From: an uncultured Lentimicrobiaceae bacterium
Lineage (GTDB): Bacteria > Bacteroidota > Bacteroidia > Bacteroidales > WCHB1-69
Direction of reading: 5' to 3'
Length of the DNA stretch: 64,000 bases
Assembly: GCA_964521105.1 (NCBI GenBank)
Contig: CAZFPO010000005.1
Location: 3,534 to 67,533 of the forward strand
Positions 1-64,000 of the stretch are shown here, piece after piece. A model generated the notes under the pieces. It saw nothing but the letters and a program-made list of their open reading frames with translations, searched no databases and was not told the origin of the DNA. Numbering within the stretch: the first letter of the stretch is position 1; every line of letters begins with the position of its first letter. Position numbers and translations under genes: made by a program.

Positions 1-65
1 TCTTTCATCCCCAAAAGACAATCTACATTATAAATATTGTTTAATTCAAATTTTCCTAGATTCAT
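1..65 (-). CDS. 5' end of a gene running off the left edge; possible N4/N6 DNA methyltransferase N-terminus
   Basis: The reverse strand reads ATG at 65-63 then MNLGKFELNNIYNVDCLLGMK. The 'I..DC...M' pattern is typical of DNA methylase N-termini. A CAAAAATA box (TAnnTTTG on the minus strand) lies at 85-92. Only 21 codons are visible. Confidence 0.3.
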   Translation of the reverse strand, partial: MNLGKFELNNIYNVDCLLGMK

Positions 66-451
66 CTGCGTCCTTTTATAATTGCAAAAATAAGTAATAT
101 TTTTGAATTGATACTTATAATCTACAATGAAAATTAAATTAGTTATCAACAAAACTATCAGAGGTGCAGTTTGATAATATGGAATGTCAAAAAAAAAGTA
201 CACACACAATTTAAAACCTGACCAAAGTCATTCTTTCATTATATTTGCTGATTATAAACTATTCTTTGGGTTCAAAAGTCAGTCTGAAAAATATTTAACT
301 TTGGCAAAGTCTAAAATCAATTGTGCAGAAAGTTCTAATTGAAAAAATATTGCAACTAATGAACTTCATTGTAATAATTTGATTGAGAGGTACTCCGAAA
401 TGCCAACCAGCTTTCAAACACAGTCTTAATAATTTAAGCAAATTTTGAAAT

Positions 452-478
452 AAAAAAGCCCTTGACGGGCTTTTTTAT
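452..478. terminator. Bidirectional rho-independent terminator after the S9 peptidase gene
   Basis: Hairpin GCCC-ttgac-GGGC (458-470) is flanked by an A-run upstream and a T-run downstream. It lies 14 nt beyond the stop at 492. Confidence 0.7.
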
Positions 479-491
479 TTCAAAATTGGTG

Positions 492-2576
492 CTATTTTTT
501 TAAATAAGTATCTAACCATCTAAAAAATTCGCGTTGCCAAAGTACTGAATTTTGAGGTTTCAGAACAAAATGTGATTCCTCGGGGAAGAATAAAAATCGG
601 CTTGGTATACCTTTTAGTTGAGCAGCATTAAAAGCTTGCATGCCTTCGGTATAAGGAATTCTAAAATCTCTGCCACCATGAATTACTAACAATGGGGTAT
701 CCCAATTTCCGATAAAATTATGTGGCGAAAAGTCATAGCTTTTAGGACGATTTTTATCCCAATATGCGCCACCAATATCGTGGTTTGCAAAAAACATTTC
801 TTCGGTAGTGCCATACCAGCTTTCAAAATTGAACATACCACAGTGTGCAATAAAGCATTTAAAACGTTTGTTATGATTTCCGGCTAACCAATACACCGAA
901 TAACCACCATAGCTTGCACCAACTGCTCCCATTCGGGTAGAATCAACATAAGGTTCTTTAGCTACATCATCAATTGCCGAAAGGTAATCCTGCATATTTT
1001 GTCCGCCATAATCTAAACTTATTTGGTCGTTCCATTCACTTCCAAAGGAGGGAAGTCCTCGGCGATTAGGAGCAACCACAATATAACCTCGAGCCGCCAT
1101 TATTTGAAAATTCCAACGGTATGAAAAAAACTGACTAACAGCACTTTGTGGACCACCTTGGCAATATAATATGGCAGGGTATTTTTTTGTTGAATCAAAT
1201 CCAGGAGGATAAATTACCCATACTAACATGCTTTTTCCATCAGTTGTTTTTACCCAACGTTCTTTAACTTCGCCTAACTGTATGGATTTTAATTTTTCAG
1301 TATTTGTATTTGTAATTTGTTTCTCTTCTAATGTTTTTAAATTGATATTAAATATTTCGGTAGGCAATGAAATGGACATTTTTGTTCCAACCAAAAATTT
1401 GCCAGCAAATTGTAGTTCGGTATAATCGTGCCAGCCCTTAGTAATTTGAGTAATTTTTTTTGTTTTTAATTCTAAGTTATAAAGTTGATGTGTTGCTTTA
1501 GTTGCACTAATAAAATAAATTGATTTTGAATCACTTGACCATTTAAAGTTTTCGGAACTTTGGTCGAAATTCGAGGTATAATCTTCAGCTTTTTGAGTGG
1601 CAAAATCGTAAATCATTATCCGTTTTTTATCCGATTCAAACCCGGGTGTTTTCATGCTGCTCCAAACAATGTATTTGCCATCGGGCGAAAATACTGGATC
1701 CATGTCATATCCTTTATTTAATTCACTAATATTCTCCGTTTTTTTTGTATCTAAATTGTAAACGTAAATATCGCTATTTGTGCTTAAAGCATATTCTTTA
1801 CCCGATTGCTTTTTGCAGGTATAGGCAATTTTTTTTCCGTCAGTACTCCAACTTATTTGTTCCATTCCTCCATAAGGCATCATGGGTGCGTCAAAATGTT
1901 CTTTTCCCATGATGTCAATACCATTTTCAATTGTACTAGTATTGTATGGTGTGATGAAAATGTGCTGATACGAGAAATCTGTCCATGAATCCCAATGGCG
2001 ATACATTAAATCGTCAAAAATCATGGCATTAGCTTTTGGTAAATCGGGGTATAAGTCTTGAACCGTATATTCTAATTTAACATCTTTAATGTACAATAAA
2101 TTTTTCTGATCGGGCGAAAACATAAAAGCATTTACCCCGTCTATAATATTGCTAATTCGAGTTTTACCTGTTCCGTCTGGGTTCATTTCCCATATTTGAA
2201 CCCCTTTTACTTCGGGCGATAAATAAATAATTTTTTTACCATCTGGACGCCAAATAGCATTAAATACCGAAAAATCTACATCGGTTAATTTGGTAACAAC
2301 ACCGCCTTGAATAGGTACAGAATATAAATTTCGTTTACCTTTATTTTCCGATAAATTATATTCGGTAACTCCAAATAAAACAGTTTGCCCATCAGGCGAC
2401 ACTTGAATTTCGCTAACTCGTCCGAGTGTCCATAAAAATTCAGGGGTCATCTTTGGCGGCTCAATGGTAGGTCTGATGCCTTTTTTAATGTTTGTTTGTT
2501 CGGTTGTTTGCGAAAAAACTACAGTAGTTATAAGCATAACTACACTTAATAAAATTGTTTTGTTTAATAATTTCAT
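492..2576 (-). CDS. S9 family serine peptidase (prolyl oligopeptidase / dipeptidyl-peptidase type) with N-terminal beta-propeller, secreted
   Basis: 694 aa with an N-terminal signal peptide (MKLLNKTILLSVVMLITTVVFSQ). Nucleophile elbow GASYGG, plus acid (HGGRDFRIP) and His (PEESHF) motifs in S9 order. The long WD-like propeller region has repeated SPDG motifs. Confidence 0.85.
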   Translation of the reverse strand: MKLLNKTILLSVVMLITTVVFSQTTEQTNIKKGIRPTIEPPKMTPEFLWTLGRVSEIQVSPDGQTVLFGVTEYNLSENKGKRNLYSVPIQGGVVTKLTDVDFSVFNAIWRPDGKKIIYLSPEVKGVQIWEMNPDGTGKTRISNIIDGVNAFMFSPDQKNLLYIKDVKLEYTVQDLYPDLPKANAMIFDDLMYRHWDSWTDFSYQHIFITPYNTSTIENGIDIMGKEHFDAPMMPYGGMEQISWSTDGKKIAYTCKKQSGKEYALSTNSDIYVYNLDTKKTENISELNKGYDMDPVFSPDGKYIVWSSMKTPGFESDKKRIMIYDFATQKAEDYTSNFDQSSENFKWSSDSKSIYFISATKATHQLYNLELKTKKITQITKGWHDYTELQFAGKFLVGTKMSISLPTEIFNINLKTLEEKQITNTNTEKLKSIQLGEVKERWVKTTDGKSMLVWVIYPPGFDSTKKYPAILYCQGGPQSAVSQFFSYRWNFQIMAARGYIVVAPNRRGLPSFGSEWNDQISLDYGGQNMQDYLSAIDDVAKEPYVDSTRMGAVGASYGGYSVYWLAGNHNKRFKCFIAHCGMFNFESWYGTTEEMFFANHDIGGAYWDKNRPKSYDFSPHNFIGNWDTPLLVIHGGRDFRIPYTEGMQAFNAAQLKGIPSRFLFFPEESHFVLKPQNSVLWQREFFRWLDTYLKK

Positions 2577-2694
2577 GTTGAATATTTTTTGTAGCTAAAT
2601 TAATAAAAAACCAGATTAATACATAAACCTGTGTGTTAATTTATTCTTTAATCTTAAAAAAAAACAAAAGATATCTAAATTGACTGAAAAAATG

Positions 2695-2702
2695 TACTTT
2701 TG
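2695..2702 (+). promoter_or_regulatory. Bacteroidota-type -7 promoter box (TAnnTTTG)
   Basis: TACTTTTG lies 19 nt upstream of the ATG at 2721. Confidence 0.45.
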
Positions 2703-2720
2703 ATTTTAAATTTGTTATAA

Positions 2721-3101
2721 ATGGATTCAAAAATTAAAGTTTATACTCCAAAAGAAACACTTGATAAGTTTGGGTTTGATGATACAATTCTTTTGGATAT
2801 TCGTGAAAATGAAATGCTTGGTTTCAAACGATTTGATGTACCTAAACAGATTAATATTTCCAATAAAGAATTAGATGAAAAGTGGGTTATTTTACCATTA
2901 AATAAATTGATAATTGTTGCCGATACAAGTGGTGTTTTTGCTCGTAAATCGGCTGAATTTTTATTTGAACAAGGTTTTAACGTTGCAATTTTAGCTGGCG
3001 GAATTGTAGAATGGGAGAGAGATGGATTAAAATTAGTCGAAAATTCTAGCGAGCGTTTGTCGGGTTCGTGTATGTGCCAGCTTCGTCCACGCGAAAATTA
3101 A
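2721..3101 (+). CDS. Rhodanese-like domain protein, probably catalytically inactive
   Basis: 126 aa with rhodanese-fold spacing (LLDIRE..., IIVADTSGVFARKSAEFL, GGIVEW). The active-site Cys position reads Asp. The C-terminal tail is SGSCMCQLRPR. Confidence 0.65.
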   Translation: MDSKIKVYTPKETLDKFGFDDTILLDIRENEMLGFKRFDVPKQINISNKELDEKWVILPLNKLIIVADTSGVFARKSAEFLFEQGFNVAILAGGIVEWERDGLKLVENSSERLSGSCMCQLRPREN

Positions 3102-3111
3102 TTCTAAATGT

Positions 3112-3600
3112 ATGAATTTTATTAGTATTGATTTTGAAACTGCCACAGGGTATATGCACAGTGCTTGCGCTGTGGGCATTGTTATAATTGAAAATGGTGA
3201 AATTTACGATGAGTTTTATTCATTAATTCAACCTCCCGAAAATAAATACTGGTACTCGAATATTAATGTGCACGGAATCACACCAATGCAAACTTGTAAA
3301 GTTCCAACTTTTGATGAATTGTATTACAAAATTAAACCAATTCTATACGGTAAAAAAATAGTGGCTCATAATGAAGCTTTCGACAGAAATGTATTAATGA
3401 AAACAATGATGTATTATGGATTAAATTACGAAGAATTAAATCTTCCAAAACGTTGGGATTGTACTTTGCAAATTTATCGCAAAAAAGGATTTTCACCTGC
3501 TAATCTTAAAGCCTGTTGTTCGAAGTTGTCTATTGAGTTAGATCATCATAATGCATTATCCGATGCACGAGCTTGTGCTAAATTATACTTACTTAAATAA
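3112..3600 (+). CDS. DEDDh 3'-5' exonuclease (DnaQ / Pol III epsilon-like)
   Basis: 162 aa with Exo I (SIDFETAT), Exo II (AHNEAFD) and Exo III (HHNALSDARA) motifs in the canonical order. Confidence 0.75.
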   Translation: MNFISIDFETATGYMHSACAVGIVIIENGEIYDEFYSLIQPPENKYWYSNINVHGITPMQTCKVPTFDELYYKIKPILYGKKIVAHNEAFDRNVLMKTMMYYGLNYEELNLPKRWDCTLQIYRKKGFSPANLKACCSKLSIELDHHNALSDARACAKLYLLK

Positions 3601-3606
3601 TAAAAA

Positions 3607-4716
3607 ATGACTGAAAAAATTAAATGGATACCTTTTGAAATTATTGAATCAATAATGATTAATCTTTTACAAAAGTCTGGTATCCCCGAAGCTGATGCAA
3701 AAATAGTAGCTGATGTACTAATTACTGCCGATAAACTGGGGATTGATTCTCATGGCTCTAATCGTTTAAAACCTATTTATTTAGACAGAATTAAAGACGG
3801 TATTTTAAACCCTATTACTCAAATTGAAGTTGTGAAAGAAGGACCAACAACTGCTGTGATTGATGGTCATAATGGAATGGGGCATGTTATATCCAAATTT
3901 TCGATGCAGATGGCGATCGATAAAGCTAAAAAATATGGAATGGGCATGGTTGCTGTTCGTAACTCTACACATTATGGTATTGCAGGTTATTATGCTATGA
4001 TGGCTACCAAAGAGAATTTAATAGGAGTGACCGGTACTAACGCCCGACCTTCGATAGCTCCAACTTTTGGTGTCGAAAATATGATGGGAACAAATCCAAT
4101 GACTTTTGGAATTCCTACCGACGAAGATTTTCCCTTTTTACTAGATTGTGCAACTTCGGTTACACAACGCGGAAAAATTGAAATTTATGCTCGCGAAGGA
4201 AAACCAGTTCCTAAAGGTTGGGTTATCGACGAAAATGGTGAAAGTAAAACCGATTCAAATGAAATTTTGCAAGATTTAATTGATGGAAAAGCGGCACTTA
4301 CTCCTTTAGGTGGTATTGGCGAAGAAACAGGTGGTTATAAAGGATATGGATATTCACTTGTGGTTGAAATTTTATCGGCTGCTTTGCAAAGTGGTGCGTA
4401 TATGAAAATGCTACTTGGTTATAAAGATGGTGTTAAAATTCCATATCCACTCGGACATTTTTTTATTGCTATTGATGTAAATGCGTTTAATGACGTTGAT
4501 GAATTTAAAAAAATTACAGGCGATATTTTACGAGAAATTAGAGCTTCAAAATTAGCACCAGGTGAAAAGCAAATTTTTAGCCCTGGCGAAAAAGAATATA
4601 TTAAATGGATGTATCGAAAAGATAAGGGGGTGCCTTTTAATACAAACCTGCTTTCTGAGTTCAAATTATTATGCAAAAACTACAATTTGTTGGAATTTGA
4701 ACACTATTTTGAATAA
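3607..4716 (+). CDS. Ldh_2 family oxidoreductase (malate/L-lactate/ureidoglycolate dehydrogenase type 2)
   Basis: 369 aa. The motifs GIDSHGSNRL, NSTHYGIAGYY and GTNPMTFGIP are characteristic of the Ldh_2 family. Confidence 0.75.
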   Translation: MTEKIKWIPFEIIESIMINLLQKSGIPEADAKIVADVLITADKLGIDSHGSNRLKPIYLDRIKDGILNPITQIEVVKEGPTTAVIDGHNGMGHVISKFSMQMAIDKAKKYGMGMVAVRNSTHYGIAGYYAMMATKENLIGVTGTNARPSIAPTFGVENMMGTNPMTFGIPTDEDFPFLLDCATSVTQRGKIEIYAREGKPVPKGWVIDENGESKTDSNEILQDLIDGKAALTPLGGIGEETGGYKGYGYSLVVEILSAALQSGAYMKMLLGYKDGVKIPYPLGHFFIAIDVNAFNDVDEFKKITGDILREIRASKLAPGEKQIFSPGEKEYIKWMYRKDKGVPFNTNLLSEFKLLCKNYNLLEFEHYFE

Positions 4717-4723
4717 TTTTTAC

Positions 4724-5497
4724 TTATTCCTCCAAAGTTTTATTGTTATTCTTCTTATTTACAATTAATTCGCTGGGTTTAAAAACATATCGAACTTCTA
4801 TTCCAAAATAATCGCCAATTGTTTTGGTTACCACCTTATTTATCGATTTTGAAGTACTTAAGTTGTAATAATTTAAGTTAGTTTGATATAATTCGGCAAA
4901 TAAATGATAAACAGGTCCGACATAAAAATATCCACTATTTTTCGAACGATATTCAAACCCCACAGCTCCTTTAAATGTAGGTATAATGGTGCCTTTTCGT
5001 TGCGAAAATTGTTCAAAACTATAAATAGTTGAACCGGTAATGTTTTTTTTATCATTTCGTGTATACAAATTGCTGGGAATTAGTTGAAGAGATGTTCCAA
5101 CTGATTGCCCCATGAAAATTTTTTCGGATAATTTTATATAAAAAGTTATTGTAAATGGTATTTCAAAATTATCGGCTTCAAAATTAATTTTATCTTTAAA
5201 ACTGCCATCTTCAACCGATACTAAAAAATTTCGGGAAACATAATTTATACCCGTTTCAACCGAAAATTTAGGGGTCAGTTCTACCGATAAATGTGTTCCT
5301 AATGTAAATCCCGAAAGAGGCTTTGATGTAAATTTTACAGATTCTCGCATAATTTCGCTTGAGCGAATTCTAAACATTTCGAGGGGGATAATTGGCTCAA
5401 CATGAACTCCAAAGGTAGCCCACTTTTTTTGTGCGTGTGTTTTCGTGCTCAATATCAAAATAATAAGCAATACGATATAAAACTTAAAACTTTTCAC
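4724..5497 (-). CDS. Signal-peptide protein, probable outer-membrane beta-barrel (function unknown)
   Basis: 257 aa with a signal peptide ending THAQ and an alternating amphipathic beta-strand pattern. No recognisable catalytic motif. Confidence 0.45.
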   Translation of the reverse strand: MKSFKFYIVLLIILILSTKTHAQKKWATFGVHVEPIIPLEMFRIRSSEIMRESVKFTSKPLSGFTLGTHLSVELTPKFSVETGINYVSRNFLVSVEDGSFKDKINFEADNFEIPFTITFYIKLSEKIFMGQSVGTSLQLIPSNLYTRNDKKNITGSTIYSFEQFSQRKGTIIPTFKGAVGFEYRSKNSGYFYVGPVYHLFAELYQTNLNYYNLSTSKSINKVVTKTIGDYFGIEVRYVFKPSELIVNKKNNNKTLEE

Positions 5498-5560
5498 AAT
5501 TCCTATTTAAATTGCAAATATAAATGAAACACTTTATTTATAAGTAAGAAAGTTTGTGTT

Positions 5561-6499
5561 TTATGTTTTTGTAACTAAATCCTTTTGCTTTGACATGATT
5601 TTATATAATAATCCCAATCGGACACTTAGGTAATCATTGTCGTGTACTCCATATTCAAAAAGTGATTCTAAATTAATTTTTTGATTTATATTATACCTTA
5701 CTAAACTTCTAATAACCCATGGCTTATCTCCGTTACCTATATATCCCTGATAGGACGCTGTTTGAATCGAAATAAGTACTCTTTTTAACTTATAATCTGT
5801 ACCAGCCGAAAACATGTATGCATCGTTTTGTCGATTGTCATCTCTATTTGTTTGCCAACAATAAAAACCTCCCGAACAATACATTCTAATATAATTTTCG
5901 TTATTCTTTGATACAAATATATTTTTTCCAAAACTTAAATCGAAAAAATATCCTGGAGCATCGGTATATCGTGCATGACTTAAATTTGTACCCGATGCAG
6001 TTCGCAATCCCAACCTTAAAGCCATATCGGGTAACTTTTTTCGACCGCTAAAAAGTTGAATATTGTTAATTACATAAATATCGCCACCAGCAATGCCTGA
6101 ACCTTGTTTTTTAAAAGTACGTCTTTCAATTCTTAAACTCGAATCGGTATTATAAAATTCAATAGGTACAACGTAACATTCGATATTTACTCGTTTTTTA
6201 ACTATTGGAATTTCAATCCGTGAAAACAAATTTGTAGTTGGGTCTTGTTTATTGTAATGATATTCGCCAGCTAACATAATTTCCGTGTTTTCGCAGATTA
6301 ATCCATTTTTAACATCAGGAATGGGTAACGCATTTGGTCCAAAGTACTTGGCAGAATATCGCATGTATTTTGACCAGTGGGTGCGACCATCCCAATTATT
6401 ATATGGGTCGCTTAAATCATTATCGGCTTGTGAGAAAAGCTTGATACCTAAGAAAAATAAAGATGAAATAAGAAATATTCTTATGACCAAATGATTCAT
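5561..6499 (-). CDS. Signal-peptide protein, probable outer-membrane beta-barrel (function unknown)
   Basis: 312 aa with a signal peptide (…LGIKLFSQ), aromatic-rich beta-strand periodicity, and a C-terminal …LGLLYKI-like strand. Confidence 0.45.
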   Translation of the reverse strand: MNHLVIRIFLISSLFFLGIKLFSQADNDLSDPYNNWDGRTHWSKYMRYSAKYFGPNALPIPDVKNGLICENTEIMLAGEYHYNKQDPTTNLFSRIEIPIVKKRVNIECYVVPIEFYNTDSSLRIERRTFKKQGSGIAGGDIYVINNIQLFSGRKKLPDMALRLGLRTASGTNLSHARYTDAPGYFFDLSFGKNIFVSKNNENYIRMYCSGGFYCWQTNRDDNRQNDAYMFSAGTDYKLKRVLISIQTASYQGYIGNGDKPWVIRSLVRYNINQKINLESLFEYGVHDNDYLSVRLGLLYKIMSKQKDLVTKT

Positions 6500-6580
6500 T
6501 TTTTGTCAGTGTGTGAAATTTTCCTTTTGCGAAAATACAAAAAAAGTATAAATGATTGCTGAAAATTTCACTAAAAACAC

Positions 6581-6588
6581 TACTTTTG
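6581..6588 (+). promoter_or_regulatory. -7 promoter box (TACTTTTG) for lepA
   Basis: The box sits inside the TTG-extended ORF and 7 nt before the ATG at 6595. This argues for the shorter start. Confidence 0.5.
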
Positions 6589-6594
6589 CAAACT

Positions 6595-8382
6595 ATGAAA
6601 AATATCCGAAATTTTTGCATTATAGCTCACATCGATCACGGCAAAAGTACTCTTGCCGACCGTTTACTTGATTACACAAACACAATCAAGGAAAAAGACA
6701 GAATGGAACAAGTCCTCGATAATATGGATTTAGAGAGGGAAAGAGGAATAACTATAAAAAGCCATGCTATTCAAATGGAATATGAATTGAATGGTGAAAA
6801 GTATATTTTTAATTTAATTGACACACCTGGACATGTTGATTTTTCGTATGAAGTGTCACGCTCGATTGCTGCCTGCGAAGGTGCTTTGCTTGTAGTTGAT
6901 GCAACGCAAGGAATTCAAGCTCAAACCATTTCAAATTTGTATTTAGCCATTGAAAATGACTTGGAAATAATTCCTGTGCTTAATAAAATGGACATGGAAA
7001 GTGCTATGCCCGAAGAAGTTAAAGACCAAATTGTTGATTTAATTGGTTGTAAACGAACTGATATTATTGAGGCAAGTGGTAAAACCGGTTACGGTGTTGA
7101 TTTAATTATGGAGGCAATTGTTGATAGAATTCCAGCTCCAGTGGGTAACGAAAATGAACCTCTTCAAGCACTAATTTTCGATTCTGTTTTTAATTCATAT
7201 CGTGGAATAATTGCTTATTTCAGAATTAAAAATGGGATTATTAAAAAAGGAGATTTTGTAAAATTTATTGCCACAGGTAAAGAATATTATGCTGATGAAA
7301 TAGGCACGCTTAAACTCACAATGGAGCCAAAAAATATTTTAAAAGCAGGAGATGTTGGTTATATTATTTCTGGAATTAAAACTTCTAAAGAGGTAAAAGT
7401 TGGTGACACTATAACTCATGTTGCAAACCCAACACAAGAACATATTGCAGGTTTTCAGAATGTTAAACCCATGGTTTTTGCAGGTGTTTATCCTGTTGAT
7501 GCCGACGATTACGAGGATTTACGCTCATCGTTAGAAAAATTGCAGTTAAACGATGCCTCACTTTCGTTTGAACCCGAATCGTCTGCTGCTCTTGGTTTTG
7601 GTTTTCGTTGCGGATTTCTTGGATTACTTCACATGGAAATTGTTCAAGAACGCTTGGATAGAGAATTCGATATGGATGTAATTGCCACTGTACCTAACGT
7701 TTCGTTTAAAGTTATTACAACAAAAGGTGAAACTATCGAAGTCCATAATCCATCGGGCATGCCAGTTCCAAGCATTATTGAACATATTGAAGAACCATAT
7801 ATTAACGCTCAGGTAATTACAAAAGCTGAATATTTAGGCGGTGTAATGAAACTTTGTATTGATAAAAGGGGAGTCCTGAAAAATCAAGTTTACCTCACAA
7901 GTAATAGAATTGAACTAACTTTTGATATGCCTCTGAGCGAAATCGTTATCGATTTTTATGATAAACTAAAAAGTATTTCTAAAGGTTACGCATCTTTTGA
8001 TTATCACATAACCGATTATAAACCAGCCAAATTAGTAAAATTAGACATTCTTTTAAATGGGGATTCGGTAGATGCCTTATCCTGTTTAATTCATATTGAT
8101 AATGCACACTCTTTTGGTCGTAGAATTTGTGAAAAACTAAAAGAATTAATCCCTCGTCAACAGTTTGATATTGCAATACAAGGAGCTATAGGAGCAAAAA
8201 TTATATCCCGCGAAACCGTTAAAGCTCTTCGAAAAGATGTTACAGCCAAATGTTACGGTGGTGATATTACTCGTAAACGAAAACTATTGGATAAACAAAA
8301 GAAAGGCAAGAAACGAATGAGACAAATTGGTAATGTTGAAGTTCCTCAAACGGCTTTTCTTGCAGTTCTTAAACTCGACTAA
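6595..8382 (+). CDS. lepA: Elongation factor 4 (LepA)
   Basis: [37 protein letters not shown] and the LepA-specific C-terminal domain ending …[17 protein letters not shown]. The start was moved from 6556 to the ATG at 6595. Confidence 0.97.
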
Positions 8383-8438
8383 ATATCACTTTTTCAAATA
8401 CTTAAATTGTAATTTTTTGTCACAATGAGTTTCTTTCT

Positions 8439-9359
8439 ATGGATAATTTTGCAAACCAGCACAAACTTATAGAAGGGGAGTGGTACTCACTCAAAATCCT
8501 TAAACTTATTGAATTTGAAAATGAGTGGTTTTATTTACTAGAAACTCCTTTTAAAACTCGCATCACAATTCCTGCAGAACCATACAAAAACTATTCATTT
8601 ACAATAGGAGAGGAGATTCGCTGTAAAGTAGATAAAGTTAGCTGTAGTGGTAAAATATATTTAGAACCCGAACATCCATTTTATAAAGCAGGATTCATTT
8701 ATTCGTTTGAATTTGCCAAAATTATTGAGGTGGATAGTTTATATGGTGGCAAAATAACTATTTCATACTATAAAGACAAACTTAATAATTTAATCGAAAT
8801 TCCTATATGGATACCACCAAAAAATATTGAGAATCCTATCGATTTAAAGATACTGCGAATTAAAAAAGCTCAAATTATTGCTTTTCCAACTCAAAGTCCT
8901 TACATTACTGAATATAGCGACAATCAAGAACTTGAACTTACATTTTTCGAAAAGTTTATCAATCAATATGGTGAAATCGAATACATTGTGTTCGACCAAT
9001 ATGGTGGCTGGAATATAATTCCTGCAAAATATTTTTCAACTATCGAAATACCTAAAAATTCAAAATTAAATGCAATTGCTGTTAAACATCCTACTAATAG
9101 TTATTTTTACATTCAGCCCGAGCATCCAATTTATAAAAATGGTAATGCATATCCGTTTGTTGTTACCGATGTGAAAATTAACACTAATACACTTAATAGC
9201 AATAATATACCTGAAATTGTAGTAAGTTTAAAAGATAATATTTACAGCAATTACAAACTTGTTTCATTTATCGAAAATCCTCCAAAAATTGGGGAAACAA
9301 TATTGTTAATAACTTTGGGGATAAGAAAAGGTGTATTACACTTGCATTTGCCAAAATAA
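8439..9359 (+). CDS. Hypothetical protein with an internal two-fold repeat
   Basis: 306 aa with no signal peptide. Two related segments: …KIYLEPEHPFYKAGFIYSFEF… and …YFYIQPEHPIYKNGNAYPFVV…. Confidence 0.55.
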   Translation: MDNFANQHKLIEGEWYSLKILKLIEFENEWFYLLETPFKTRITIPAEPYKNYSFTIGEEIRCKVDKVSCSGKIYLEPEHPFYKAGFIYSFEFAKIIEVDSLYGGKITISYYKDKLNNLIEIPIWIPPKNIENPIDLKILRIKKAQIIAFPTQSPYITEYSDNQELELTFFEKFINQYGEIEYIVFDQYGGWNIIPAKYFSTIEIPKNSKLNAIAVKHPTNSYFYIQPEHPIYKNGNAYPFVVTDVKINTNTLNSNNIPEIVVSLKDNIYSNYKLVSFIENPPKIGETILLITLGIRKGVLHLHLPK

Positions 9360-9423
9360 AGTACTATATTTATAATCGTCAAACAATACATTATTTATCT
9401 TTCGTTAAACTAAAAAATTGCGA

Positions 9424-11595
9424 ATGAAATATAGCCCACTTCAGTGTTTATATCGCTCTATCCTGAATAGTCCTAGAATCAGAGGAAACAAAGAATATTC
9501 AGATATAATTGGAAAAGTAGTTCGTTTAAGTGCTAAACTATACGAAAAAGAGACCTTAAAAAACGGACAGCCATACTTGTGCAAACCTCTAACTATTGCT
9601 CAAATATGCGTGGATGAATTAGGATTAAGTTATCAATCGGTTTGTGCTGTATTGCTATATCATGCGGTTGAAGATAATAAGATAAGTATTGAACAGCTTA
9701 AAATTGATATTGGCGAAAAAGCAACAGGTATTATTAAAGGCAGATTGCGAATATCCAGTTTACAAAATGAAAAAGCTTACATTCAATCGGATCAGTTTCG
9801 CAAATTATTTATTACGTTATGTGAAGATATTCGAGTTGTTTTAACCAAACTTGCAGATTTATTATTTAGCTTGCGTAATGCTTCGATGTATGATGAAGAT
9901 TTAAGACAAAAACTAGCTTTAGATGCAACCATATTGTATGCTCCAATGGCGCATCGTTTAGGATTGTATAAAGTCAAACTCGAAATGGAAGATTTATCGT
10001 TGAAAATTTCTAAACCAACCGAATATGAGCAAATTGAAATCAAGCTTCAAGAAACTAGCAAAGCTCGAGAATCGTATGTGGATAAATTTATTATTCCTAT
10101 TGAAGATAGTTTAAAGTTAACTGGATTAAAGTTCGACATTAAATATCGAACTAAATCTGTAAACTCTATCTATCAAAAAATGCTTAAACAAAAAGTAGAA
10201 TTTGAAGGTGTTTATGATGTTTTTGCAGTTCGTATTATTATCGATTGTTCGTATGAAGATGAAAAACCATTTTGCTGGAGAGTTTATTCATCAATTACCG
10301 ATAAATATACTCCAAATCCATCACGATTAAGAGATTGGATTTCCATACCAAAATCAACTGGTTACGAATCATTGCACACAACAGTAATGGGACCCGAAGG
10401 AAAATGGGTGGAAATTCAAATTCGCTCCAAACGTATGGACGAAATTGCTGAAAAAGGTATTGCAGCCCATTGGAAATATAAAGGCATAAAAGCTGGAAAA
10501 ACAATTGATGCATATTTAGGACAAATTCGTGAATTACTCGAAACCATCTCAAATACCGAAGGAGATGTTGTTAATCAGTTTATTATGGATGTGAAAACAG
10601 ATGAAATATTTGTTTTTACACCCAAAGGCGACTTGAAATCAATGCAAAAAGGTTCCACCGTGCTCGATTTTGCTTTTGAAGTCCATACACAAGTTGGGGC
10701 TAAGTGCGTGGGCGCTAAAGTAAATGGTAAAGCCGTAAAACTTCGACATATTGTTGAAAACGGGGATCAAGTAGAAATTATTACCTCTAAAAATCAAAAA
10801 CCAACCAACGATTGGCAAAATATTGTTACAACTACTAAAGCTCAAGCAACTATCCGACGACTTTTGCAGGAAGAAAAATTAAAAGAATCGGAGATTGGTA
10901 AAGAAAATTTTGATCGCAAATTTAAAAATTGGAAAATTGATATTGATAGTCAATCCATTAATAAAATTTTATCGCATTTTAAAATTAAAACGGCAAACGA
11001 TTTTTATTACTTAATTGGAATTGAAAGAATTGATTTACAAGATGTTAAAGAATTCATTCAAGCAATTCAACTTCAACCAAATCACGAAAATAAAGATTTT
11101 CAAGGTGTTACGAAATTTAAAGCCAATGGTAAACCATCCTCAAATTTACTTACAATAGATGAAAGTTTAAAAGATATTAACTATCATTTTGCCAGCTGTT
11201 GTAATCCAATTAAAGGGGATAATATTGCTGGTTTTGTTAGTATTGGTAAAGGAATTACCATTCATCGTACCAATTGCAAAAACTTTATTCAATTAGCTCA
11301 AAAATTTCCATATCGAATTCAAGAAGCAATATGGCAGTTAGGAGGTGATGATAAATCATTTGTAGCCACATTAAAAGTTACTGGGAACGATCAAGTTGGA
11401 ATTTTAAACAACATCTCTGAAGTAATCTCTACGGAATTGAAAATTAATATGCAATCGTTAACGGTGAATTCTCGTGGTGGATTATTTGAAGGTGTTTTTA
11501 AAATTGTAGTTAATGATACTAAAATGATGGAAACTTTAGTTCATCGACTGCAACGAGTCAAAGGCGTATTGAAAGTTAATAGAGTAAATAATTGA
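9424..11595 (+). CDS. relA: RelA/SpoT-homolog (p)ppGpp synthetase with a degenerate HD hydrolase domain
   Basis: Synthetase motifs YRTKSVNSIYQKM, DVFAVRIIID, YESLHTTV and EIQIRSKRMDEIAEKGIAAHWKYK. A TGS domain (FTPKGDLKSMQKGSTVLDFAF) and a C-terminal ACT domain are present. HD-domain positions read GQPYLCKP and LLYHAVEDN instead of …HP… and …HD…ED. The ATG at 9424 is preferred over the TTG at 9418. Confidence 0.9.
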   Translation: MKYSPLQCLYRSILNSPRIRGNKEYSDIIGKVVRLSAKLYEKETLKNGQPYLCKPLTIAQICVDELGLSYQSVCAVLLYHAVEDNKISIEQLKIDIGEKATGIIKGRLRISSLQNEKAYIQSDQFRKLFITLCEDIRVVLTKLADLLFSLRNASMYDEDLRQKLALDATILYAPMAHRLGLYKVKLEMEDLSLKISKPTEYEQIEIKLQETSKARESYVDKFIIPIEDSLKLTGLKFDIKYRTKSVNSIYQKMLKQKVEFEGVYDVFAVRIIIDCSYEDEKPFCWRVYSSITDKYTPNPSRLRDWISIPKSTGYESLHTTVMGPEGKWVEIQIRSKRMDEIAEKGIAAHWKYKGIKAGKTIDAYLGQIRELLETISNTEGDVVNQFIMDVKTDEIFVFTPKGDLKSMQKGSTVLDFAFEVHTQVGAKCVGAKVNGKAVKLRHIVENGDQVEIITSKNQKPTNDWQNIVTTTKAQATIRRLLQEEKLKESEIGKENFDRKFKNWKIDIDSQSINKILSHFKIKTANDFYYLIGIERIDLQDVKEFIQAIQLQPNHENKDFQGVTKFKANGKPSSNLLTIDESLKDINYHFASCCNPIKGDNIAGFVSIGKGITIHRTNCKNFIQLAQKFPYRIQEAIWQLGGDDKSFVATLKVTGNDQVGILNNISEVISTELKINMQSLTVNSRGGLFEGVFKIVVNDTKMMETLVHRLQRVKGVLKVNRVNN

Positions 11596-11716
11596 TTTTT
11601 CAATTCAATTTACGGGTAAATGTGGGTATTCAAAAATTAATAAAAAAGTCCGATAATTAATATTATGTTAAGTAGGTTTTTTTATATTCAAATTCCAATA
11701 CGTATTCCTTTCTAAT

Positions 11717-12889
11717 TTATTTTTTAAGCTCTTCTATCCTTTTAAGGGTATTTTGAGCATCTTCATTATGTTCAAATGTTATATAATAGTAATACAGAAT
11801 TGAAAGAAGTTGAAGGTTATCTGGCTCAATTTGTAAGCAAACATTCAGATATGGTTTAGCTTTTCCTATCCACGAAATTCGTTCTAAATTTTTTTCATCT
11901 ATAGTATAATGCTCTAGATTTTGTTTTAAAGCAATATCATTGGATAATTGTGCATAACGATTAAAATAAAGCACAGCAATATTATAATTGTATTTATATT
12001 CATTTGGCAAAAAATCAATTGCAAGTTTGTAATTTTTTTCAGCTTGTTTAAAGTTTCCTTTTTTCTCGTACAATACTCCTAGGTTATAGTATATTTCGGG
12101 AGAATTATTTTGATGAACAATTATTGAACTTAAAATATCAATACATTTATTCGTATCTTTTTTAAAATTATAAACATTATATGCTTGCATTAGAAATGTT
12201 AACGAATCCTTAAAAACTGGATATGCACTATCAATTATTTTTATGGCAGAATCTATTTTATTGTCTTTAACATATGCTTCAGTTAATAATACGTATGAGT
12301 TTACTTTAGTTGGATTTAATTCAATAACTTGCATAAAATACTTTTGAGCCAATGTATAATATTCTTTTTTCATAGCACTTAAACCTGCTCCTAATGCCGA
12401 AATGTAATTTTTACGATAGGCTAAACCTTTTTCATAAGCTTCTAACGATTTTATCCATTCTTTCATTTCGAAATATGACTTTCCTCTGGAGTTAATTACA
12501 TCTACGCAGTATTGTATGCCAATTTGTGGATTTTTTATTTCTAATTCTTCAAACGATTTAAATTTGTCGTAAGCTAATGATTTGTAGAAAAATGCAACAG
12601 CACTATCAATTAAAACTACTGGACCAATTGATGTAGAGTCCATTTTTTGAAAGGAAACAATATTTTGAAGGGCAGAAAAAAAATCAATGTAAGCATGATG
12701 AAACTTAATTTTTCCATTTTTCATTAAATAAAGCTCCTCTCCCACTTTTACATAATCTTTTTGGTTAACAGCCTTTATGATATTATTGATAATAAAAGCC
12801 GAATCAATTTTAGTTTTTGATTGAGAGCTACAAGTTTGTATAATAAAGAACAAACCAATAGTGATAATAATAGATAGTTTTATTTTCAT
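11717..12889 (-). CDS. TPR-repeat protein, secreted
   Basis: 390 aa with a signal peptide and repeated 34-aa A/Y/L-pattern helices (…YYNLGVLYEKKGNFKQAEKNYKLAIDF…). Confidence 0.7.
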   Translation of the reverse strand: MKIKLSIIITIGLFFIIQTCSSQSKTKIDSAFIINNIIKAVNQKDYVKVGEELYLMKNGKIKFHHAYIDFFSALQNIVSFQKMDSTSIGPVVLIDSAVAFFYKSLAYDKFKSFEELEIKNPQIGIQYCVDVINSRGKSYFEMKEWIKSLEAYEKGLAYRKNYISALGAGLSAMKKEYYTLAQKYFMQVIELNPTKVNSYVLLTEAYVKDNKIDSAIKIIDSAYPVFKDSLTFLMQAYNVYNFKKDTNKCIDILSSIIVHQNNSPEIYYNLGVLYEKKGNFKQAEKNYKLAIDFLPNEYKYNYNIAVLYFNRYAQLSNDIALKQNLEHYTIDEKNLERISWIGKAKPYLNVCLQIEPDNLQLLSILYYYYITFEHNEDAQNTLKRIEELKK

Positions 12890-12909
12890 AATGTTACATA
12901 TTAGTTAAA

Positions 12910-12940
12910 AATAATGCCGGATAAACCGGCATTATTTAGT
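12910..12940. terminator. Hairpin terminator between the two TPR genes
   Basis: AATGCCGG-ataaa-CCGGCATT is followed by a T-rich tract. Confidence 0.55.
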
Positions 12941-12954
12941 TTAAATGAATTTTA

Positions 12955-14127
12955 TTAACCCCTAATTTCCTTCATTTTAGCATCAACTTCTTTTGCTTTA
13001 TCCAACTCGTTCATTCTAGTATAAACTTGTTTAAGCATATATAAAGTATCATAATCTTTATCGTTTAAAGACCTACATTTTTCCAAATAAGGACGAGCTT
13101 TAACTAAATATTCATTAGCAGATTTTATCATTGAATCATATTGTGCTTGTTGATCCACAGGTAATTTTTCCGCAACTTCTTTCTCTTTTAAAAATTTATT
13201 GAAATAAACTGTGCCAAAATTAAATAATGCGTCAAAGTAATCAGGTTTTAATTCGATAGCTCTTTCGTAAGCTTTAACAGCTTCTTCAAAATTACCCATA
13301 TCATTTAAAACTGTTCCGATATTAAAATAAACGATTGGATTATTTGGTTCTTTATCTTTAATTTTTTGCAATAAATCCAACGCCACCTTAGTTTGTCCTG
13401 CCCACAGATAAATATTAAATTTTTGAATCATAATACGACTAGTATCTGCAAACACTTTTTCGCCATTATTAATAGTATTGATAGCTTTCGTTGTATCGTT
13501 TTCATCTTTATAAATATCGGATAAGAAAATATAAATATTGGGCTCATTGTATTTTGCACTTATTAAACCATTAAAATATTGTTTAGCACTTTTATAGTTT
13601 TTCTTTTCGCCTTGAGGTTTTAATTTTTCCATATACATCGCAGCTAAAGCAGCCATATACATAGCTCCATTATCGGTTTTAATTCGGTTAGTTTTATCGA
13701 AATCGGCAAAAGCTTCGACAAATTTTTGGTTTTGATACGAAACTAAACCTCTATTAAAGTATAATGCTGCACAATATTGAGAACCTATAATTGGGCTACT
13801 AATATCTAGCATGTCGTTAGAAATTCCGCCGTCGATAGTGATAGCTTTTTGGTAAGATGCATAAGCAGTATCTAAAGCATTTTCCTTTAAGGTGTTAACA
13901 GTTGGGTCGGTTGAAGCAGCAATTTTATAATAAATATTTCCACGATAAAACCAAGTTCGAGCTTGATCTTTTGTGTCAGGGTGTAGAGCTGCTTCTTCAA
14001 TTGCCTCAAGGGCTTTGGCTATTTTACCTCTGCGATAATCTTGAAACGCATTGTTTATTTTTGATGATTGAGCAAATCCAGTTGCAAACAATGCCAACAT
14101 GGTAATTACGATTACTAATTTTTTCAT
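12955..14127 (-). CDS. TPR-repeat protein, secreted (paralogous in architecture to 11717-12889)
   Basis: 390 aa with a signal peptide (…FATGFAQS) and TPR helices (…YFNIGTVLNDMGNFEEAVKAYERAIELKPDY…). Confidence 0.7.
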   Translation of the reverse strand: MKKLVIVITMLALFATGFAQSSKINNAFQDYRRGKIAKALEAIEEAALHPDTKDQARTWFYRGNIYYKIAASTDPTVNTLKENALDTAYASYQKAITIDGGISNDMLDISSPIIGSQYCAALYFNRGLVSYQNQKFVEAFADFDKTNRIKTDNGAMYMAALAAMYMEKLKPQGEKKNYKSAKQYFNGLISAKYNEPNIYIFLSDIYKDENDTTKAINTINNGEKVFADTSRIMIQKFNIYLWAGQTKVALDLLQKIKDKEPNNPIVYFNIGTVLNDMGNFEEAVKAYERAIELKPDYFDALFNFGTVYFNKFLKEKEVAEKLPVDQQAQYDSMIKSANEYLVKARPYLEKCRSLNDKDYDTLYMLKQVYTRMNELDKAKEVDAKMKEIRG

Positions 14128-14169
14128 GATTTTTTTATTTTACTAATCTATAAATTTATTTTTTTTTAG

Positions 14170-16770
14170 TTATTCTTCATCTTTTTCAGGTTCATTTTCT
14201 TCGTTATCTTCGCTATCTTCATTTTCTATTTCCTCAATTTCGTCATTTTCATCTACTTCATCTACAATAGAAACCGAGTCGTCTGCTTCGCCAACTACTG
14301 CTTCGTATTCCACTTCTTCCTCTTCGTCGGCAGGTACGGTAGCTACTGCTGCTATTTGATTATCGTTACGCAAATTTATTAATTTTACACCTTGAGTTGC
14401 ACGCCCCATAACTCTGGTATCTGCAATTCGTAGGCGGATTAATATTCCGTTTTCAGTGATAATCAATAAATCGTCCGAATCGGTTACATTTTTCATAGCA
14501 ATTAACTTTCCAGTTTTTTCGGTGATATTCATTGTTTTTACACCTTTTCCACCGCGGTTAGTTTCGCGGTAATCTACCACTGGAGAGCGTTTGCCATATC
14601 CATTTTCAGAAACTACAAGAACGTTGCTTTCGGGATCGTCAACACAAATCATGCCTATCACGTAGTCGCTATCGTTTGCTAACTTAACGCCTTTTACTCC
14701 AGAAGCATTTCTACCCATTGGGCGAACTAGTCGTTCGTTAAAACGAATTGCTCTACCCGAACGAAGTGCTATCATAATTTCGTGGCTTCCACCAGTTAAT
14801 CTTGCTTCTAACAAATTATCATCTTCACGAATTGTGATAGCATTAATTCCATTTTGACGAGGACGAGAATATGCTTCTAGGGATGTTTTTTTGATAATCC
14901 CTTTCTTCGAGCAAAGAATTACATAATTGCTTTTAACATACTCTTCGTCAGATAAATTAAGAACATTAATTACAGCTTTAACTTTATCGTCGGGTTCGAT
15001 GTTTATCATATTTTGGATGGCTCGACCTTTAGAAGTTTTGTTTCCTTCGGGAATTTCATATACTTTAAGCCAGAAACATTTTCCTTTTTCAGTAAAGAAC
15101 AGCAAATAATTATGATTGGTTGCAATGTGTAAATATTCAATAAAATCATCATTTCGTGTACTACTTCCTTTTGAGCCTCTGCCTCCACGATTTTGAACTT
15201 TATATTCGGTTAATGGAGTCCGCTTAATGTATCCTAAATGCGACATAGTAATCACAACAGCCTCATCTGCAATAGTATCTTCTATTCTAAAATCAGCGGC
15301 AGTGTATTCAATATTTGTTTTTGGCTCATCACCATATTTATTTTTAATTTCAATAAGCTCTTCTTTAATTACTTTCATTCGTAAAGCCTCATCAGCTAAT
15401 AATTCATTTAAGTAATCGATAAGTTTCATTAACTCATCATATTCATTTTGAAGTTTTTCGCGTTCTAAGCCTGTTAACTGACGTAATCTCATTTCGACTA
15501 TTGCTCGAGCTTGCAGTTCGCTTAGTTGGAAGCGTTCCATTAAATTTGTGCGGGCTTCTTCAACTGTTTTTGATGCCCTAATAATTGCTATAACTTCGTC
15601 GATATTATCCAACGCAATTAGTAATCCTAATAAAATATGAGCACGTTTTTCGGCTTCGCTAAGGTCGAATTGAGCCCTCCGAATGACAATTTCGTGGCGG
15701 TGATTCACGTAATGGAAAATCATGTCTTTTAAGTTTAAGGTCATTGGACGACCTTTAACTAATGCTACATTATTAACACTAAATGAAGTTTGAAGAGCGG
15801 TATATTGATAAAGTTTATTAAGAACAACATTAGCAACTGCATCGCGTTTTAAGTCATAAACAATTCGAAGTCCATTTCTATCCGATTCATCTCGAATGTC
15901 TGCGATCCCCTCAATTTTTTTCTCATTTACTAATTCGGCAGTTTTGCGAATCATTTCTGATTTATTAACTTGATAAGGGATTGACGTGATAATTATTTTT
16001 TCACGACCATGATCGTGGTCTTCATTTTCAATAATTGCTTCGCCTCTCATCATTATTCTACCACGACCTGTATGGAAAGCCTCGCGAACACCATCGTAAC
16101 CGTATATTATCCCACCAGTAGGAAAGTCGGGAGCCTTAATGTATGCCATCAATTCTTCGATCGTAATTTCATTATTATCGATATAGGCAACAATTCCGTC
16201 AATTACTTCAGTTAAATTATGTGGAGGCATGTTAGTTGCCATACCAACAGCAATCCCAGAAGAACCATTAACGAGTAAATTAGGAATTTTTGAAGGTAAC
16301 ACCGTAGGTTCTTCAAGAGAATCATCAAAATTTAATCGAAAATCAACAGTGTTTTTATCAATATCAAACATCATTTCTTCAGCAATTTTTTTCATTCTTG
16401 CTTCGGTATAACGCATTGCTGCTGGACTATCACCGTCTATTGAGCCAAAATTACCTTGACCATCAATTAGTGGATAACGTAATGACCATTCTTGAGCCAT
16501 ACGAACCATTGAGTCGTATACTGCAGTGTCACCATGTGGGTGATATTTTCCAAGCACTTCGCCAACAATACGAGCTGATTTTTTATACGGTGTTGTTGAA
16601 ACTATTCCCATATCCCACATGCCATATAAAATTCGGCGGTGAACAGGTTTAAAACCATCTCGTACATCGGGTAATGCACGGGCAACAATAACCGACATCG
16701 AATAATCGATGTAGGCTGATTTCATTTGATTTTCAATGTTTACTTTAATAATTTTTTCTTCTTGTGTCAT
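14170..16770 (-). CDS. gyrA: DNA gyrase subunit A
   Basis: [12 protein letters not shown], the active-site region [10 protein letters not shown], and C-terminal beta-pinwheel repeats. It ends in a roughly 50-aa acidic tail. The start was moved to the ATG at 16770 ([13 protein letters not shown]…). Confidence 0.97.
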
Positions 16771-16917
16771 AAATCCCCTATTCTGTATTCTTAGTTTAAA
16801 TGAAAGCACGAATTTACTATTTTTATATGAAATAATAAGCATTTTAGAGGTTTTATTACTAACAAAAATGTGTTAAAAAAAAACCTTTATTTAAATTGTC
16901 TGTTGTATAATAACTTG

Positions 16918-16925
16918 TATTTTTG
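16918..16925 (+). promoter_or_regulatory. -7 promoter box (TATTTTTG) for clpC
   Basis: The box overlaps the TTG-extended ORF start at 16923. The ATG at 16950 follows 24 nt later. Confidence 0.45.
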
Positions 16926-16949
16926 AAAAATCTAATAATTACATTAACT

Positions 16950-19559
16950 ATGGAAGTAAAATTATCCTCAAGAGCTTACGATGTTTTGTCATACAGTTCT
17001 AATGAAGCCCATCGTTTAGGAAATGATTATGTTGGCATTGAGCATTTATTACTTGGAATATTACGCGATAATGAATGCGGTGCAATTAGCATTTTAAAGC
17101 AATATAAAATAAATTTAAAAAAGATTAAATACGAAATCGAAGTTGCCATCAGAAACGATGAAAATAAATCACAACAAAATATTTCCGATCATCATTATGT
17201 AAACAAGCAACCTGTTAATAAACAACTTGAAAAAGTTATTAAATACGCTTTTCTTCTTTCTAAAAATTACAAAAGTAGCGTAATCAAAACCGAGCATTTG
17301 TTATTATCAATTCTAAAAGAAGAAAATAATATTGCAACTATGATTTTAAATAAAGAAGGATTAAAATATATTCATGCTCAACGAATTGTAGAAATTATGA
17401 ACAGTACTGGCGTTAATGATGAGGATAAATTTGAGAAAAAAGATAAAGAGTTTGATGAATTTGACGATTTTAAGGATGAATTATCAAGCGGTGATGACGA
17501 AGATGTAAACCCTTTTGGAGGTGGCGATTCTTCCTCAAAAAAAAGTGCCGATCCTAAATCAAAAACTCCAGTTTTAGATAGCTTTGGAAGGGATTTAACC
17601 CGTATGGCTGAAGAAGATAAGCTCGATCCTATTGTTGGTAGAGATAAGGAATTGGAACGCATAGCTCAAATTCTTAGTCGTAGGAAAAAAAATAACCCCA
17701 TTTTAATTGGTGAACCAGGTGTAGGTAAATCGGCAATTGCCGAAGGTCTTGCTCTTAGAATTGTGCAGCGAAAAGTTCCACGATCTTTATTTAATAAAAG
17801 AGTTGTTACGCTTGATTTAGCCTCATTAGTTGCTGGAACAAAGTATCGCGGTCAGTTTGAAGAAAGAATGAAAGCGGTGTTGAAAGAAATTGAAAAAAAC
17901 ACCGATATCATTATGTTTATTGATGAAATTCATACGATCGTTGGTGCTGGTAACGCTTCAGGTTCATTAGATGCATCAAATATGTTTAAACCAGCCTTAG
18001 CTCGTGGCGAATTACAATGTATTGGTGCAACAACCTTAGATGAATACAGACAATACATCGAAAAAGATGGAGCGTTAGAACGTCGATTCCAAAAAGTGCT
18101 GATTGATCCAACCACAGAAGAAGAAACGGAACAAATTTTACACAATATTAAAGCAAAATATGAAGACCATCACTTAGTTAGATACGACGATGAAGCTATT
18201 AAGGCTTGTATTAGCCTTACCATGCGGTATATTAGTGATAGATGTTTGCCCGACAAAGCAATAGATGCGTTAGATGAAGCTGGTGCTCGGATTCATATTA
18301 AAAATGTACATGTTCCTGCCGATGTGCTCGATTTAGAATCACAAATTGAACTTACACGACAAAATAAAAACACTGCTATTAAAAATCAAAAATTTGAAGA
18401 TGCTGCAAATTTTAGAGATGCTGAACGAAAATTAATAGAAGAACTCGAAAAAGCCAAAAAACGTTGGTTAGAAGACAATCAAACCAACCGACAAATTGTT
18501 ACCGAAGAAAATGTGGCTGAAGTTGTTGCAATGATGACTGGTATACCTATTCAGCGAATTGCTAAAAATGAAGGGGAACGATTACTAAGCATGGAGGCGG
18601 AATTAGAAGGTTCGGTTATTGGACAAAATGCTGCGATTAGCAAAGTTGTTAAAGCAATTAGACGCAACAGAGCCGGACTTAAAGACCCTAACAAGCCCAT
18701 TGGGTCATTTATATTTTTAGGACCTACCGGTGTTGGAAAAACGTATTTAGCAAAAATTTTAGCTCAATATCTATTTGATTCAACTGATGCCATGATTCGT
18801 ATTGATATGAGCGAATATATTGAAAAATTTGCTGTTTCACGTTTGGTTGGTGCTCCTCCGGGTTATGTAGGTTATGAAGAAGGTGGTCAACTTACCGAAA
18901 AAGTTCGCCGTAAGCCCTACTCTATTGTTTTACTCGATGAAATTGAAAAAGCACACCCTGACGTTTTTCATATTTTACTTCAGGTACTTGATGATGGAGT
19001 GTTAACAGATAGTTTAGGTCGTAAAGTTGATTTTAAAAACACTATTATCATTATGACGTCCAATATTGGGACTCGACAATTGAAAGATTTTGGTACTGGA
19101 GTGGGCTTTCAAACTGCAACTCGCACTCAATCAATTCAAAAAGATTCAACCGGTATTTTGGAAAATGCTTTGAAAAAAGCTTTTGCTCCCGAATTTTTAA
19201 ATCGAATTGATGATGTAATTATTTTTAATTCGCTTGAACGGGAAGATATTCATAAAATAATCGATATCGAACTCAAACATTTGTTTAACCGAGTTCAAAA
19301 ACTTGGTTTCCAAATTGAAGTTAGTTTAGATTGCAAAGATCATTTAATTGAACGTGGTTGGGACCCTCAATATGGTGCTCGTCCCTTGAAAAGAGCGATT
19401 CAAAAATATATCGAAGATGAATTAGCCGAAGAATTAATTCGAAATAAAGATGCAGAAGCAAAACTAATTATTGTCGATTACAATAAAGTCGATGATAAAG
19501 TTGTAATTAAATTTAAAAAAGAAAAGAAATCAAAAACGTCATCGGTTGATAAAGAATGA
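16950..19559 (+). CDS. clpC: ATP-dependent Clp protease ATP-binding subunit (ClpC type)
   Basis: Two Clp_N repeats, two AAA+ modules ([15 protein letters not shown]; [12 protein letters not shown]; Walker B LLDEIEKA) and a UVR-like middle motif ([16 protein letters not shown]). An acidic, Gly-rich linker follows the N-domain. Confidence 0.9.
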
Positions 19560-19578
19560 AATTTGAATTATTGTTTTT

Positions 19579-19616
19579 AAAAGCCATGTAGATATTATTT
19601 CAACATGGCTTTTTTG
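19579..19616. terminator. Bidirectional terminator between clpC and the convergent glycosyltransferase gene
   Basis: AAGCCATGT…ACATGGCTT hairpin with a T-run (19612-19616) and an upstream A-run. Confidence 0.7.
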
Positions 19617-19639
19617 TTAATAATTAGTATACTGAGAAT

Positions 19640-20767
19640 TCATTTTTGTATTACTCCTAAAAGTAATTCTACATTTTTTTTATTATCGTATAAAACTGAA
19701 ACTTCATCGATTCTAGTTTGTATGTCGGCTTGAGTAAAAGTTTGATTAAAAATAGTTTCAATTTGGCTTATACAATTGGATTGATTTTCAAGATTTACAA
19801 TATTCACAGAATTTGATATGCCAGTTCCTTCAAGCATTTTATCGTTACAAATGCAAAATCGACCATTAAATAATGCATTTAATAGCTTTAACTTTAACCC
19901 GGTTGATTGTAGAGTAAACAAAAGGTTTAATTGAGCATTTGATATTAAATTTTTTAACTCATCATCAGATGGATTTGATATTAATGTGATATGTGAATAA
20001 TTTGTAATTGCTTGAAAAATAGATTTATCCGGATTATTACCAGCAATTTTCAATGGAATATTTATGTTCGATAAAAGATTTTCAATAATCCACACCACCA
20101 TTTGATAATTTTCGGCTACGGATAAATTTCCATGAAACAAAGCGTAATCGCCTTTACCAGTTTTAATTTCACAAACATTACTTTGATGAAATGGAGGAAT
20201 TAATGTTGTTTTACCATATTTAGTATTAAAGTAATAAAAATCATTTTGTGAAATAGAGATTAGTGTATCGGCACTTTGGAGGACTTTTTCAAAGTATTTG
20301 AGTTTTATAGCATCTAAAATATAGTAAGCCTTTTTAAATACATTAGACGTGCGATTACTAAGTTCATGGTAGTAATTGTGCTCAATATTATGGGTTCTTA
20401 CAATTTTAAGTCTTTTTTTCAAGTTATTATGATTTAGGAATGCACAAGTGTGGAGTCCTTCAAAAATTATTGGAGCTTCATCTTGTAATAAGTTATTCAA
20501 CAAGTTTTTATTTTGTCGGCTTCGAACTATGTATGGTTTTATAGAAAGATGATATAGAAAAGATTTTGGACGTGGGTAATATGATACTTTTGTTGCAAAT
20601 TGATTTAATATTTCTTGTTTCTCGCGACCATATTGAAAACAATGCAAATGAATATTTAAACCTGCTTCACTTAGGTGTTTGAGTTTATAAAACACATCAA
20701 TAATACCACCATAGTTAGCAGGATATGGAATATTAAACGAAATAATATGAAGGTCGATTTTAGACAT
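19640..20767 (-). CDS. Glycosyltransferase (GT-B fold, family not resolved)
   Basis: 375 aa. N-terminus …HIISFNIPYPANYGGIIDVFYKLKHL… and a C-terminal half with a GT-B sugar-donor domain pattern. It overlaps the upstream GT gene by 8 nt. Confidence 0.65.
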   Translation of the reverse strand: MSKIDLHIISFNIPYPANYGGIIDVFYKLKHLSEAGLNIHLHCFQYGREKQEILNQFATKVSYYPRPKSFLYHLSIKPYIVRSRQNKNLLNNLLQDEAPIIFEGLHTCAFLNHNNLKKRLKIVRTHNIEHNYYHELSNRTSNVFKKAYYILDAIKLKYFEKVLQSADTLISISQNDFYYFNTKYGKTTLIPPFHQSNVCEIKTGKGDYALFHGNLSVAENYQMVVWIIENLLSNINIPLKIAGNNPDKSIFQAITNYSHITLISNPSDDELKNLISNAQLNLLFTLQSTGLKLKLLNALFNGRFCICNDKMLEGTGISNSVNIVNLENQSNCISQIETIFNQTFTQADIQTRIDEVSVLYDNKKNVELLLGVIQK

Positions 20768-21941
20768 ATTGATGAATAATATTTTCGAGAATTAATTTTT
20801 CATTTTCCCAATTTAATTTTTTTGATGCATTTTTAGAGTTAGTTTTACATTGATTAGTATATTCCTTATTATTAATTAATTGTTTAATTGAATCGGCAAT
20901 ATTTTGAGGAGTAATTTCATCAATTACAATTCCAATTTGATAAGTTTCTATGATACTTTTTACCTCAATTAAATTTGATGCAATAACGGGTATTCCAGCC
21001 ATTATATAATCAAATAATTTATTGGGTAAACTGTATTTGTAATTGATATTTAGGTCTTTATCAAGTGTTAGTCCTACGTCAGATACTGCAGTATATTTCA
21101 TCATTTCAGAGTATGGCAGTTTTGAAATAAATTTAATTTTTTTATTTAGATTCTGTTTTTTTGCAATATCTTTTAATTTATCAATAACATCTCCTGAGCC
21201 AATAATTAAAAGTAACACATTATCTAAATATTGAAGTGATAAAACTGCTTCTTCATAGCCTCTGTCAATGTTTATACCTGCACCTTGCATAATCATAATA
21301 AACTCTGATTCAGGTATGTTTAAGTCCGAACGGGTAATATTGTCATCAATCTCAATTTGAATTGGGACATTGCGAATTACTTCAATTTTATGATTAAATG
21401 ATTTACTGTATATTTCAGCAATAGAATTGTTTACAGTAATAAAATTGTCAACATGTTTAAAACAAAAGTTTTCAATAATTGACCATATTCTTTTTACGAT
21501 TTTTCTGTTTTGAATTTCGGGTACTCCTAAAAAATATTCATGGCTATCATAAATTAAAGGTTTTCGCTTTAATATAGAAATCAATGTATTGGCTAACAAG
21601 GTGTCTAAGTCGTTAGCATAAAGAACATCGATTTTTTTAAAAAGTAAGTAAAAAAAAAGTCTTAAATTGAATAAGAAATAAAAAAGTGGCCCTTTATTTA
21701 TGAAAAAGATAAATCGTTTTATGCGATAAGGACGACTAATTTGTAAACTATTGGGTAATTTTCTGCCTATTAACACAACATTAAACCTCAATTCATGCAA
21801 GGTAGAACAAGTTCTAGCTACTCTCTGATCGGTACTTAGGTCGTTTATAACTGATATGGCAATAGTTTTCAAAACGGATTTTTTTGTAATGGAATAACAC
21901 GAAAAAGCAGAAAATATTATAAAGAATAAATTATTCGTCAA
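20760..21941 (-). CDS. Glycosyltransferase family 4-like (GT-B)
   Basis: 393 aa. N-terminal [11 protein letters not shown] motif and a C-terminal donor-binding region (…[20 protein letters not shown]…) containing an E/D-x7-E-like segment. Confidence 0.7.
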
Positions 21942-23145
21942 TTTGAAGATTATGTCCCATTTTTTCTTGTTTAGTGAGCAAATATTTTTTATTAAACTTA
22001 TTTGGGTGAATAACCATAGGAATTGTGTTCACAATTTCAATTCCATGACCGGATAATCCAACCCGCTTAGTAGGATTATTAGTAATAAGTTTAATTTTGG
22101 TTGCGTGTAATTGTCGTAGAATTTGTGCACCAATACCGTAATCACGCTCATCGGCTTTAAAACCAAGTTCTAAATTAGCTTCAATAGTATCGCGCCCGAG
22201 TTCTTGTAAGTGATATGCTTTAAGTTTATTTATTAATCCGATGCCTCTGCCCTCTTGATTCATATATAAAACAATGCCTTTTCCTTCTTTTTCAACCATT
22301 TGCATTGATTCGTGGAGTTGTGGTCCACAATCGCATTTACACGAACCAAAAATATCTCCAGTAGCACATGACGAATGAACCCGAACCAGCACTTCATCAG
22401 TGTCTTTCCATTCGCCTTTAACAAGAGCTAAATGCACTAATTCGTTATCGATTTGGCGAAAAGCAATTAACTTAAAATGTCCCCACTCGGTTGGCATATC
22501 AACAGTTTCTTCACGAACAACCAAGGATTCTTTTTTGATTCGATATGCAATTAAATCTTTAATGGTAATCACTTTAAAATTAAATTTTTCTGCAATTTTC
22601 ATTAATTCTGGAAGTCTAGCCATTGTTCCATCGTCATTCATAATTTCCACTAAAACACCAGCAGGACTCATTCCAGCAAGTTTTGCTAAGTCAACAGTAG
22701 CTTCGGTATGTCCGGCGCGACGAAGCACTCCGCCATTAACAGCACGAAGAGGAAAAATATGACCTGGACGACCTAAATCTTCTGGTTTAGTATCTGGATT
22801 AATGAGCGCTTTAATAGTTTTAGAACGGTCAAAAGCAGAAATGCCGGTTGTACAACCTTGTCCAATCAAATCGACAGAAACAGTAAAAGGGGTTTGATGT
22901 AGAACGGTATTGTTTTGTACCATTAAATCTAAATTTAATTTTCTTGCAATTTCCTCGGTAATTGGGGCACAAATTAAACCTCTTCCATGTTTAGACATGA
23001 AATTAATAATTTCAGGAGTAACGTTATCAGCTAAAGTTATAAAATCGCCTTCATTTTCACGGTCTTCATCGTCAACTACAATAATTAGTTTTCCGGCTTT
23101 TAAATCATCAATTGCCTCTTCGATAGTATTTATTTTAAAGTTCAT
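21931..23145 (-). CDS. ribBA: Bifunctional 3,4-dihydroxy-2-butanone-4-phosphate synthase / GTP cyclohydrolase II
   Basis: RibB half (…[11 protein letters not shown]…GRGLICAP…RAGHTEA…) and RibA half with zinc Cys residues (…[18 protein letters not shown]…) and …NQEGRGIGL…. The start was moved to the ATG at 23145 ([10 protein letters not shown]…). Confidence 0.95.
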
Positions 23146-23167
23146 TATGAAATAGTTATTTTGAGTG

Positions 23168-23175
23168 CAAAAATA
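23168..23175 (-). promoter_or_regulatory. -7 promoter box (TATTTTTG on the minus strand) for ribBA
   Basis: CAAAAATA on the plus strand lies 23 nt upstream of the ATG at 23145 and inside the discarded N-terminal extension. Confidence 0.45.
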
Positions 23176-23191
23176 GTAATTTTGAATTGAT

Positions 23192-23230
23192 ATCAAACAA
23201 AAACGGCATCTCATTTAGAGACACCGTTTT
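23192..23230 (-). terminator. Rho-independent terminator after rplI
   Basis: The minus strand reads AACGGtgtCTCtaaatGAGatgCCGTT followed by TTTTGTTTG. Confidence 0.6.
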
Positions 23231-23250
23231 ATTAAAAAATAATTTAGAAT

Positions 23251-23700
23251 TTATTCAGCAACCACTTCAAGTTTGATGTTAACTTTAACATCTTTGTGAA
23301 GGTTGATTTTTGCAGTATATTCGCCTAATTCTTTAATTGAGTCGCCATCAACCGATATTTTTTTACGGTCAACTTCAACATTTAATTGGTTAAGAATTGC
23401 TTCGGCAATTTGAATTGCATTAACAGAACCAAAAATTTTACCTTTTTCAGATGCTTTTGCACCAATTTTTAAAGTATAATCTTCTAGTTTTTTTGCAATA
23501 TCTTGAGCAGAATTGCGAATTTTCTCTTCTTTAAATGAGCGTTGTTTAATATTTTCAGCTAATACTTTTTTATTTGATTCGGTAGCTGGAATGGCTAATT
23601 TTTTAGGATAAAGGAAATTTCGGGCATAGCCGTTTTTCACTTTAACGATGTCGTTCGCATACCCTAAATGTTCTACGTCTTGTATTAAGATAATTTCCAT
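23251..23700 (-). CDS. rplI: 50S ribosomal protein L9
   Basis: MEIILIQDVEHLGYANDIVKVKNGYARNFL… is the canonical L9 N-domain. It is the last gene of the rpsF-rpsR-rplI operon. Confidence 0.95.
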   Translation of the reverse strand: MEIILIQDVEHLGYANDIVKVKNGYARNFLYPKKLAIPATESNKKVLAENIKQRSFKEEKIRNSAQDIAKKLEDYTLKIGAKASEKGKIFGSVNAIQIAEAILNQLNVEVDRKKISVDGDSIKELGEYTAKINLHKDVKVNIKLEVVAE

Positions 23701-23718
23701 GGATTGACAGTTTTAAGT

Positions 23719-23985
23719 TTATTTCAATAAATCGGCTACATAAGGTAATAAAGAAAGATGACGAGCACGTTTAATAGATTGCCCAACTTTTCTTTGGAAT
23801 TTCAAAGATGTTCCTGTTACACGGCGAGGTAAAATTTTACCTTGTTCGTTTATAAATCGTAATAGAAATGTTGCATCTTTATAATCAATGTATTTAATTC
23901 CGCTTTTTTTAAAGCGACAATATTTTTTCTTTTTAACATCTACTGCTATCGGAGTAAGATATTTTATTTCGGTTTGGTTTGCCAT
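23719..23985 (-). CDS. rpsR: 30S ribosomal protein S18
   Basis: …[50 protein letters not shown]… is the canonical S18 sequence. Confidence 0.95.
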
Positions 23986-23997
23986 GATTCAAAAAAA

Positions 23998-24357
23998 TTA
24001 AATGATTTCTTTTGTTTCTACTTTATTATCCTTTTTGTCGCGTTTGCGTTGATTGTAAGAAATGGCGTGTTTGTCAAGTTTTACGGTTAAAAAACGCATA
24101 ATACGTTCGTCACGGATAAGTTGAATTTCAAGGTTTTTAATAATTTCGCCCTCTGCTTTGAATTCAAAAAGGTGATAAAAACCGGTGTTTTTTCTTTGAA
24201 TCGGATACGCTAACTTGCGTAATCCCCAGTTTTCCTGGTGAACGATTTCAGCTCCATTGTCGAGTAAATGTTTCTCGAACTTTTTTACCGCTTCCTTCAT
24301 CTGTTCATCAGACAAAACGGGAGTCATAATGAAAACGGCTTCATACTGATTAATCAT
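23998..24357 (-). CDS. rpsF: 30S ribosomal protein S6
   Basis: MINQYEAVFIMTPVLSDEQ…ENWGLRKLAYPIQ… is the canonical S6 sequence. Confidence 0.95.
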   Translation of the reverse strand: MINQYEAVFIMTPVLSDEQMKEAVKKFEKHLLDNGAEIVHQENWGLRKLAYPIQRKNTGFYHLFEFKAEGEIIKNLEIQLIRDERIMRFLTVKLDKHAISYNQRKRDKKDNKVETKEII

Positions 24358-24401
24358 AATTGTTAATTGTTTGATTTATTAATTAATTTTAATTCGGACT
24401 G

Positions 24402-24409
24402 CAAAAGTA
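24402..24409 (-). promoter_or_regulatory. -7 promoter box (TACTTTTG on the minus strand) for the rpsF operon
   Basis: CAAAAGTA on the plus strand. The extended box GTACTTTTGCAGTCC is shared with the rpmH promoter. Confidence 0.5.
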
Positions 24410-24552
24410 CAAAAAAATATGATATCTGCTAATTATCATTTATTTTTTTTTAGACGTCCAATTATTTAGTAATTAGCTACAAGATTTTTTAGAACAGATT
24501 AATAATTGCAGATGATAATAAAACATTGTTATTAAATTAAAAATAAAAACTG

Positions 24553-24560
24553 TACCTTTG
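24553..24560 (+). promoter_or_regulatory. -7 promoter box (TACCTTTG) for the DEAD-box helicase gene
   Basis: The box lies about 110 nt upstream of the ATG at 24672, which implies a long 5' leader. Confidence 0.4.
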
Positions 24561-24671
24561 CAATCTACTTTACTCTATAAAATGGCAAGTTGTGAGCCAG
24601 TATAGTAAAATTTTCGTTATGCTGATGCTGAAAATGCAACATCTTTATCAGCTTTATTTATCAAATATTAA

Positions 24672-25925
24672 ATGTCATTTACTACCTTAAATTTAATTGA
24701 ACCCATTCTTAAAGCGCTTACAGCCGAAGGATACACCACACCAACCCCTATTCAACAACAAGCAATTCCTTTTGTACTTCAAAAAAGAGATTTACTTGGT
24801 TGTGCACAAACAGGAACTGGAAAAACCGCCGCTTTTGCAATTCCGATTATTCAATTATTAGTTCAACAAAAAACACATAAATCGGGTGTAAAAGTTCTTA
24901 TTTTAACTCCAACACGTGAGTTAGCTATTCAAATTGATGAAAGTTTCGCTTCGTATGGAAAATATACCGACTTAAAACATACGGTAATTTTTGGAGGAGT
25001 TTCGCAGCTCAGTCAAACAAATGCTCTAAAAAAAGGAGTGGACATTTTAGTTGCCACACCCGGAAGATTGCTAGATTTAATTCAACAAGGATTTGTCAGT
25101 TTGCGAAATCTTGAAATTTTTGTGTTAGATGAAGCCGACCGTATGCTCGACATGGGTTTTATTCATGATGTAAAACGAGTTATTTCAAATATTCCTGCCA
25201 AGCGACAAACACTGTTTTTTTCGGCAACTATGCCACTCGAAATCCAACAATTATCAAAAATATTATTAGATAATCCTGCTAAAGTTGAAGTAACACCTCC
25301 CACATCAACGGTTGACAAAATAAAGCAAAGTTTATATTTTGTTAGTAAAAACGATAAGCCGAAGCTTTTTATTTATTTACTTAAAGAACAAAAAATTGCA
25401 AATGCATTAGTTTTTTCACGAACCAAACATGGAGCCGATAAAGTTGTTAAATTTTTGCTGAAAGAAAACGTAAAAGCAGCAGCAATTCATGGTAACAAAA
25501 GCCAAAATAACAGACAGAATGCTTTAAATGATTTTAAAACAGGTAAAATTCAAGTTCTTGTAGCCACCGACATAGCAGCTCGTGGAATTGATATTGATGA
25601 ATTGTCGCATGTATTTAACTTTGATTTACCAGAAGTTCCCGAAACATACATTCATCGTATTGGACGAACAGGAAGAGCTGGTTTAGGTGGCACTGCCATA
25701 GCATTTTGCGATGTGGACGAAAAAGATCAGTTGAAAGATATAGAGAAATTTATTTCTCAGCATATTCCTGTTGTTGAAAATCAGCCCTACCCATTGGATC
25801 CAAGTTTATTGCCTCAAAAAGATAACCATAAAATTGAAAAAAGAAGGTTTGAAGTAACCAAAACAAAAGAAAAAGACAAACAACGTAAAATTAATAGTGA
25901 TAGACGCTGGAAAAAAAGATATTAA
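24672..25925 (+). CDS. rhlE: DEAD-box ATP-dependent RNA helicase (RhlE-like)
   Basis: Q-motif region, AQTGTGKT, PTRELA, DEAD (VLDEADRM), SAT and HRIGRTGRAG motifs, plus a basic C-terminal tail. Confidence 0.9.
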   Translation: MSFTTLNLIEPILKALTAEGYTTPTPIQQQAIPFVLQKRDLLGCAQTGTGKTAAFAIPIIQLLVQQKTHKSGVKVLILTPTRELAIQIDESFASYGKYTDLKHTVIFGGVSQLSQTNALKKGVDILVATPGRLLDLIQQGFVSLRNLEIFVLDEADRMLDMGFIHDVKRVISNIPAKRQTLFFSATMPLEIQQLSKILLDNPAKVEVTPPTSTVDKIKQSLYFVSKNDKPKLFIYLLKEQKIANALVFSRTKHGADKVVKFLLKENVKAAAIHGNKSQNNRQNALNDFKTGKIQVLVATDIAARGIDIDELSHVFNFDLPEVPETYIHRIGRTGRAGLGGTAIAFCDVDEKDQLKDIEKFISQHIPVVENQPYPLDPSLLPQKDNHKIEKRRFEVTKTKEKDKQRKINSDRRWKKRY

Positions 25926-25940
25926 TTATTTTGCTTAAAA

Positions 25941-27101
25941 TCAATTTTTCTTTTTGATAAAGAAATTGTCATAAGCTTGATTATAACCATTTATTAAGTC
26001 GTCAAACACTTCTTTAACGGTATTGATTTTTGTAGCTAAATATGCATTACTACCAGCAAAAGCGTATCCGTTTTTAAAATTACCATAATAAGCATTATAT
26101 AGTGCTTTAAAAATACAATACGGACTTTTTTCCATTAAGCATGTGTGAACACAATGCAAAGGGCATTTAATAGGAACCTTTAGTCCTATTTTTACACTTT
26201 CTAAAAAATCATTGTTTATTGCTCTTCCTGGCAACCCAACGGGACTTTCAATTATAACAATATCATCTTTTTTAGAATCGATGTATGCTTGCTTAAAACC
26301 ATCGGAAGCATCACACTCTTCGGTAGTTACAAAACGAGTGCCTAATTGAACTGCTTTGGCACCTTTTTGCATAATATTAAACATATCCTCGCCAGTATAA
26401 ATACCACCAGCAGCAATTATTGGAATATCTTTCTGATGTTTTTCTTCGTACACAGCAACTTGTGTAACCACTTGAGGAACAATATTTTCTAAAGAAAAAT
26501 CAGGGTCATTTATTTGTTCGGTTTTAAAACCTAAATGTCCACCAGCTTTTGGTCCTTCAACAACAAAAGCATCGGGTACATAATTATGTTTAGAAAACCA
26601 TCGTTCGCACAATAACTTAGCTGCTCGAGCCGATGAAACTATAGGAACCAGTTTAGTATTGCTTTCGGGTGTTAAAAATTTTGGTAAATCCATTGGTAAA
26701 CCAGCTCCTGAAAAGATAATATCTACTTTTTCGGAAATAGCTGTTTTTACTAAATCTTCAAAATTCGACATGGCAACCATGATATTTACACCAATAATAC
26801 CTTTTGTTTTTTCCTTTGCTTTTCGAATTTCGTTTTTTAACGCTTCAATGTTTGATTCTAAATAACTCATAGCAGGTGTATGATGAACTAATCCTAAACC
26901 TGCAGCCGAAATTACTCCTACTCCTCCTTGATTTGCAACAGCAACCGCAAGTCCCGACATTGAAATTCCTACCCCCATTCCGCCTTGAATAATTGGTACT
27001 GGAATAGATAAATGTCCAATTTTAAATTCTTTTATCACAAGCCTATTATTTGTTAAAACTCGGACAAAAGTAATTAAACTTATCGTTGTATGAAATTTCA
27101 T
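25941..27101 (-). CDS. NPD-family FMN oxidoreductase (nitronate monooxygenase / FabK-like enoyl-ACP reductase family)
   Basis: PIIQGGMGVG, …AAGGIYTGEDM… and …LGTRFV… TIM-barrel FMN motifs. The C-terminal segment carries CPLHCVHTCLMEKSPYC. The true start may be downstream of the listed ATG. Confidence 0.7.
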   Translation of the reverse strand: MKFHTTISLITFVRVLTNNRLVIKEFKIGHLSIPVPIIQGGMGVGISMSGLAVAVANQGGVGVISAAGLGLVHHTPAMSYLESNIEALKNEIRKAKEKTKGIIGVNIMVAMSNFEDLVKTAISEKVDIIFSGAGLPMDLPKFLTPESNTKLVPIVSSARAAKLLCERWFSKHNYVPDAFVVEGPKAGGHLGFKTEQINDPDFSLENIVPQVVTQVAVYEEKHQKDIPIIAAGGIYTGEDMFNIMQKGAKAVQLGTRFVTTEECDASDGFKQAYIDSKKDDIVIIESPVGLPGRAINNDFLESVKIGLKVPIKCPLHCVHTCLMEKSPYCIFKALYNAYYGNFKNGYAFAGSNAYLATKINTVKEVFDDLINGYNQAYDNFFIKKKN

Positions 27102-27294
27102 GGAAATTATTGACCTAAAAAAAAAGAAAAAAAGAATATAATATTTTATGCTATCGGTTTTAAATAAATGAAGTTTTTTTTTTGATAATTGAATATCAGT
27201 TGTTTAATTATTAATTCTGCTTGTTAAAAAATACTTATGTTGATTTTTTAAGTAAGTTAATTAATCAAAAAAAGAGGATTTACTCTTCCTTGAA

Positions 27295-27657
27295 TTAAAA
27301 AAAACTCTGCTTTTTACCTTTTTTATGTAACACAATGTTGGCTGCTTCAGTAGTAATTAAGCAACCAGTTTCAATTTTATCAAACCAAGGCAGTATTTGA
27401 TTAATAAAATTAGTTATTTGCTCCGGTTCGTCAATAATTTCAACAACCATAGGAAGCTTTTCTGTAAGTTCCCACTTGCTTGAGGAACGAATAATATTGC
27501 TTGACCCATAGCCCATTGCACCTTTTAGAACTGTGGCACCTGCCATATTATACCTTTTGGCAGCATAAACAATCATTTCGTATAAAGGAGAATGTTTAAA
27601 TTTGTCGGTACTACTAATAAATATTCTTAAAATTTGAGCTTCATTTATGTTTTCCAT
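27295..27657 (-). CDS. DUF190 (PII-like fold) protein, co-transcribed with crcB
   Basis: 120 aa. …LRIFISSTDKFKHSPLYEMIVYAAKRYNMAGATVLKGAMGYG… is typical of DUF190. It starts 2 nt after the crcB stop. Confidence 0.75.
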   Translation of the reverse strand: MENINEAQILRIFISSTDKFKHSPLYEMIVYAAKRYNMAGATVLKGAMGYGSSNIIRSSSKWELTEKLPMVVEIIDEPEQITNFINQILPWFDKIETGCLITTEAANIVLHKKGKKQSFF

Positions 27658-27659
27658 AA

Positions 27660-28037
27660 CTAAACAAGTTTTGTTGTAACACTACCTAAGTAAGTTGCCA
27701 TTAACCCTACAAAAACACTAAGACTTGTATATAAAGCAAAATAGAAAAAGTTGCCATCTTTTAAAAGCAACATATTTTCGCTAGAAAAAGTCGAAAAAGT
27801 TGTAAATCCTCCACAAAAACCAACGGTTAAAAACAAACGTAAATTATCGTTTAATTCGTTACCTCGTTCAGATAAACCATAAATAAATCCAATAAAAAAA
27901 CATCCAATAATATTAACCATAAATGTTCCCAAAGGAAAAGTTGATATCACCGAGTTTTGAATGTAACGAGAAGCCAAAAATCTTGAAACTCCACCTAAAA
28001 AGCTTCCTGTACCAATCATCAAAAGAATTTTAATCAT
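27660..28037 (-). CDS. crcB: Fluoride ion channel CrcB/FluC
   Basis: 125 aa with four TM helices. Motifs [23 protein letters not shown] and [12 protein letters not shown] are present. Confidence 0.9.
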
Positions 28038-28076
28038 ACGCTGTACCTTACTTTAATGTTTTAAAAGAAATATAAA

Positions 28077-28130
28077 GTAGGAGTTATCAGCTTTTTAAGG
28101 CGGTTTAAGGCTAACTCCATAGCCGAATGC
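28077..28130 (-). promoter_or_regulatory. Fluoride riboswitch (crcB RNA motif)
   Basis: The minus strand reads GCAUUCGGCUAUGGAGUUAGCCUUAAACCGCCUUAAAAAGCUGAUAACUCCUAC. It has a P1 helix GGCU/AGCC, a pseudoknot GGAGUU/AACUCC, and conserved AAACCGCC and GCUGAU segments. It ends 40 nt upstream of the crcB ATG. Confidence 0.8.
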
Positions 28131-28245
28131 AAAGTTACACCTTTTTATAAATAAAATTTCTAAAAACTGAACAAATAATAATTTTTCTTTGCTTTTAAAA
28201 AAAAAAAATTAAATTTGTAGAACAAATTGAATAATACAAACCATT

Positions 28246-28854
28246 ATGAAAAAAACATTTCTTTCTCTAATAATACTTTCAATTGCATATAGTAGTTTTT
28301 CGCAAGGTGAAAAGCCCCATTTTGCATCTGTAAATTTTTATCCTGTTATGGAAAATTTCAGTAGTTTAAAAGGCGGCTTTGGCTATAGTGTTGATGGAGC
28401 GTATTTTATTAACTCATGGTTTGGAGTTGGAGGAACTTTTAACCATAGTTTATTTAATTATAAGTATGATGGTTTTGAAGGCAAAACAAAAGCGTCTCAT
28501 TTATCCTTTTGTGCCAATGCTTATGTTAAAAAATCATTTGGCGAAAAATTTACATTAATGCCTAACATTGGATTTGGTGTTTCGTATGCAAAAATACCCG
28601 ATGCTGAACGTACTATTAAACAAGGCGGTGTTGATGTTCTTCAACAAACTGCGGGATATAGTTTAACTGGAGTTATGTTTAATACAATGTCCATCAAAGG
28701 GTTTTATAACTTCTATCAAGACATGAGTGCAAATGTTACGGTTGAATACATGTTGTCTGTATCAAACAAATGGCCCGAAAAAAGTTTTGGTGAGTTTTTG
28801 ATGATTGGTATTGGATATACCTATTATTTGAATTTTAATAAAACTACAAAATAA
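28246..28854 (+). CDS. Small outer-membrane beta-barrel protein (OmpW/porin-like, function unknown)
   Basis: 202 aa with a signal peptide (…AYSSFSQ), alternating beta-strand periodicity and a C-terminal aromatic strand (…IGIGYTYYLNF). Confidence 0.5.
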   Translation: MKKTFLSLIILSIAYSSFSQGEKPHFASVNFYPVMENFSSLKGGFGYSVDGAYFINSWFGVGGTFNHSLFNYKYDGFEGKTKASHLSFCANAYVKKSFGEKFTLMPNIGFGVSYAKIPDAERTIKQGGVDVLQQTAGYSLTGVMFNTMSIKGFYNFYQDMSANVTVEYMLSVSNKWPEKSFGEFLMIGIGYTYYLNFNKTTK

Positions 28855-28874
28855 TATTTTCAATATTTTTAAAA

Positions 28875-28906
28875 AAGCCTCAGGTTTATGCTTGAGGCTT
28901 TTTATT
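28875..28906 (+). terminator. Rho-independent terminator
   Basis: GCCTCA-ggtttatgc-TGAGGC is followed by TTTTTATTTT. Confidence 0.7.
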
Positions 28907-28989
28907 TTGATTATTTAATAGATGTATAAAAATTTTACCTGATTAGAAATTGGAATTTTTATTCAAACTATAAGTTTTTTGTATACATG

Positions 28990-29088
28990 TTTTATTTTAT
29001 TGCTTCGCTTCGATAAGTCGAGCTCGCATTGAAATAAAAAAAAACCTCGATGCGGATGAGTGAATTTATTTGTCGGGATGACTGGATT
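28990..29088. repeat. Copy 1 of a roughly 100-nt tandem repeat; it ends with a copy of the last 16 nt of tRNA-Pro
   Basis: Hand alignment with 29154-29253 shows about 6 substitutions and 1 indel. The copies diverge abruptly after …gatgactggatt. The unit includes the CGAGCTCG palindrome and an A-run. Confidence 0.8.
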
Positions 29089-29153
29089 ACCTGCGGTGAT
29101 CCAAAAAGGGGGTGGTTCAAATGATTCACTCAAAGACCTACGGTCTTGCATTT

Positions 29154-29253
29154 TTTTATTTCATTGCTTCACTTCGATAAGTCGAGCTCGCTATAAAATA
29201 AAAAAAAAACCGCGATGCGGATGAGTGAATTTATTTGTCGGGATGACTGGATT
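29154..29253. repeat. Copy 2 of the tandem repeat (true 3' end of tRNA-Pro plus its downstream flank)
   Basis: See copy 1. The period is about 165 bp. Positions 29238-29253 are the real tRNA 3' end. Confidence 0.8.
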
Positions 29254-29311
29254 CGAACCAGCGACCTCTTCGTCCCGAACGAAGCACGCTACCAAGCTGC
29301 GCTACATCCCG
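29238..29311 (-). tRNA. tRNA-Pro (anticodon CGG)
   Basis: 74 nt, folded by hand. Acceptor stem CGGGATG/CATCCCG, D stem GCGC/GCGT, anticodon stem CTTCG/CGAAG with loop TTCGGGA, T arm GCTGG-TTCGAAT-CCAGT. CCA is not encoded. Confidence 0.93.
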
Positions 29312-29325
29312 AAAATAATTGATTG

Positions 29326-29333
29326 CAAAAGTA
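29326..29333 (-). promoter_or_regulatory. -7 promoter box (TACTTTTG on the minus strand) for tRNA-Pro
   Basis: CAAAAGTA on the plus strand lies 15 nt upstream of the mature tRNA 5' end. Confidence 0.5.
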
Positions 29334-29418
29334 TAAAATTTTATGTTTAGAAAGCTCAATTATTAGTAAAAATCAAGTTAAAGGCTAAATTACCTGACAT
29401 GAATATTGTAATTTTTTG

Positions 29419-29426
29419 TAGGTTTG
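29419..29426 (+). promoter_or_regulatory. -7 promoter box (TAGGTTTG) for the LT/SGNH/MBOAT cluster
   Basis: The box lies 23 nt upstream of the ATG at 29449. Confidence 0.45.
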
Positions 29427-29448
29427 CAAACCTATTTATTATTTTTTG

Positions 29449-30915
29449 ATGTTGCAATTTATAAATTATACAAATTTTAAATACATTACTATATTAAAAC
29501 AAATACTCTTACTGGTGTTTGTTCCAATAATTAGTGTGTCTCAAAATCAAAATAATATTAACGACTCTGTTGTTTATAAACGGCTTCAACTAGTTGAAAA
29601 AACGATTAAACTCCCCTACTCAAAAGTTGTTTTAGAGCAAATTCGTCAAAATGTATATGCTAATAAAACTGAACTTGAAAAATCAATATCATTATATAAA
29701 AATTATGAGCCAATTTTTGAACGAGAAATACTAAAAAATAACTTACCTGATGAATTAAAATACTTACCCTTTGCCATATCCGAAATGAATAATCGCATGA
29801 TTGGCAAGTATGGCACAGCTGGGGTTTGGGGTTTACCAATAAGTGTGGCAGTCAAACATGGTTTAATTGTTACACCTTTTGTTGATGAACGATTAGATAT
29901 TGAAAAATCGACAAAAGTTGCTTTAAGATATATAATGGAATTGTATGATATTTATTCTGATTGGTGGAAGACAATTATAGCATTTTCAAATAGCCCAGCT
30001 GCTTTAAATTCAACAATTATTCGATTAAAAGACAAAGATATGACAATATGGGATATTTATGATAACTCTAAATTGCCTTTTCGGCTTATTATCCCTAATT
30101 ATATTTACAGCGTTTATATCATTAATTACATGAACACTTATGATTTAAAAATTAAGCCTGTAATAATGCCCGATTGTTCATTTGTGAAAATTAAAGGCGA
30201 AATTTTAGTATCCGATTTAATTGATAAAATCAATATTTCGGATACGTTGTTTTATTTATTAAATCCTGTTTATACCTCATCACGCATACCTGCATACTCT
30301 CACTATCCAATTCAAATTCCTAAAAGCAAGGAGGATTTATTTAAAGTGTGGGAAGATAGTTTGTATAAATGGGCTATAACTGCAAATACTCCTTTTTTTA
30401 TTCCCGACAGTTTAGAAGAAATAATTGAAGATGATTCAAGTACAGATATTCAATTATTTAATGATTCAATTATTATAGAAATTGATGAGAAAAATATTGA
30501 AAAAACAGTTGAGAAGCAGAATACAGTTGTTGAAGAAAAAAAGAAACCAACAAATAATTCTTATAATATTGTATACATAGTAAAAAGTGGGGATGTTTTA
30601 AGCAAAATTGCTGAAAAACATAATGTTGATGTAAAACAAATTAAAGAATGGAATAATCTAAAAAGTGATAACATTAAGACTGGTCAAAAACTTATAATTC
30701 AATCAAAAAAGACAAATTCAACCAAATCAAATTCGCCATCGGAAATTAAACCTAAAAAAAATGAAAAATACAAATATTATACTGTAAAAAAAGGCGATAC
30801 ATTGTGGAGTATTGCACAGAGATATGATACTACAGATGATGAAATAAAGAAAATTAATGGAATAGGAAATTCTATTCATCCAGGTCAAGTTTTAAAAATT
30901 AAAATTATTAAATAA
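29449..30915 (+). CDS. Lytic murein transglycosylase (MltD-like SLT domain) with two C-terminal LysM domains
   Basis: SLT-like catalytic region …LKYLPFAISEMNNRMIGKYGTAGVWGLP… (Glu-Ser-type motif plus a GxxGxWxL-type motif). Two LysM repeats: YIVKSGDVLSKIAEKHNVDVKQIKEWNNL…GQKLII and YTVKKGDTLWSIAQRYDTTDDEIKKINGI…GQVLKI. Confidence 0.75.
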   Translation: MLQFINYTNFKYITILKQILLLVFVPIISVSQNQNNINDSVVYKRLQLVEKTIKLPYSKVVLEQIRQNVYANKTELEKSISLYKNYEPIFEREILKNNLPDELKYLPFAISEMNNRMIGKYGTAGVWGLPISVAVKHGLIVTPFVDERLDIEKSTKVALRYIMELYDIYSDWWKTIIAFSNSPAALNSTIIRLKDKDMTIWDIYDNSKLPFRLIIPNYIYSVYIINYMNTYDLKIKPVIMPDCSFVKIKGEILVSDLIDKINISDTLFYLLNPVYTSSRIPAYSHYPIQIPKSKEDLFKVWEDSLYKWAITANTPFFIPDSLEEIIEDDSSTDIQLFNDSIIIEIDEKNIEKTVEKQNTVVEEKKKPTNNSYNIVYIVKSGDVLSKIAEKHNVDVKQIKEWNNLKSDNIKTGQKLIIQSKKTNSTKSNSPSEIKPKKNEKYKYYTVKKGDTLWSIAQRYDTTDDEIKKINGIGNSIHPGQVLKIKIIK

Positions 30916-30935
30916 CATTTAGGGTAAAAATTCTT

Positions 30936-32408
30936 ATGAAATCAAAAAACGTATTGTGGTTTATGTTAGTTGCAATTTTAAGTTTAGCTGTTTTAGGATA
31001 TTTTTTTCCTTCTAATGGTATAAAAATTGGCTCAACAACCTTAGAATTTGTTCACCCATACGATGTAATAAGAGGCGACACAAGCAAAAAAGTCGATTTA
31101 AATAGTGTTTTAACCGAAACCGATAAATATTTTAATAAAGACGAAATTAAAAATTTTACGGATAGTTTAAAAGCTTTTGAAAATTTTGCCAATAATAGTC
31201 CTACTCGAATTCATTATCCCGAAGGCAAAAGAGACATGTTTTTTGGATTGTTTGAATTAATGGAAAACTCAAAAAAGAGCAAAAAAAATATTAGAATTAT
31301 ACATTATGGCGATTCGCAAATTGAAGTTGATAGAATTACCGATTTATTTCGTGAAAATTTACAAACCGAATTTAGTGGAAATGGACCTGGTATAATTCCA
31401 GCTATTCAAACTATTCCATCATTGTCTGTTTCGCAAGATTATAGCGGAAATTTAACGAGATATACCATTTACGGAAGTAATGTTGATAGAGCTAATCATC
31501 GAAGATATGGAATAATTGGCTTAGTGTGTGAATTAAATGGAAATGCAACCATAAATTTCAGAACTCGCGAACAAGCCTATCCCAATGCTAAACAATTTTC
31601 AAAAGTTAGATTAGTTGTTGGAAAAACATCACCTGATTTTAAAGCAACTTTGGTGGCTGGTGGTAAAAATATAGGACAAAAGACCATTGAAAAAGAAACA
31701 TCGAATGCAAGTGTAATTACTTGGCTGACTGATAGACCAGTTAAATCGGGCACTATTACGTTAAGTGGCATAGCTGATATTTATGCTATAGCTTTAGATG
31801 GACAATATGGAGTTAATGTTGATAATATTCCAATGCGAGGTTGTTCGGGAGATATTTTTTCAAGAATTGAGTTTAATAGCCTTTCGTCAATTTATGATGA
31901 TATAGATACTAAATTAATTATTTTGCAGTTTGGCGGAAATGCAATGCCCCAAATAAACAGCAAAGAAAAAGCTATTTGGTTTAGTGAGCAAATTGAAAAA
32001 CAAATTCAGCACTTTCAAAAAATTCATCCAAATTGTTTAATACTATTTATTGGACCTTCGGATATGTCGAAAAATATAAAAGGAAGCATGAAAACTTGGC
32101 CTTACTTAATTGATGTAAAAGAAGAAATTAAAAAAGTAGTATTAAAAAATGGGGCAGCTTATTGGGATATGTTTGAAGCTATGGGTGGCGAAAATTCAAT
32201 GCCCGAATGGGTTAAAGCAAAACCAGCGTTAGCTACTACCGATTACATTCATTTTACTCAATTAGGCGCAAAAAAAATATCTGAAATGTTAAACAACGCT
32301 TTAATGAACGACTATCAGTTATACAAAGTTCGCCAACATTACAAAAATATAAAAGAAGGAAAAGTTATTGGAATAAAAAATATTAAAAAGAATGACAAAA
32401 AAAAGTAA
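30936..32408 (+). CDS. Membrane-anchored SGNH/GDSL-family hydrolase or acyltransferase
   Basis: 490 aa with an N-terminal TM anchor. Block I IIHYGDSQIE, block II-like LQFGGNAM and block V TDYIHFT (Asp-x-x-His). Confidence 0.7.
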   Translation: MKSKNVLWFMLVAILSLAVLGYFFPSNGIKIGSTTLEFVHPYDVIRGDTSKKVDLNSVLTETDKYFNKDEIKNFTDSLKAFENFANNSPTRIHYPEGKRDMFFGLFELMENSKKSKKNIRIIHYGDSQIEVDRITDLFRENLQTEFSGNGPGIIPAIQTIPSLSVSQDYSGNLTRYTIYGSNVDRANHRRYGIIGLVCELNGNATINFRTREQAYPNAKQFSKVRLVVGKTSPDFKATLVAGGKNIGQKTIEKETSNASVITWLTDRPVKSGTITLSGIADIYAIALDGQYGVNVDNIPMRGCSGDIFSRIEFNSLSSIYDDIDTKLIILQFGGNAMPQINSKEKAIWFSEQIEKQIQHFQKIHPNCLILFIGPSDMSKNIKGSMKTWPYLIDVKEEIKKVVLKNGAAYWDMFEAMGGENSMPEWVKAKPALATTDYIHFTQLGAKKISEMLNNALMNDYQLYKVRQHYKNIKEGKVIGIKNIKKNDKKK

Positions 32409-33642
32409 TCTATTAATGTTATTTCTTTGTTTATATTTCTCAGTTAATTCTCAGGAAGTTTTTAAGAATATTCCGGAATATCCATTTATGAATTTGTCTC
32501 TTAATAAATTAACTTTTCCGAACGACAGTAATGCTTTTGAGAAATTATTTGACAAAATGGACAACGTTATTTTTCAAGGTAAAGGCAATGTTAATATTAT
32601 TCATATTGGCGGTTCTCACATTCAAGCTGATATTTTTTCAAATCAAATGCGAAAAAACTTATTAACATTTCATCCAGGTATCATTGCTAGTCGAGGTATT
32701 GTTTTCCCTTTTAGTGCTGCTGCTACAAACAACCCGTATAACTACAAAACTACTTATAAGGGTAGATGGATACCTACACGAAATATTCACCGCGAAATTT
32801 TAAATCCACTTGGAATAACTGGTATTGCAGTTTCTACTTCCGATTCAATTGCCGAAATAAACATTAAAATACGAAATAACGAAAATGAACCATTTTATGA
32901 TTTTTCGCGAATTAGAGTGGTTGGACATTCAGAAATGAACAGCATTGAGCCAATTTTAAAAATTGATAGCCTATTTTATTTAAATGGCATTTTTGACTCT
33001 ATTACATCTTCGTACTTGTTTAATCTTACAACATATACCGACTCGCTTACACTTTGCTTTCAGTCAAACGATACTCTGCATTATCCATTTACTTTGAGTG
33101 CTATTATTTTAGAAAATGATTTCTCTGGAATAACTTATAGCTCGATTGGTGTTAATGGAGCAAGTGTTCCCTCCTACTTAAAATGTGTAAACTTTGAAAG
33201 AGATTTATCACTAATAAAACCCGATTTAATCATATTTTCAATTGGCATTAATGACGCTGCAGGCGACAACTTCGATCCCAATCAGTTTAAAAATAATTAC
33301 ACTCAACTAATCAATAAAATTAAAAAAGTTTCTCCCGATTGCGTGTTTATATTTACCACAAATAACGATAGCTATAAACGTTCCCGTCGAAAATACTATG
33401 TAAATAAAAATGGTTTGGTAGCTCAAAACGCATTTTTTGAACTTGCTAAACAACATAATGCTGCCGTTTGGGATTTCTTTTCGATTATGGGTGGTTTAAA
33501 ATCAATGGCTGAGTGGGAAAAGGCAGGACTAGCAACACGCGATAAAGTTCATTTTAAATCAGAGGGATATAAAATTATGGGCGATTTATTATTTAATGCA
33601 TTTATTACAGAATATTTAAAACATTTATCTAAACAAAATTAA
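32392..33642 (+). CDS. Secreted SGNH/GDSL-family hydrolase or acyltransferase
   Basis: 416 aa with a signal peptide (…YFSVNSQ). Block I IIHIGGSHIQ, block III FSIGINDA and block V RDKVHFK. It overlaps the previous gene by 17 nt. Confidence 0.65.
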   Translation: MTKKSNLLMLFLCLYFSVNSQEVFKNIPEYPFMNLSLNKLTFPNDSNAFEKLFDKMDNVIFQGKGNVNIIHIGGSHIQADIFSNQMRKNLLTFHPGIIASRGIVFPFSAAATNNPYNYKTTYKGRWIPTRNIHREILNPLGITGIAVSTSDSIAEINIKIRNNENEPFYDFSRIRVVGHSEMNSIEPILKIDSLFYLNGIFDSITSSYLFNLTTYTDSLTLCFQSNDTLHYPFTLSAIILENDFSGITYSSIGVNGASVPSYLKCVNFERDLSLIKPDLIIFSIGINDAAGDNFDPNQFKNNYTQLINKIKKVSPDCVFIFTTNNDSYKRSRRKYYVNKNGLVAQNAFFELAKQHNAAVWDFFSIMGGLKSMAEWEKAGLATRDKVHFKSEGYKIMGDLLFNAFITEYLKHLSKQN

Positions 33643-33654
33643 GTTTTTACTTTT

Positions 33655-35511
33655 ATGGATTTTGCAACTATCATAGCTTTTTTTCAACGAATTTTATCAT
33701 TTGACGAAAAATATCCTCTTTTATTTACTCAGTTTAATTTTTGGGCTTTTTTTGCACTAGTTTTTGCAATTTTTAGTTTAACTCATAATCGCCGATTACT
33801 ACGAAATAGTTTTTTGTTTTTTGCTAGTCTCCTTTTTTATTACAAAACAAGTGGTTTATTTGTGTTAATACTGTTATTTTCTACAGGTGTCGATTTTTTT
33901 ATTGGGAAAGCTATATTCAAGGCTCCATCAAATTTATATCGAAAATTTTACGTTATCGCAAGTGTTATTGTAAATTTAGGGGTTCTATTTTATTTTAAAT
34001 ATGCTTATTTCTTTACCGATGCGTTTAATCAGTTGTTTCATACAAATGTTGAAGTTTTTAATTATATCGCACACTGGACAAATTCGTTTACAGGTTCAAG
34101 TTTTAATGCAAGTGTTATAATGTTACCTGTTGGTATATCGTTTTATACATTTCAAACTATTAGCTATTCTGTTGATGTTTATCGCAGAAAAATTGATCCC
34201 GTAACAAATATTTTAGATTTTGGATTTTATGTTAGTTTTTTTCCACAGCTAGTTGCTGGTCCAATTGTTCGTGCAAGCGAGTTTGTGCCCCAACTATATC
34301 AAAAATATCGTTTAAGTCGATTACAATTTGGCGTTGCATTATTTTGGATATTAAACGGATTAGTGAAAAAAATGATTTTAAGTGATTATTTAGCCGTAAA
34401 TTTTATAGATAGAGTTTTTGGAAATCCTTTAATGTTTTCTGGGTTTGAAAATATCATGGCTCTTTTTGGGTATTCATTACAAGTTTATGCTGATTTCTCG
34501 GGCTATACTGATATTGCCATTGGAGTAGCTATGTTGATGGGATTTAGATTGCCAATAAATTTTAATTCGCCTTATAAAGCAACAAACCCTAATGATTTTT
34601 GGCGGCGATGGCACATGTCGTTATCAACCTGGCTACGCGATTATTTATATATTCCTCTTGGTGGTAACCGCAAAGGAACTTTTGGAAGTTACTTTTTTTT
34701 ACTAATTATGGCTCTTTTTGCAATTGTTCTTAGTGGAAATATTTGGTTAAGTTTTGTTTTAGTTTTAATTGCATTCGCTTTATTTTTAGTTGCTAGAAAG
34801 TGGAAATCATTTAAAAAAATTATAACAACAAATATTAACCTTTTGGTTACTATGCTTTTAGGTGGCTTGTGGCATGGTGCTAGTTGGAATTTTATGATTT
34901 GGGGTGGACTAAATGGAAGTGGAATAGTATTGTTTAAATTTTGGAAAAAACTCGAAATATTACACAAATTTCTTCTTACACTTTTAACTTTTGCGTTTTT
35001 TTTAATTTGGGTTAACCTCGCACCTACTCCATTAATATACATTTTTGTCTATTGGACAGGGATAATATTTGCTGGAACATCTATCGATTTTATCTCAAAA
35101 AAAATACACAAAGATTTTTCATTAAAATGGATAAATAGAGCTTGGTCAATATTTTTAACGTTTGTTTTTATTACTTTCACTAGAATGTTTTTTCGCTCTG
35201 GCTCAAATTTAAATCCAGCCGAATCAAATAAATTAGCATGGGAAACAGCCTCAAATATGGTAAACCAAATTGGTGGCGAATGGAATACATCTATCATTGG
35301 AGAAATGATTTACGAATATCGTAAAGTTTTTTTATTACTGATAGTTGGTTTAGTAGTTCATTGGTTACCTTCAAAAATGAAACAATGGTATCGTATTAAT
35401 TTCGCGTTATTACCTCAATATATGCAACTTTTAGCGGTAGTGTTTGTTATTTTTGTGATTTATCAATTTATTACTTCCGAATTACAAGCCTTTATTTATT
35501 TCCAATTTTAG
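33655..35511 (+). CDS. MBOAT-family membrane O-acyltransferase (AlgI/PatA/DltB-like)
   Basis: 618 aa and polytopic. Contains PIVRASEF, FWRRWHMSLSTWLRDYLYIPLGGNR and the conserved His region GGLWHGASWNF. Confidence 0.9.
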   Translation: MDFATIIAFFQRILSFDEKYPLLFTQFNFWAFFALVFAIFSLTHNRRLLRNSFLFFASLLFYYKTSGLFVLILLFSTGVDFFIGKAIFKAPSNLYRKFYVIASVIVNLGVLFYFKYAYFFTDAFNQLFHTNVEVFNYIAHWTNSFTGSSFNASVIMLPVGISFYTFQTISYSVDVYRRKIDPVTNILDFGFYVSFFPQLVAGPIVRASEFVPQLYQKYRLSRLQFGVALFWILNGLVKKMILSDYLAVNFIDRVFGNPLMFSGFENIMALFGYSLQVYADFSGYTDIAIGVAMLMGFRLPINFNSPYKATNPNDFWRRWHMSLSTWLRDYLYIPLGGNRKGTFGSYFFLLIMALFAIVLSGNIWLSFVLVLIAFALFLVARKWKSFKKIITTNINLLVTMLLGGLWHGASWNFMIWGGLNGSGIVLFKFWKKLEILHKFLLTLLTFAFFLIWVNLAPTPLIYIFVYWTGIIFAGTSIDFISKKIHKDFSLKWINRAWSIFLTFVFITFTRMFFRSGSNLNPAESNKLAWETASNMVNQIGGEWNTSIIGEMIYEYRKVFLLLIVGLVVHWLPSKMKQWYRINFALLPQYMQLLAVVFVIFVIYQFITSELQAFIYFQF

Positions 35512-35567
35512 CATTTGTTTTTTAATTATTTTTGAAAATTATTATATTTAAAGAAATACCATTAATT

Positions 35568-37676
35568 ATGAAAAGAAAATTAGTTTATTCCTTAATTTTG
35601 TGTTCAACAACACTTAGCAGTCTATTAGCCCAAGTTACATCAATAAACCCATTTTTTGAAGAGTGGAATACGCCGTTTGGAATACCACCTTTCGACAAAA
35701 TTAAAATAGAACATTTTATTCCTGCTTTTACTGAGGGAATGTTGCAACAAGAAAAAGCAATTAATTTAATTATTGAAAGTAAAGAACCTCCAACTTTTAA
35801 AAACACAATTGAAGCCATCGAAAATTCAAGTGAATTATTAGATAAAGTTAGCTCGGTTTTTTCTAATTTACGTTCGGCAAATACAAATGCCGAAATTCAA
35901 AAAATTGCATCTGAAATTTTTCCAAAACTTTCGGCACACAGCGACAATATAAACTTAAATCCGAAACTTTTTGATAAAATAAAAATTGTATACCAAAATC
36001 GAAATAATGAAAAACTTACACCAGAACAAATTAGGTTAACCGAAAAATATTACAAAAGTTTTGTTCGGAGTGGTGCTAACCTAAACGAGAAAGACAAAGC
36101 ACGAATGAGAGATATTAATGCCGAATTATCAAAATTTACTTTAACTTTTGGAGATAATTTATTAGCCGAAACAAATAGTTTTATTTTAACCATCGATAAT
36201 GAAAAAGACTTAGTTGGCTTGCCCGCTTCGGTTATTAAAGCTGCTAAAGAAGAAGCTATGAGCCGAAAGTTAAACGATAAATGGATATTTACATTACAAA
36301 AAACAAGTTTAATTCCTTTTTTACAATATTCTCAAAATCGAAAATTACGTGAATTTTTATATAACGGATATCTTAATAGAGCCAATAATAATAACGAATT
36401 TGACAATAAAAAGATTTTAGTTCAAATAATTATGCTTCGGCATGAAAAAGCTAAGTTATTAGGATATGAAAGTCATGCAGCGTTTGTATTAGAAGAAAAT
36501 ATGGCAAAAACACCAAACAAAGTGTTCGACCTTATTGATAAAGTTTGGGAACCAGCTATTAAAAAAGCCCTTCATGAGGAAGAAGAATTACTTATGACAG
36601 CAAAAATGGAAAATTCTGACTTCTCAAAAATTGAATCATGGGATTGGTGGTTTTATGCCGAAAAAGTTCGCAAAATTAAATACAAAATTGATGAAGAAGA
36701 ACTTCGTCCATATTTTAAACTCGAAAATGTTCGAGATGGTATTTTTGATGTGGTAACCAAATTATATGGTATTACTTTTAAAGAACAAAAAAATGTTCCA
36801 ATTTATCACCCCGAAGTTACAGTTTATGAAGTTATTGATAACAACAAACAGGTGTTGGGCGTATTATTAATGGATTTCTTTCCACGAGCATCAAAACGTG
36901 GCGGTGCATGGTGTACTACATATCGTTCGGCACATTACAAAAATGGAAAACGAATCACACCAGTAGTTTCAATTGTATGTAATTTTACTAAACCAACTTC
37001 TGACTCTCCGTCCCTATTAAACATGGATGAAGTTGAAACATTTTTTCATGAATTTGGACACGCAGTTCATGCATTGGTTTCAAATTGTCAATACAAAGGT
37101 AGCACATCTGTTCCTCGCGATTTTGTTGAGCTTCCTTCGCAAATCATGGAACATTGGGCAACCGAACCATCTGTTTTAAAGCAGTATGCTAAACACTATA
37201 AAACGAACAAGCCTATTTCAGATGAATTAATTTCAAAAATTAATAAAAGTAGCTATTTCAATCAAGGTTTTGCTACCTGCGAATATTTAGCTGCTGCATA
37301 CCTCGACATGATGTATCATACGATGAGTTTTAAAGAAAAATTTGACTCGAACGAATTAGAAAGAGCAATTTTAGAAAAAAAAGGTTTAATTTCATCTATT
37401 GCTCCTCGATACCGAAGCACCTATTTTCAACATATCTTTGCCGGTGGATATTCGGCAGGTTATTATAGTTACATTTGGTCGGAAGTGCTCGATGCTGATG
37501 CATTTCAGGCATTTAAAGAAACCGGCGATATTTTTAATAAAAAAATTGCTACTGCTTTTCGGAAAAAAATTCTTGAAAATGGTAATACAAAAGACCCTTA
37601 TCAAATGTATATCGATTTTAGAGGTAGTGAACCCAAAATTGAGCCTTTACTTCGCAATAGAGGACTTTTGCAATAA
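35568..37676 (+). CDS. dcp: M3-family peptidyl-dipeptidase (Dcp-like), secreted
   Basis: Signal peptide MKRKLVYSLILCSTTLSSLLAQ, zinc motif FFHEFGHAVH with downstream E (FVELPSQIMEHW), and overall M3 length. The start was moved from the TTG at 35532. Confidence 0.85.
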   Translation: MKRKLVYSLILCSTTLSSLLAQVTSINPFFEEWNTPFGIPPFDKIKIEHFIPAFTEGMLQQEKAINLIIESKEPPTFKNTIEAIENSSELLDKVSSVFSNLRSANTNAEIQKIASEIFPKLSAHSDNINLNPKLFDKIKIVYQNRNNEKLTPEQIRLTEKYYKSFVRSGANLNEKDKARMRDINAELSKFTLTFGDNLLAETNSFILTIDNEKDLVGLPASVIKAAKEEAMSRKLNDKWIFTLQKTSLIPFLQYSQNRKLREFLYNGYLNRANNNNEFDNKKILVQIIMLRHEKAKLLGYESHAAFVLEENMAKTPNKVFDLIDKVWEPAIKKALHEEEELLMTAKMENSDFSKIESWDWWFYAEKVRKIKYKIDEEELRPYFKLENVRDGIFDVVTKLYGITFKEQKNVPIYHPEVTVYEVIDNNKQVLGVLLMDFFPRASKRGGAWCTTYRSAHYKNGKRITPVVSIVCNFTKPTSDSPSLLNMDEVETFFHEFGHAVHALVSNCQYKGSTSVPRDFVELPSQIMEHWATEPSVLKQYAKHYKTNKPISDELISKINKSSYFNQGFATCEYLAAAYLDMMYHTMSFKEKFDSNELERAILEKKGLISSIAPRYRSTYFQHIFAGGYSAGYYSYIWSEVLDADAFQAFKETGDIFNKKIATAFRKKILENGNTKDPYQMYIDFRGSEPKIEPLLRNRGLLQ

Positions 37677-37706
37677 ACTATTTTTTCTCAAATTCAAATT
37701 CCATTC

Positions 37707-39527
37707 ATGAAAAAAATTTCATTAGTATTTGTATTGTTATTTTTGCATCAAATTGCATTTAACCAACAAAAAGTTGATTTTACAACCTATTTTGAATCAA
37801 CACTTGGTAAAGAAACACCTTCCTATCAAAAAACAATCGAATATTGTGAATTACTTGCTCAAAATTCAAAATATATAAACCTAAGTTCAATTGGGTACTC
37901 ACCTCAGGGTCGTAAAATTCCAATATTAATAATTGATAAAAACGGCTTTAGCTCACCCTTTTTAATTAAAGCAACCGGACGAGCTATTGTTTTTATTCAA
38001 GCATGCGTTCATGCCGGTGAACCCGATGGTAAAGATGCAGGTTTAATGCTCATTAGAGATATTGCAATTAATTCAAAATATTTGAAATGGCTCGACAATA
38101 TAAGTATCGTATTCATGCCAATTTTTAATGTTGATGGTCATGAACGTTTTTCGCCATTCAATAGAATAAATCAAAACGGACCCAAAGAAATGGGCTGGCG
38201 AACTACGTCTAAAAACTATAACTTAAACCGAGTTTACCTAAAAGCCGATGCTTCGGAAATGAAAAATTGGCTTGAAATGTTTCATAAGTGGAATTTCGAT
38301 TTTTTAGTTGATTGCCATACTACCGATGGTGCTGATTATCAATATGCACTTACTTACAGTTTGGAAACAAATGGCACACTAGATAATGATTTAAGCAATT
38401 GGATAGAAAAAAAATATTTGCCTTATGTTGACAGCAACATGACTAAATCGGGCTTTTTAATTTATCCATATATTATTTTTAGGAATTGGCACGACCCGAG
38501 AAGTGGACTCAGAAATTACGCTTCTTCATTGAAATTACTAAATGGATATGCTGCCGCAAATAATCGAATTTGTTTGCTTATCGAAACCCATCAACTCAAA
38601 GATTACAAAACACGAGTTTGGGCAACATACGAGATGCTTCGGCATTCGTTAGAAATAATTTCTAAAAATTACACTGAACTCATTAATTTGAATAAACTTG
38701 CTGATGAAAAGTCCAAAAATATTCAAATTACTCAACCAATTTTTCCCTTAAATTACGTTTCGAATGGAGACTCAATTATGGTTAATTTTAAGGGAGTTCA
38801 CTATGATATACTAAAAAGTAAGTTCACTGGCGAAAATTGGTTTTTGTACGATAGTACAAGAAAAGAAGATTTCATTATTCCATATTTTAAGCAACTTGTA
38901 CCCGAAAAAACGATAAATATTCCACTTGCATACATAATTCCATCTGAGTGGACTGAAATTATTGATTTATTGAAAATACACAATGTTACATATTTTGTTA
39001 TGAATGAGAATGTCGCGTTAAACGTCATGAGTACTCGGTTTTCAAACGTTAAATTATCTCCAAATTCTTTTGAGGGCAGACAAATGGTTGTATCATTTGA
39101 TTTAGTTGAATCGCCCGAAAAAGTAGTTATATTAAAAAACTCAGTATTAGTACCTACTCGACAAATTTCTTCAAAAATGATAATTCACATGTTTGAGCCT
39201 TATTCTGGAGATTCATATTTTCAATGGGGATTTTTTAATTCAATTTTAGAGCAAAAAGAGTATGCTGAGTCGTACGTGATGGAAAAAATGATGATTGAAA
39301 TGCTTGAAAATGATAAGGAATTACAAAATGAGTTCGATTATAAAATGAAAAACGACTCTGTATTTGCTTCAAATCCTCGAAATGTATATAACTGGTTTTA
39401 TTCTAAAACTCCATACTGGGACCAAAAATTAAATTTATATCCCATTTTAAAGGTTGTTGATGATACCCAATTTAAAATATTAGATAATTCTAAGAAAATT
39501 GGAATTAAGTTATTGAAAAGTAGATAA
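37707..39527 (+). CDS. M14-family zinc carboxypeptidase, secreted
   Basis: Signal peptide, HxxE zinc motif (CVHAGEPDG), third ligand (LVDCHTTDG) and catalytic Glu region (LLIETHQL), plus a roughly 250-aa C-terminal extension. Confidence 0.8.
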   Translation: MKKISLVFVLLFLHQIAFNQQKVDFTTYFESTLGKETPSYQKTIEYCELLAQNSKYINLSSIGYSPQGRKIPILIIDKNGFSSPFLIKATGRAIVFIQACVHAGEPDGKDAGLMLIRDIAINSKYLKWLDNISIVFMPIFNVDGHERFSPFNRINQNGPKEMGWRTTSKNYNLNRVYLKADASEMKNWLEMFHKWNFDFLVDCHTTDGADYQYALTYSLETNGTLDNDLSNWIEKKYLPYVDSNMTKSGFLIYPYIIFRNWHDPRSGLRNYASSLKLLNGYAAANNRICLLIETHQLKDYKTRVWATYEMLRHSLEIISKNYTELINLNKLADEKSKNIQITQPIFPLNYVSNGDSIMVNFKGVHYDILKSKFTGENWFLYDSTRKEDFIIPYFKQLVPEKTINIPLAYIIPSEWTEIIDLLKIHNVTYFVMNENVALNVMSTRFSNVKLSPNSFEGRQMVVSFDLVESPEKVVILKNSVLVPTRQISSKMIIHMFEPYSGDSYFQWGFFNSILEQKEYAESYVMEKMMIEMLENDKELQNEFDYKMKNDSVFASNPRNVYNWFYSKTPYWDQKLNLYPILKVVDDTQFKILDNSKKIGIKLLKSR

Positions 39528-39530
39528 ATA

Positions 39531-39562
39531 AAAAAGAAGATGTTGACATCTTCTTTTTTTCT
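39531..39562. terminator. Bidirectional terminator between the M14 peptidase gene and rpmH
   Basis: AGAAGATGT-tg-ACATCTTCT hairpin flanked by an A-run and a T-run. Confidence 0.7.
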
Positions 39563-39614
39563 CAAAAGAGAAAATATATTTTTAAAAAATCGTATTCAAA
39601 AAAATAAAAAAAAA

Positions 39615-39773
39615 TTATTTTTTAGTTGGATTTTCATCGGAAACGGTTAATTTTTTGCGACCTTTCGCACGACGTGCAGCCAACACTCTGCGACCATTAG
39701 CTGATTCCATACGTTTACGAAAACCGTGTTTATTTTTTCTTTTTTTGTTCGATGGTTGGAATGTCCTTTTCAT
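39615..39773 (-). CDS. rpmH: 50S ribosomal protein L34
   Basis: Hand translation of the minus strand gives [52 protein letters not shown], a textbook L34. It is absent from the ORF track because it is under 60 aa. Confidence 0.93.
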
Positions 39774-39795
39774 AGTTCATTTAATTTTTGGACTG

Positions 39796-39803
39796 CAAAA
39801 TTA
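39796..39803 (-). promoter_or_regulatory. -7 promoter box (TAATTTTG on the minus strand) for rpmH
   Basis: CAAAATTA on the plus strand lies 23 nt upstream of the ATG at 39773. The extended box is GTAATTTTGCAGTCC. Confidence 0.5.
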
Positions 39804-39918
39804 CTTAATATTTTTGAATTTAGCAAGTATTTATTGATTTTTTTCAACAACTCTTTTTTAATAACTTTAGGAAACAAAAAAATAATCATTCTTGGTTCGA
39901 TTAATAAAGCAAAAACCA

Positions 39919-40695
39919 TTAATAAATCATCATGGAAGTCATTGACAATGAGCCTGCAATTATTTTGTCGTTAAAAAAAATAATTTTTTCTTCTTTATTT
40001 TTTAATGCTAAAATATAAAGTAGCGGTAAAAAATGCTCAGGAGTTGGTATTGAGTTTTTAAATGATAATCCAAGTTGAGAGTAATTAAAAAGCGATTCAT
40101 GATTATCCTGTATAATGAAATCTTTAATTTTATCACTTGCTTCCGTTGCCCAATCATAGGCATATTCTTCGTTATTTAATTTATTCCATGCTAACATTCT
40201 TAAATTATGAATGATGTTACCACTTCCAACAATTAAAACTCCCCTATTCCTTAAAAAAGCTAATTCTTTAGCTAATTGATAATGCTCGTAAGTTTTTTTA
40301 TTTAAATCTAAACTTAATTGAATAATAGGTACGTCTGCTTTAGGGTAAAAGTGTTTCAATACCGACCACGTGCCATGGTCTAACCCCCAATTATAATCAA
40401 GTTCGATTGTTTTTTTTACGATGTTTTTTATTTCTAGTGCTAAATCAGGATTTCCCTTAGCGGGATAAATAATTTCATATAATTCGGGAGGAAAACCTCC
40501 AAAGTCGTGTATAGTAGGTGGATTTTCCATTCCTGTAACCAAAGAACCATTGGTTTCCCAGTGAGCTGAAATGCATAAAATTGACTTAGGTTTAGGAGTT
40601 GTAAAAGAAATTTCTTTAAATTTTTGAACAAATTCATTTTCTTCGATAGCATTCATAGGACTACCGTGACCTATGAATAGAATTGGCATTTTCAT
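39919..40695 (-). CDS. ygiD: LigB-family class III extradiol dioxygenase (YgiD / 4,5-DOPA dioxygenase-like)
   Basis: 258 aa. MPILFIGHGSPMNAIE…, …SAHWET…, …DHGTWSVL… and …GSGNIIHNL… match the YgiD pattern of metal-binding His residues. Its start overlaps the upstream stop (ATGA). Confidence 0.8.
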   Translation of the reverse strand: MKMPILFIGHGSPMNAIEENEFVQKFKEISFTTPKPKSILCISAHWETNGSLVTGMENPPTIHDFGGFPPELYEIIYPAKGNPDLALEIKNIVKKTIELDYNWGLDHGTWSVLKHFYPKADVPIIQLSLDLNKKTYEHYQLAKELAFLRNRGVLIVGSGNIIHNLRMLAWNKLNNEEYAYDWATEASDKIKDFIIQDNHESLFNYSQLGLSFKNSIPTPEHFLPLLYILALKNKEEKIIFFNDKIIAGSLSMTSMMIY

Positions 40696-41879
40696 ATAAA
40701 TTCTATAGTTACTTCTTTCATAAATTTATTTTCTAAAATTTCAACAATTCGACGGACTACTGTTCGGCGAATTTCAAGTTCTTGTGGTAAATTTGGATCT
40801 TGATGAGCTGTATTTATCGAAGTTCCAACTAAAAAGTAGATGTTATCACTTTTTAATATTAGTTTAATCATTTCATCAGCAGGACCATGTCCTAGTTTTG
40901 TATCGGTAGAATATTCTCTAAGTTTTTCCGAAACTTTACTTAAAGTTAATATTCCTTCGGTAACAAGATTAATATTATCCATGTATGATATGGGAGGTAA
41001 ATCAGGGTCGGTCATAACAATTCCCGAACGATACATGTAATTTAAATTGGAAGCAATAATTTCGGCAGTTGTGCCACCACTTATTACTTTTTTCCCTTCA
41101 AACGATTGAACTTTTACAGCAAGTTGTAAATCTTTTTCCTTGTCGTATGGCGGTCCAGTACAAATTAAAAGTTTTCGAGGATGACGAAAATAAATAACGG
41201 CACAACTAGTGTCGTCTTGTGGGATATTGTTGTCATTACGAAGAGCAATATCAATTATTTTTCGTGCAGCTGCAAATGCTGATATAAATGCATCACGTTC
41301 GATTAAATTATATACATATTTTTCAACGCTATCCTGTCCCCAGCCAAAAGGATACTGACGAGTTCCCATACCTGATTGAGGCACCCCATCCGACCAGAAA
41401 AAAATCCGATCTTCTTTTTGAGCATCAAATCTACATAATCGAAGAATTTTACCTTTATGTTTTTCGCTTTCTAAAACAATATCTCTCCAACCTGGATCAA
41501 AAGGCTTTTTACCTCTCATAATCACACTTCGAGGATTATCGTATTCGATTATGCTTGTGGTGCCATCAAACTCAATATCAACAATAGTAAAAGTAGAATA
41601 ACTAACTTTTCGGAAGGAACAAACGGGTAAAGTGTCCATAATTATTTCGGCGGTTTGCCTAATATTACGATGGTCTTTAGTAAAGTTTAATGCCATTGAA
41701 GCAGTTAAAGTCGCTAACACATTTGCTTTTACGCCAGTTCCCATTCCATCCGAAAGAACAGCTATTATTCTTCGTTCAGATTTTATTCGCTCGGATAAAA
41801 ACACATCACCACAAATTGAATTTGGTACATGAATAGCTTGCTGACAATCCACTTCTATATAAAATATATCTTCAATCAT
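40692..41879 (-). CDS. PP2C/SpoIIE-family protein phosphatase with an unassigned roughly 150-aa C-terminal domain
   Basis: 395 aa. Motifs …CGDVF…, …AVLSDGMGTGVKA…, …FFWSDGV… and …DDTSCAVIYF… follow the SpoIIE/PP2C metal-binding Asp pattern. I do not recognise the fold of the C-terminal part (…VISGGTTAEIIAS…VTEGILTL…). Confidence 0.75.
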   Translation of the reverse strand: MIEDIFYIEVDCQQAIHVPNSICGDVFLSERIKSERRIIAVLSDGMGTGVKANVLATLTASMALNFTKDHRNIRQTAEIIMDTLPVCSFRKVSYSTFTIVDIEFDGTTSIIEYDNPRSVIMRGKKPFDPGWRDIVLESEKHKGKILRLCRFDAQKEDRIFFWSDGVPQSGMGTRQYPFGWGQDSVEKYVYNLIERDAFISAFAAARKIIDIALRNDNNIPQDDTSCAVIYFRHPRKLLICTGPPYDKEKDLQLAVKVQSFEGKKVISGGTTAEIIASNLNYMYRSGIVMTDPDLPPISYMDNINLVTEGILTLSKVSEKLREYSTDTKLGHGPADEMIKLILKSDNIYFLVGTSINTAHQDPNLPQELEIRRTVVRRIVEILENKFMKEVTIEFI

Positions 41880-41881
41880 AA

Positions 41882-43735
41882 TTAATTATTCTCATCATTT
41901 TGGTATGATTTAATGATTGAATGCAAAATTTTTTCAGTTTTTGAAGAGCTTTCGCCTAATAGATAGGCAATTTGTTGCACCGTTTCTAAATTTTCACGAA
42001 TTACTTCTTTTGCTCTTTCAATAACTTCATCTTTTTGAACTTCAGGATTTTCCATATCACGAATAACCCCCCCAACAATTTCATGTTTTTTAATTGAAAA
42101 AACCGAAATATTAAATATTTTACCTCTGTGTTCTTCGTCGCGAGAAATATTTTGCTCACCTGTAAAAATCACAGACGCAAACATTTTATGAAATGGGATT
42201 AGAGTTTTTATATCAGCACCTACTAAACCTGGTACCACGCTATTAACTTTAGTAGCTTCACTACCTAAAAGCTTAACAAAACTTTCGTTGGAATGTAGAA
42301 CTTTTAAATCTTTGTTTACAATTACAATTGCAAGTGGTATCTTTTGAAGCATTGCAGTTACGGTATTGGAAAGTTCTTTTGCTGTTTGCTCCTCTTCTCT
42401 AGCTCTTTGTTCTGATTTAATTAAAGCCTCTTTAGTATCCGAAAGTTTTTTATTGATTTGAGCAAGTTCGTCAATATAAGTATTCATTTTATCGTACGAA
42501 TAGGTTGGACACATTTCTAAATTTGCATAACCATTACAAATGGCGATAGCAAATTTTGTACATGACTGATAGCCACATGCTCCGCAAGACAATATATCTC
42601 TAGTTCTATCTCTCCCTAGTTCAGATAAAACATCTTTTAGATTATCCCCCGAAGGATTAGGAGCACGCTGATCGTCATCTCGATTATAGGTTCGTTTAAA
42701 ATTAATGATGTCTTCGAATTTTGAAATATCTTTAATCCATTGCGCTTTGTTTAAAGTTTTTAGTCTTTTTTCGACATAATTAATGACTAATGTTCTACGA
42801 AGAAACTTATCACCTTTTTTTGATGTTCCAGGACCCATGATGCAACCATCGCAATAAAAAAGATCAATATGTTGTTTTATTTGTATGTTTTTTTTGAATT
42901 CTTTAATTACTTGTAAAAAGTTATCACGTCCTTCGGTACAAATTATTTTACCAGTTAACAAATCCTCATTAATATCAACAGCTTGCAACATGCCACGACT
43001 AATAGGAAATAAGGAACCTTTATTTCCGAGTGGTGTATCGAATTCAGAATAGCTAACGGATGTTTCATTAATATTAAATTCGGCAAATAATTCACGTAGT
43101 TCAATATACGTAAGAACTGCATCAATTTCAAAATTTGTATCATTTACCCTTTTAATTTCTTTTTTTGCAGCAATACAAGGACTAATGTGAACAATTTTTA
43201 CATCTTGACCATATTTTTCGCGAACAACTTTAGCAGTAGCAAACATTGGTGAAATTATTGGGGCAATATTGTCAATAAGTTCGGGGTAAAATTTTTCGAT
43301 ATAATATATTACAGAAGGGCAATTAGCTGTAAAATAATATTTACCATTATAATTTTTAAATAATTTTTCGTATTGGTAAGCAACTAAGTCGACACCAAAA
43401 GCAATTTCGGTAACATAATCAAAACCAAGTGATTTAATCATGCTAACGAAGCTACGATAATCAGTGATATCTGAAAATTCGCCAGAAATACTAGGTGCTA
43501 CAATGGCTGCAACTTTTTGATTCGATTGAAGAAGTTCTTTAACTTCATCCTTAGAATCTTTATAATGGATTGCATTTTGAGAACAAACAGTAAAACAGCT
43601 TCCACACAAAACACATCTCGATTCGATAATTTCGGAGAAACCATCTTTTACCCTAATAGCTTTTGAAGGGCAAACTCTAACGCATGAATAGCAAAGTTTA
43701 CATTTCTCTTTATCAATGTTTATTAAATTTTTCAT
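41882..43735 (-). CDS. hydS: Sensory [FeFe]-hydrogenase-like protein (HydS type, group C): 2x[4Fe-4S] ferredoxin + H-domain + Cys motif + PAS
   Basis: N-terminal CKLCYSCVRVCP and CVLCGSCFTVCS. H-cluster motifs are P1 TANCPS (ligand Cys kept, relay Cys position is Asn), P2 ISPCIAAKKE and P3 FYCDGCIMGPG. These are followed by CGACGYQSC-x16-C (Cx2Cx4Cx16C), a coiled coil and a PAS-like domain (…LQKIPLAIVIVNKDLKVLHSNESFVKLLG…). Confidence 0.8.
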   Translation of the reverse strand: MKNLINIDKEKCKLCYSCVRVCPSKAIRVKDGFSEIIESRCVLCGSCFTVCSQNAIHYKDSKDEVKELLQSNQKVAAIVAPSISGEFSDITDYRSFVSMIKSLGFDYVTEIAFGVDLVAYQYEKLFKNYNGKYYFTANCPSVIYYIEKFYPELIDNIAPIISPMFATAKVVREKYGQDVKIVHISPCIAAKKEIKRVNDTNFEIDAVLTYIELRELFAEFNINETSVSYSEFDTPLGNKGSLFPISRGMLQAVDINEDLLTGKIICTEGRDNFLQVIKEFKKNIQIKQHIDLFYCDGCIMGPGTSKKGDKFLRRTLVINYVEKRLKTLNKAQWIKDISKFEDIINFKRTYNRDDDQRAPNPSGDNLKDVLSELGRDRTRDILSCGACGYQSCTKFAIAICNGYANLEMCPTYSYDKMNTYIDELAQINKKLSDTKEALIKSEQRAREEEQTAKELSNTVTAMLQKIPLAIVIVNKDLKVLHSNESFVKLLGSEATKVNSVVPGLVGADIKTLIPFHKMFASVIFTGEQNISRDEEHRGKIFNISVFSIKKHEIVGGVIRDMENPEVQKDEVIERAKEVIRENLETVQQIAYLLGESSSKTEKILHSIIKSYQNDENN

Positions 43736-43741
43736 GAAAGA

Positions 43742-43993
43742 TTATTTCAGTTGGAATATTTCGTCTAGTAGTTCTTTAATAGAGTCGGCTTTAATAGCTT
43801 CGTGCATTTTTTTGTCGATAAAAAGTATTGGTCCATTTCCGCAATTTCCCGAGCAGAGTTTACCTCTAAAGTCAACTACATCTTTTAATTTATTTTCTTT
43901 AATATAATTTTCAATAAACTTCAATGTATCTCTATTTCCTCTTGAAAAGCAAGAACTTCCCAAACAAATAATAATTTCATGCTTAGTTGCCAT
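43742..43993 (-). CDS. Thioredoxin-like [2Fe-2S] ferredoxin (HndB/NuoE-fold small subunit)
   Basis: 83 aa from the ATG at 43993 (MATKHEIIICLGSSCFSRGN…CSGNCGNGP…), with Cx4C…Cx3C spacing as in NuoE-type 2Fe-2S proteins. Confidence 0.75.
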   Translation of the reverse strand: MATKHEIIICLGSSCFSRGNRDTLKFIENYIKENKLKDVVDFRGKLCSGNCGNGPILFIDKKMHEAIKADSIKELLDEIFQLK

Positions 43994-44068
43994 AGCTAAA
44001 TAATTTTGCATAAATGTACAAAAAAAGGTTAGCATAGCTAACCTTTTTACAATTTTTATTACAAAAAA

Positions 44069-45859
44069 CTAGTAACGTTCTCTTTTTTTGTAGTGAGTAT
44101 GAAGTAATTCGTGCGATTTATGACCATTAGGTTTACCTAAAAATTCCTCATAAATAGCTGCAACTTCAGGATTTTCGTGCGATTTACGAATAGTCATATT
44201 AGCATCTTCATCGTAAATTGCTGCCATACGTTTTTTACGAATTTCTATGTTTGTAGGTACAGGTTGACCACCACCACCTAAACAACCACCAGGACAAGCC
44301 ATAATTTCAATAAAATGATAGTCAGCTTTTCCTTCTTTAACGCTTTGCATTAATGCTTTGGCATTTACTAATCCGTGAGCAACCGCACATTTCAACTCAA
44401 CACCTTCAAGGAATGACCATTCGGGAATTGTTCCTGAAATTACAACCGATGCTTCGCGAACACCTTCCATACCACGAACTGGAGTGATGTCGAGGTTTTT
44501 GAAAGGCACTTCTTTACCAGTTACAACTTCCCAAGCAGTACGAAGAGCAGCTTCCATAACACCGCCTGTAGCACCAAAAATTACAGCAGCACCAGTTGAT
44601 GCACCCATAATACTATCGTAGTTTTCTTCTTGCAACGAAGCGAAATCAACACCAGCTTGTTTAACCATGATGGCAAGTTCACGAGTTGTTAAAACAAAAT
44701 CAACATCTTTGTATCCACTATCACGCATCTCAGGTCTATCAGCTTCAAACTTTTTAGCGGTACAAGGCATAATTGAAACAGAAACGATGTTAGCAGGATC
44801 AATGTTGCGTTTTTGAGCGTAATAAGTTTTAACTAAAGCACCAAACATTTGTTGTGGAGATTTGCAAGTTGAAAGATTATCTAACATTTCGGGATACATG
44901 TGCTCGATAAATTTAATCCAGCCTGGTGAGCATGAAGTTGTCATAGGAAGTGCAATGGTATGGTCTTTTTCTTTTAAAGCTTTCTTTAAACGACCTAATA
45001 ATTCAAAACCTTCCTCCATAATAGTTAAATCGGCTGTAAAATCGGTGTCTAAAACTGAATCAAAGCCTAAACGTTTAAGTGCAGCTACCATTTTTCCGGT
45101 TACACGAGTTCCTACTTCGCCACCAAGGTCTTCACCCAGCGCAATACGAACAGCAGGTGCAGTTTGACAAACCACATGTTTGTTAGGATCAGCTAATACA
45201 TCCCAAACTTCTTCGATGTAATTTTTTTCAACCAATGCACCAGTTGGGCATCGGTTAATACATTGTCCACAGTTTGTACAAATTACTTCAAACATTGAAT
45301 GATCGAAGAATGTAGATACTCTCATGTGGTCACCCTTATGAGCACAACTAACTGCACTAACATATTGCAACTCTTCACAAACACGAACACAGCGTTGGCA
45401 ACGAACGCATTTACTATCGTCTTTTACAATTGAAGGAGAATAACGATCTATAGAATAGTGTTTTAAAGGAACTAAATCGATAAAAAAGTCATTACTGATT
45501 TTATATTCGGCTGCTAATTCTTGTAGTTCACATTTTCCGTTTTTATAACATTTGGTACAATCGGCGTTATGTTCCGATAACAATAATTCGATGATGTGTT
45601 TACGAGCTGTACGAACTTTATGACTATTGGTGAATATTTCCATACCGTCAGAAACGGGGGTAGCACAAGCTACTGGTAAGGTACGAGCACCAGTTTGTTC
45701 GACAACACAAACACGACAATTTCCTGCAACATTAATGTCGGAATGATGACATAATACAGGAATATTAATGTTAATTTGACGAGCTGCATCAAGGATTGAT
45801 TTACCTTTTTCAACGCTAACGTCAATATTATCTATGGTTAAATTTACTTTTTCTGCCAT
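44069..45859 (-). CDS. hydA: [FeFe]-hydrogenase catalytic subunit (HydA/HndD-like, M3-type with N-terminal 2Fe-2S and multiple 4Fe-4S domains)
   Basis: 596 aa. N-terminal 2Fe-2S (CHHSDINVAGNCRVC), a His-ligated cluster region and two CxxCxxCxxxCP motifs. H-cluster P2 is IMPCTAKKFEA and P3 is IEIMACPGGCLGGGGQP. P1 reads TSCSPGW. It ends with the small-subunit-like C-terminal motif. Confidence 0.9.
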   Translation of the reverse strand: MAEKVNLTIDNIDVSVEKGKSILDAARQININIPVLCHHSDINVAGNCRVCVVEQTGARTLPVACATPVSDGMEIFTNSHKVRTARKHIIELLLSEHNADCTKCYKNGKCELQELAAEYKISNDFFIDLVPLKHYSIDRYSPSIVKDDSKCVRCQRCVRVCEELQYVSAVSCAHKGDHMRVSTFFDHSMFEVICTNCGQCINRCPTGALVEKNYIEEVWDVLADPNKHVVCQTAPAVRIALGEDLGGEVGTRVTGKMVAALKRLGFDSVLDTDFTADLTIMEEGFELLGRLKKALKEKDHTIALPMTTSCSPGWIKFIEHMYPEMLDNLSTCKSPQQMFGALVKTYYAQKRNIDPANIVSVSIMPCTAKKFEADRPEMRDSGYKDVDFVLTTRELAIMVKQAGVDFASLQEENYDSIMGASTGAAVIFGATGGVMEAALRTAWEVVTGKEVPFKNLDITPVRGMEGVREASVVISGTIPEWSFLEGVELKCAVAHGLVNAKALMQSVKEGKADYHFIEIMACPGGCLGGGGQPVPTNIEIRKKRMAAIYDEDANMTIRKSHENPEVAAIYEEFLGKPNGHKSHELLHTHYKKRERY

Positions 45860-45896
45860 TTTTTTTTAATAATTTAATTTATGAATTAATCGACAA

Positions 45897-47075
45897 TTAG
45901 TATATCATTTCTTCTTTGAAATTGGTAACAATTGATGAGAAAGAATTTGCTACAGATTGTCCTAAACCACATTTTGCAGTAATTTTCATAGTTTCGGTTA
46001 ATTTGAGCAAATAATCGAGGTAATAAGAGTTTTTTTCGCCTCTTTTAACCGCTTCGATACCATGAATAAGTTGTTGAGTACCAACACGACATGGAGTACA
46101 TTGACCGCACGATTCTTCTTGGAAGAAATCTAAATAATTTCGTAGCACATTATACATTGAACGAGAGCTATTGAAAAGCATCATTGAACCACCTGTTGGA
46201 AGGTTGTCTCCTTCGAGGTCGCTTTGATATCCGATAATGGTTGAGTCGAATTTTTTACGAGGCACACAAAAACCAGAAGCACCACCAACTTGAACGGCTT
46301 TAGCATCACCATCACCAAATTCTTCAACAAATTCGCGAAGCGACATACCAAGTTCGAGTTCATAAATTCCGGCAATTGGAGTATCACCCGAAATTGAGAA
46401 TAGTTTTGAACCACGAGAAGATTTTGTACCTAATCGTTTATATTGCTCCGAACCAATTTTACAAACTATTGCTGCAGAAGCTAAGGTTTCAACGTTATTA
46501 ACAACGGTTGGTTTGCCAAGATAACCGGCGATAACTGGAAATGGTGGTTTATTACGAGGTTCTCCACGTTTACCTTCCATTGACTCTAAAAGGGCTGTTT
46601 CTTCACCACAAACATAAGCTCCGCTACCCATAAAAATATCAATTTCAAAGTCGAAATTGTTTTCCTTCATAATCGATTGAAAATCTTTAAGTTCTTTGCG
46701 AAGTTTTGGAACTAAAAATTTATATTCACCACGAAGATAAATATACCCTTTGTTAACTCCTACAACTTTAGCTGCGATTGCCATACCAGTAAGTACTTTA
46801 AAAGGTACTTTATCTAATATTTCGCGGTCTTTAAATGTACCGGGTTCGCCTTCATCGGCATTACAAACTATGAATTTTTCACTTGATTTTGCATCACGAG
46901 CAAATTTCCATTTTAACCCAGTTAAAAATCCAGCACCACCACGACCTTTAAGTCCGGAGTCAATCATTTCATTAATTACTTCATCGTCTGTTTTAGCAAA
47001 CGTTTTTGCTATAATTTCCCTGTAGTTATCCTCATTAAAAATTAAGTCAACTCGCTTAAGGGTTTTTTCTGCCAT
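45897..47075 (-). CDS. hydB: NuoF-like NADH-binding flavoprotein subunit of the hydrogenase (HydB/HndC core only)
   Basis: 392 aa. Contains GLKGRGGAGFLTGLKW (FMN), CNADEGEPGTFKDR, GAYVCGEETALLESMEG, and 4Fe-4S motifs ESCGQCTPCR…AKCGLGQ. There is no N-terminal 2Fe-2S domain and no C-terminal 2x[4Fe-4S] domain. Confidence 0.85.
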   Translation of the reverse strand: MAEKTLKRVDLIFNEDNYREIIAKTFAKTDDEVINEMIDSGLKGRGGAGFLTGLKWKFARDAKSSEKFIVCNADEGEPGTFKDREILDKVPFKVLTGMAIAAKVVGVNKGYIYLRGEYKFLVPKLRKELKDFQSIMKENNFDFEIDIFMGSGAYVCGEETALLESMEGKRGEPRNKPPFPVIAGYLGKPTVVNNVETLASAAIVCKIGSEQYKRLGTKSSRGSKLFSISGDTPIAGIYELELGMSLREFVEEFGDGDAKAVQVGGASGFCVPRKKFDSTIIGYQSDLEGDNLPTGGSMMLFNSSRSMYNVLRNYLDFFQEESCGQCTPCRVGTQQLIHGIEAVKRGEKNSYYLDYLLKLTETMKITAKCGLGQSVANSFSSIVTNFKEEMIY

Positions 47076-47092
47076 ATTAATCCCTCCTTATT

Positions 47093-47566
47093 TTAATATG
47101 TTCCTTTTTTACTATAACTATCTATAATTTCAATCACTTTCTCTTCGTTGAGTTCAGTGTGAATGTCATCGTTAATGAGCATTGCAGGTGCTTTATGGCA
47201 CCAGCCCAAACAATTAGTTTCCAATAAAGTAAACTTTTTGTCTTTTGTAGTTTCGCCTAACTTCATTTTTAATGTTTCCTCGATGGTTTTAATCATTTGA
47301 TTTTTACCCTTCATGGCACATGTAATTGATTTGCAAACACGAATTACAAATTCTCCTCGAGGATCAGTATCTAAGAAAGAATAAAATGTAGCAGTGCCGT
47401 AAACTTGTGCTGCCGACAAATCTAATTCTTGAGCCACAATTCGCAATGATTCTTCTGTTAGTGTTCGCTCTTGTTCGATTATACCTTGCAAAACTGGAAG
47501 CAAACTTTCACGTTTTTTGCCGTAAATGTTTACAAGTCGTTTGACTAGGCTTTCAACTTCTACCAT
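47093..47566 (-). CDS. hydC: NuoE-like [2Fe-2S] subunit of the hydrogenase (HydC/HndA)
   Basis: 157 aa. …LLPVLQGIIEQE…, CKSITCAMKG and CLGWCHKAP (Cx4C…Cx3C). Confidence 0.85.
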   Translation of the reverse strand: MVEVESLVKRLVNIYGKKRESLLPVLQGIIEQERTLTEESLRIVAQELDLSAAQVYGTATFYSFLDTDPRGEFVIRVCKSITCAMKGKNQMIKTIEETLKMKLGETTKDKKFTLLETNCLGWCHKAPAMLINDDIHTELNEEKVIEIIDSYSKKGTY

Positions 47567-47655
47567 AACTTTTTTGTTTTTAGGTTAATATTTAATCAAT
47601 TTGAAATTTATTATTATTTATTCATTAGTATCGTTAATATTTCATTGATGCTTGG

Positions 47656-47663
47656 CAAAGATA
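47656..47663 (-). promoter_or_regulatory. Candidate -7 promoter box (TATCTTTG on the minus strand) for the hydrogenase operon
   Basis: CAAAGATA on the plus strand lies about 90 nt upstream of the hydC ATG. Confidence 0.35.
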
Positions 47664-47929
47664 ATTTTTTATTCAAATTTTATTCTATTTTTTACATCTC
47701 TTTTATTGTTAAATTTGAAATTTAAAATTAATCTACATAAGGGATTTCATAATTTTATTTCTTTCTTTTAATTAATTATATGCTTTTTTATGTCAATATT
47801 TTATCGTAAATTTTATTAGAGTTTAATTTATTTTTTTAATCCTAATAATCAGTTCAAAAGATACATTGTTAAATATTTGTTACATCTTTTATTAAGTTAA
47901 ATTTTACATTTAGTATTTTTTTGTTTTTA

Positions 47930-47964
47930 AAACAAAAAAAGAGGTAAGCTTCAGCTTACCTCTT
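47930..47964 (-). terminator. Rho-independent terminator after gcvT
   Basis: GAGGTAAGC-ttca-GCTTACCTC hairpin. The plus-strand A-run at 47933-47940 gives the T-tail on the minus strand. Confidence 0.75.
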
Positions 47965-47986
47965 TAATTTGTAAATAAAAGTTTAA

Positions 47987-49078
47987 TTAGCCTTTGTAAA
48001 AAGGAAGTTTAACCACAATAGCTTTTAATTTTTTATCTCTAATTGATATATAAATTTCTGTTCCAAGTTTGGAAAACTCGGGTTTAACATATCCCATACC
48101 TATTGCTTTATTAATTGATGGTCCTTGAGTGCCTGAAGTTACTTTGCCAATTTGATTTCCATCAGCATTAGTTATTATATAATCGTGTCGGGGAATACCT
48201 CTATCAATCATTTCAAAACCAACTAATTTACGACTAACTCCATCTTGTTTGTGTTTTAAGTTGTATTCTTTATCGATGAAATTGTTATTTTCGGAAAATT
48301 TAGTTATCCAACCTAATCCTGCTTCAATTGGAGATGTTGTATCGTCTATGTCATTTCCATATAAGCAAAAGCCCATTTCTAAGCGTAAAGTATCACGAGC
48401 TGCTAGTCCAATGGGTTTAATGTCAAATTCTTTACCTGCGTCAAAAACAGCATTCCAAATTTGTTCGGCATACTTGTTTGGAAAATAAATTTCGCAACCT
48501 CCCGAACCAGTATAACCAGTTGTTGAGAATAAAATATCTGGAATACCCGCAAAAGTTAGAGTTTTATGTGTATAGTATTCCATATCTTCAACCGTTGTTT
48601 CGGTTAATTTTTGCATTGCTTTTAAAGCCAACGGACCTTGAATAGCTAATTGAGAAATATCATCGGATACGTTTTTTATATCCGCACCAATTTTTTCGTT
48701 TTGTTTCTGCATCCAAGCCCAATCTTTATCGATATTTGCAGCATTGATTACTAAAAGATAACACGTATCGCTCATTTTATATACCAATAAATCGTCAACT
48801 ATACCTCCTTTACCATTCGGCATACAAGAGTATTGAACTTTTCCATCCCACAAGGTAGCTACATCGTTTGTAGTAATATATTGAACAAATTCAAACGCTT
48901 TTGGTCCACAAACATAAACTTCGCCCATGTGAGATACATCAAAAACACCTACTTTTTTACGAACATGTTCGTGTTCAATTATTAACCCTTCGTATTGTAA
49001 AGGCATGTAAAATCCGGCAAATTCAACCATTTTGCCTCCAACCGATTCGTGAATTTTGCTAAAAGCTGTATGTTTCAT
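47987..49078 (-). CDS. gcvT: Glycine cleavage system aminomethyltransferase (T protein)
   Basis: 363 aa. …GGKMVEFAGFYMPLQY…, …FDVSHMGE… and …ARDTLRLEMGFCLYGND… are canonical GcvT motifs. Confidence 0.95.
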   Translation of the reverse strand: MKHTAFSKIHESVGGKMVEFAGFYMPLQYEGLIIEHEHVRKKVGVFDVSHMGEVYVCGPKAFEFVQYITTNDVATLWDGKVQYSCMPNGKGGIVDDLLVYKMSDTCYLLVINAANIDKDWAWMQKQNEKIGADIKNVSDDISQLAIQGPLALKAMQKLTETTVEDMEYYTHKTLTFAGIPDILFSTTGYTGSGGCEIYFPNKYAEQIWNAVFDAGKEFDIKPIGLAARDTLRLEMGFCLYGNDIDDTTSPIEAGLGWITKFSENNNFIDKEYNLKHKQDGVSRKLVGFEMIDRGIPRHDYIITNADGNQIGKVTSGTQGPSINKAIGMGYVKPEFSKLGTEIYISIRDKKLKAIVVKLPFYKG

Positions 49079-49116
49079 TTTTTATAAAATTTAAATTACT
49101 TATTTTTTGTTGGAAA

Positions 49117-49124
49117 CAAAATTA
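49117..49124 (-). promoter_or_regulatory. -7 promoter box (TAATTTTG on the minus strand) for gcvT
   Basis: CAAAATTA on the plus strand lies 39 nt upstream of the ATG at 49078. Confidence 0.4.
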
Positions 49125-49211
49125 GTAAAATATAAATAGACAAAAAGCTTTTTATCAAATTTTATTTTCAGTTAATTACGAATAGTTAAATCATATTTAT
49201 TGCTTTTTTTA

Positions 49212-49219
49212 TAGTTTTG
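49212..49219 (+). promoter_or_regulatory. -7 promoter box (TAGTTTTG)
   Basis: The box lies 48 nt upstream of the ATG at 49267. Confidence 0.35.
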
Positions 49220-49266
49220 TAAAATGTACAGATTACTATACAATATTATATTAAATTCATTTTTTC

Positions 49267-49980
49267 ATGAACAAACCTAACGGAAAACTATTTTTAATTC
49301 CTACTCCCATTGGCGACAATATCCAAAGTGAACTTCCTACAACAAATAATGAAATTTTACAAAAAATAGAGGTTTTCATCGTAGAAGAACTCCGCACAGC
49401 AAGAAGGTTTTTAGTAGCAAATAATTGCAAACATCTAATTGATGAGTGCGTTTTTCATGAGTTTAACGAACATTCAGACCACCAAAATATTTCCGAAATT
49501 TTACAACTCGCATTAAACGGAAAAAATATTGGATTAATGTCCGAAGCTGGTTTACCTTGCATTGCCGACCCAGGCGAAGAAATAGTGCTTGAAGCCCATC
49601 GAATGAACATACCAGTTATTCCTCTTGTTGGTCCTTCTTCCATTTTTATGGCTCTAATGGCTTCTGGATTAAATGGCGAAAAATTTATCTTCCACGGATA
49701 TCTGCCAGTTGAACCTTCTAATAGAAACAAGTTTGTTACATCCATTGCACAAGATGCTATTAAAAATAAAACATCTCAAATTTTTATCGAAACACCTTAT
49801 CGTAATCATAAAATGTTTGATGCAATTTTATCAAACTGTAAAGAAGAAGTTATGCTTTGCATTGCTTATAACCTTATGACAAGTAAACAGTCAATAATGA
49901 CTAAAAAAATAACCGATTGGAAAAAAACTAAAATTGATTTTAACAAAATTCCCGCAATTTTTATTATTGGAAGTGAATAA
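49267..49980 (+). CDS. SAM-dependent methyltransferase of the tetrapyrrole-methylase fold (RsmI/YraL-like)
   Basis: 237 aa. LFLIPTPIGD and MSEAGLPCIADPG resemble the RsmI motifs (ATPIGN / SDAGTPxISDPG). Confidence 0.7.
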   Translation: MNKPNGKLFLIPTPIGDNIQSELPTTNNEILQKIEVFIVEELRTARRFLVANNCKHLIDECVFHEFNEHSDHQNISEILQLALNGKNIGLMSEAGLPCIADPGEEIVLEAHRMNIPVIPLVGPSSIFMALMASGLNGEKFIFHGYLPVEPSNRNKFVTSIAQDAIKNKTSQIFIETPYRNHKMFDAILSNCKEEVMLCIAYNLMTSKQSIMTKKITDWKKTKIDFNKIPAIFIIGSE

Positions 49981-50004
49981 GATATTGATTAACAAATTTT
50001 GAAG

Positions 50005-50012
50005 TATCTTTG
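50005..50012 (+). promoter_or_regulatory. -7 promoter box (TATCTTTG) for the C25 peptidase gene
   Basis: The box lies upstream of the TTG-extended ORF. The ATG at 50075 gives a proper signal peptide. Confidence 0.4.
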
Positions 50013-50074
50013 TATAAAGTATTTTGAAATTGAAAAATATAAAAACTCATACAATCATATTTTTTAAAAGAGGA

Positions 50075-53000
50075 ATGTCAAACGTAAAATGGATATTCAC
50101 AGTTTGGTTTATTTTATTTTCACTTACTGCATTTTCGCAAAAAAAATCCACCTCATTTTTTCGAAATATCACTATTTTAAATGGTAATATCCAAATAGAC
50201 ACTTTAAATAAACAACATTTAATTCACATTAAAAATTGGTCAAAAACCACAGAAATTGGCACTCCTGAGCTACCCATTAAATATGAATTGGTTTATATTC
50301 CAAACGGCTTCGAAGCATCTATAAACTACAATGTAATAAAATTAAAAAAAAATACAAATATAAATTTACGTAAATCATTACCTCATAATATTGATACAGA
50401 GGGATTACCAACCTCTAATCCCGATTCAGTTCCATCTTATCCGATTGCGGACAAATGGTTTTTTAACTCACCGGTTTGTATTGACAGAATTATTGAATTT
50501 AAAGGACATAAAATGGCATTAGTAAAATTATCGCCCATGCAATATAATCCTTTGAAAAAAACACTTATCATTAATTATGATTTTAATTATACCATTTTTT
50601 TTAAACCAAATAGTTCAAAAAACACACATGCCTCAAAACCTAATACCACTATCAAGGATATTCATAATTTAAAGCGTTGGGTTGTTAATCCCGAAAATAT
50701 CGAACTAAATACGAACACTAAACAACAAAACACTTTTTCAAATTATTTAATTATTACTAATTCAAATTATTTAATAGCAGCTGATACTCTAGCTTTGTGG
50801 AAACAGGAATGCGGATATCGAACTAAGATTATCAGTAAACCCTTCTGGACAAGTTCGGAGATAAAAGATACGATTCAGAATTTATATTTGAATAGTGATT
50901 TTTGTCCGGATTATGTTTGTTTTTTAGGCGACCATGATTTGGTTCCAGGAACTGAAAAACTGGCTCCTCCTCCACTTCCCGACATGTTTGCAACGGATTT
51001 GTATTATGTTTGTATGGGCGGTTCCACCGATTACTTTCCCGACATCGCTTATGGTCGGATTTCAGTATCAAATTCAACAGAGGCAATGACCACCGTTAAA
51101 AAAATAATTAAATATGAAAAAAATCCCCCTTCAAGTCCAGAATTTTACCAAAACGCCTCTCATTGCTCCTATTTTCAAGATGAGAATTATGATGGTTATG
51201 ATGACAGACGTTTTGTGCAAACTTCGGAGGAAATTAGAGACTACATCCAACAAAACACCAATATTCAAGTACAGCGAATTTACGAAGCATTTTCGGATGT
51301 AACCCCAATGTATTGGAACAATGGTATTTATTCTACTGGAGAAGCAATACCAACCGAATTATTAAAACCGATTTTTGCTTGGAATGGTTCTACTTCGGAT
51401 ATGATTAATTCGATTAACTATGGTCGATTATATGTTTTTCATCGCGATCACGGATTTTCAAATGCTACTGGGTGGGCACATCCTTCCTTTTTAACTTCTC
51501 AAATACAATATTTATTTAATTTATCGCAATTACCTTTGATAATTAGTATAAATTGTCATACGGGTGAATTTTCAAAACCCGAATGTTTTGCCGAAAAAAT
51601 GTTACGTTCTACCACCGGTGGTTGTTTTGGCATCTTTGCACCATCGTTTTACAGCTATAGTGGTTATAATGATGCTTTTTCGATGGGGATATTTGATGGA
51701 TTTTGGAATACACCTGGAATATCACCAAATTTTACTGGAAGTGGCGGTTCGCCAACACCAGATATTGATAATGCCTTAATGACTAATAAACCCGGTGATG
51801 TATTAATTCACTCGCTTATTTATTCAACGTTGTATTGGGGATTTAACCAGCATACTAACGAAATTATGCACTATTTTGGCGACCCTGCAACCACATTTTA
51901 TACCTCTTTACCCAGCCCTATCACCGCAAATTTATCGGATACCATAATTTGTAATTCTGAAAGTTATTTTATTCAAACTGAAAATTGTAATAATTGTATT
52001 GCATCATTAAGTTTAAATAATCAACTTGTCGCTAGTTCACAAATTTTTAATGATACTCTTACCTTACATTTTAACGCAATGTATGGCGACACTGCTTATT
52101 TAACAATTACTGGCGATGGTAAAAGACCTTTTATAAAATCCTTAGTTTGGTATTGTAATCAACCTGTTTATGCCCCTATTGCAAATTTTTCGTATAGCGA
52201 CAGTATTGCTTGCAATGGAAGCATTCAGTTTACCGATGAAAGTATACATTTTCCACAACAATGGCTTTGGGATTTTGGTGATGGTGTAACTTCAAATTTA
52301 CAAAATCCCACACATAACTTCAATTCACCAGGTTACTATACCGTAAAATTGAAAACTTCAAATATCCACGGTGTTGATTCAATATATAAAAGCAATATTA
52401 TTCATGTAGTTACACCTGAAAAACCTCTATTTTCAGATACTTTGCTTTGTAATTCATCACCCCTTACATTAACTGCTTTTGCAAATCAACAAGTTTATTG
52501 GTATAGCGATGTTGAACATCAAAACCTAATAGAAACTGGTTCAAGTATTTATTTTAATAATATTACACAAAATGCTGATATATACCCATTTACAAAAAAT
52601 TTAATATCAAATTTATCGGTTGGAATTTTTGACAATTCGGGACAAGGTGGATATATATACAACAATAAAAAAAATTATTTGGTAATTAGGGCATTAGATG
52701 ATATAACTATTTCCAGTGTTAAAATATTTAGTAACGCTACTGGAAACAAAATTATTGAGTTAACTGACTCTTTAGGTAATGTTATTAGTAATAAAGTGTT
52801 TAATTTTAGTATTGGGGAAAACATTGTTCCATTAAATTTTTCTGTTCAAAAGGGTAAGCGTTATCGTATAGTTGGACCTTCTTATTCAAATTTTCATGCA
52901 ACCAATGTAGGCGTTCAATTTCCTTATATTTTAAAAAACTCAATAAGCATTGACAGTTGTTCATCAGTTAATCAAATGGATACTTACTATTATTTTTATG

Positions 53001-53764
53001 AACTAAAAGTCAATCGTTCGTGTTATAGCAATTCTGATACTTTAAACATTAAAGTTCAAAATATTGATGCTACTATATCGCCATCAGGGAAATATATTCT
53101 TTGTAACGAAAATGATAGTGTATACATTTTTATGAATTCGGGATTGAGTGCTCAATGGTCGAATGGAATTTCAGGAAATAGTATTATTGTAAATCAAACT
53201 GGTAATTATTCGGCAAACTTCAGTGTGAATTCGTGTAATTATTTTTCTGACACACTGGAAATTCTTCCGTATTATCCAATTACTACATCATTTACGGTAA
53301 ATTGTCAGAATAATAATTGTCAGTTTAGCAATACTAGTTCAAATGCCATTTGGTATTTTTGGGATTTTGGAGACGGCACCTACAGTAATGAAATGAGTCC
53401 AACTCATGTTTTTGCTGATACAGGCACATATAGTGTTCAGTTGATTGCATATACAAATTGCGACACTTCATATTTCAACCAATACATTAGAATTGATGCA
53501 CTTTTAGTTAGTGAATCTGATTTAACTTCAATTGGTATTTATCCTAATCCATTGATTGATGGTTTTTATATTACAAATAAATCGGGACAAACCTTGTCAA
53601 TAAATGTATATAACGCAGAAGCACAAATAATTAGTCAGCTAACAAGCAACAAAAATGAAGTCTTCATTGATATGAAGTCTTTTGCCGGTGGAATTTACTT
53701 TGTTGAACTTCGGACAAATAACCTCATAATTTGGCGAAAGTTATTGAAATTCAATAACTTTTAA
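50075..53764 (+). CDS. Secreted C25 (gingipain-family) cysteine peptidase with two PKD domains and a T9SS C-terminal sorting domain
   Basis: Signal peptide MSNVKWIFTVWFILFSLTAFSQ. Candidate catalytic His (VFHRDHGF) and Cys (IISINCHTGEF). PKD signatures WLWDFGDGVTSNLQNPTHNF and WYFWDFGDGTYSNEMSPTHVF. The CTD reads …IGIYPNPLIDGFYI…GGIYFVELRTNN…. Confidence 0.75.
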   Translation: MSNVKWIFTVWFILFSLTAFSQKKSTSFFRNITILNGNIQIDTLNKQHLIHIKNWSKTTEIGTPELPIKYELVYIPNGFEASINYNVIKLKKNTNINLRKSLPHNIDTEGLPTSNPDSVPSYPIADKWFFNSPVCIDRIIEFKGHKMALVKLSPMQYNPLKKTLIINYDFNYTIFFKPNSSKNTHASKPNTTIKDIHNLKRWVVNPENIELNTNTKQQNTFSNYLIITNSNYLIAADTLALWKQECGYRTKIISKPFWTSSEIKDTIQNLYLNSDFCPDYVCFLGDHDLVPGTEKLAPPPLPDMFATDLYYVCMGGSTDYFPDIAYGRISVSNSTEAMTTVKKIIKYEKNPPSSPEFYQNASHCSYFQDENYDGYDDRRFVQTSEEIRDYIQQNTNIQVQRIYEAFSDVTPMYWNNGIYSTGEAIPTELLKPIFAWNGSTSDMINSINYGRLYVFHRDHGFSNATGWAHPSFLTSQIQYLFNLSQLPLIISINCHTGEFSKPECFAEKMLRSTTGGCFGIFAPSFYSYSGYNDAFSMGIFDGFWNTPGISPNFTGSGGSPTPDIDNALMTNKPGDVLIHSLIYSTLYWGFNQHTNEIMHYFGDPATTFYTSLPSPITANLSDTIICNSESYFIQTENCNNCIASLSLNNQLVASSQIFNDTLTLHFNAMYGDTAYLTITGDGKRPFIKSLVWYCNQPVYAPIANFSYSDSIACNGSIQFTDESIHFPQQWLWDFGDGVTSNLQNPTHNFNSPGYYTVKLKTSNIHGVDSIYKSNIIHVVTPEKPLFSDTLLCNSSPLTLTAFANQQVYWYSDVEHQNLIETGSSIYFNNITQNADIYPFTKNLISNLSVGIFDNSGQGGYIYNNKKNYLVIRALDDITISSVKIFSNATGNKIIELTDSLGNVISNKVFNFSIGENIVPLNFSVQKGKRYRIVGPSYSNFHATNVGVQFPYILKNSISIDSCSSVNQMDTYYYFYELKVNRSCYSNSDTLNIKVQNIDATISPSGKYILCNENDSVYIFMNSGLSAQWSNGISGNSIIVNQTGNYSANFSVNSCNYFSDTLEILPYYPITTSFTVNCQNNNCQFSNTSSNAIWYFWDFGDGTYSNEMSPTHVFADTGTYSVQLIAYTNCDTSYFNQYIRIDALLVSESDLTSIGIYPNPLIDGFYITNKSGQTLSINVYNAEAQIISQLTSNKNEVFIDMKSFAGGIYFVELRTNNLIIWRKLLKFNNF

Positions 53765-53772
53765 AATGTTGC

Positions 53773-54285
53773 TTATTTACAGGATTTTAAGCCAAATATT
53801 AGCCCAATACCCGGAAAAGCAAATTCTTCGAAACTTACTCGAATTTTATTGTAATGATTCCCAATTCTGGAAAAAGGCAAATATGCACCTGCTGAAATTT
53901 TGAAATACCATTGTTCCCTATTTAATATGGTGTAATTTAAATTCGGATATAATAACACCATATCAGCACTACCTCCATCGCCCATAAAAGGCATTGGGGT
54001 AAAACCTATTAAATAAACTCCAAAACCATATTTTAAATAATTATAATTTAGCCCTAAGTTAATTGAGCAAATATATTCATCATTAAACGGAATCAACATT
54101 CCAAAACCTAATGAAGGCGTTAACAGATGATTTCTATTTTGAGTTAGTTTAATATCAATCAACGTATTAAAAGAAAACCCAAGTGTGCCTGAGCCTCCCA
54201 AATGTAGTTCATTTTTCACCTGACCAATGGTGTTACTTGCCCAAACAAGGAACAATAAGATAAATGCTAGATTTTTTAATTTCAC
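53773..54285 (-). CDS. Small signal-peptide beta-barrel protein (function unknown)
   Basis: 170 aa with a signal peptide (…WASNTIGQ) and Gly/aromatic-rich beta-strand periodicity. Confidence 0.4.
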   Translation of the reverse strand: MKLKNLAFILLFLVWASNTIGQVKNELHLGGSGTLGFSFNTLIDIKLTQNRNHLLTPSLGFGMLIPFNDEYICSINLGLNYNYLKYGFGVYLIGFTPMPFMGDGGSADMVLLYPNLNYTILNREQWYFKISAGAYLPFSRIGNHYNKIRVSFEEFAFPGIGLIFGLKSCK

Positions 54286-54436
54286 AAGATGGATTTTTAG
54301 TATATAAATTTCAATAAGTCATTTTTTGATACCATAAATCAAATGATTCGATGCAAATATAAAAAATGTTTAACTATAATAGAGCTAATTCTCAAAAAAT
54401 CTCAGTAATAAAAAGATAGAAATACTTTTGATAACA

Positions 54437-54607
54437 AATTTTTATTGATTTTGAAACGCGTTTTAATCCAATAATAAATAATTTAACCCAGAATCAGCGA
54501 TACAATCGCTGAAACGATTAAATGTTTCTAACTCAATTCGTTGATACGAATTGAAACAAACATTAAATCGGGATTAAACCCAACTAAATCAAGTAGTTCA
54601 ATTTTTT
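54437..54607 (+). ncRNA. Candidate small RNA (promoter box, four to five hairpins, weak terminator); class unknown
   Basis: TACTTTTG box at 54423-54430. Hairpins are CAGCGAT-aca-ATCGCTG (54495-54511), GAAAC-gattaaat-GTTTC (54511-54528), CAATTCG-ttgata-CGAATTG (54534-54553) and GGG-attaaa-CCC (54570-54581). AACTA-aatcaag-TAGTT followed by CAATTTTTT lies at 54582-54607. There is no ORF. Confidence 0.25.
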
Positions 54608-54754
54608 CAAATCTCCTATTGATTAATTTGGGTTTAACACAACAAATCATTAGAAGAACCGAACATACACATTGAGCATGTATATTTATTAGAGAGAATT
54701 AAGCATTGTACAACTCAAATAATCGAGTAGATTAATTTGAAATAATTGCAGAAA

Positions 54755-54862
54755 TTACTTTTTCTTAGGTTTAGTAAAAAGTACTTTATAGAAAAAATAT
54801 CCTGTATAAAGTGTAACCGTGATATGAACCACTAGCATAGTAATCAACGCTTCAGAACTCAT
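54755..54862 (-). CDS. 35-aa single-TM small protein, possible accessory subunit of the upstream NSS transporter (MetS-like)
   Basis: Hand translation gives MSSEALITMLVVHITVTLYTGYFFYKVLFTKPKKK*. It starts 5 nt after the transporter stop, and has a hydrophobic core and a basic tail. The arrangement resembles metP-metS. Confidence 0.35.
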   Translation of the reverse strand: MSSEALITMLVVHITVTLYTGYFFYKVLFTKPKKK

Positions 54863-54866
54863 AGTT

Positions 54867-56702
54867 TTATGTTTTTAATGGATTGTGTTTTTTATGTTGT
54901 TTAGCTGCAAAATAAACCAATATGCAAAAAGCAAAAAAAGTAAATAATAAAAGTATTCGAGAAAGATCAATAAAAAATATATCGTTAATGACAAAACCTT
55001 TAAAAATGGGATCTCCTTTTTTAACAAACTGTCCATCGATTATTAGCAATTGATACCCATCTTTGATTTCGTATTTTTTTGCATTTTTTTCATTAGAAAC
55101 ATCATTATTAATAATCACAAAGTTTCTATCTCTAAGAGTTTCTTTTCCAACAAAATACCCTTCATTTTCGGAAAAATAGGTATTTGAAAAATATTCGGAA
55201 TTTTGTCCAATTCCTTTATGAAAGATTTTTCCAAACACCGAGTTATTATCAATTTCCCAACCCGAAAGGCTAATTTTTGACCAATCATTATCTTTTGGAC
55301 TAACCAAAGCACCAATAAATATAACAATAAGTAAAACCGGTGTGATAAATTTGATTATAAATTTATAAATTTTGGGAATTTTAATATCTGCAGCGTATGT
55401 TATCTCTCGCCAGCCTCGTTTCATGCCAAAAAACCAAGCAAACAAAATAGTTTCGAGCATGGCAAACGTAAACAACGATACAGTACCTCCCCAATAATCG
55501 TATTCGTCAAATACCCCTTTTTCAAAAAACAAAACGGTGGGTAAACCAAGAGTGAGAATTATTAAACCAAAAGCCAAGGCAGATTTTTTTCTAGACCATT
55601 TATATTCATCTTGAAAAAATCCCATGGCTGGAGTACCCATTGCTAAAGAGGAAGTAACACCTGCAAAAAACAACAACCCAAAAAAGGCTACCCCAGCAAA
55701 AATCGCCATCATTTCGCCCCATTGTTGAAATAAAAATGGCATTGTGCGGAAACCTAATCCTAAGCCCCCCATTTGAACCAAATCCACTACTTTATCGATT
55801 CCTAAATATCCGATAGCAATAGACGTAATTATGGTACCACCTAAAACAATTTCTACAAATTCGTTCATAAAACCAGCCGACATAGCATTAAGTGCAATAT
55901 CTTGGTCTTTTCGAACATAAGAGGCATAACATTGAATTGTTCCCATTCCTACCGAAAGTGTAAAAAATATTTGTCCTGCAGCAGCAAACCAAACTTTTGG
56001 GTCGGATAAAGTGGAATAATTGGGTGTCCATAAAAAGTTTAAACCAGTTAAACCATCGTTAATAGCATTGTTAACACCAGCTTTAATTAAAGTTCCCTTA
56101 ATTGCCAGAAAAATTCCAAATACTATTAATAAAGGCATACCAATTTTAGCTGCTTTTTCTATACCACCACTTAATCCTTTGCTCAAAATCCATACATTTA
56201 AAGCTAAACATAGAATATAAAAAACAATTGCTTCGTATGGTATTAAAGTGGTTGAGTGTGACACATCAAGGTAGCTATCAAAAAATGACGAAACATCATG
56301 CTGATTCATTCCATTAAATGTACCAGCAACCGAATGCCAAATATACGATAGTGTCCAGCTTTCTAAATAACAATAATAGGCTGCAATAGCAAGATTTGAA
56401 AAAATTCCAAACACACCAACATATTTCCAAACCTTCTTTTTATTCATTTCATTTAAAATAAAAGGTGTTGAATGGTGCCCTAATTTTCCACCAAATCGTC
56501 CTGTCGACCACTCTATTAATAATAATGGAATTCCAAGCAACAGAAAAGAAACTAGATAAGGTATAATGAAAGCTCCACCTCCATTATTAATTGCTTGAAC
56601 TGGAAATCGTAAAAAATTTCCAAATCCGACGGCATTGCCTGCCATAGCCAAAATTAGCCCTATACGAGAACCCCATGATTCAACCTGAACACTTTTTCCC
56701 AT
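54867..56702 (-). CDS. Sodium-dependent transporter, NSS/SNF family
   Basis: 611 aa. WGSRIGLILAMAGNAVGFGNFLRFP and GGGAFIIPY are the NSS TM1/TM2 signature, with about 12 TM segments. A hydrophilic insertion of about 110 aa precedes the last TM. Confidence 0.9.
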   Translation of the reverse strand: MGKSVQVESWGSRIGLILAMAGNAVGFGNFLRFPVQAINNGGGAFIIPYLVSFLLLGIPLLLIEWSTGRFGGKLGHHSTPFILNEMNKKKVWKYVGVFGIFSNLAIAAYYCYLESWTLSYIWHSVAGTFNGMNQHDVSSFFDSYLDVSHSTTLIPYEAIVFYILCLALNVWILSKGLSGGIEKAAKIGMPLLIVFGIFLAIKGTLIKAGVNNAINDGLTGLNFLWTPNYSTLSDPKVWFAAAGQIFFTLSVGMGTIQCYASYVRKDQDIALNAMSAGFMNEFVEIVLGGTIITSIAIGYLGIDKVVDLVQMGGLGLGFRTMPFLFQQWGEMMAIFAGVAFFGLLFFAGVTSSLAMGTPAMGFFQDEYKWSRKKSALAFGLIILTLGLPTVLFFEKGVFDEYDYWGGTVSLFTFAMLETILFAWFFGMKRGWREITYAADIKIPKIYKFIIKFITPVLLIVIFIGALVSPKDNDWSKISLSGWEIDNNSVFGKIFHKGIGQNSEYFSNTYFSENEGYFVGKETLRDRNFVIINNDVSNEKNAKKYEIKDGYQLLIIDGQFVKKGDPIFKGFVINDIFFIDLSRILLLFTFFAFCILVYFAAKQHKKHNPLKT

Positions 56703-56793
56703 TGTAATTTATTTTTAAGCAACTAAATTACATTTTATTATCATTTTAACAAAAATATTTTTAATTTTTTGTTCAATAATCTCAATTCGTAAA

Positions 56794-56811
56794 TTACGCT
56801 TCGAAGCGTAA
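56794..56811. terminator. Perfect 18-bp palindrome, probable terminator hairpin after the ATPase gene
   Basis: TTACGCTTC|GAAGCGTAA lies 5 nt beyond the stop at 56817. Only a short T tract follows on the minus strand. Confidence 0.35.
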
Positions 56812-56816
56812 CGCTC

Positions 56817-57932
56817 TCAGGCGTAATTTAAAATGAATTTCTGAAAAAATGGGTCACTAATAAAGTAAGTATTTGCAGTTTTATCAATTATACTCTTATC
56901 CATCAATACCGAAATTGCTTTTTGAATAGATGATGGTGTTGATAATCGATGTTTTTTTAAATATTCATTCGAGAAAATATTATCACCGTTGACAGTAAGT
57001 GCCTTCAATATATTTTTTTGCAAAACCGATAACTTATCAAAAAGTTCGTAATAATAGTCATGTTTTAATATAATTACTTGTTTTACACACAAATCAACAA
57101 TATCTATTGTAACTTCATGTTGTGATTTAATGAGATATTGCCAAATTTCGGCAGCTAACATTTGAATGTAATATGGTATTTTGGCACTACATTTAATAAT
57201 ATATGTTGCCACTTCATCCGAAATAATAATTCCTGATTCTGAAAATTTATTTTTCAAAAAAACTATTGTTTTATCTAATGGAAGAAATCCTAATTGCATA
57301 TGAAATGCTGAATTATAAAAAGCGCGTTTTTTATTATTGAACATATCATTTAGTAAGTGGGTGCGACTTCCTAAAAATAGATAATTCACTTTTTGATGTT
57401 GAATTTTACTTCTTAAAAGATTTTCGAAGCCAATTTTTTCAAAGTTTGTAATTTCTTGAAATTCATCAAATATTACGATGACTTTTTGATTGTTTTTTAC
57501 AAGCTTTTGAGGCAAATCAAGAATATCTGAAAGAGTTTGTGATGAAACTCGATGTTCAACAAAGTCAATCCCAAGTTCTGGCAAACCATCATTTCCGATA
57601 GATAAAATTGGTCGGACTGATTTAACGGTTTCAGAAATAATTTCCATGAATTTCTGAAAATTTGTTTGTTTTTTCACAATTGACCGCACGTAATGACTTA
57701 CAAAAACTTCAACAGAATAAATTGGTAAAAAATCGAAATAGATACAAATGGCTCCTTGTTTTTCCATCTCTTCAATGGCTTTAAAAACTAAAGATGTTTT
57801 ACCATATCTACGAGGTGCAAATAAAACAAGATTATTACCACCCATAAGTGTAGACACAATCCGATCACATTCAATCTCTCTATCAAAAAACTGATTACCT
57901 TTAACTACGGTTCCAAAACTAAATGGATTCAT
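56817..57932 (-). CDS. P-loop ATPase of the Arch_ATPase/ATPase_2 (PF01637-like) type with a C-terminal helical, wHTH-like region
   Basis: 371 aa. NPFSFGTVVKGNQFFDRE…, Walker A FAPRRYGKTSL and Walker B VIVIFDEFQE. Confidence 0.7.
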   Translation of the reverse strand: MNPFSFGTVVKGNQFFDREIECDRIVSTLMGGNNLVLFAPRRYGKTSLVFKAIEEMEKQGAICIYFDFLPIYSVEVFVSHYVRSIVKKQTNFQKFMEIISETVKSVRPILSIGNDGLPELGIDFVEHRVSSQTLSDILDLPQKLVKNNQKVIVIFDEFQEITNFEKIGFENLLRSKIQHQKVNYLFLGSRTHLLNDMFNNKKRAFYNSAFHMQLGFLPLDKTIVFLKNKFSESGIIISDEVATYIIKCSAKIPYYIQMLAAEIWQYLIKSQHEVTIDIVDLCVKQVIILKHDYYYELFDKLSVLQKNILKALTVNGDNIFSNEYLKKHRLSTPSSIQKAISVLMDKSIIDKTANTYFISDPFFQKFILNYA

Positions 57933-57992
57933 TTTATTCTTTTTTACAAAAATACAAATTTATATGATTTATAAAATGAATTCAAAGTATTA

Positions 57993-59501
57993 TTAAAAAT
58001 CCTTGGTGACATCTTGTTTTGATTTATATTTACAAGGTATTCTTAAGCCCTCATTAATAACATACAATCCATACTTTCCATTTTTCTTAACAAAATATAA
58101 AGGACTATCAAATGTTTCAATGGATTCATATTCTAAGGGAATTGCCCATTTAAAAACGCTATTTTCTAATAAAATTAGTCCTACAAAATTATTTTTTTTG
58201 ACAATAATTGGCATCGATTCCTCATAATAATATTCCTCTCTATAATCAATTTTATCGTATTCAAAAGGCAAAACTACGTTTAATGAATCTCGGGTTCTTA
58301 ATACAACTCCGTATTTTTTATTTTGTTTCAAGATAATGAAAGATGGATAGCTATCAATCACATAGTTCAAAAAAGTTGGTTTATTGGATGGTAAAATATA
58401 TTTAAGATTAAAACCACTATCAGTTTTTTCAAAAATCTTTGGACCATCGAAAAAGTATCGATTTCCAATTACAAAACTGCCAGCATAAATGTCAGTCATC
58501 ATTTTTTTAAATTTATACAACACCTTCCCTTTCACATCCAACAAAACAGGTTTTTTGGTTGAATTATCATGAAAAATGGATGAATTATCCCATAATCGAT
58601 AGTAATATCCATTTAAATAACTAGTTTCAATTTTTTTATGAGTTTTATAATAATATAATGTCATCCCTTTTTCACCATCAGTTATCCCAAATTCGGGATT
58701 AACTAATTTAAAGTCAGTGGATGTGCTTTTGGGGATATAATACTTTTGTCCATTCGAGTTTAAAATGAATACAGAGTCATTAAGTTGAACCGTAAAAATA
58801 TAATTTTGAGTTAATTGGTCAAAAATAATTGCGGGAAAAATAGAATCGTACATAAATTCAATTTTTTCATTTTTGTTTGTCAGAGATAATGCACCCCATT
58901 TATTATTTTTCTTAGCCAAAATAATTTCTTTAATAGATGTGCCAAATTGCTGATATTCAAATGGAATGACAATATTAAACAAGGAATCAACTATACCCCA
59001 TTTATCTTTGACTTTTGCTTCAAAAAAATCATATTGTGGGTGAAATAAGCTATAGTCTGTATTTGAATAAAAGAAATTTGAAAAAATATTTTGAAATTTA
59101 AAAAAACTAACATCATCATATTTACAAGGGATTATTTCGCTCTTCCCTATTTGATAAACACCTACTTTATTGAAATTATGGACTCTGAAAAATTCATTTT
59201 CATTAATTATTGCGAAATTTGTTTTCACCGAAAAAAACTTTTCGATATTATCATATTTGCAGGGTATTAAAATTTCTCCTTGATTATTAGTTAGTCCTTT
59301 TTTATATAAACTATCTGTAATCACTGCATACGTATCATCTATTACATCGATACTCAAATAAATGGAAGGTAAAATTCGTTTGCCTAGCGAATCAATTACA
59401 CCATATCTACCATTATCGAAATCAAGAACTATACTCCAATTTTGTGAAAATGAAGATTTATAGAAGCAAAATGCAAGAATAAAAAATATTATTTTTTTCA
59501 T
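57993..59501 (-). CDS. WG-repeat (WG_beta_rep) protein, secreted
   Basis: From the ATG at 59501 the signal peptide is MKKIIFFILAFCFYKSSFSQ. There are many repeats of the K(W/Y)G(V/I/L) type: RYGVIDS, KWGIVDS, KWGALS, KYGVVL, KYGLYV. Confidence 0.7.
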   Translation of the reverse strand: MKKIIFFILAFCFYKSSFSQNWSIVLDFDNGRYGVIDSLGKRILPSIYLSIDVIDDTYAVITDSLYKKGLTNNQGEILIPCKYDNIEKFFSVKTNFAIINENEFFRVHNFNKVGVYQIGKSEIIPCKYDDVSFFKFQNIFSNFFYSNTDYSLFHPQYDFFEAKVKDKWGIVDSLFNIVIPFEYQQFGTSIKEIILAKKNNKWGALSLTNKNEKIEFMYDSIFPAIIFDQLTQNYIFTVQLNDSVFILNSNGQKYYIPKSTSTDFKLVNPEFGITDGEKGMTLYYYKTHKKIETSYLNGYYYRLWDNSSIFHDNSTKKPVLLDVKGKVLYKFKKMMTDIYAGSFVIGNRYFFDGPKIFEKTDSGFNLKYILPSNKPTFLNYVIDSYPSFIILKQNKKYGVVLRTRDSLNVVLPFEYDKIDYREEYYYEESMPIIVKKNNFVGLILLENSVFKWAIPLEYESIETFDSPLYFVKKNGKYGLYVINEGLRIPCKYKSKQDVTKDF

Positions 59502-59664
59502 TTCAAATAGTTTTGGACAGAAATTACAATTTTTTTTGAATATTAATGCAATGATAAGAAAAATACAGACGCTAATGCTGTTCAAAATTATTTCTTTTTA
59601 CATTATTTTTAATCTTTTTTTTTATTAAATTTACACTTTCTTAAAAATCATTATCCTACTCCAT

Positions 59665-62600
59665 ATGAAAAACCTAAGTCGTATTTTATTCATATTGGTT
59701 ATCAGCTTGTTAGCTGGATGTAAAACCAATCAAATTGCAGTGGTAAAAACGAATTTTGAAAGCGAAATATCGCTCCAACAGAATTTAAGTTTTAAGTTCA
59801 ATAAAGATATTGCAACCGAAGCTATGTTAAACAAATGGGACACTACTACCTACGTCCAATTTGAGCCATCGGTGAAAGGGAAGTTTCAATGGGTTTCGGC
59901 ATCAGAATTAGTTTTTTCACCCGATAATGGGTTTAATCCGGGCACACAATACAAAGCAATACCTACTAATGCAATTGGCTCAGTTGGTGCCGAAAAATTG
60001 TCTGTTTCGAGCGAAGCTATCGAATTTCATACTCCGTTTTTAGAAATGTCGTCGGCAAAAGCATACTGGGGTTTATCAGCAACCGGTAATAATGATATTG
60101 TAATTTCCATCGATTTACTCTTTAACTATCCTGTAAAAGCAATCGATTTAGAAAAAAAACTATTAATTACGGTTGCTGAGTATCAAGTACCGTATCGGAT
60201 AATTTCTACTGGCGAAAACGAACAAATGAGTTTGGAACTTAATCCTCCATCGGGCTTAGGTGATTTGGAAATCCCTGTTAAAATAGTGTTAGACAAAGAC
60301 ATGAAATATGTTGGAGGAAATGTTGCTACCCAAAAAACTCAAGAAGTAAATACAATTATTCCTGCTCGTACCAAATTGATGGTTACTGGTATTACGTCTG
60401 AAATGGTTGATGGTAGCGGTTTTGTAAACATATTTACCACTCAACCTTTACTTATCGAAGGTTTAAAAAACAACATAACTTTTTCACCAGAAGTTAGTTA
60501 TACTATAGAGAGTCAAAATAATGTAATTAGAATTAGTGGCGATTTTGAAGAGGGAAAAACATATAAAATTACCGTTTCTAAAAATGTTCAAGGTATTTTT
60601 GGCAAATCGTTGGAAAACGATTATAGCCAATCGGTCCAATTTTCGAAGTCGAAACCATTTATTGCGTTTAGCAATCCAAACGACACATACCTTTCGTCGA
60701 AAGGGGAACGTAATGTTGCGATAAATTTTGGCGGAATTGATAAAGTGAAATTAAATGTTTTTAAAATTTACGATAACAATATTTTACACTATTTACGTGG
60801 AGGAAAAAAATATTCCTATTATTATGATGATTCGGAATTTGAAGAATCATGGATGGATTTTTATGAATGGCAAGGCGATGATTATTATGGTCGTCAAGTT
60901 TATGATAAATTACTTGATGTTGATAAACTTCCAAAATATCATAATAGTAGATTATTAAATCTTGACCTCAAAGAAATTAACAATAACGACCCTGGTAAAG
61001 GAATTTATATCATTACCGTTCAAGATACGAAACAACGATTTTTAAAAGATGCAATTATAGTTTCAATATCAGATATTGGATTAATTGCCAAGATTGGTAA
61101 AAATAGTGTTTTGGTTTCGGCATTTTCTATTGTTGATGCCACTCCAATTCAGGGAGTAAACATTGATTTTATCAGTACAAATAATCAAAAAGTACATACG
61201 GCAACCACTGGGCAAGATGGTTTTGTTCAAGTAAACAATACCAAGGATTTGTTTAAAAATTTTAAAATTGGAATGATTACCGCCCGTCAAGGCGAAGATT
61301 TTAATTATCTATTTTTCGACAATAGCAGTATTGAAACCTCACGTTACGAAGTTGGTGGAAAATACACTAACGCTTCGGAGTTTGATGTGTTTATTTATGG
61401 CGACCGCAAGTTGTATCGCCCTGGCGATTCGGTTCATATTAATTCGATTACTCGAACATTAAATTGGGAAATCCCTAAAGAAATTCCGCTAAAATTCCGC
61501 ATTGTTAACCCCAATGGTCGTCAATTAACATCGATGCGTAAAACCACTAATTCCGAAGGAGCTTGCGAGGTTTCATTTAAACTTCCCGATGCAGCTATTA
61601 CAGGCACTTATACCGTTGAATTGTATTCGGGTAATGATGTATTGTACAATACGTATCGTTTTTCGTGCGAAGAGTTTATGCCCGACCGATTAATGGTTAA
61701 AGTAACACTCCCAAAAAGTGAATTTGTACCCGGAGAATCTTTTGCCATTCAAGTGTCTGCCGAAAATTTCTTTGGAACACCAGCTACCGAACGAAAAGTT
61801 GAAAACGAAATGTCGCTAAAACGAACAGTATTTAATCCAAAGAAGTTTTCCGACTATGATTTCAATATTTCAATCTCCGAAAATTTAAGCCTCGAAAACG
61901 ATGTTAAATCTGGCAAAACAGACAAATCAGGAAAATCCATCGAAACATTCAGCATACCTAATCATCACGGAATTGGAATGTTAAATGGCACCATTTACAC
62001 TAGTGTTTTCGACGAAAATAATCGTCCCGTTAATCGAATTTCAACGTTCAGAGTTCCTACGCAAAGTGTATTTTTTGGATTACAATATTTTGATAGTTAC
62101 GTAAATATTAGACGTCCAATGAAAGTGAATATGGTAGCTTTAAACAAAGATGAACAGTTGGTGAAATCTTCGGCAAACATTATTATCATTAGAAAAGAAT
62201 ATCAAAGTGTTATTCAGCGAAGCGGAACAAGTTATAACTATAATTCAAATAAACGTGAAATTGAAGTGTATAATAAAAATGTAAATTTTGCCGAAGGCAG
62301 AGCTTCGATTGACTTCACTCCTAGCGTTTCGGGAGAATATGAACTTCGCATTTACGCAAATAAAGACGAGGGTTATGTGAGCAAAAAATTCTGGGCTTAT
62401 GGTTCGGGCGAAACAGATTTTTCATCGTTTGAAGTAGATAAAGATGGCGAAATTATCATTGAAACAGATAAAGACAATTATTTAGTGGGTGAAAAAGCAG
62501 AAATCCTATTCAAATGTCCATTTTCGGGTAAGTTAATTGTAACGATTGAACGAGATAATATCATCGAATACAAAGTAATCCCAATTGAAGATAAAGTAGC

Positions 62601-64000
62601 AAAGTTAACGTTGCCATTAACCGAACAAAACATTCCAAACATTTATGTTTCAGCAACGGCTATTCGTCCATTAAGCAACAACGACATACCGCTCACCGTA
62701 GCTCATGGTTATGCCGCAATAGGTGTTGAAAATCCTTCATACAAAATGAAAGTTGCCATAAAGGCACCAACTCATGTTTTATCTCGTTCAAAACAAACGG
62801 TGGAAGTTACCGCTGAATCGGGTTCACAAGTTACTATTGCAGTGGTTGATGAAGGAATTTTACAGATGAATAACTATAAAACCCCAGATCCTTATGCATA
62901 TTTTTATCAAAAACGAGCTCTTGAAATTGAAAGTTACGATTTGTATGCCCGAATATTTCCCGAATTAAAACGCTATTTATCAACTACTGGCGGTGACCTT
63001 GCCTTAGAAATGGGAAAACGTGTAAATCCATTTACCAATAAACGAGTAAAATTAATTGCGTTATGGAGTGGCATTTTATCTGTTACGGGCGGAAAAGCTA
63101 GTTACACATTTAATATTCCTCAGTTTTCGGGAAGCCTTCGTGTTATGGCAGTTGCTTGGAAAGGACGTCATTTCGGTTCGGCAGAAACCAATATGAAAGT
63201 AGCTGACCCAATTGTTATTAGCACTGCCCTACCTCGATTCTTATCACCCGACGACATGATAAATATTCCAGTAACTTTAAGTAATACCACCAAAGAAACA
63301 GCATCTGTTACCGTTAAAATTGCCACAAAAGGTCCAGCTTCAATAATTGGGGAAGAACAATTTTCGGTTAGTATACCTGCAAATTCCGAAAAACGTGTTG
63401 CATTTAAAGCTAGAGCTTCTAAAAACATGGGTGAAGCATTATTTACTACTTCAGCTACTCAAGGAGGAAAAACTTTTGTAGAAGAAATATATGTTCCCGT
63501 TCGTCCTTCGGCTGGATTTGTAAAGTACTTCAAATCGGGAGTAATTAATAATTCCGAAGAAACGATTAAATTGGAAGGCAATTTTATAACTGGTAGCGTT
63601 ACGAATAAATTGTTATTCAGTAAGTCACCAATTACCGAATTTACAAAAGATATTAGCGAATTACTTCGTTATCCATACGGTTGTTTAGAACAAACTGTTT
63701 CTGTTGCATTCCCATTGATTTATTATCGTGATATTGCAAAGTCGATAGGTCAAGACAATAAAAATATGGATTGGAATCCCGATTATTTAGTTCAGGAAGC
63801 CATTTATAAAGTTCAAAACTTGCAACAATATGGAGGTGGCATGGTTTATTGGCCGAGTGGTGGGCAAACTAACTGGTGGGCAACTGCTTATGCCACTCAC
63901 TTTTTAATTGAAGCCAAAAATGCCGGTTTTGAAGTGAATATGCAAGTAATTAAGAATGCGGTAAATTACCTCGAAAGCGAAGCCAAAAATAAAAAGTTAC
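59665..64000 (+). CDS. Bacterial alpha-2-macroglobulin family lipoprotein with thioester motif (partial; continues past the window)
   Basis: ATG at 59665 with lipobox LLAGC (MKNLSRILFILVISLLAGCKT…). The frame stays open to position 64000 and is absent from the ORF track because no stop is reached. It has repeated MG-domain-like segments, and the thioester motif YPYGCLEQT is encoded at about 63670-63696. Confidence 0.85.
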   Translation, partial: MKNLSRILFILVISLLAGCKTNQIAVVKTNFESEISLQQNLSFKFNKDIATEAMLNKWDTTTYVQFEPSVKGKFQWVSASELVFSPDNGFNPGTQYKAIPTNAIGSVGAEKLSVSSEAIEFHTPFLEMSSAKAYWGLSATGNNDIVISIDLLFNYPVKAIDLEKKLLITVAEYQVPYRIISTGENEQMSLELNPPSGLGDLEIPVKIVLDKDMKYVGGNVATQKTQEVNTIIPARTKLMVTGITSEMVDGSGFVNIFTTQPLLIEGLKNNITFSPEVSYTIESQNNVIRISGDFEEGKTYKITVSKNVQGIFGKSLENDYSQSVQFSKSKPFIAFSNPNDTYLSSKGERNVAINFGGIDKVKLNVFKIYDNNILHYLRGGKKYSYYYDDSEFEESWMDFYEWQGDDYYGRQVYDKLLDVDKLPKYHNSRLLNLDLKEINNNDPGKGIYIITVQDTKQRFLKDAIIVSISDIGLIAKIGKNSVLVSAFSIVDATPIQGVNIDFISTNNQKVHTATTGQDGFVQVNNTKDLFKNFKIGMITARQGEDFNYLFFDNSSIETSRYEVGGKYTNASEFDVFIYGDRKLYRPGDSVHINSITRTLNWEIPKEIPLKFRIVNPNGRQLTSMRKTTNSEGACEVSFKLPDAAITGTYTVELYSGNDVLYNTYRFSCEEFMPDRLMVKVTLPKSEFVPGESFAIQVSAENFFGTPATERKVENEMSLKRTVFNPKKFSDYDFNISISENLSLENDVKSGKTDKSGKSIETFSIPNHHGIGMLNGTIYTSVFDENNRPVNRISTFRVPTQSVFFGLQYFDSYVNIRRPMKVNMVALNKDEQLVKSSANIIIIRKEYQSVIQRSGTSYNYNSNKREIEVYNKNVNFAEGRASIDFTPSVSGEYELRIYANKDEGYVSKKFWAYGSGETDFSSFEVDKDGEIIIETDKDNYLVGEKAEILFKCPFSGKLIVTIERDNIIEYKVIPIEDKVAKLTLPLTEQNIPNIYVSATAIRPLSNNDIPLTVAHGYAAIGVENPSYKMKVAIKAPTHVLSRSKQTVEVTAESGSQVTIAVVDEGILQMNNYKTPDPYAYFYQKRALEIESYDLYARIFPELKRYLSTTGGDLALEMGKRVNPFTNKRVKLIALWSGILSVTGGKASYTFNIPQFSGSLRVMAVAWKGRHFGSAETNMKVADPIVISTALPRFLSPDDMINIPVTLSNTTKETASVTVKIATKGPASIIGEEQFSVSIPANSEKRVAFKARASKNMGEALFTTSATQGGKTFVEEIYVPVRPSAGFVKYFKSGVINNSEETIKLEGNFITGSVTNKLLFSKSPITEFTKDISELLRYPYGCLEQTVSVAFPLIYYRDIAKSIGQDNKNMDWNPDYLVQEAIYKVQNLQQYGGGMVYWPSGGQTNWWATAYATHFLIEAKNAGFEVNMQVIKNAVNYLESEAKNKKL

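Follow-up and report, generated by a model that had tools for sequence, protein, structure and literature searches.

The window analysed here, a stretch of 64,000 nucleotides from an uncultured Lentimicrobiaceae bacterium, carries on its minus strand an ATG-initiated open reading frame of 617 aa, hydS, together with a small ferredoxin gene, a phosphatase gene and the genes of a trimeric [FeFe] hydrogenase. The features are listed below in order of coordinates (CpI equivalents by profile alignment).

40692..41879, minus strand: PP2C/SpoIIE-type Ser phosphatase (HfsC-like), 395 aa; PF07228, RsbX profile match, synteny
41882..43735, minus strand: hydS, probable sensor-type [FeFe] hydrogenase (HfsB/HydS kind, group C3-like), 617 aa; ORF, Pfam, homologs, P0142 alignment
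41900..42046, minus strand: conserved C-terminal helix of HydS, aa 564-612 (...ENLETVQQIAYLLGESSSKTEKIL...); conservation
42050..42343, minus strand: PAS domain, aa 465-562, supported by AF2 topology, Foldseek and sub-threshold Pfam matches
42344..42508, minus strand: coiled-coil-like linker helix, aa 410-464; AF2 helix, gap against P0142
42509..42586, minus strand: Cx2Cx4Cx16C site (C384, C387, C392, C409); PF04060, conserved spacing
42818..43519, minus strand: H-domain, aa 73-306; PF02906 (E 3e-45), structure-model matches
42827..42859, minus strand: L3 motif FYCDGCIMGPG, aa 293-303; F293 = M497, C295 = C499, C298 = C503 (bridging Cys)
43157..43186, minus strand: L2 motif ISPCIAAKKE, aa 184-193; S185 = M353, C187 = C355, A190 = K358, K191 = K359, E193 = E361
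43313..43330, minus strand: L1 motif TANCPS, aa 136-141; N138 = relay position (C299), C139 = ligand (C300)
43568..43723, minus strand: N-terminal ferredoxin-like domain, aa 5-56; Fer4/Fer4_10 matches
43742..44035, minus strand: small Trx-like [2Fe-2S] ferredoxin, Cx4C...Cx3C; PF01257, E 1e-10
44022..44048, minus strand: hairpin AAAAAGGTTAGC-TATG-GCTAACCTTTTT plus T-run, between hydA and the sensor module; terminator scan
44069..47566, minus strand: hydC-hydB-hydA, [FeFe] hydrogenase of the trimeric NADH-dependent type; Pfam, NF040763

A homolog search with HydS returned 1199 proteins, which currently bear only the annotation [quoted passage not shown] The motif and domain matches of HydS are far above chance level, and its alignment with the HfsB-like P0142 runs over the full length (E 2e-108); it passed no NCBIfam model. 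At the N-terminus, two CxxCxxCxxxCP motifs (C12/15/18/22 and C41/44/47/51) are predicted to bind two [4Fe-4S] clusters. The Fe_hyd_lg_C family (PF02906) covers aa 73-302 with 155 bits (cut-off 22.1; E 3e-45), and the sole matches of the full-length structure model were solved [FeFe] hydrogenases (E 1.8e-21 to 1e-17). Sequence and profile searches of the PDB recovered group A and B enzymes only and no HydS-like structure.

An earlier note, made from the letters of the sequence, had proposed a HydS-type sensor with an extra cluster motif, a coiled-coil stretch and a PAS-like domain downstream of the hydrogenase domain, and this architecture was upheld in all its parts. The extra site (CGACGYQSC-x16-C) scores above the cut-off of the "FeS" family (PF04060; aa 384-410, 31.8 bits against 23), its spacing is kept in 113/113 homologs in which the motif was found, and it is predicted to hold a further [4Fe-4S] cluster, the same motif having been described for TmHydS and TamHydS (PMC8163306). 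PF04060 is the domain of RnfB and corrinoid Fe-S proteins, and this stretch also gave weak matches to RnfB/RsxB models; in HydS, however, the module is internal, between the hydrogenase domain and the PAS domain, and is not part of an Rnf complex. The coiled-coil stretch corresponds to a single 55-residue helix in the AF2 models (pLDDT 84.5 and 82.9). This linker is about 35 residues longer than that of classical HydS proteins (about 55 aa in the clade versus 17 aa in 86 representatives), as measured on classical-length representatives. Although Pfam at curated thresholds returned no PAS domain in HydS (with the isolated C-terminus, PAS_9 came closest but reached only 17.6 of the required 27 bits, E 0.0047, and PAS, PAS_8 and PAS_7 were also sub-threshold), aa 469-560 of the AF2 models follow the PAS order of two strands, helices and three strands, and the 50 best PDB matches in Foldseek were all PAS domains (Aer2, FixL, PYP, CitA; probability 1.00, E ~1e-6, TM up to 0.76). 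A PAS fold is supported by these models. Many positions of the C-terminal half that vary little or not at all lie in the helix that follows it, and even a HydS with only 31% overall identity has almost the same motif there; this helix is a candidate surface for output or for binding a partner. Three relatives (P0122, P0135 and P0147) have lost all H-cluster cysteines and retain the C-terminal Fe-S site, the PAS domain and this helix; therefore, the output module can work without an H-cluster.

Residues of the H-domain were mapped by aligning a profile of 119 homologs to the CpI chains in the PDB. The motifs quoted in the earlier note were all found in place, and none of the four H-cluster cysteines is missing: C300, C355, C499 and C503 of CpI correspond to C139, C187, C295 and C298 of HydS, each invariant or at least 90% conserved. 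Around these ligands the pocket is rebuilt, with N138, S185 and F293 at the positions of C299, M353 and M497. In the proton pathway, E279, E282 and S319 are replaced by Q121, K124 and A158, and R286 is deleted, such that HydS has neither the TSCCP motif with the relay Cys nor the E279/E282/S319/R286 pathway that mark group A. The last two ligands form a CxxC (C295-D-G-C298), one residue short of the canonical C499-x3-C503, and this Cx2C spacing recurs in 69 of the 71 scorable clade loci. The otherwise near-universal Lys at the position of CpI K358 (CrHydA1 K228), a contact of the distal cyanide, is absent: Ala190 aligns there, and the invariant Lys191 aligns with CpI K359. Throughout the Bacteroidota HydS clade, the K358 position is Ala, Ser, Asn or Thr and the Lys is shifted by one; Lys itself occupies it in 0 of 74 readable clade loci (of 80) and in 118 of 150 diverse representatives. 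Besides the bridging C298, the strictly conserved residues of the pocket include P81, S82, S162-P163, F243, E193 and K191.

The replacement of the relay Cys by Asn, a central point of the earlier note, was confirmed by the alignment of N138 with CpI C299, but its suggested value as a subgroup feature holds only in part. Asn is the plurality residue among the 120 best matches, which belong to the Bacteroidota clade (56 of 118 readable), and occurs in 32/80 species loci; it is rare outside the clade (10/150 diverse representatives, six of these ten among the 14 closest). Even within the clade, however, the position is hypervariable, with K, A, H, V, I, T, M and C also present; the residue is usually polar or basic (Asn, Lys, His). 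In a published survey, this position was Ala in 43%, Cys in 17%, Pro in 10% and Ser in 10% of sequences, followed by "etc.," and restoration of the Cys in TmHydS (A131C) lowered the activity rather than raising it (PMC10055695). Because the position is hypervariable and the A131C variant is less active, a key role of Asn138 in function is unlikely. The loss of the K358 Lys, the CxxC spacing and the longer linker are clade traits more notable than Asn138.

The genes around hydS are closely packed, gaps of 6 and 2 nt tying together trx, hydS and pp2c. The phosphatase gene, 2 nt downstream, encodes DGMG, SDG and DDT motifs, matches PF07228 with 25.5 bits and the profile of RsbX (E 6e-4), and is found downstream of hydS in 80/80 GTDB species loci. 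Its product is 49% identical, ungapped over 390 residues, to the partner of the classical HydS P0142; the conserved C-terminal half (aa ~235-395) matched no Pfam, NCBIfam or PDB family, the best hit being a non-significant SIS domain (E 0.1). The Trx-like ferredoxin gene lies 6 nt upstream of hydS, the place that it occupies in 72/80 loci, and its true start is probably Met15, giving a protein of 83 aa, because homolog alignments begin at about residue 15. Further upstream is the hydrogenase, with HydA (596 aa), an only 392-aa HydB and HydC (157 aa); HydA scores 888 bits against a cut-off of 765 on the NCBIfam model NF040763, "NADH-dependent [FeFe] hydrogenase, group A6." The same arrangement of hydCBA and the sensor module occurs at locus L004 and at 14 species loci, and a HydA gene lies within 7 kb of the module in 52/80 loci. 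The hairpin after hydA may be a terminator or attenuator, so the sensor module may be transcribed separately; no other minus-strand terminator was called from 47.9 kb to 39.5 kb. A sigma-70 promoter scan gave 33 sites against 36 expected, with a model that is wrong for Bacteroidota. No HydE/F/G maturases, kinases, STAS proteins or transcription regulators were found among the genes flanking the module.

TmHydS could be compared at the motif level only, with primer-derived peptides and published residue identities, and TmHydS peptides showed no clear match among the 150 diverse representatives. Both proteins have two N-terminal [4Fe-4S] motifs, four Cys ligands, a Cx2Cx4Cx16C site and a C-terminal PAS domain, and both lack the relay Cys and the canonical proton pathway and carry a small residue in place of M353 (PMC10055695, PMC8163306). 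The corresponding motifs are ITTACPVVVN and VGPCIAKKS in TmHydS and FTANCPSVIYY and ISPCIAAKKE in HydS, and Ala131, Gly177, Tyr223 and Ser267 of the former correspond to Asn138, Ser185, Phe243 and Phe293 of the latter. They differ at the K358 position, where TmHydS has Lys (C-I-A-K) and HydS has Ala190, and in the ligand spacing, which is CxxxC (ACYGSC) in TmHydS versus CDGC here. TamHydS likewise shares the N-terminal clusters, the change of M353 to Ser, the missing relay Cys and the C-terminal Cx2Cx4Cx16C cluster, and adjoins, like HydS, a multimeric group A hydrogenase. However, enzymes of its type (group D, M2e) lack a PAS domain and have a kinase-like ATPase and AraC as neighbors; membership of HydS in group D is ruled out by its PAS fold and PP2C neighbor.

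In gene order the locus resembles those of Thermoanaerobacterium HfsB/HfsC and Ruminococcus albus HydS (HydDB group C3), where, as here, a PAS-bearing HydS is followed by a Ser phosphatase of ~394 aa beside a fermentative hydrogenase. The context of P0142 is similarly hfsB-hfsC-hfsD-like (HydS, PP2C, a small ORF and a 477-aa hydrogenase). The locus departs from these systems in its trimeric NADH-dependent HydABC (A6) instead of a monomeric HydA2/HfsD-type hydrogenase, in the small Trx-like [2Fe-2S] gene before hydS, and in its host, a member of the Bacteroidota instead of the Bacillota. The HydS cluster of R. albus reportedly includes Ser/Thr kinase and Rex-like regulator genes; neither was found adjacent to hydS here.

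HydDB defines group C3 as phosphatase-linked (PMC5037454), and a co-encoded phosphatase is present at all 80 related loci. We consider HydS to be probably a phosphatase-linked sensory [FeFe] hydrogenase of the HydS/HfsB type, similar to HydDB group C3, a placement made by proxy through the end-to-end alignment with P0142 and the architecture shared with the closest diverse representatives. The combination of features is the signature of the putative sensory group C (M2f), for example of TmHydS, whose members have been proposed to sense H2 (PMC8163306, PMC10055695), and the genetics of hfsB/hfsC point to regulation (PMC5707799, PMC11837493); H2 sensing has been directly demonstrated for no group C enzyme, and the literature uses "putative" throughout (PMC8924675). 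Most likely, HydS reports the H2 level via its partner phosphatase and thereby controls the adjacent hydrogen-producing enzyme. The analysis establishes the domain architecture, the residue mapping, a PAS fold on a predicted structure and a strict genomic association with the phosphatase and ferredoxin genes and with hydrogenase operons; H-cluster occupancy, H2 sensing, signal route and target identity are inferred. In the proposed mechanism, C139, C187, C295 and C298 would hold an H-cluster to which H2 gains access; as the fast proton-transfer pathway is lost (N138, Q121, K124, A158), turnover is proposed to be slow and reduced H-cluster states to persist. Electrons would be shared in equilibrium with both N-terminal [4Fe-4S] clusters and, probably, with the Trx-like [2Fe-2S] ferredoxin. 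The state of the H-domain, redox or conformational, would be relayed by the C-terminal [4Fe-4S] domain and then by the long helix, and would so reach the PAS domain together with the conserved C-terminal helix. These would modulate the 395-aa PP2C phosphatase, which would dephosphorylate a phosphoprotein and so adjust the expression or activity of the neighboring HydABC, the presumed target. [quoted passage not shown] Also counting against the sensor reading are the lack of an adjacent kinase, STAS-domain protein or transcription factor, the hairpin after hydA with the separate transcription that it suggests, and the 28/80 relatives whose module lies away from a hydrogenase.

The altered pocket bears on whether a diiron site is present at all. 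With the K358 Lys lost and the ligand loop shortened, binding of [2Fe] in the clade is not assured. If the alignment reflects the structure, the rebuilt pocket might hold an H-cluster tuned unlike that of any characterised [FeFe] hydrogenase, or might have lost the diiron subcluster, leaving a pure Fe-S redox sensor, a proposal that we make with considerable doubt. Taken as an explanation of the whole module, such a sensor would carry Fe-S clusters only, namely the [4Fe-4S] part of the H-site, the N-terminal pair and the C-terminal one, and would pass the reduction state of ferredoxin or NADH via the Trx-like [2Fe-2S] protein to PP2C. Variants of the K228/K358 Lys prevent H-cluster assembly in CrHydA1 (PMC9516953), the relatives without H-cluster cysteines retain the output module, and a dedicated small ferredoxin accompanies hydS at most loci, all of which would suit this explanation. 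However, TmHydS and TamHydS take up the diiron site and show H2 turnover despite equally altered pockets (PMC10055695, PMC8163306); ~20% of the diverse group C representatives also lack the K358 Lys, for which Lys191 might substitute; and both the strict conservation of the bridging C298 and its pocket neighbors and the tight genomic association with hydrogenase operons count against it. Loss of the diiron site is accordingly an unlikely account of the module, and H2 sensing is preferred.

A less probable explanation again, and a rather remote one, is that HydS is a low-activity catalytic or accessory subunit of HydABC, like the proposed "BfuT" of Hydrogenedentota, exchanging electrons with HydABC via the small ferredoxin while the PAS domain and phosphatase only tune it. 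The hydS gene and hydCBA form one string with little intergenic space, C3 genes inside A3 hydrogenase clusters of other phyla were taken to encode an additional subunit (PMC11406978), and TmHydS and TamHydS turn over H2 at low rates (PMC10055695, PMC8163306). However, the 28 loci at which the trx-hydS-pp2c triad has no adjacent hydrogenase, its tandem duplicates in Marinifilaceae, the hairpin and T-run separating the module from hydA and the loss of all canonical proton-pathway residues fit poorly with a subunit, and the strictly conserved partner is the phosphatase rather than a subunit of a hydrogenase. A hydrogenase paralog in decay, with neither a sensing nor a catalytic role, which the missing C299, K358, M353 and M497, regarded as essential in model enzymes, could suggest, is extremely improbable and already disfavored by relatives in at least 592 GTDB species genomes, full-length clade identities of 50-92% with 16 metal-binding cysteines kept, and unbroken synteny with the phosphatase.

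The HydS type itself is thus already known and its class still putative; what distinguishes the Bacteroidota branch is an unusually remodelled active-site pocket. The [FeFe] "sensor" hydrogenases have neither a solved structure, the PDB matches being of groups A and B only, nor a demonstrated signaling pathway, and the locus adds to the HydS-PP2C modules a large branch from mesophilic Bacteroidota, whose cultivable hosts (Marinifilum, Labilibaculum, Anaerophaga and Alkaliflexus) could make the genetics of H2 sensing feasible. The clade offers natural variants of C299, K358 and the C499-C503 loop, which are difficult to study by mutagenesis. Conservation is higher in the phosphatase partner and in the C-terminal helix than in the hydrogenase domain, an indication of where the signal exits. 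Counting the genes of this clade as H2-producing enzymes would lead to an overestimate of fermentative H2 capacity.

A separate observation concerns the adjacent catalytic HydA, which reads TSCSPGW, with Ser311 at the ligand position C300. The same motif is present in 119/120 of its closest homologs, the remaining one having TSCSPAW, and at 16/16 syntenic loci; a sequencing error is ruled out by this conservation.

All genes of the string that contains hydS, the sensor-type hydrogenase gene, lie on the minus strand and follow one another in this order:

hydC, minus strand, NuoE-like, 157 aa
hydB, 45897-47075, minus strand, NuoF-like, 392 aa
hydA, 44069-45859, minus strand, catalytic subunit, 596 aa
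trx-like [2Fe-2S] ferredoxin gene, minus strand, 97 aa or less
hydS, 41882-43735, minus strand, 617 residues
pp2c, minus strand, phosphatase, 395 aa
dodA, 39919-40695, minus strand, 4,5-DOPA dioxygenase-like, 258 aa

The earlier note had described HydS as a sensor with intact H-cluster ligands, a replaced proton-relay cysteine, an extra cluster site and a PAS domain; the observation was confirmed and the sensor interpretation is supported by the motifs, all found exactly where that note had placed them, by a residue map and by the PAS fold. In the map, a profile of 119 full-length homologs aligned to chains of the Clostridium pasteurianum [FeFe] hydrogenase (CpI) in the PDB, the H-cluster ligands CpI C300, C355, C499, and C503 correspond to C139, C187, C295, and C298, and the relay cysteine C299 to N138. 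The remaining proton pathway is replaced (CpI E279, E282, and S319 by Q121, K124, and A158) or deleted (R286), S185 and F293 stand in place of CpI M353 and M497, which frame the diiron site, and the pocket residue F417 is retained as F243. Pfam places two ferredoxin-type 4Fe-4S motifs at aa 5-56, with the full set of eight N-terminal cluster cysteines, the [FeFe]-hydrogenase H-domain at aa 73-302 (E 3e-45) and, over the curated cut-off, the PF04060 "FeS" domain at aa 384-410. The extra site reads C384-x2-C387-x4-C392-x16-C409 with all four cysteines, a spacing kept in 113/113 homologs in which the motif was found. In the HydS homolog alignment A2, most members of the clade (the Bacteroidota branch of HydS relatives) have CxxSxxC as the first ferredoxin motif (consensus KCNLSYxC), with Ser for the second Cys; CxxCxxC is retained by the window HydS (43690-43702, minus strand, aa 12-15) and its closest relatives.

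No PAS domain in HydS matched Pfam at curated thresholds; with the isolated C-terminus, four PAS families matched the same stretch, all sub-threshold (best, PAS_9, 17.6 bits vs. a cut-off of 27, E 0.0047). An AlphaFold2 model built with the homolog alignment is confident (mean pLDDT 84.5) and comprises one long helix (aa 410-464), two strands, helices, and three strands in the PAS order (aa 469-560), and a further long helix (aa 564-612). When aa 445-617 were modeled on their own (pLDDT 82.9) and compared with the PDB by Foldseek, the top 50 matches were all PAS domains (Aer2, HTR-like, FixL, PYP, CitA, NifL, DosP; probability 1.00, E about 1e-6 to 4e-5, TM-score at most 0.76), so the possibility that this region has another fold is dismissed. 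The C-terminal helix carries a motif, NL..VQ.I[AG][FY]LLGE, common to the window HydS and distant HydS.

This architecture is that of the M2f or group C "putative sensory" hydrogenases, of which TmHydS is the type example: an H-domain lacking the relay Cys and proton pathway follows two N-terminal clusters and precedes first a Cx2Cx4Cx16C site and last a PAS domain (PMC8163306; PMC10055695; PMC13104023); the window HydS has exactly the same combination of features, whereas the related group D (TamHydS) lacks the PAS domain. HydDB divides group C into histidine-kinase-linked C1, chemotactic C2, and phosphatase-linked C3 (PMC5037454). The gene neighborhood of a "classical" representative of 582 aa (P0142) resembles hfsB-hfsC-hfsD: the HydS gene is followed by genes for a 394-aa SpoIIE protein, a small ORF product, and a 477-aa hydrogenase. 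P0142 aligns end to end with the window HydS (31% identity, E 2e-108), the sole gap, of about 35 residues, being the longer linker helix of the latter. The phosphatases of the two loci are 49% identical over 390 residues, gap-free, and are therefore better conserved than the sensors. On the basis of the group C architecture, the PP2C neighbor and the P0142 alignment, the window protein is filed by sequence as an HydS/HfsB-type, C3-like sensor. To our knowledge, no member of the HydS class has been characterized in Bacteroidota. Group C is still termed "putative" in the literature (PMC8924675), and the window HydS is a well-preserved but otherwise ordinary representative of a known class whose biochemistry is under-explored. 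Three HydS-like representatives (P0122, P0135, and P0147) have replaced H-cluster cysteines (e.g., ASNDPV, GPDIASK, FYGN--SL); P0122 and P0135 keep the C-terminal Cx2Cx4Cx16C site, PAS domain and C-terminal helix, and these proteins resemble sensors of hydrogenase origin that lack an H-cluster.

It had also been suggested that Asn at the relay position may be a subgroup-specific feature. Among the 118 readable of the 120 closest homologs, the relay residue is N in 56, K in 42, T in 6, C in 4, V in 3, M in 3, A in 2, Y in 1, and D in 1; at 80 species loci the counts are N 32, K 15, A 11, H 8, V 5, I 4, T 2, and M 1. The 150 diverse representatives of 50%-identity clusters (A 72, T 18, P 18, S 12, N 10, C 6) resemble a published survey (Ala 43%, Cys 17%, Pro 10%, Ser 10%; PMC10055695), and 6 of their 10 Asn members come from the 14 clusters nearest to the window HydS. 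Asn is thus associated with the clade but not fixed in it. Since the A131C variant of TmHydS lost activity rather than gaining it (PMC10055695), the identity of the relay residue is, by analogy, probably of minor importance.

Three other clade features seem more significant as judged from the alignments. First, Ala190 aligns with CpI K358 (CrHydA1 K228), a position that is A, S, N, or T but never K in the clade (74 readable of 80 loci) and is followed by an invariant Lys (K191); Lys occupies it in 118/150 representatives and in TmHydS (primer-derived "GPCIAKK"), in contrast to the window HydS, and is absent from all 10 clusters closest to the latter. CrHydA1 K228 is described as extremely well conserved, and its variants block H-cluster assembly (PMC9516953); with this Lys missing, clade HydS may bind no diiron site at all. 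Second, the last two H-cluster ligands are spaced CxxC, not CxxxC, at 69/71 scorable clade loci, compared with 50/140 representatives; TmHydS lacks the CxxC spacing of the window HydS. Third, the helix from the C-terminal cluster to the PAS domain spans about 55 residues in the clade vs. about 17 in 86 representatives.

The 395-aa PP2C/SpoIIE-type phosphatase gene lies directly 3′ of hydS; its profile matches RsbX (E 6e-4), and DGMG, SDG, and DDT motifs were seen by eye. Its C-terminal half (40692-41189, minus strand, aa ~235-395) is a highly conserved 160-residue domain with GPP, GGTTAEI, DPDLPP, TEGILTL, and AHQDPNLP..ELEIRR motifs and no Pfam, NCBIfam, or PDB match, and 49% identity is kept even in the partner of the distant classical HydS. 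Scanning a single genome for each GTDB species turned up HydS relatives in at least 592 genomes; of the best 80, every one except an "Omnitrophica WOR_2" MAG bears a Bacteroidota name (including Marinifilum, Labilibaculum, Ancylomarina, Anaerophaga, Alkaliflexus, Carboxylicivirga, Saccharicrinis, and Lentimicrobium). All of these 80 loci have a PP2C gene after hydS, 72 have a small thioredoxin-like [2Fe-2S] ferredoxin gene before it, and 52 have a HydA gene no more than 7 kb away. Marinifilaceae loci (L003, L006-L010, L012, L015, L083) have the module duplicated in tandem, HydS (572 aa, 33% identity)-PP2C and then Trx-HydS (617 aa)-PP2C, with no adjoining hydrogenase operon and with Lys at the relay position in 7/7 scored copies. 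Elsewhere (L018, L024, L026, L028, and about 30 other loci), a divergent hydC-hydB(long)-hydA operon upstream of the triad of ferredoxin, hydS, and pp2c genes ends in a second HydS-like paralog of roughly 670 aa, about 40% identical over aa 2-505.

In the window, the gaps from hydC to dodA, in the gene order listed, are 17, 37, 33, 6, 2, and -4 nt. Between hydA and the ferredoxin gene lies a hairpin with a 12-bp stem and then a T-run (44048-44022, minus strand); terminator-like strong hairpins stand at both ends of the string (47965-47938 and 39559-39530). The internal hairpin, a possible terminator or attenuator, may set hydCBA apart from the sensor module, so the triad may form a separate or attenuated transcription unit, which fits the stand-alone triads of other genomes. 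Because this hairpin overlaps the first ATG of the 97-aa ferredoxin ORF, the true start is probably Met15 (83 aa, matching the relatives). Near the string, no gene was found for a kinase, a STAS protein, a transcription factor, or a HydEFG maturase. The dodA-like gene (NF007914, 287 bits) overlaps the pp2c end by 4 nt, shares the downstream terminator and is not kept in the relatives examined.

Beyond the architecture and gene linkage observed here, we infer sensing, a signal route and a target from the published sensor model, which is the best-supported reading of the locus. H2 would react slowly at an H-cluster stripped of its proton pathway, and the resulting redox or conformational state would be relayed by the C-terminal Fe-S domain and the helical linker, reaching the PAS domain and the strongly conserved C-terminal helix. 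This output region would control the PP2C phosphatase, which would act on a putative phosphoprotein and so set hydrogenase expression or activity.

With 888 bits, the neighboring HydA clears the cut-off of 765 that NCBI curators set for "NADH-dependent [FeFe] hydrogenase, group A6", a name also borne by several of its 120 closest homologs. HydB (392 aa) has an FMN/NADH domain and one [4Fe-4S] motif but none of the additional Fe-S domains that bifurcating HydB carries at its N- and C-terminus; its size is near that of the 43-kDa subunit in the Syntrophomonas wolfei enzyme, which is non-bifurcating (PMC6288185; PMC8924675). The short HydB and the A6 call suggest that HydABC is likewise non-bifurcating and NADH-dependent. 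HydA reads TSCSPGW (44918-44938, minus strand) vs. the canonical TSCCPxW, with Ser311 at the [4Fe-4S] ligand position C300 and the relay Cys retained. An error is ruled out by the identical motif in a relative's locus (L004) and 14/14 syntenic species loci; it reads TSCSPGW in 119 of the 120 closest homologs (74-92% identity) and TSCSPAW in the remaining one. The motif has been mentioned once previously, for Melainabacteria (PMC3787301), and engineered CrHydA1 C170S matures slowly but is still active and biased to H2 evolution (PMC5855289). The active-site deviations of HydS and the Ser that occupies a ligand position in the neighboring HydA are worth an experiment. A natural Asp at C299 (SSDCPAW) occurs in 11 of the 41 HydA genes less than 45% identical to the window HydA, which come mostly from the divergent operons. 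Directly upstream of hydC, beyond a strong terminator, lies a glycine-cleavage T-protein gene (GcvT, E 9e-89; 47987-49078, minus strand); the glycine-cleavage H-protein is described in one report as implicated in making the dithiomethylamine ligand of the H-cluster (PMC11736057), and the adjacency may be coincidental.
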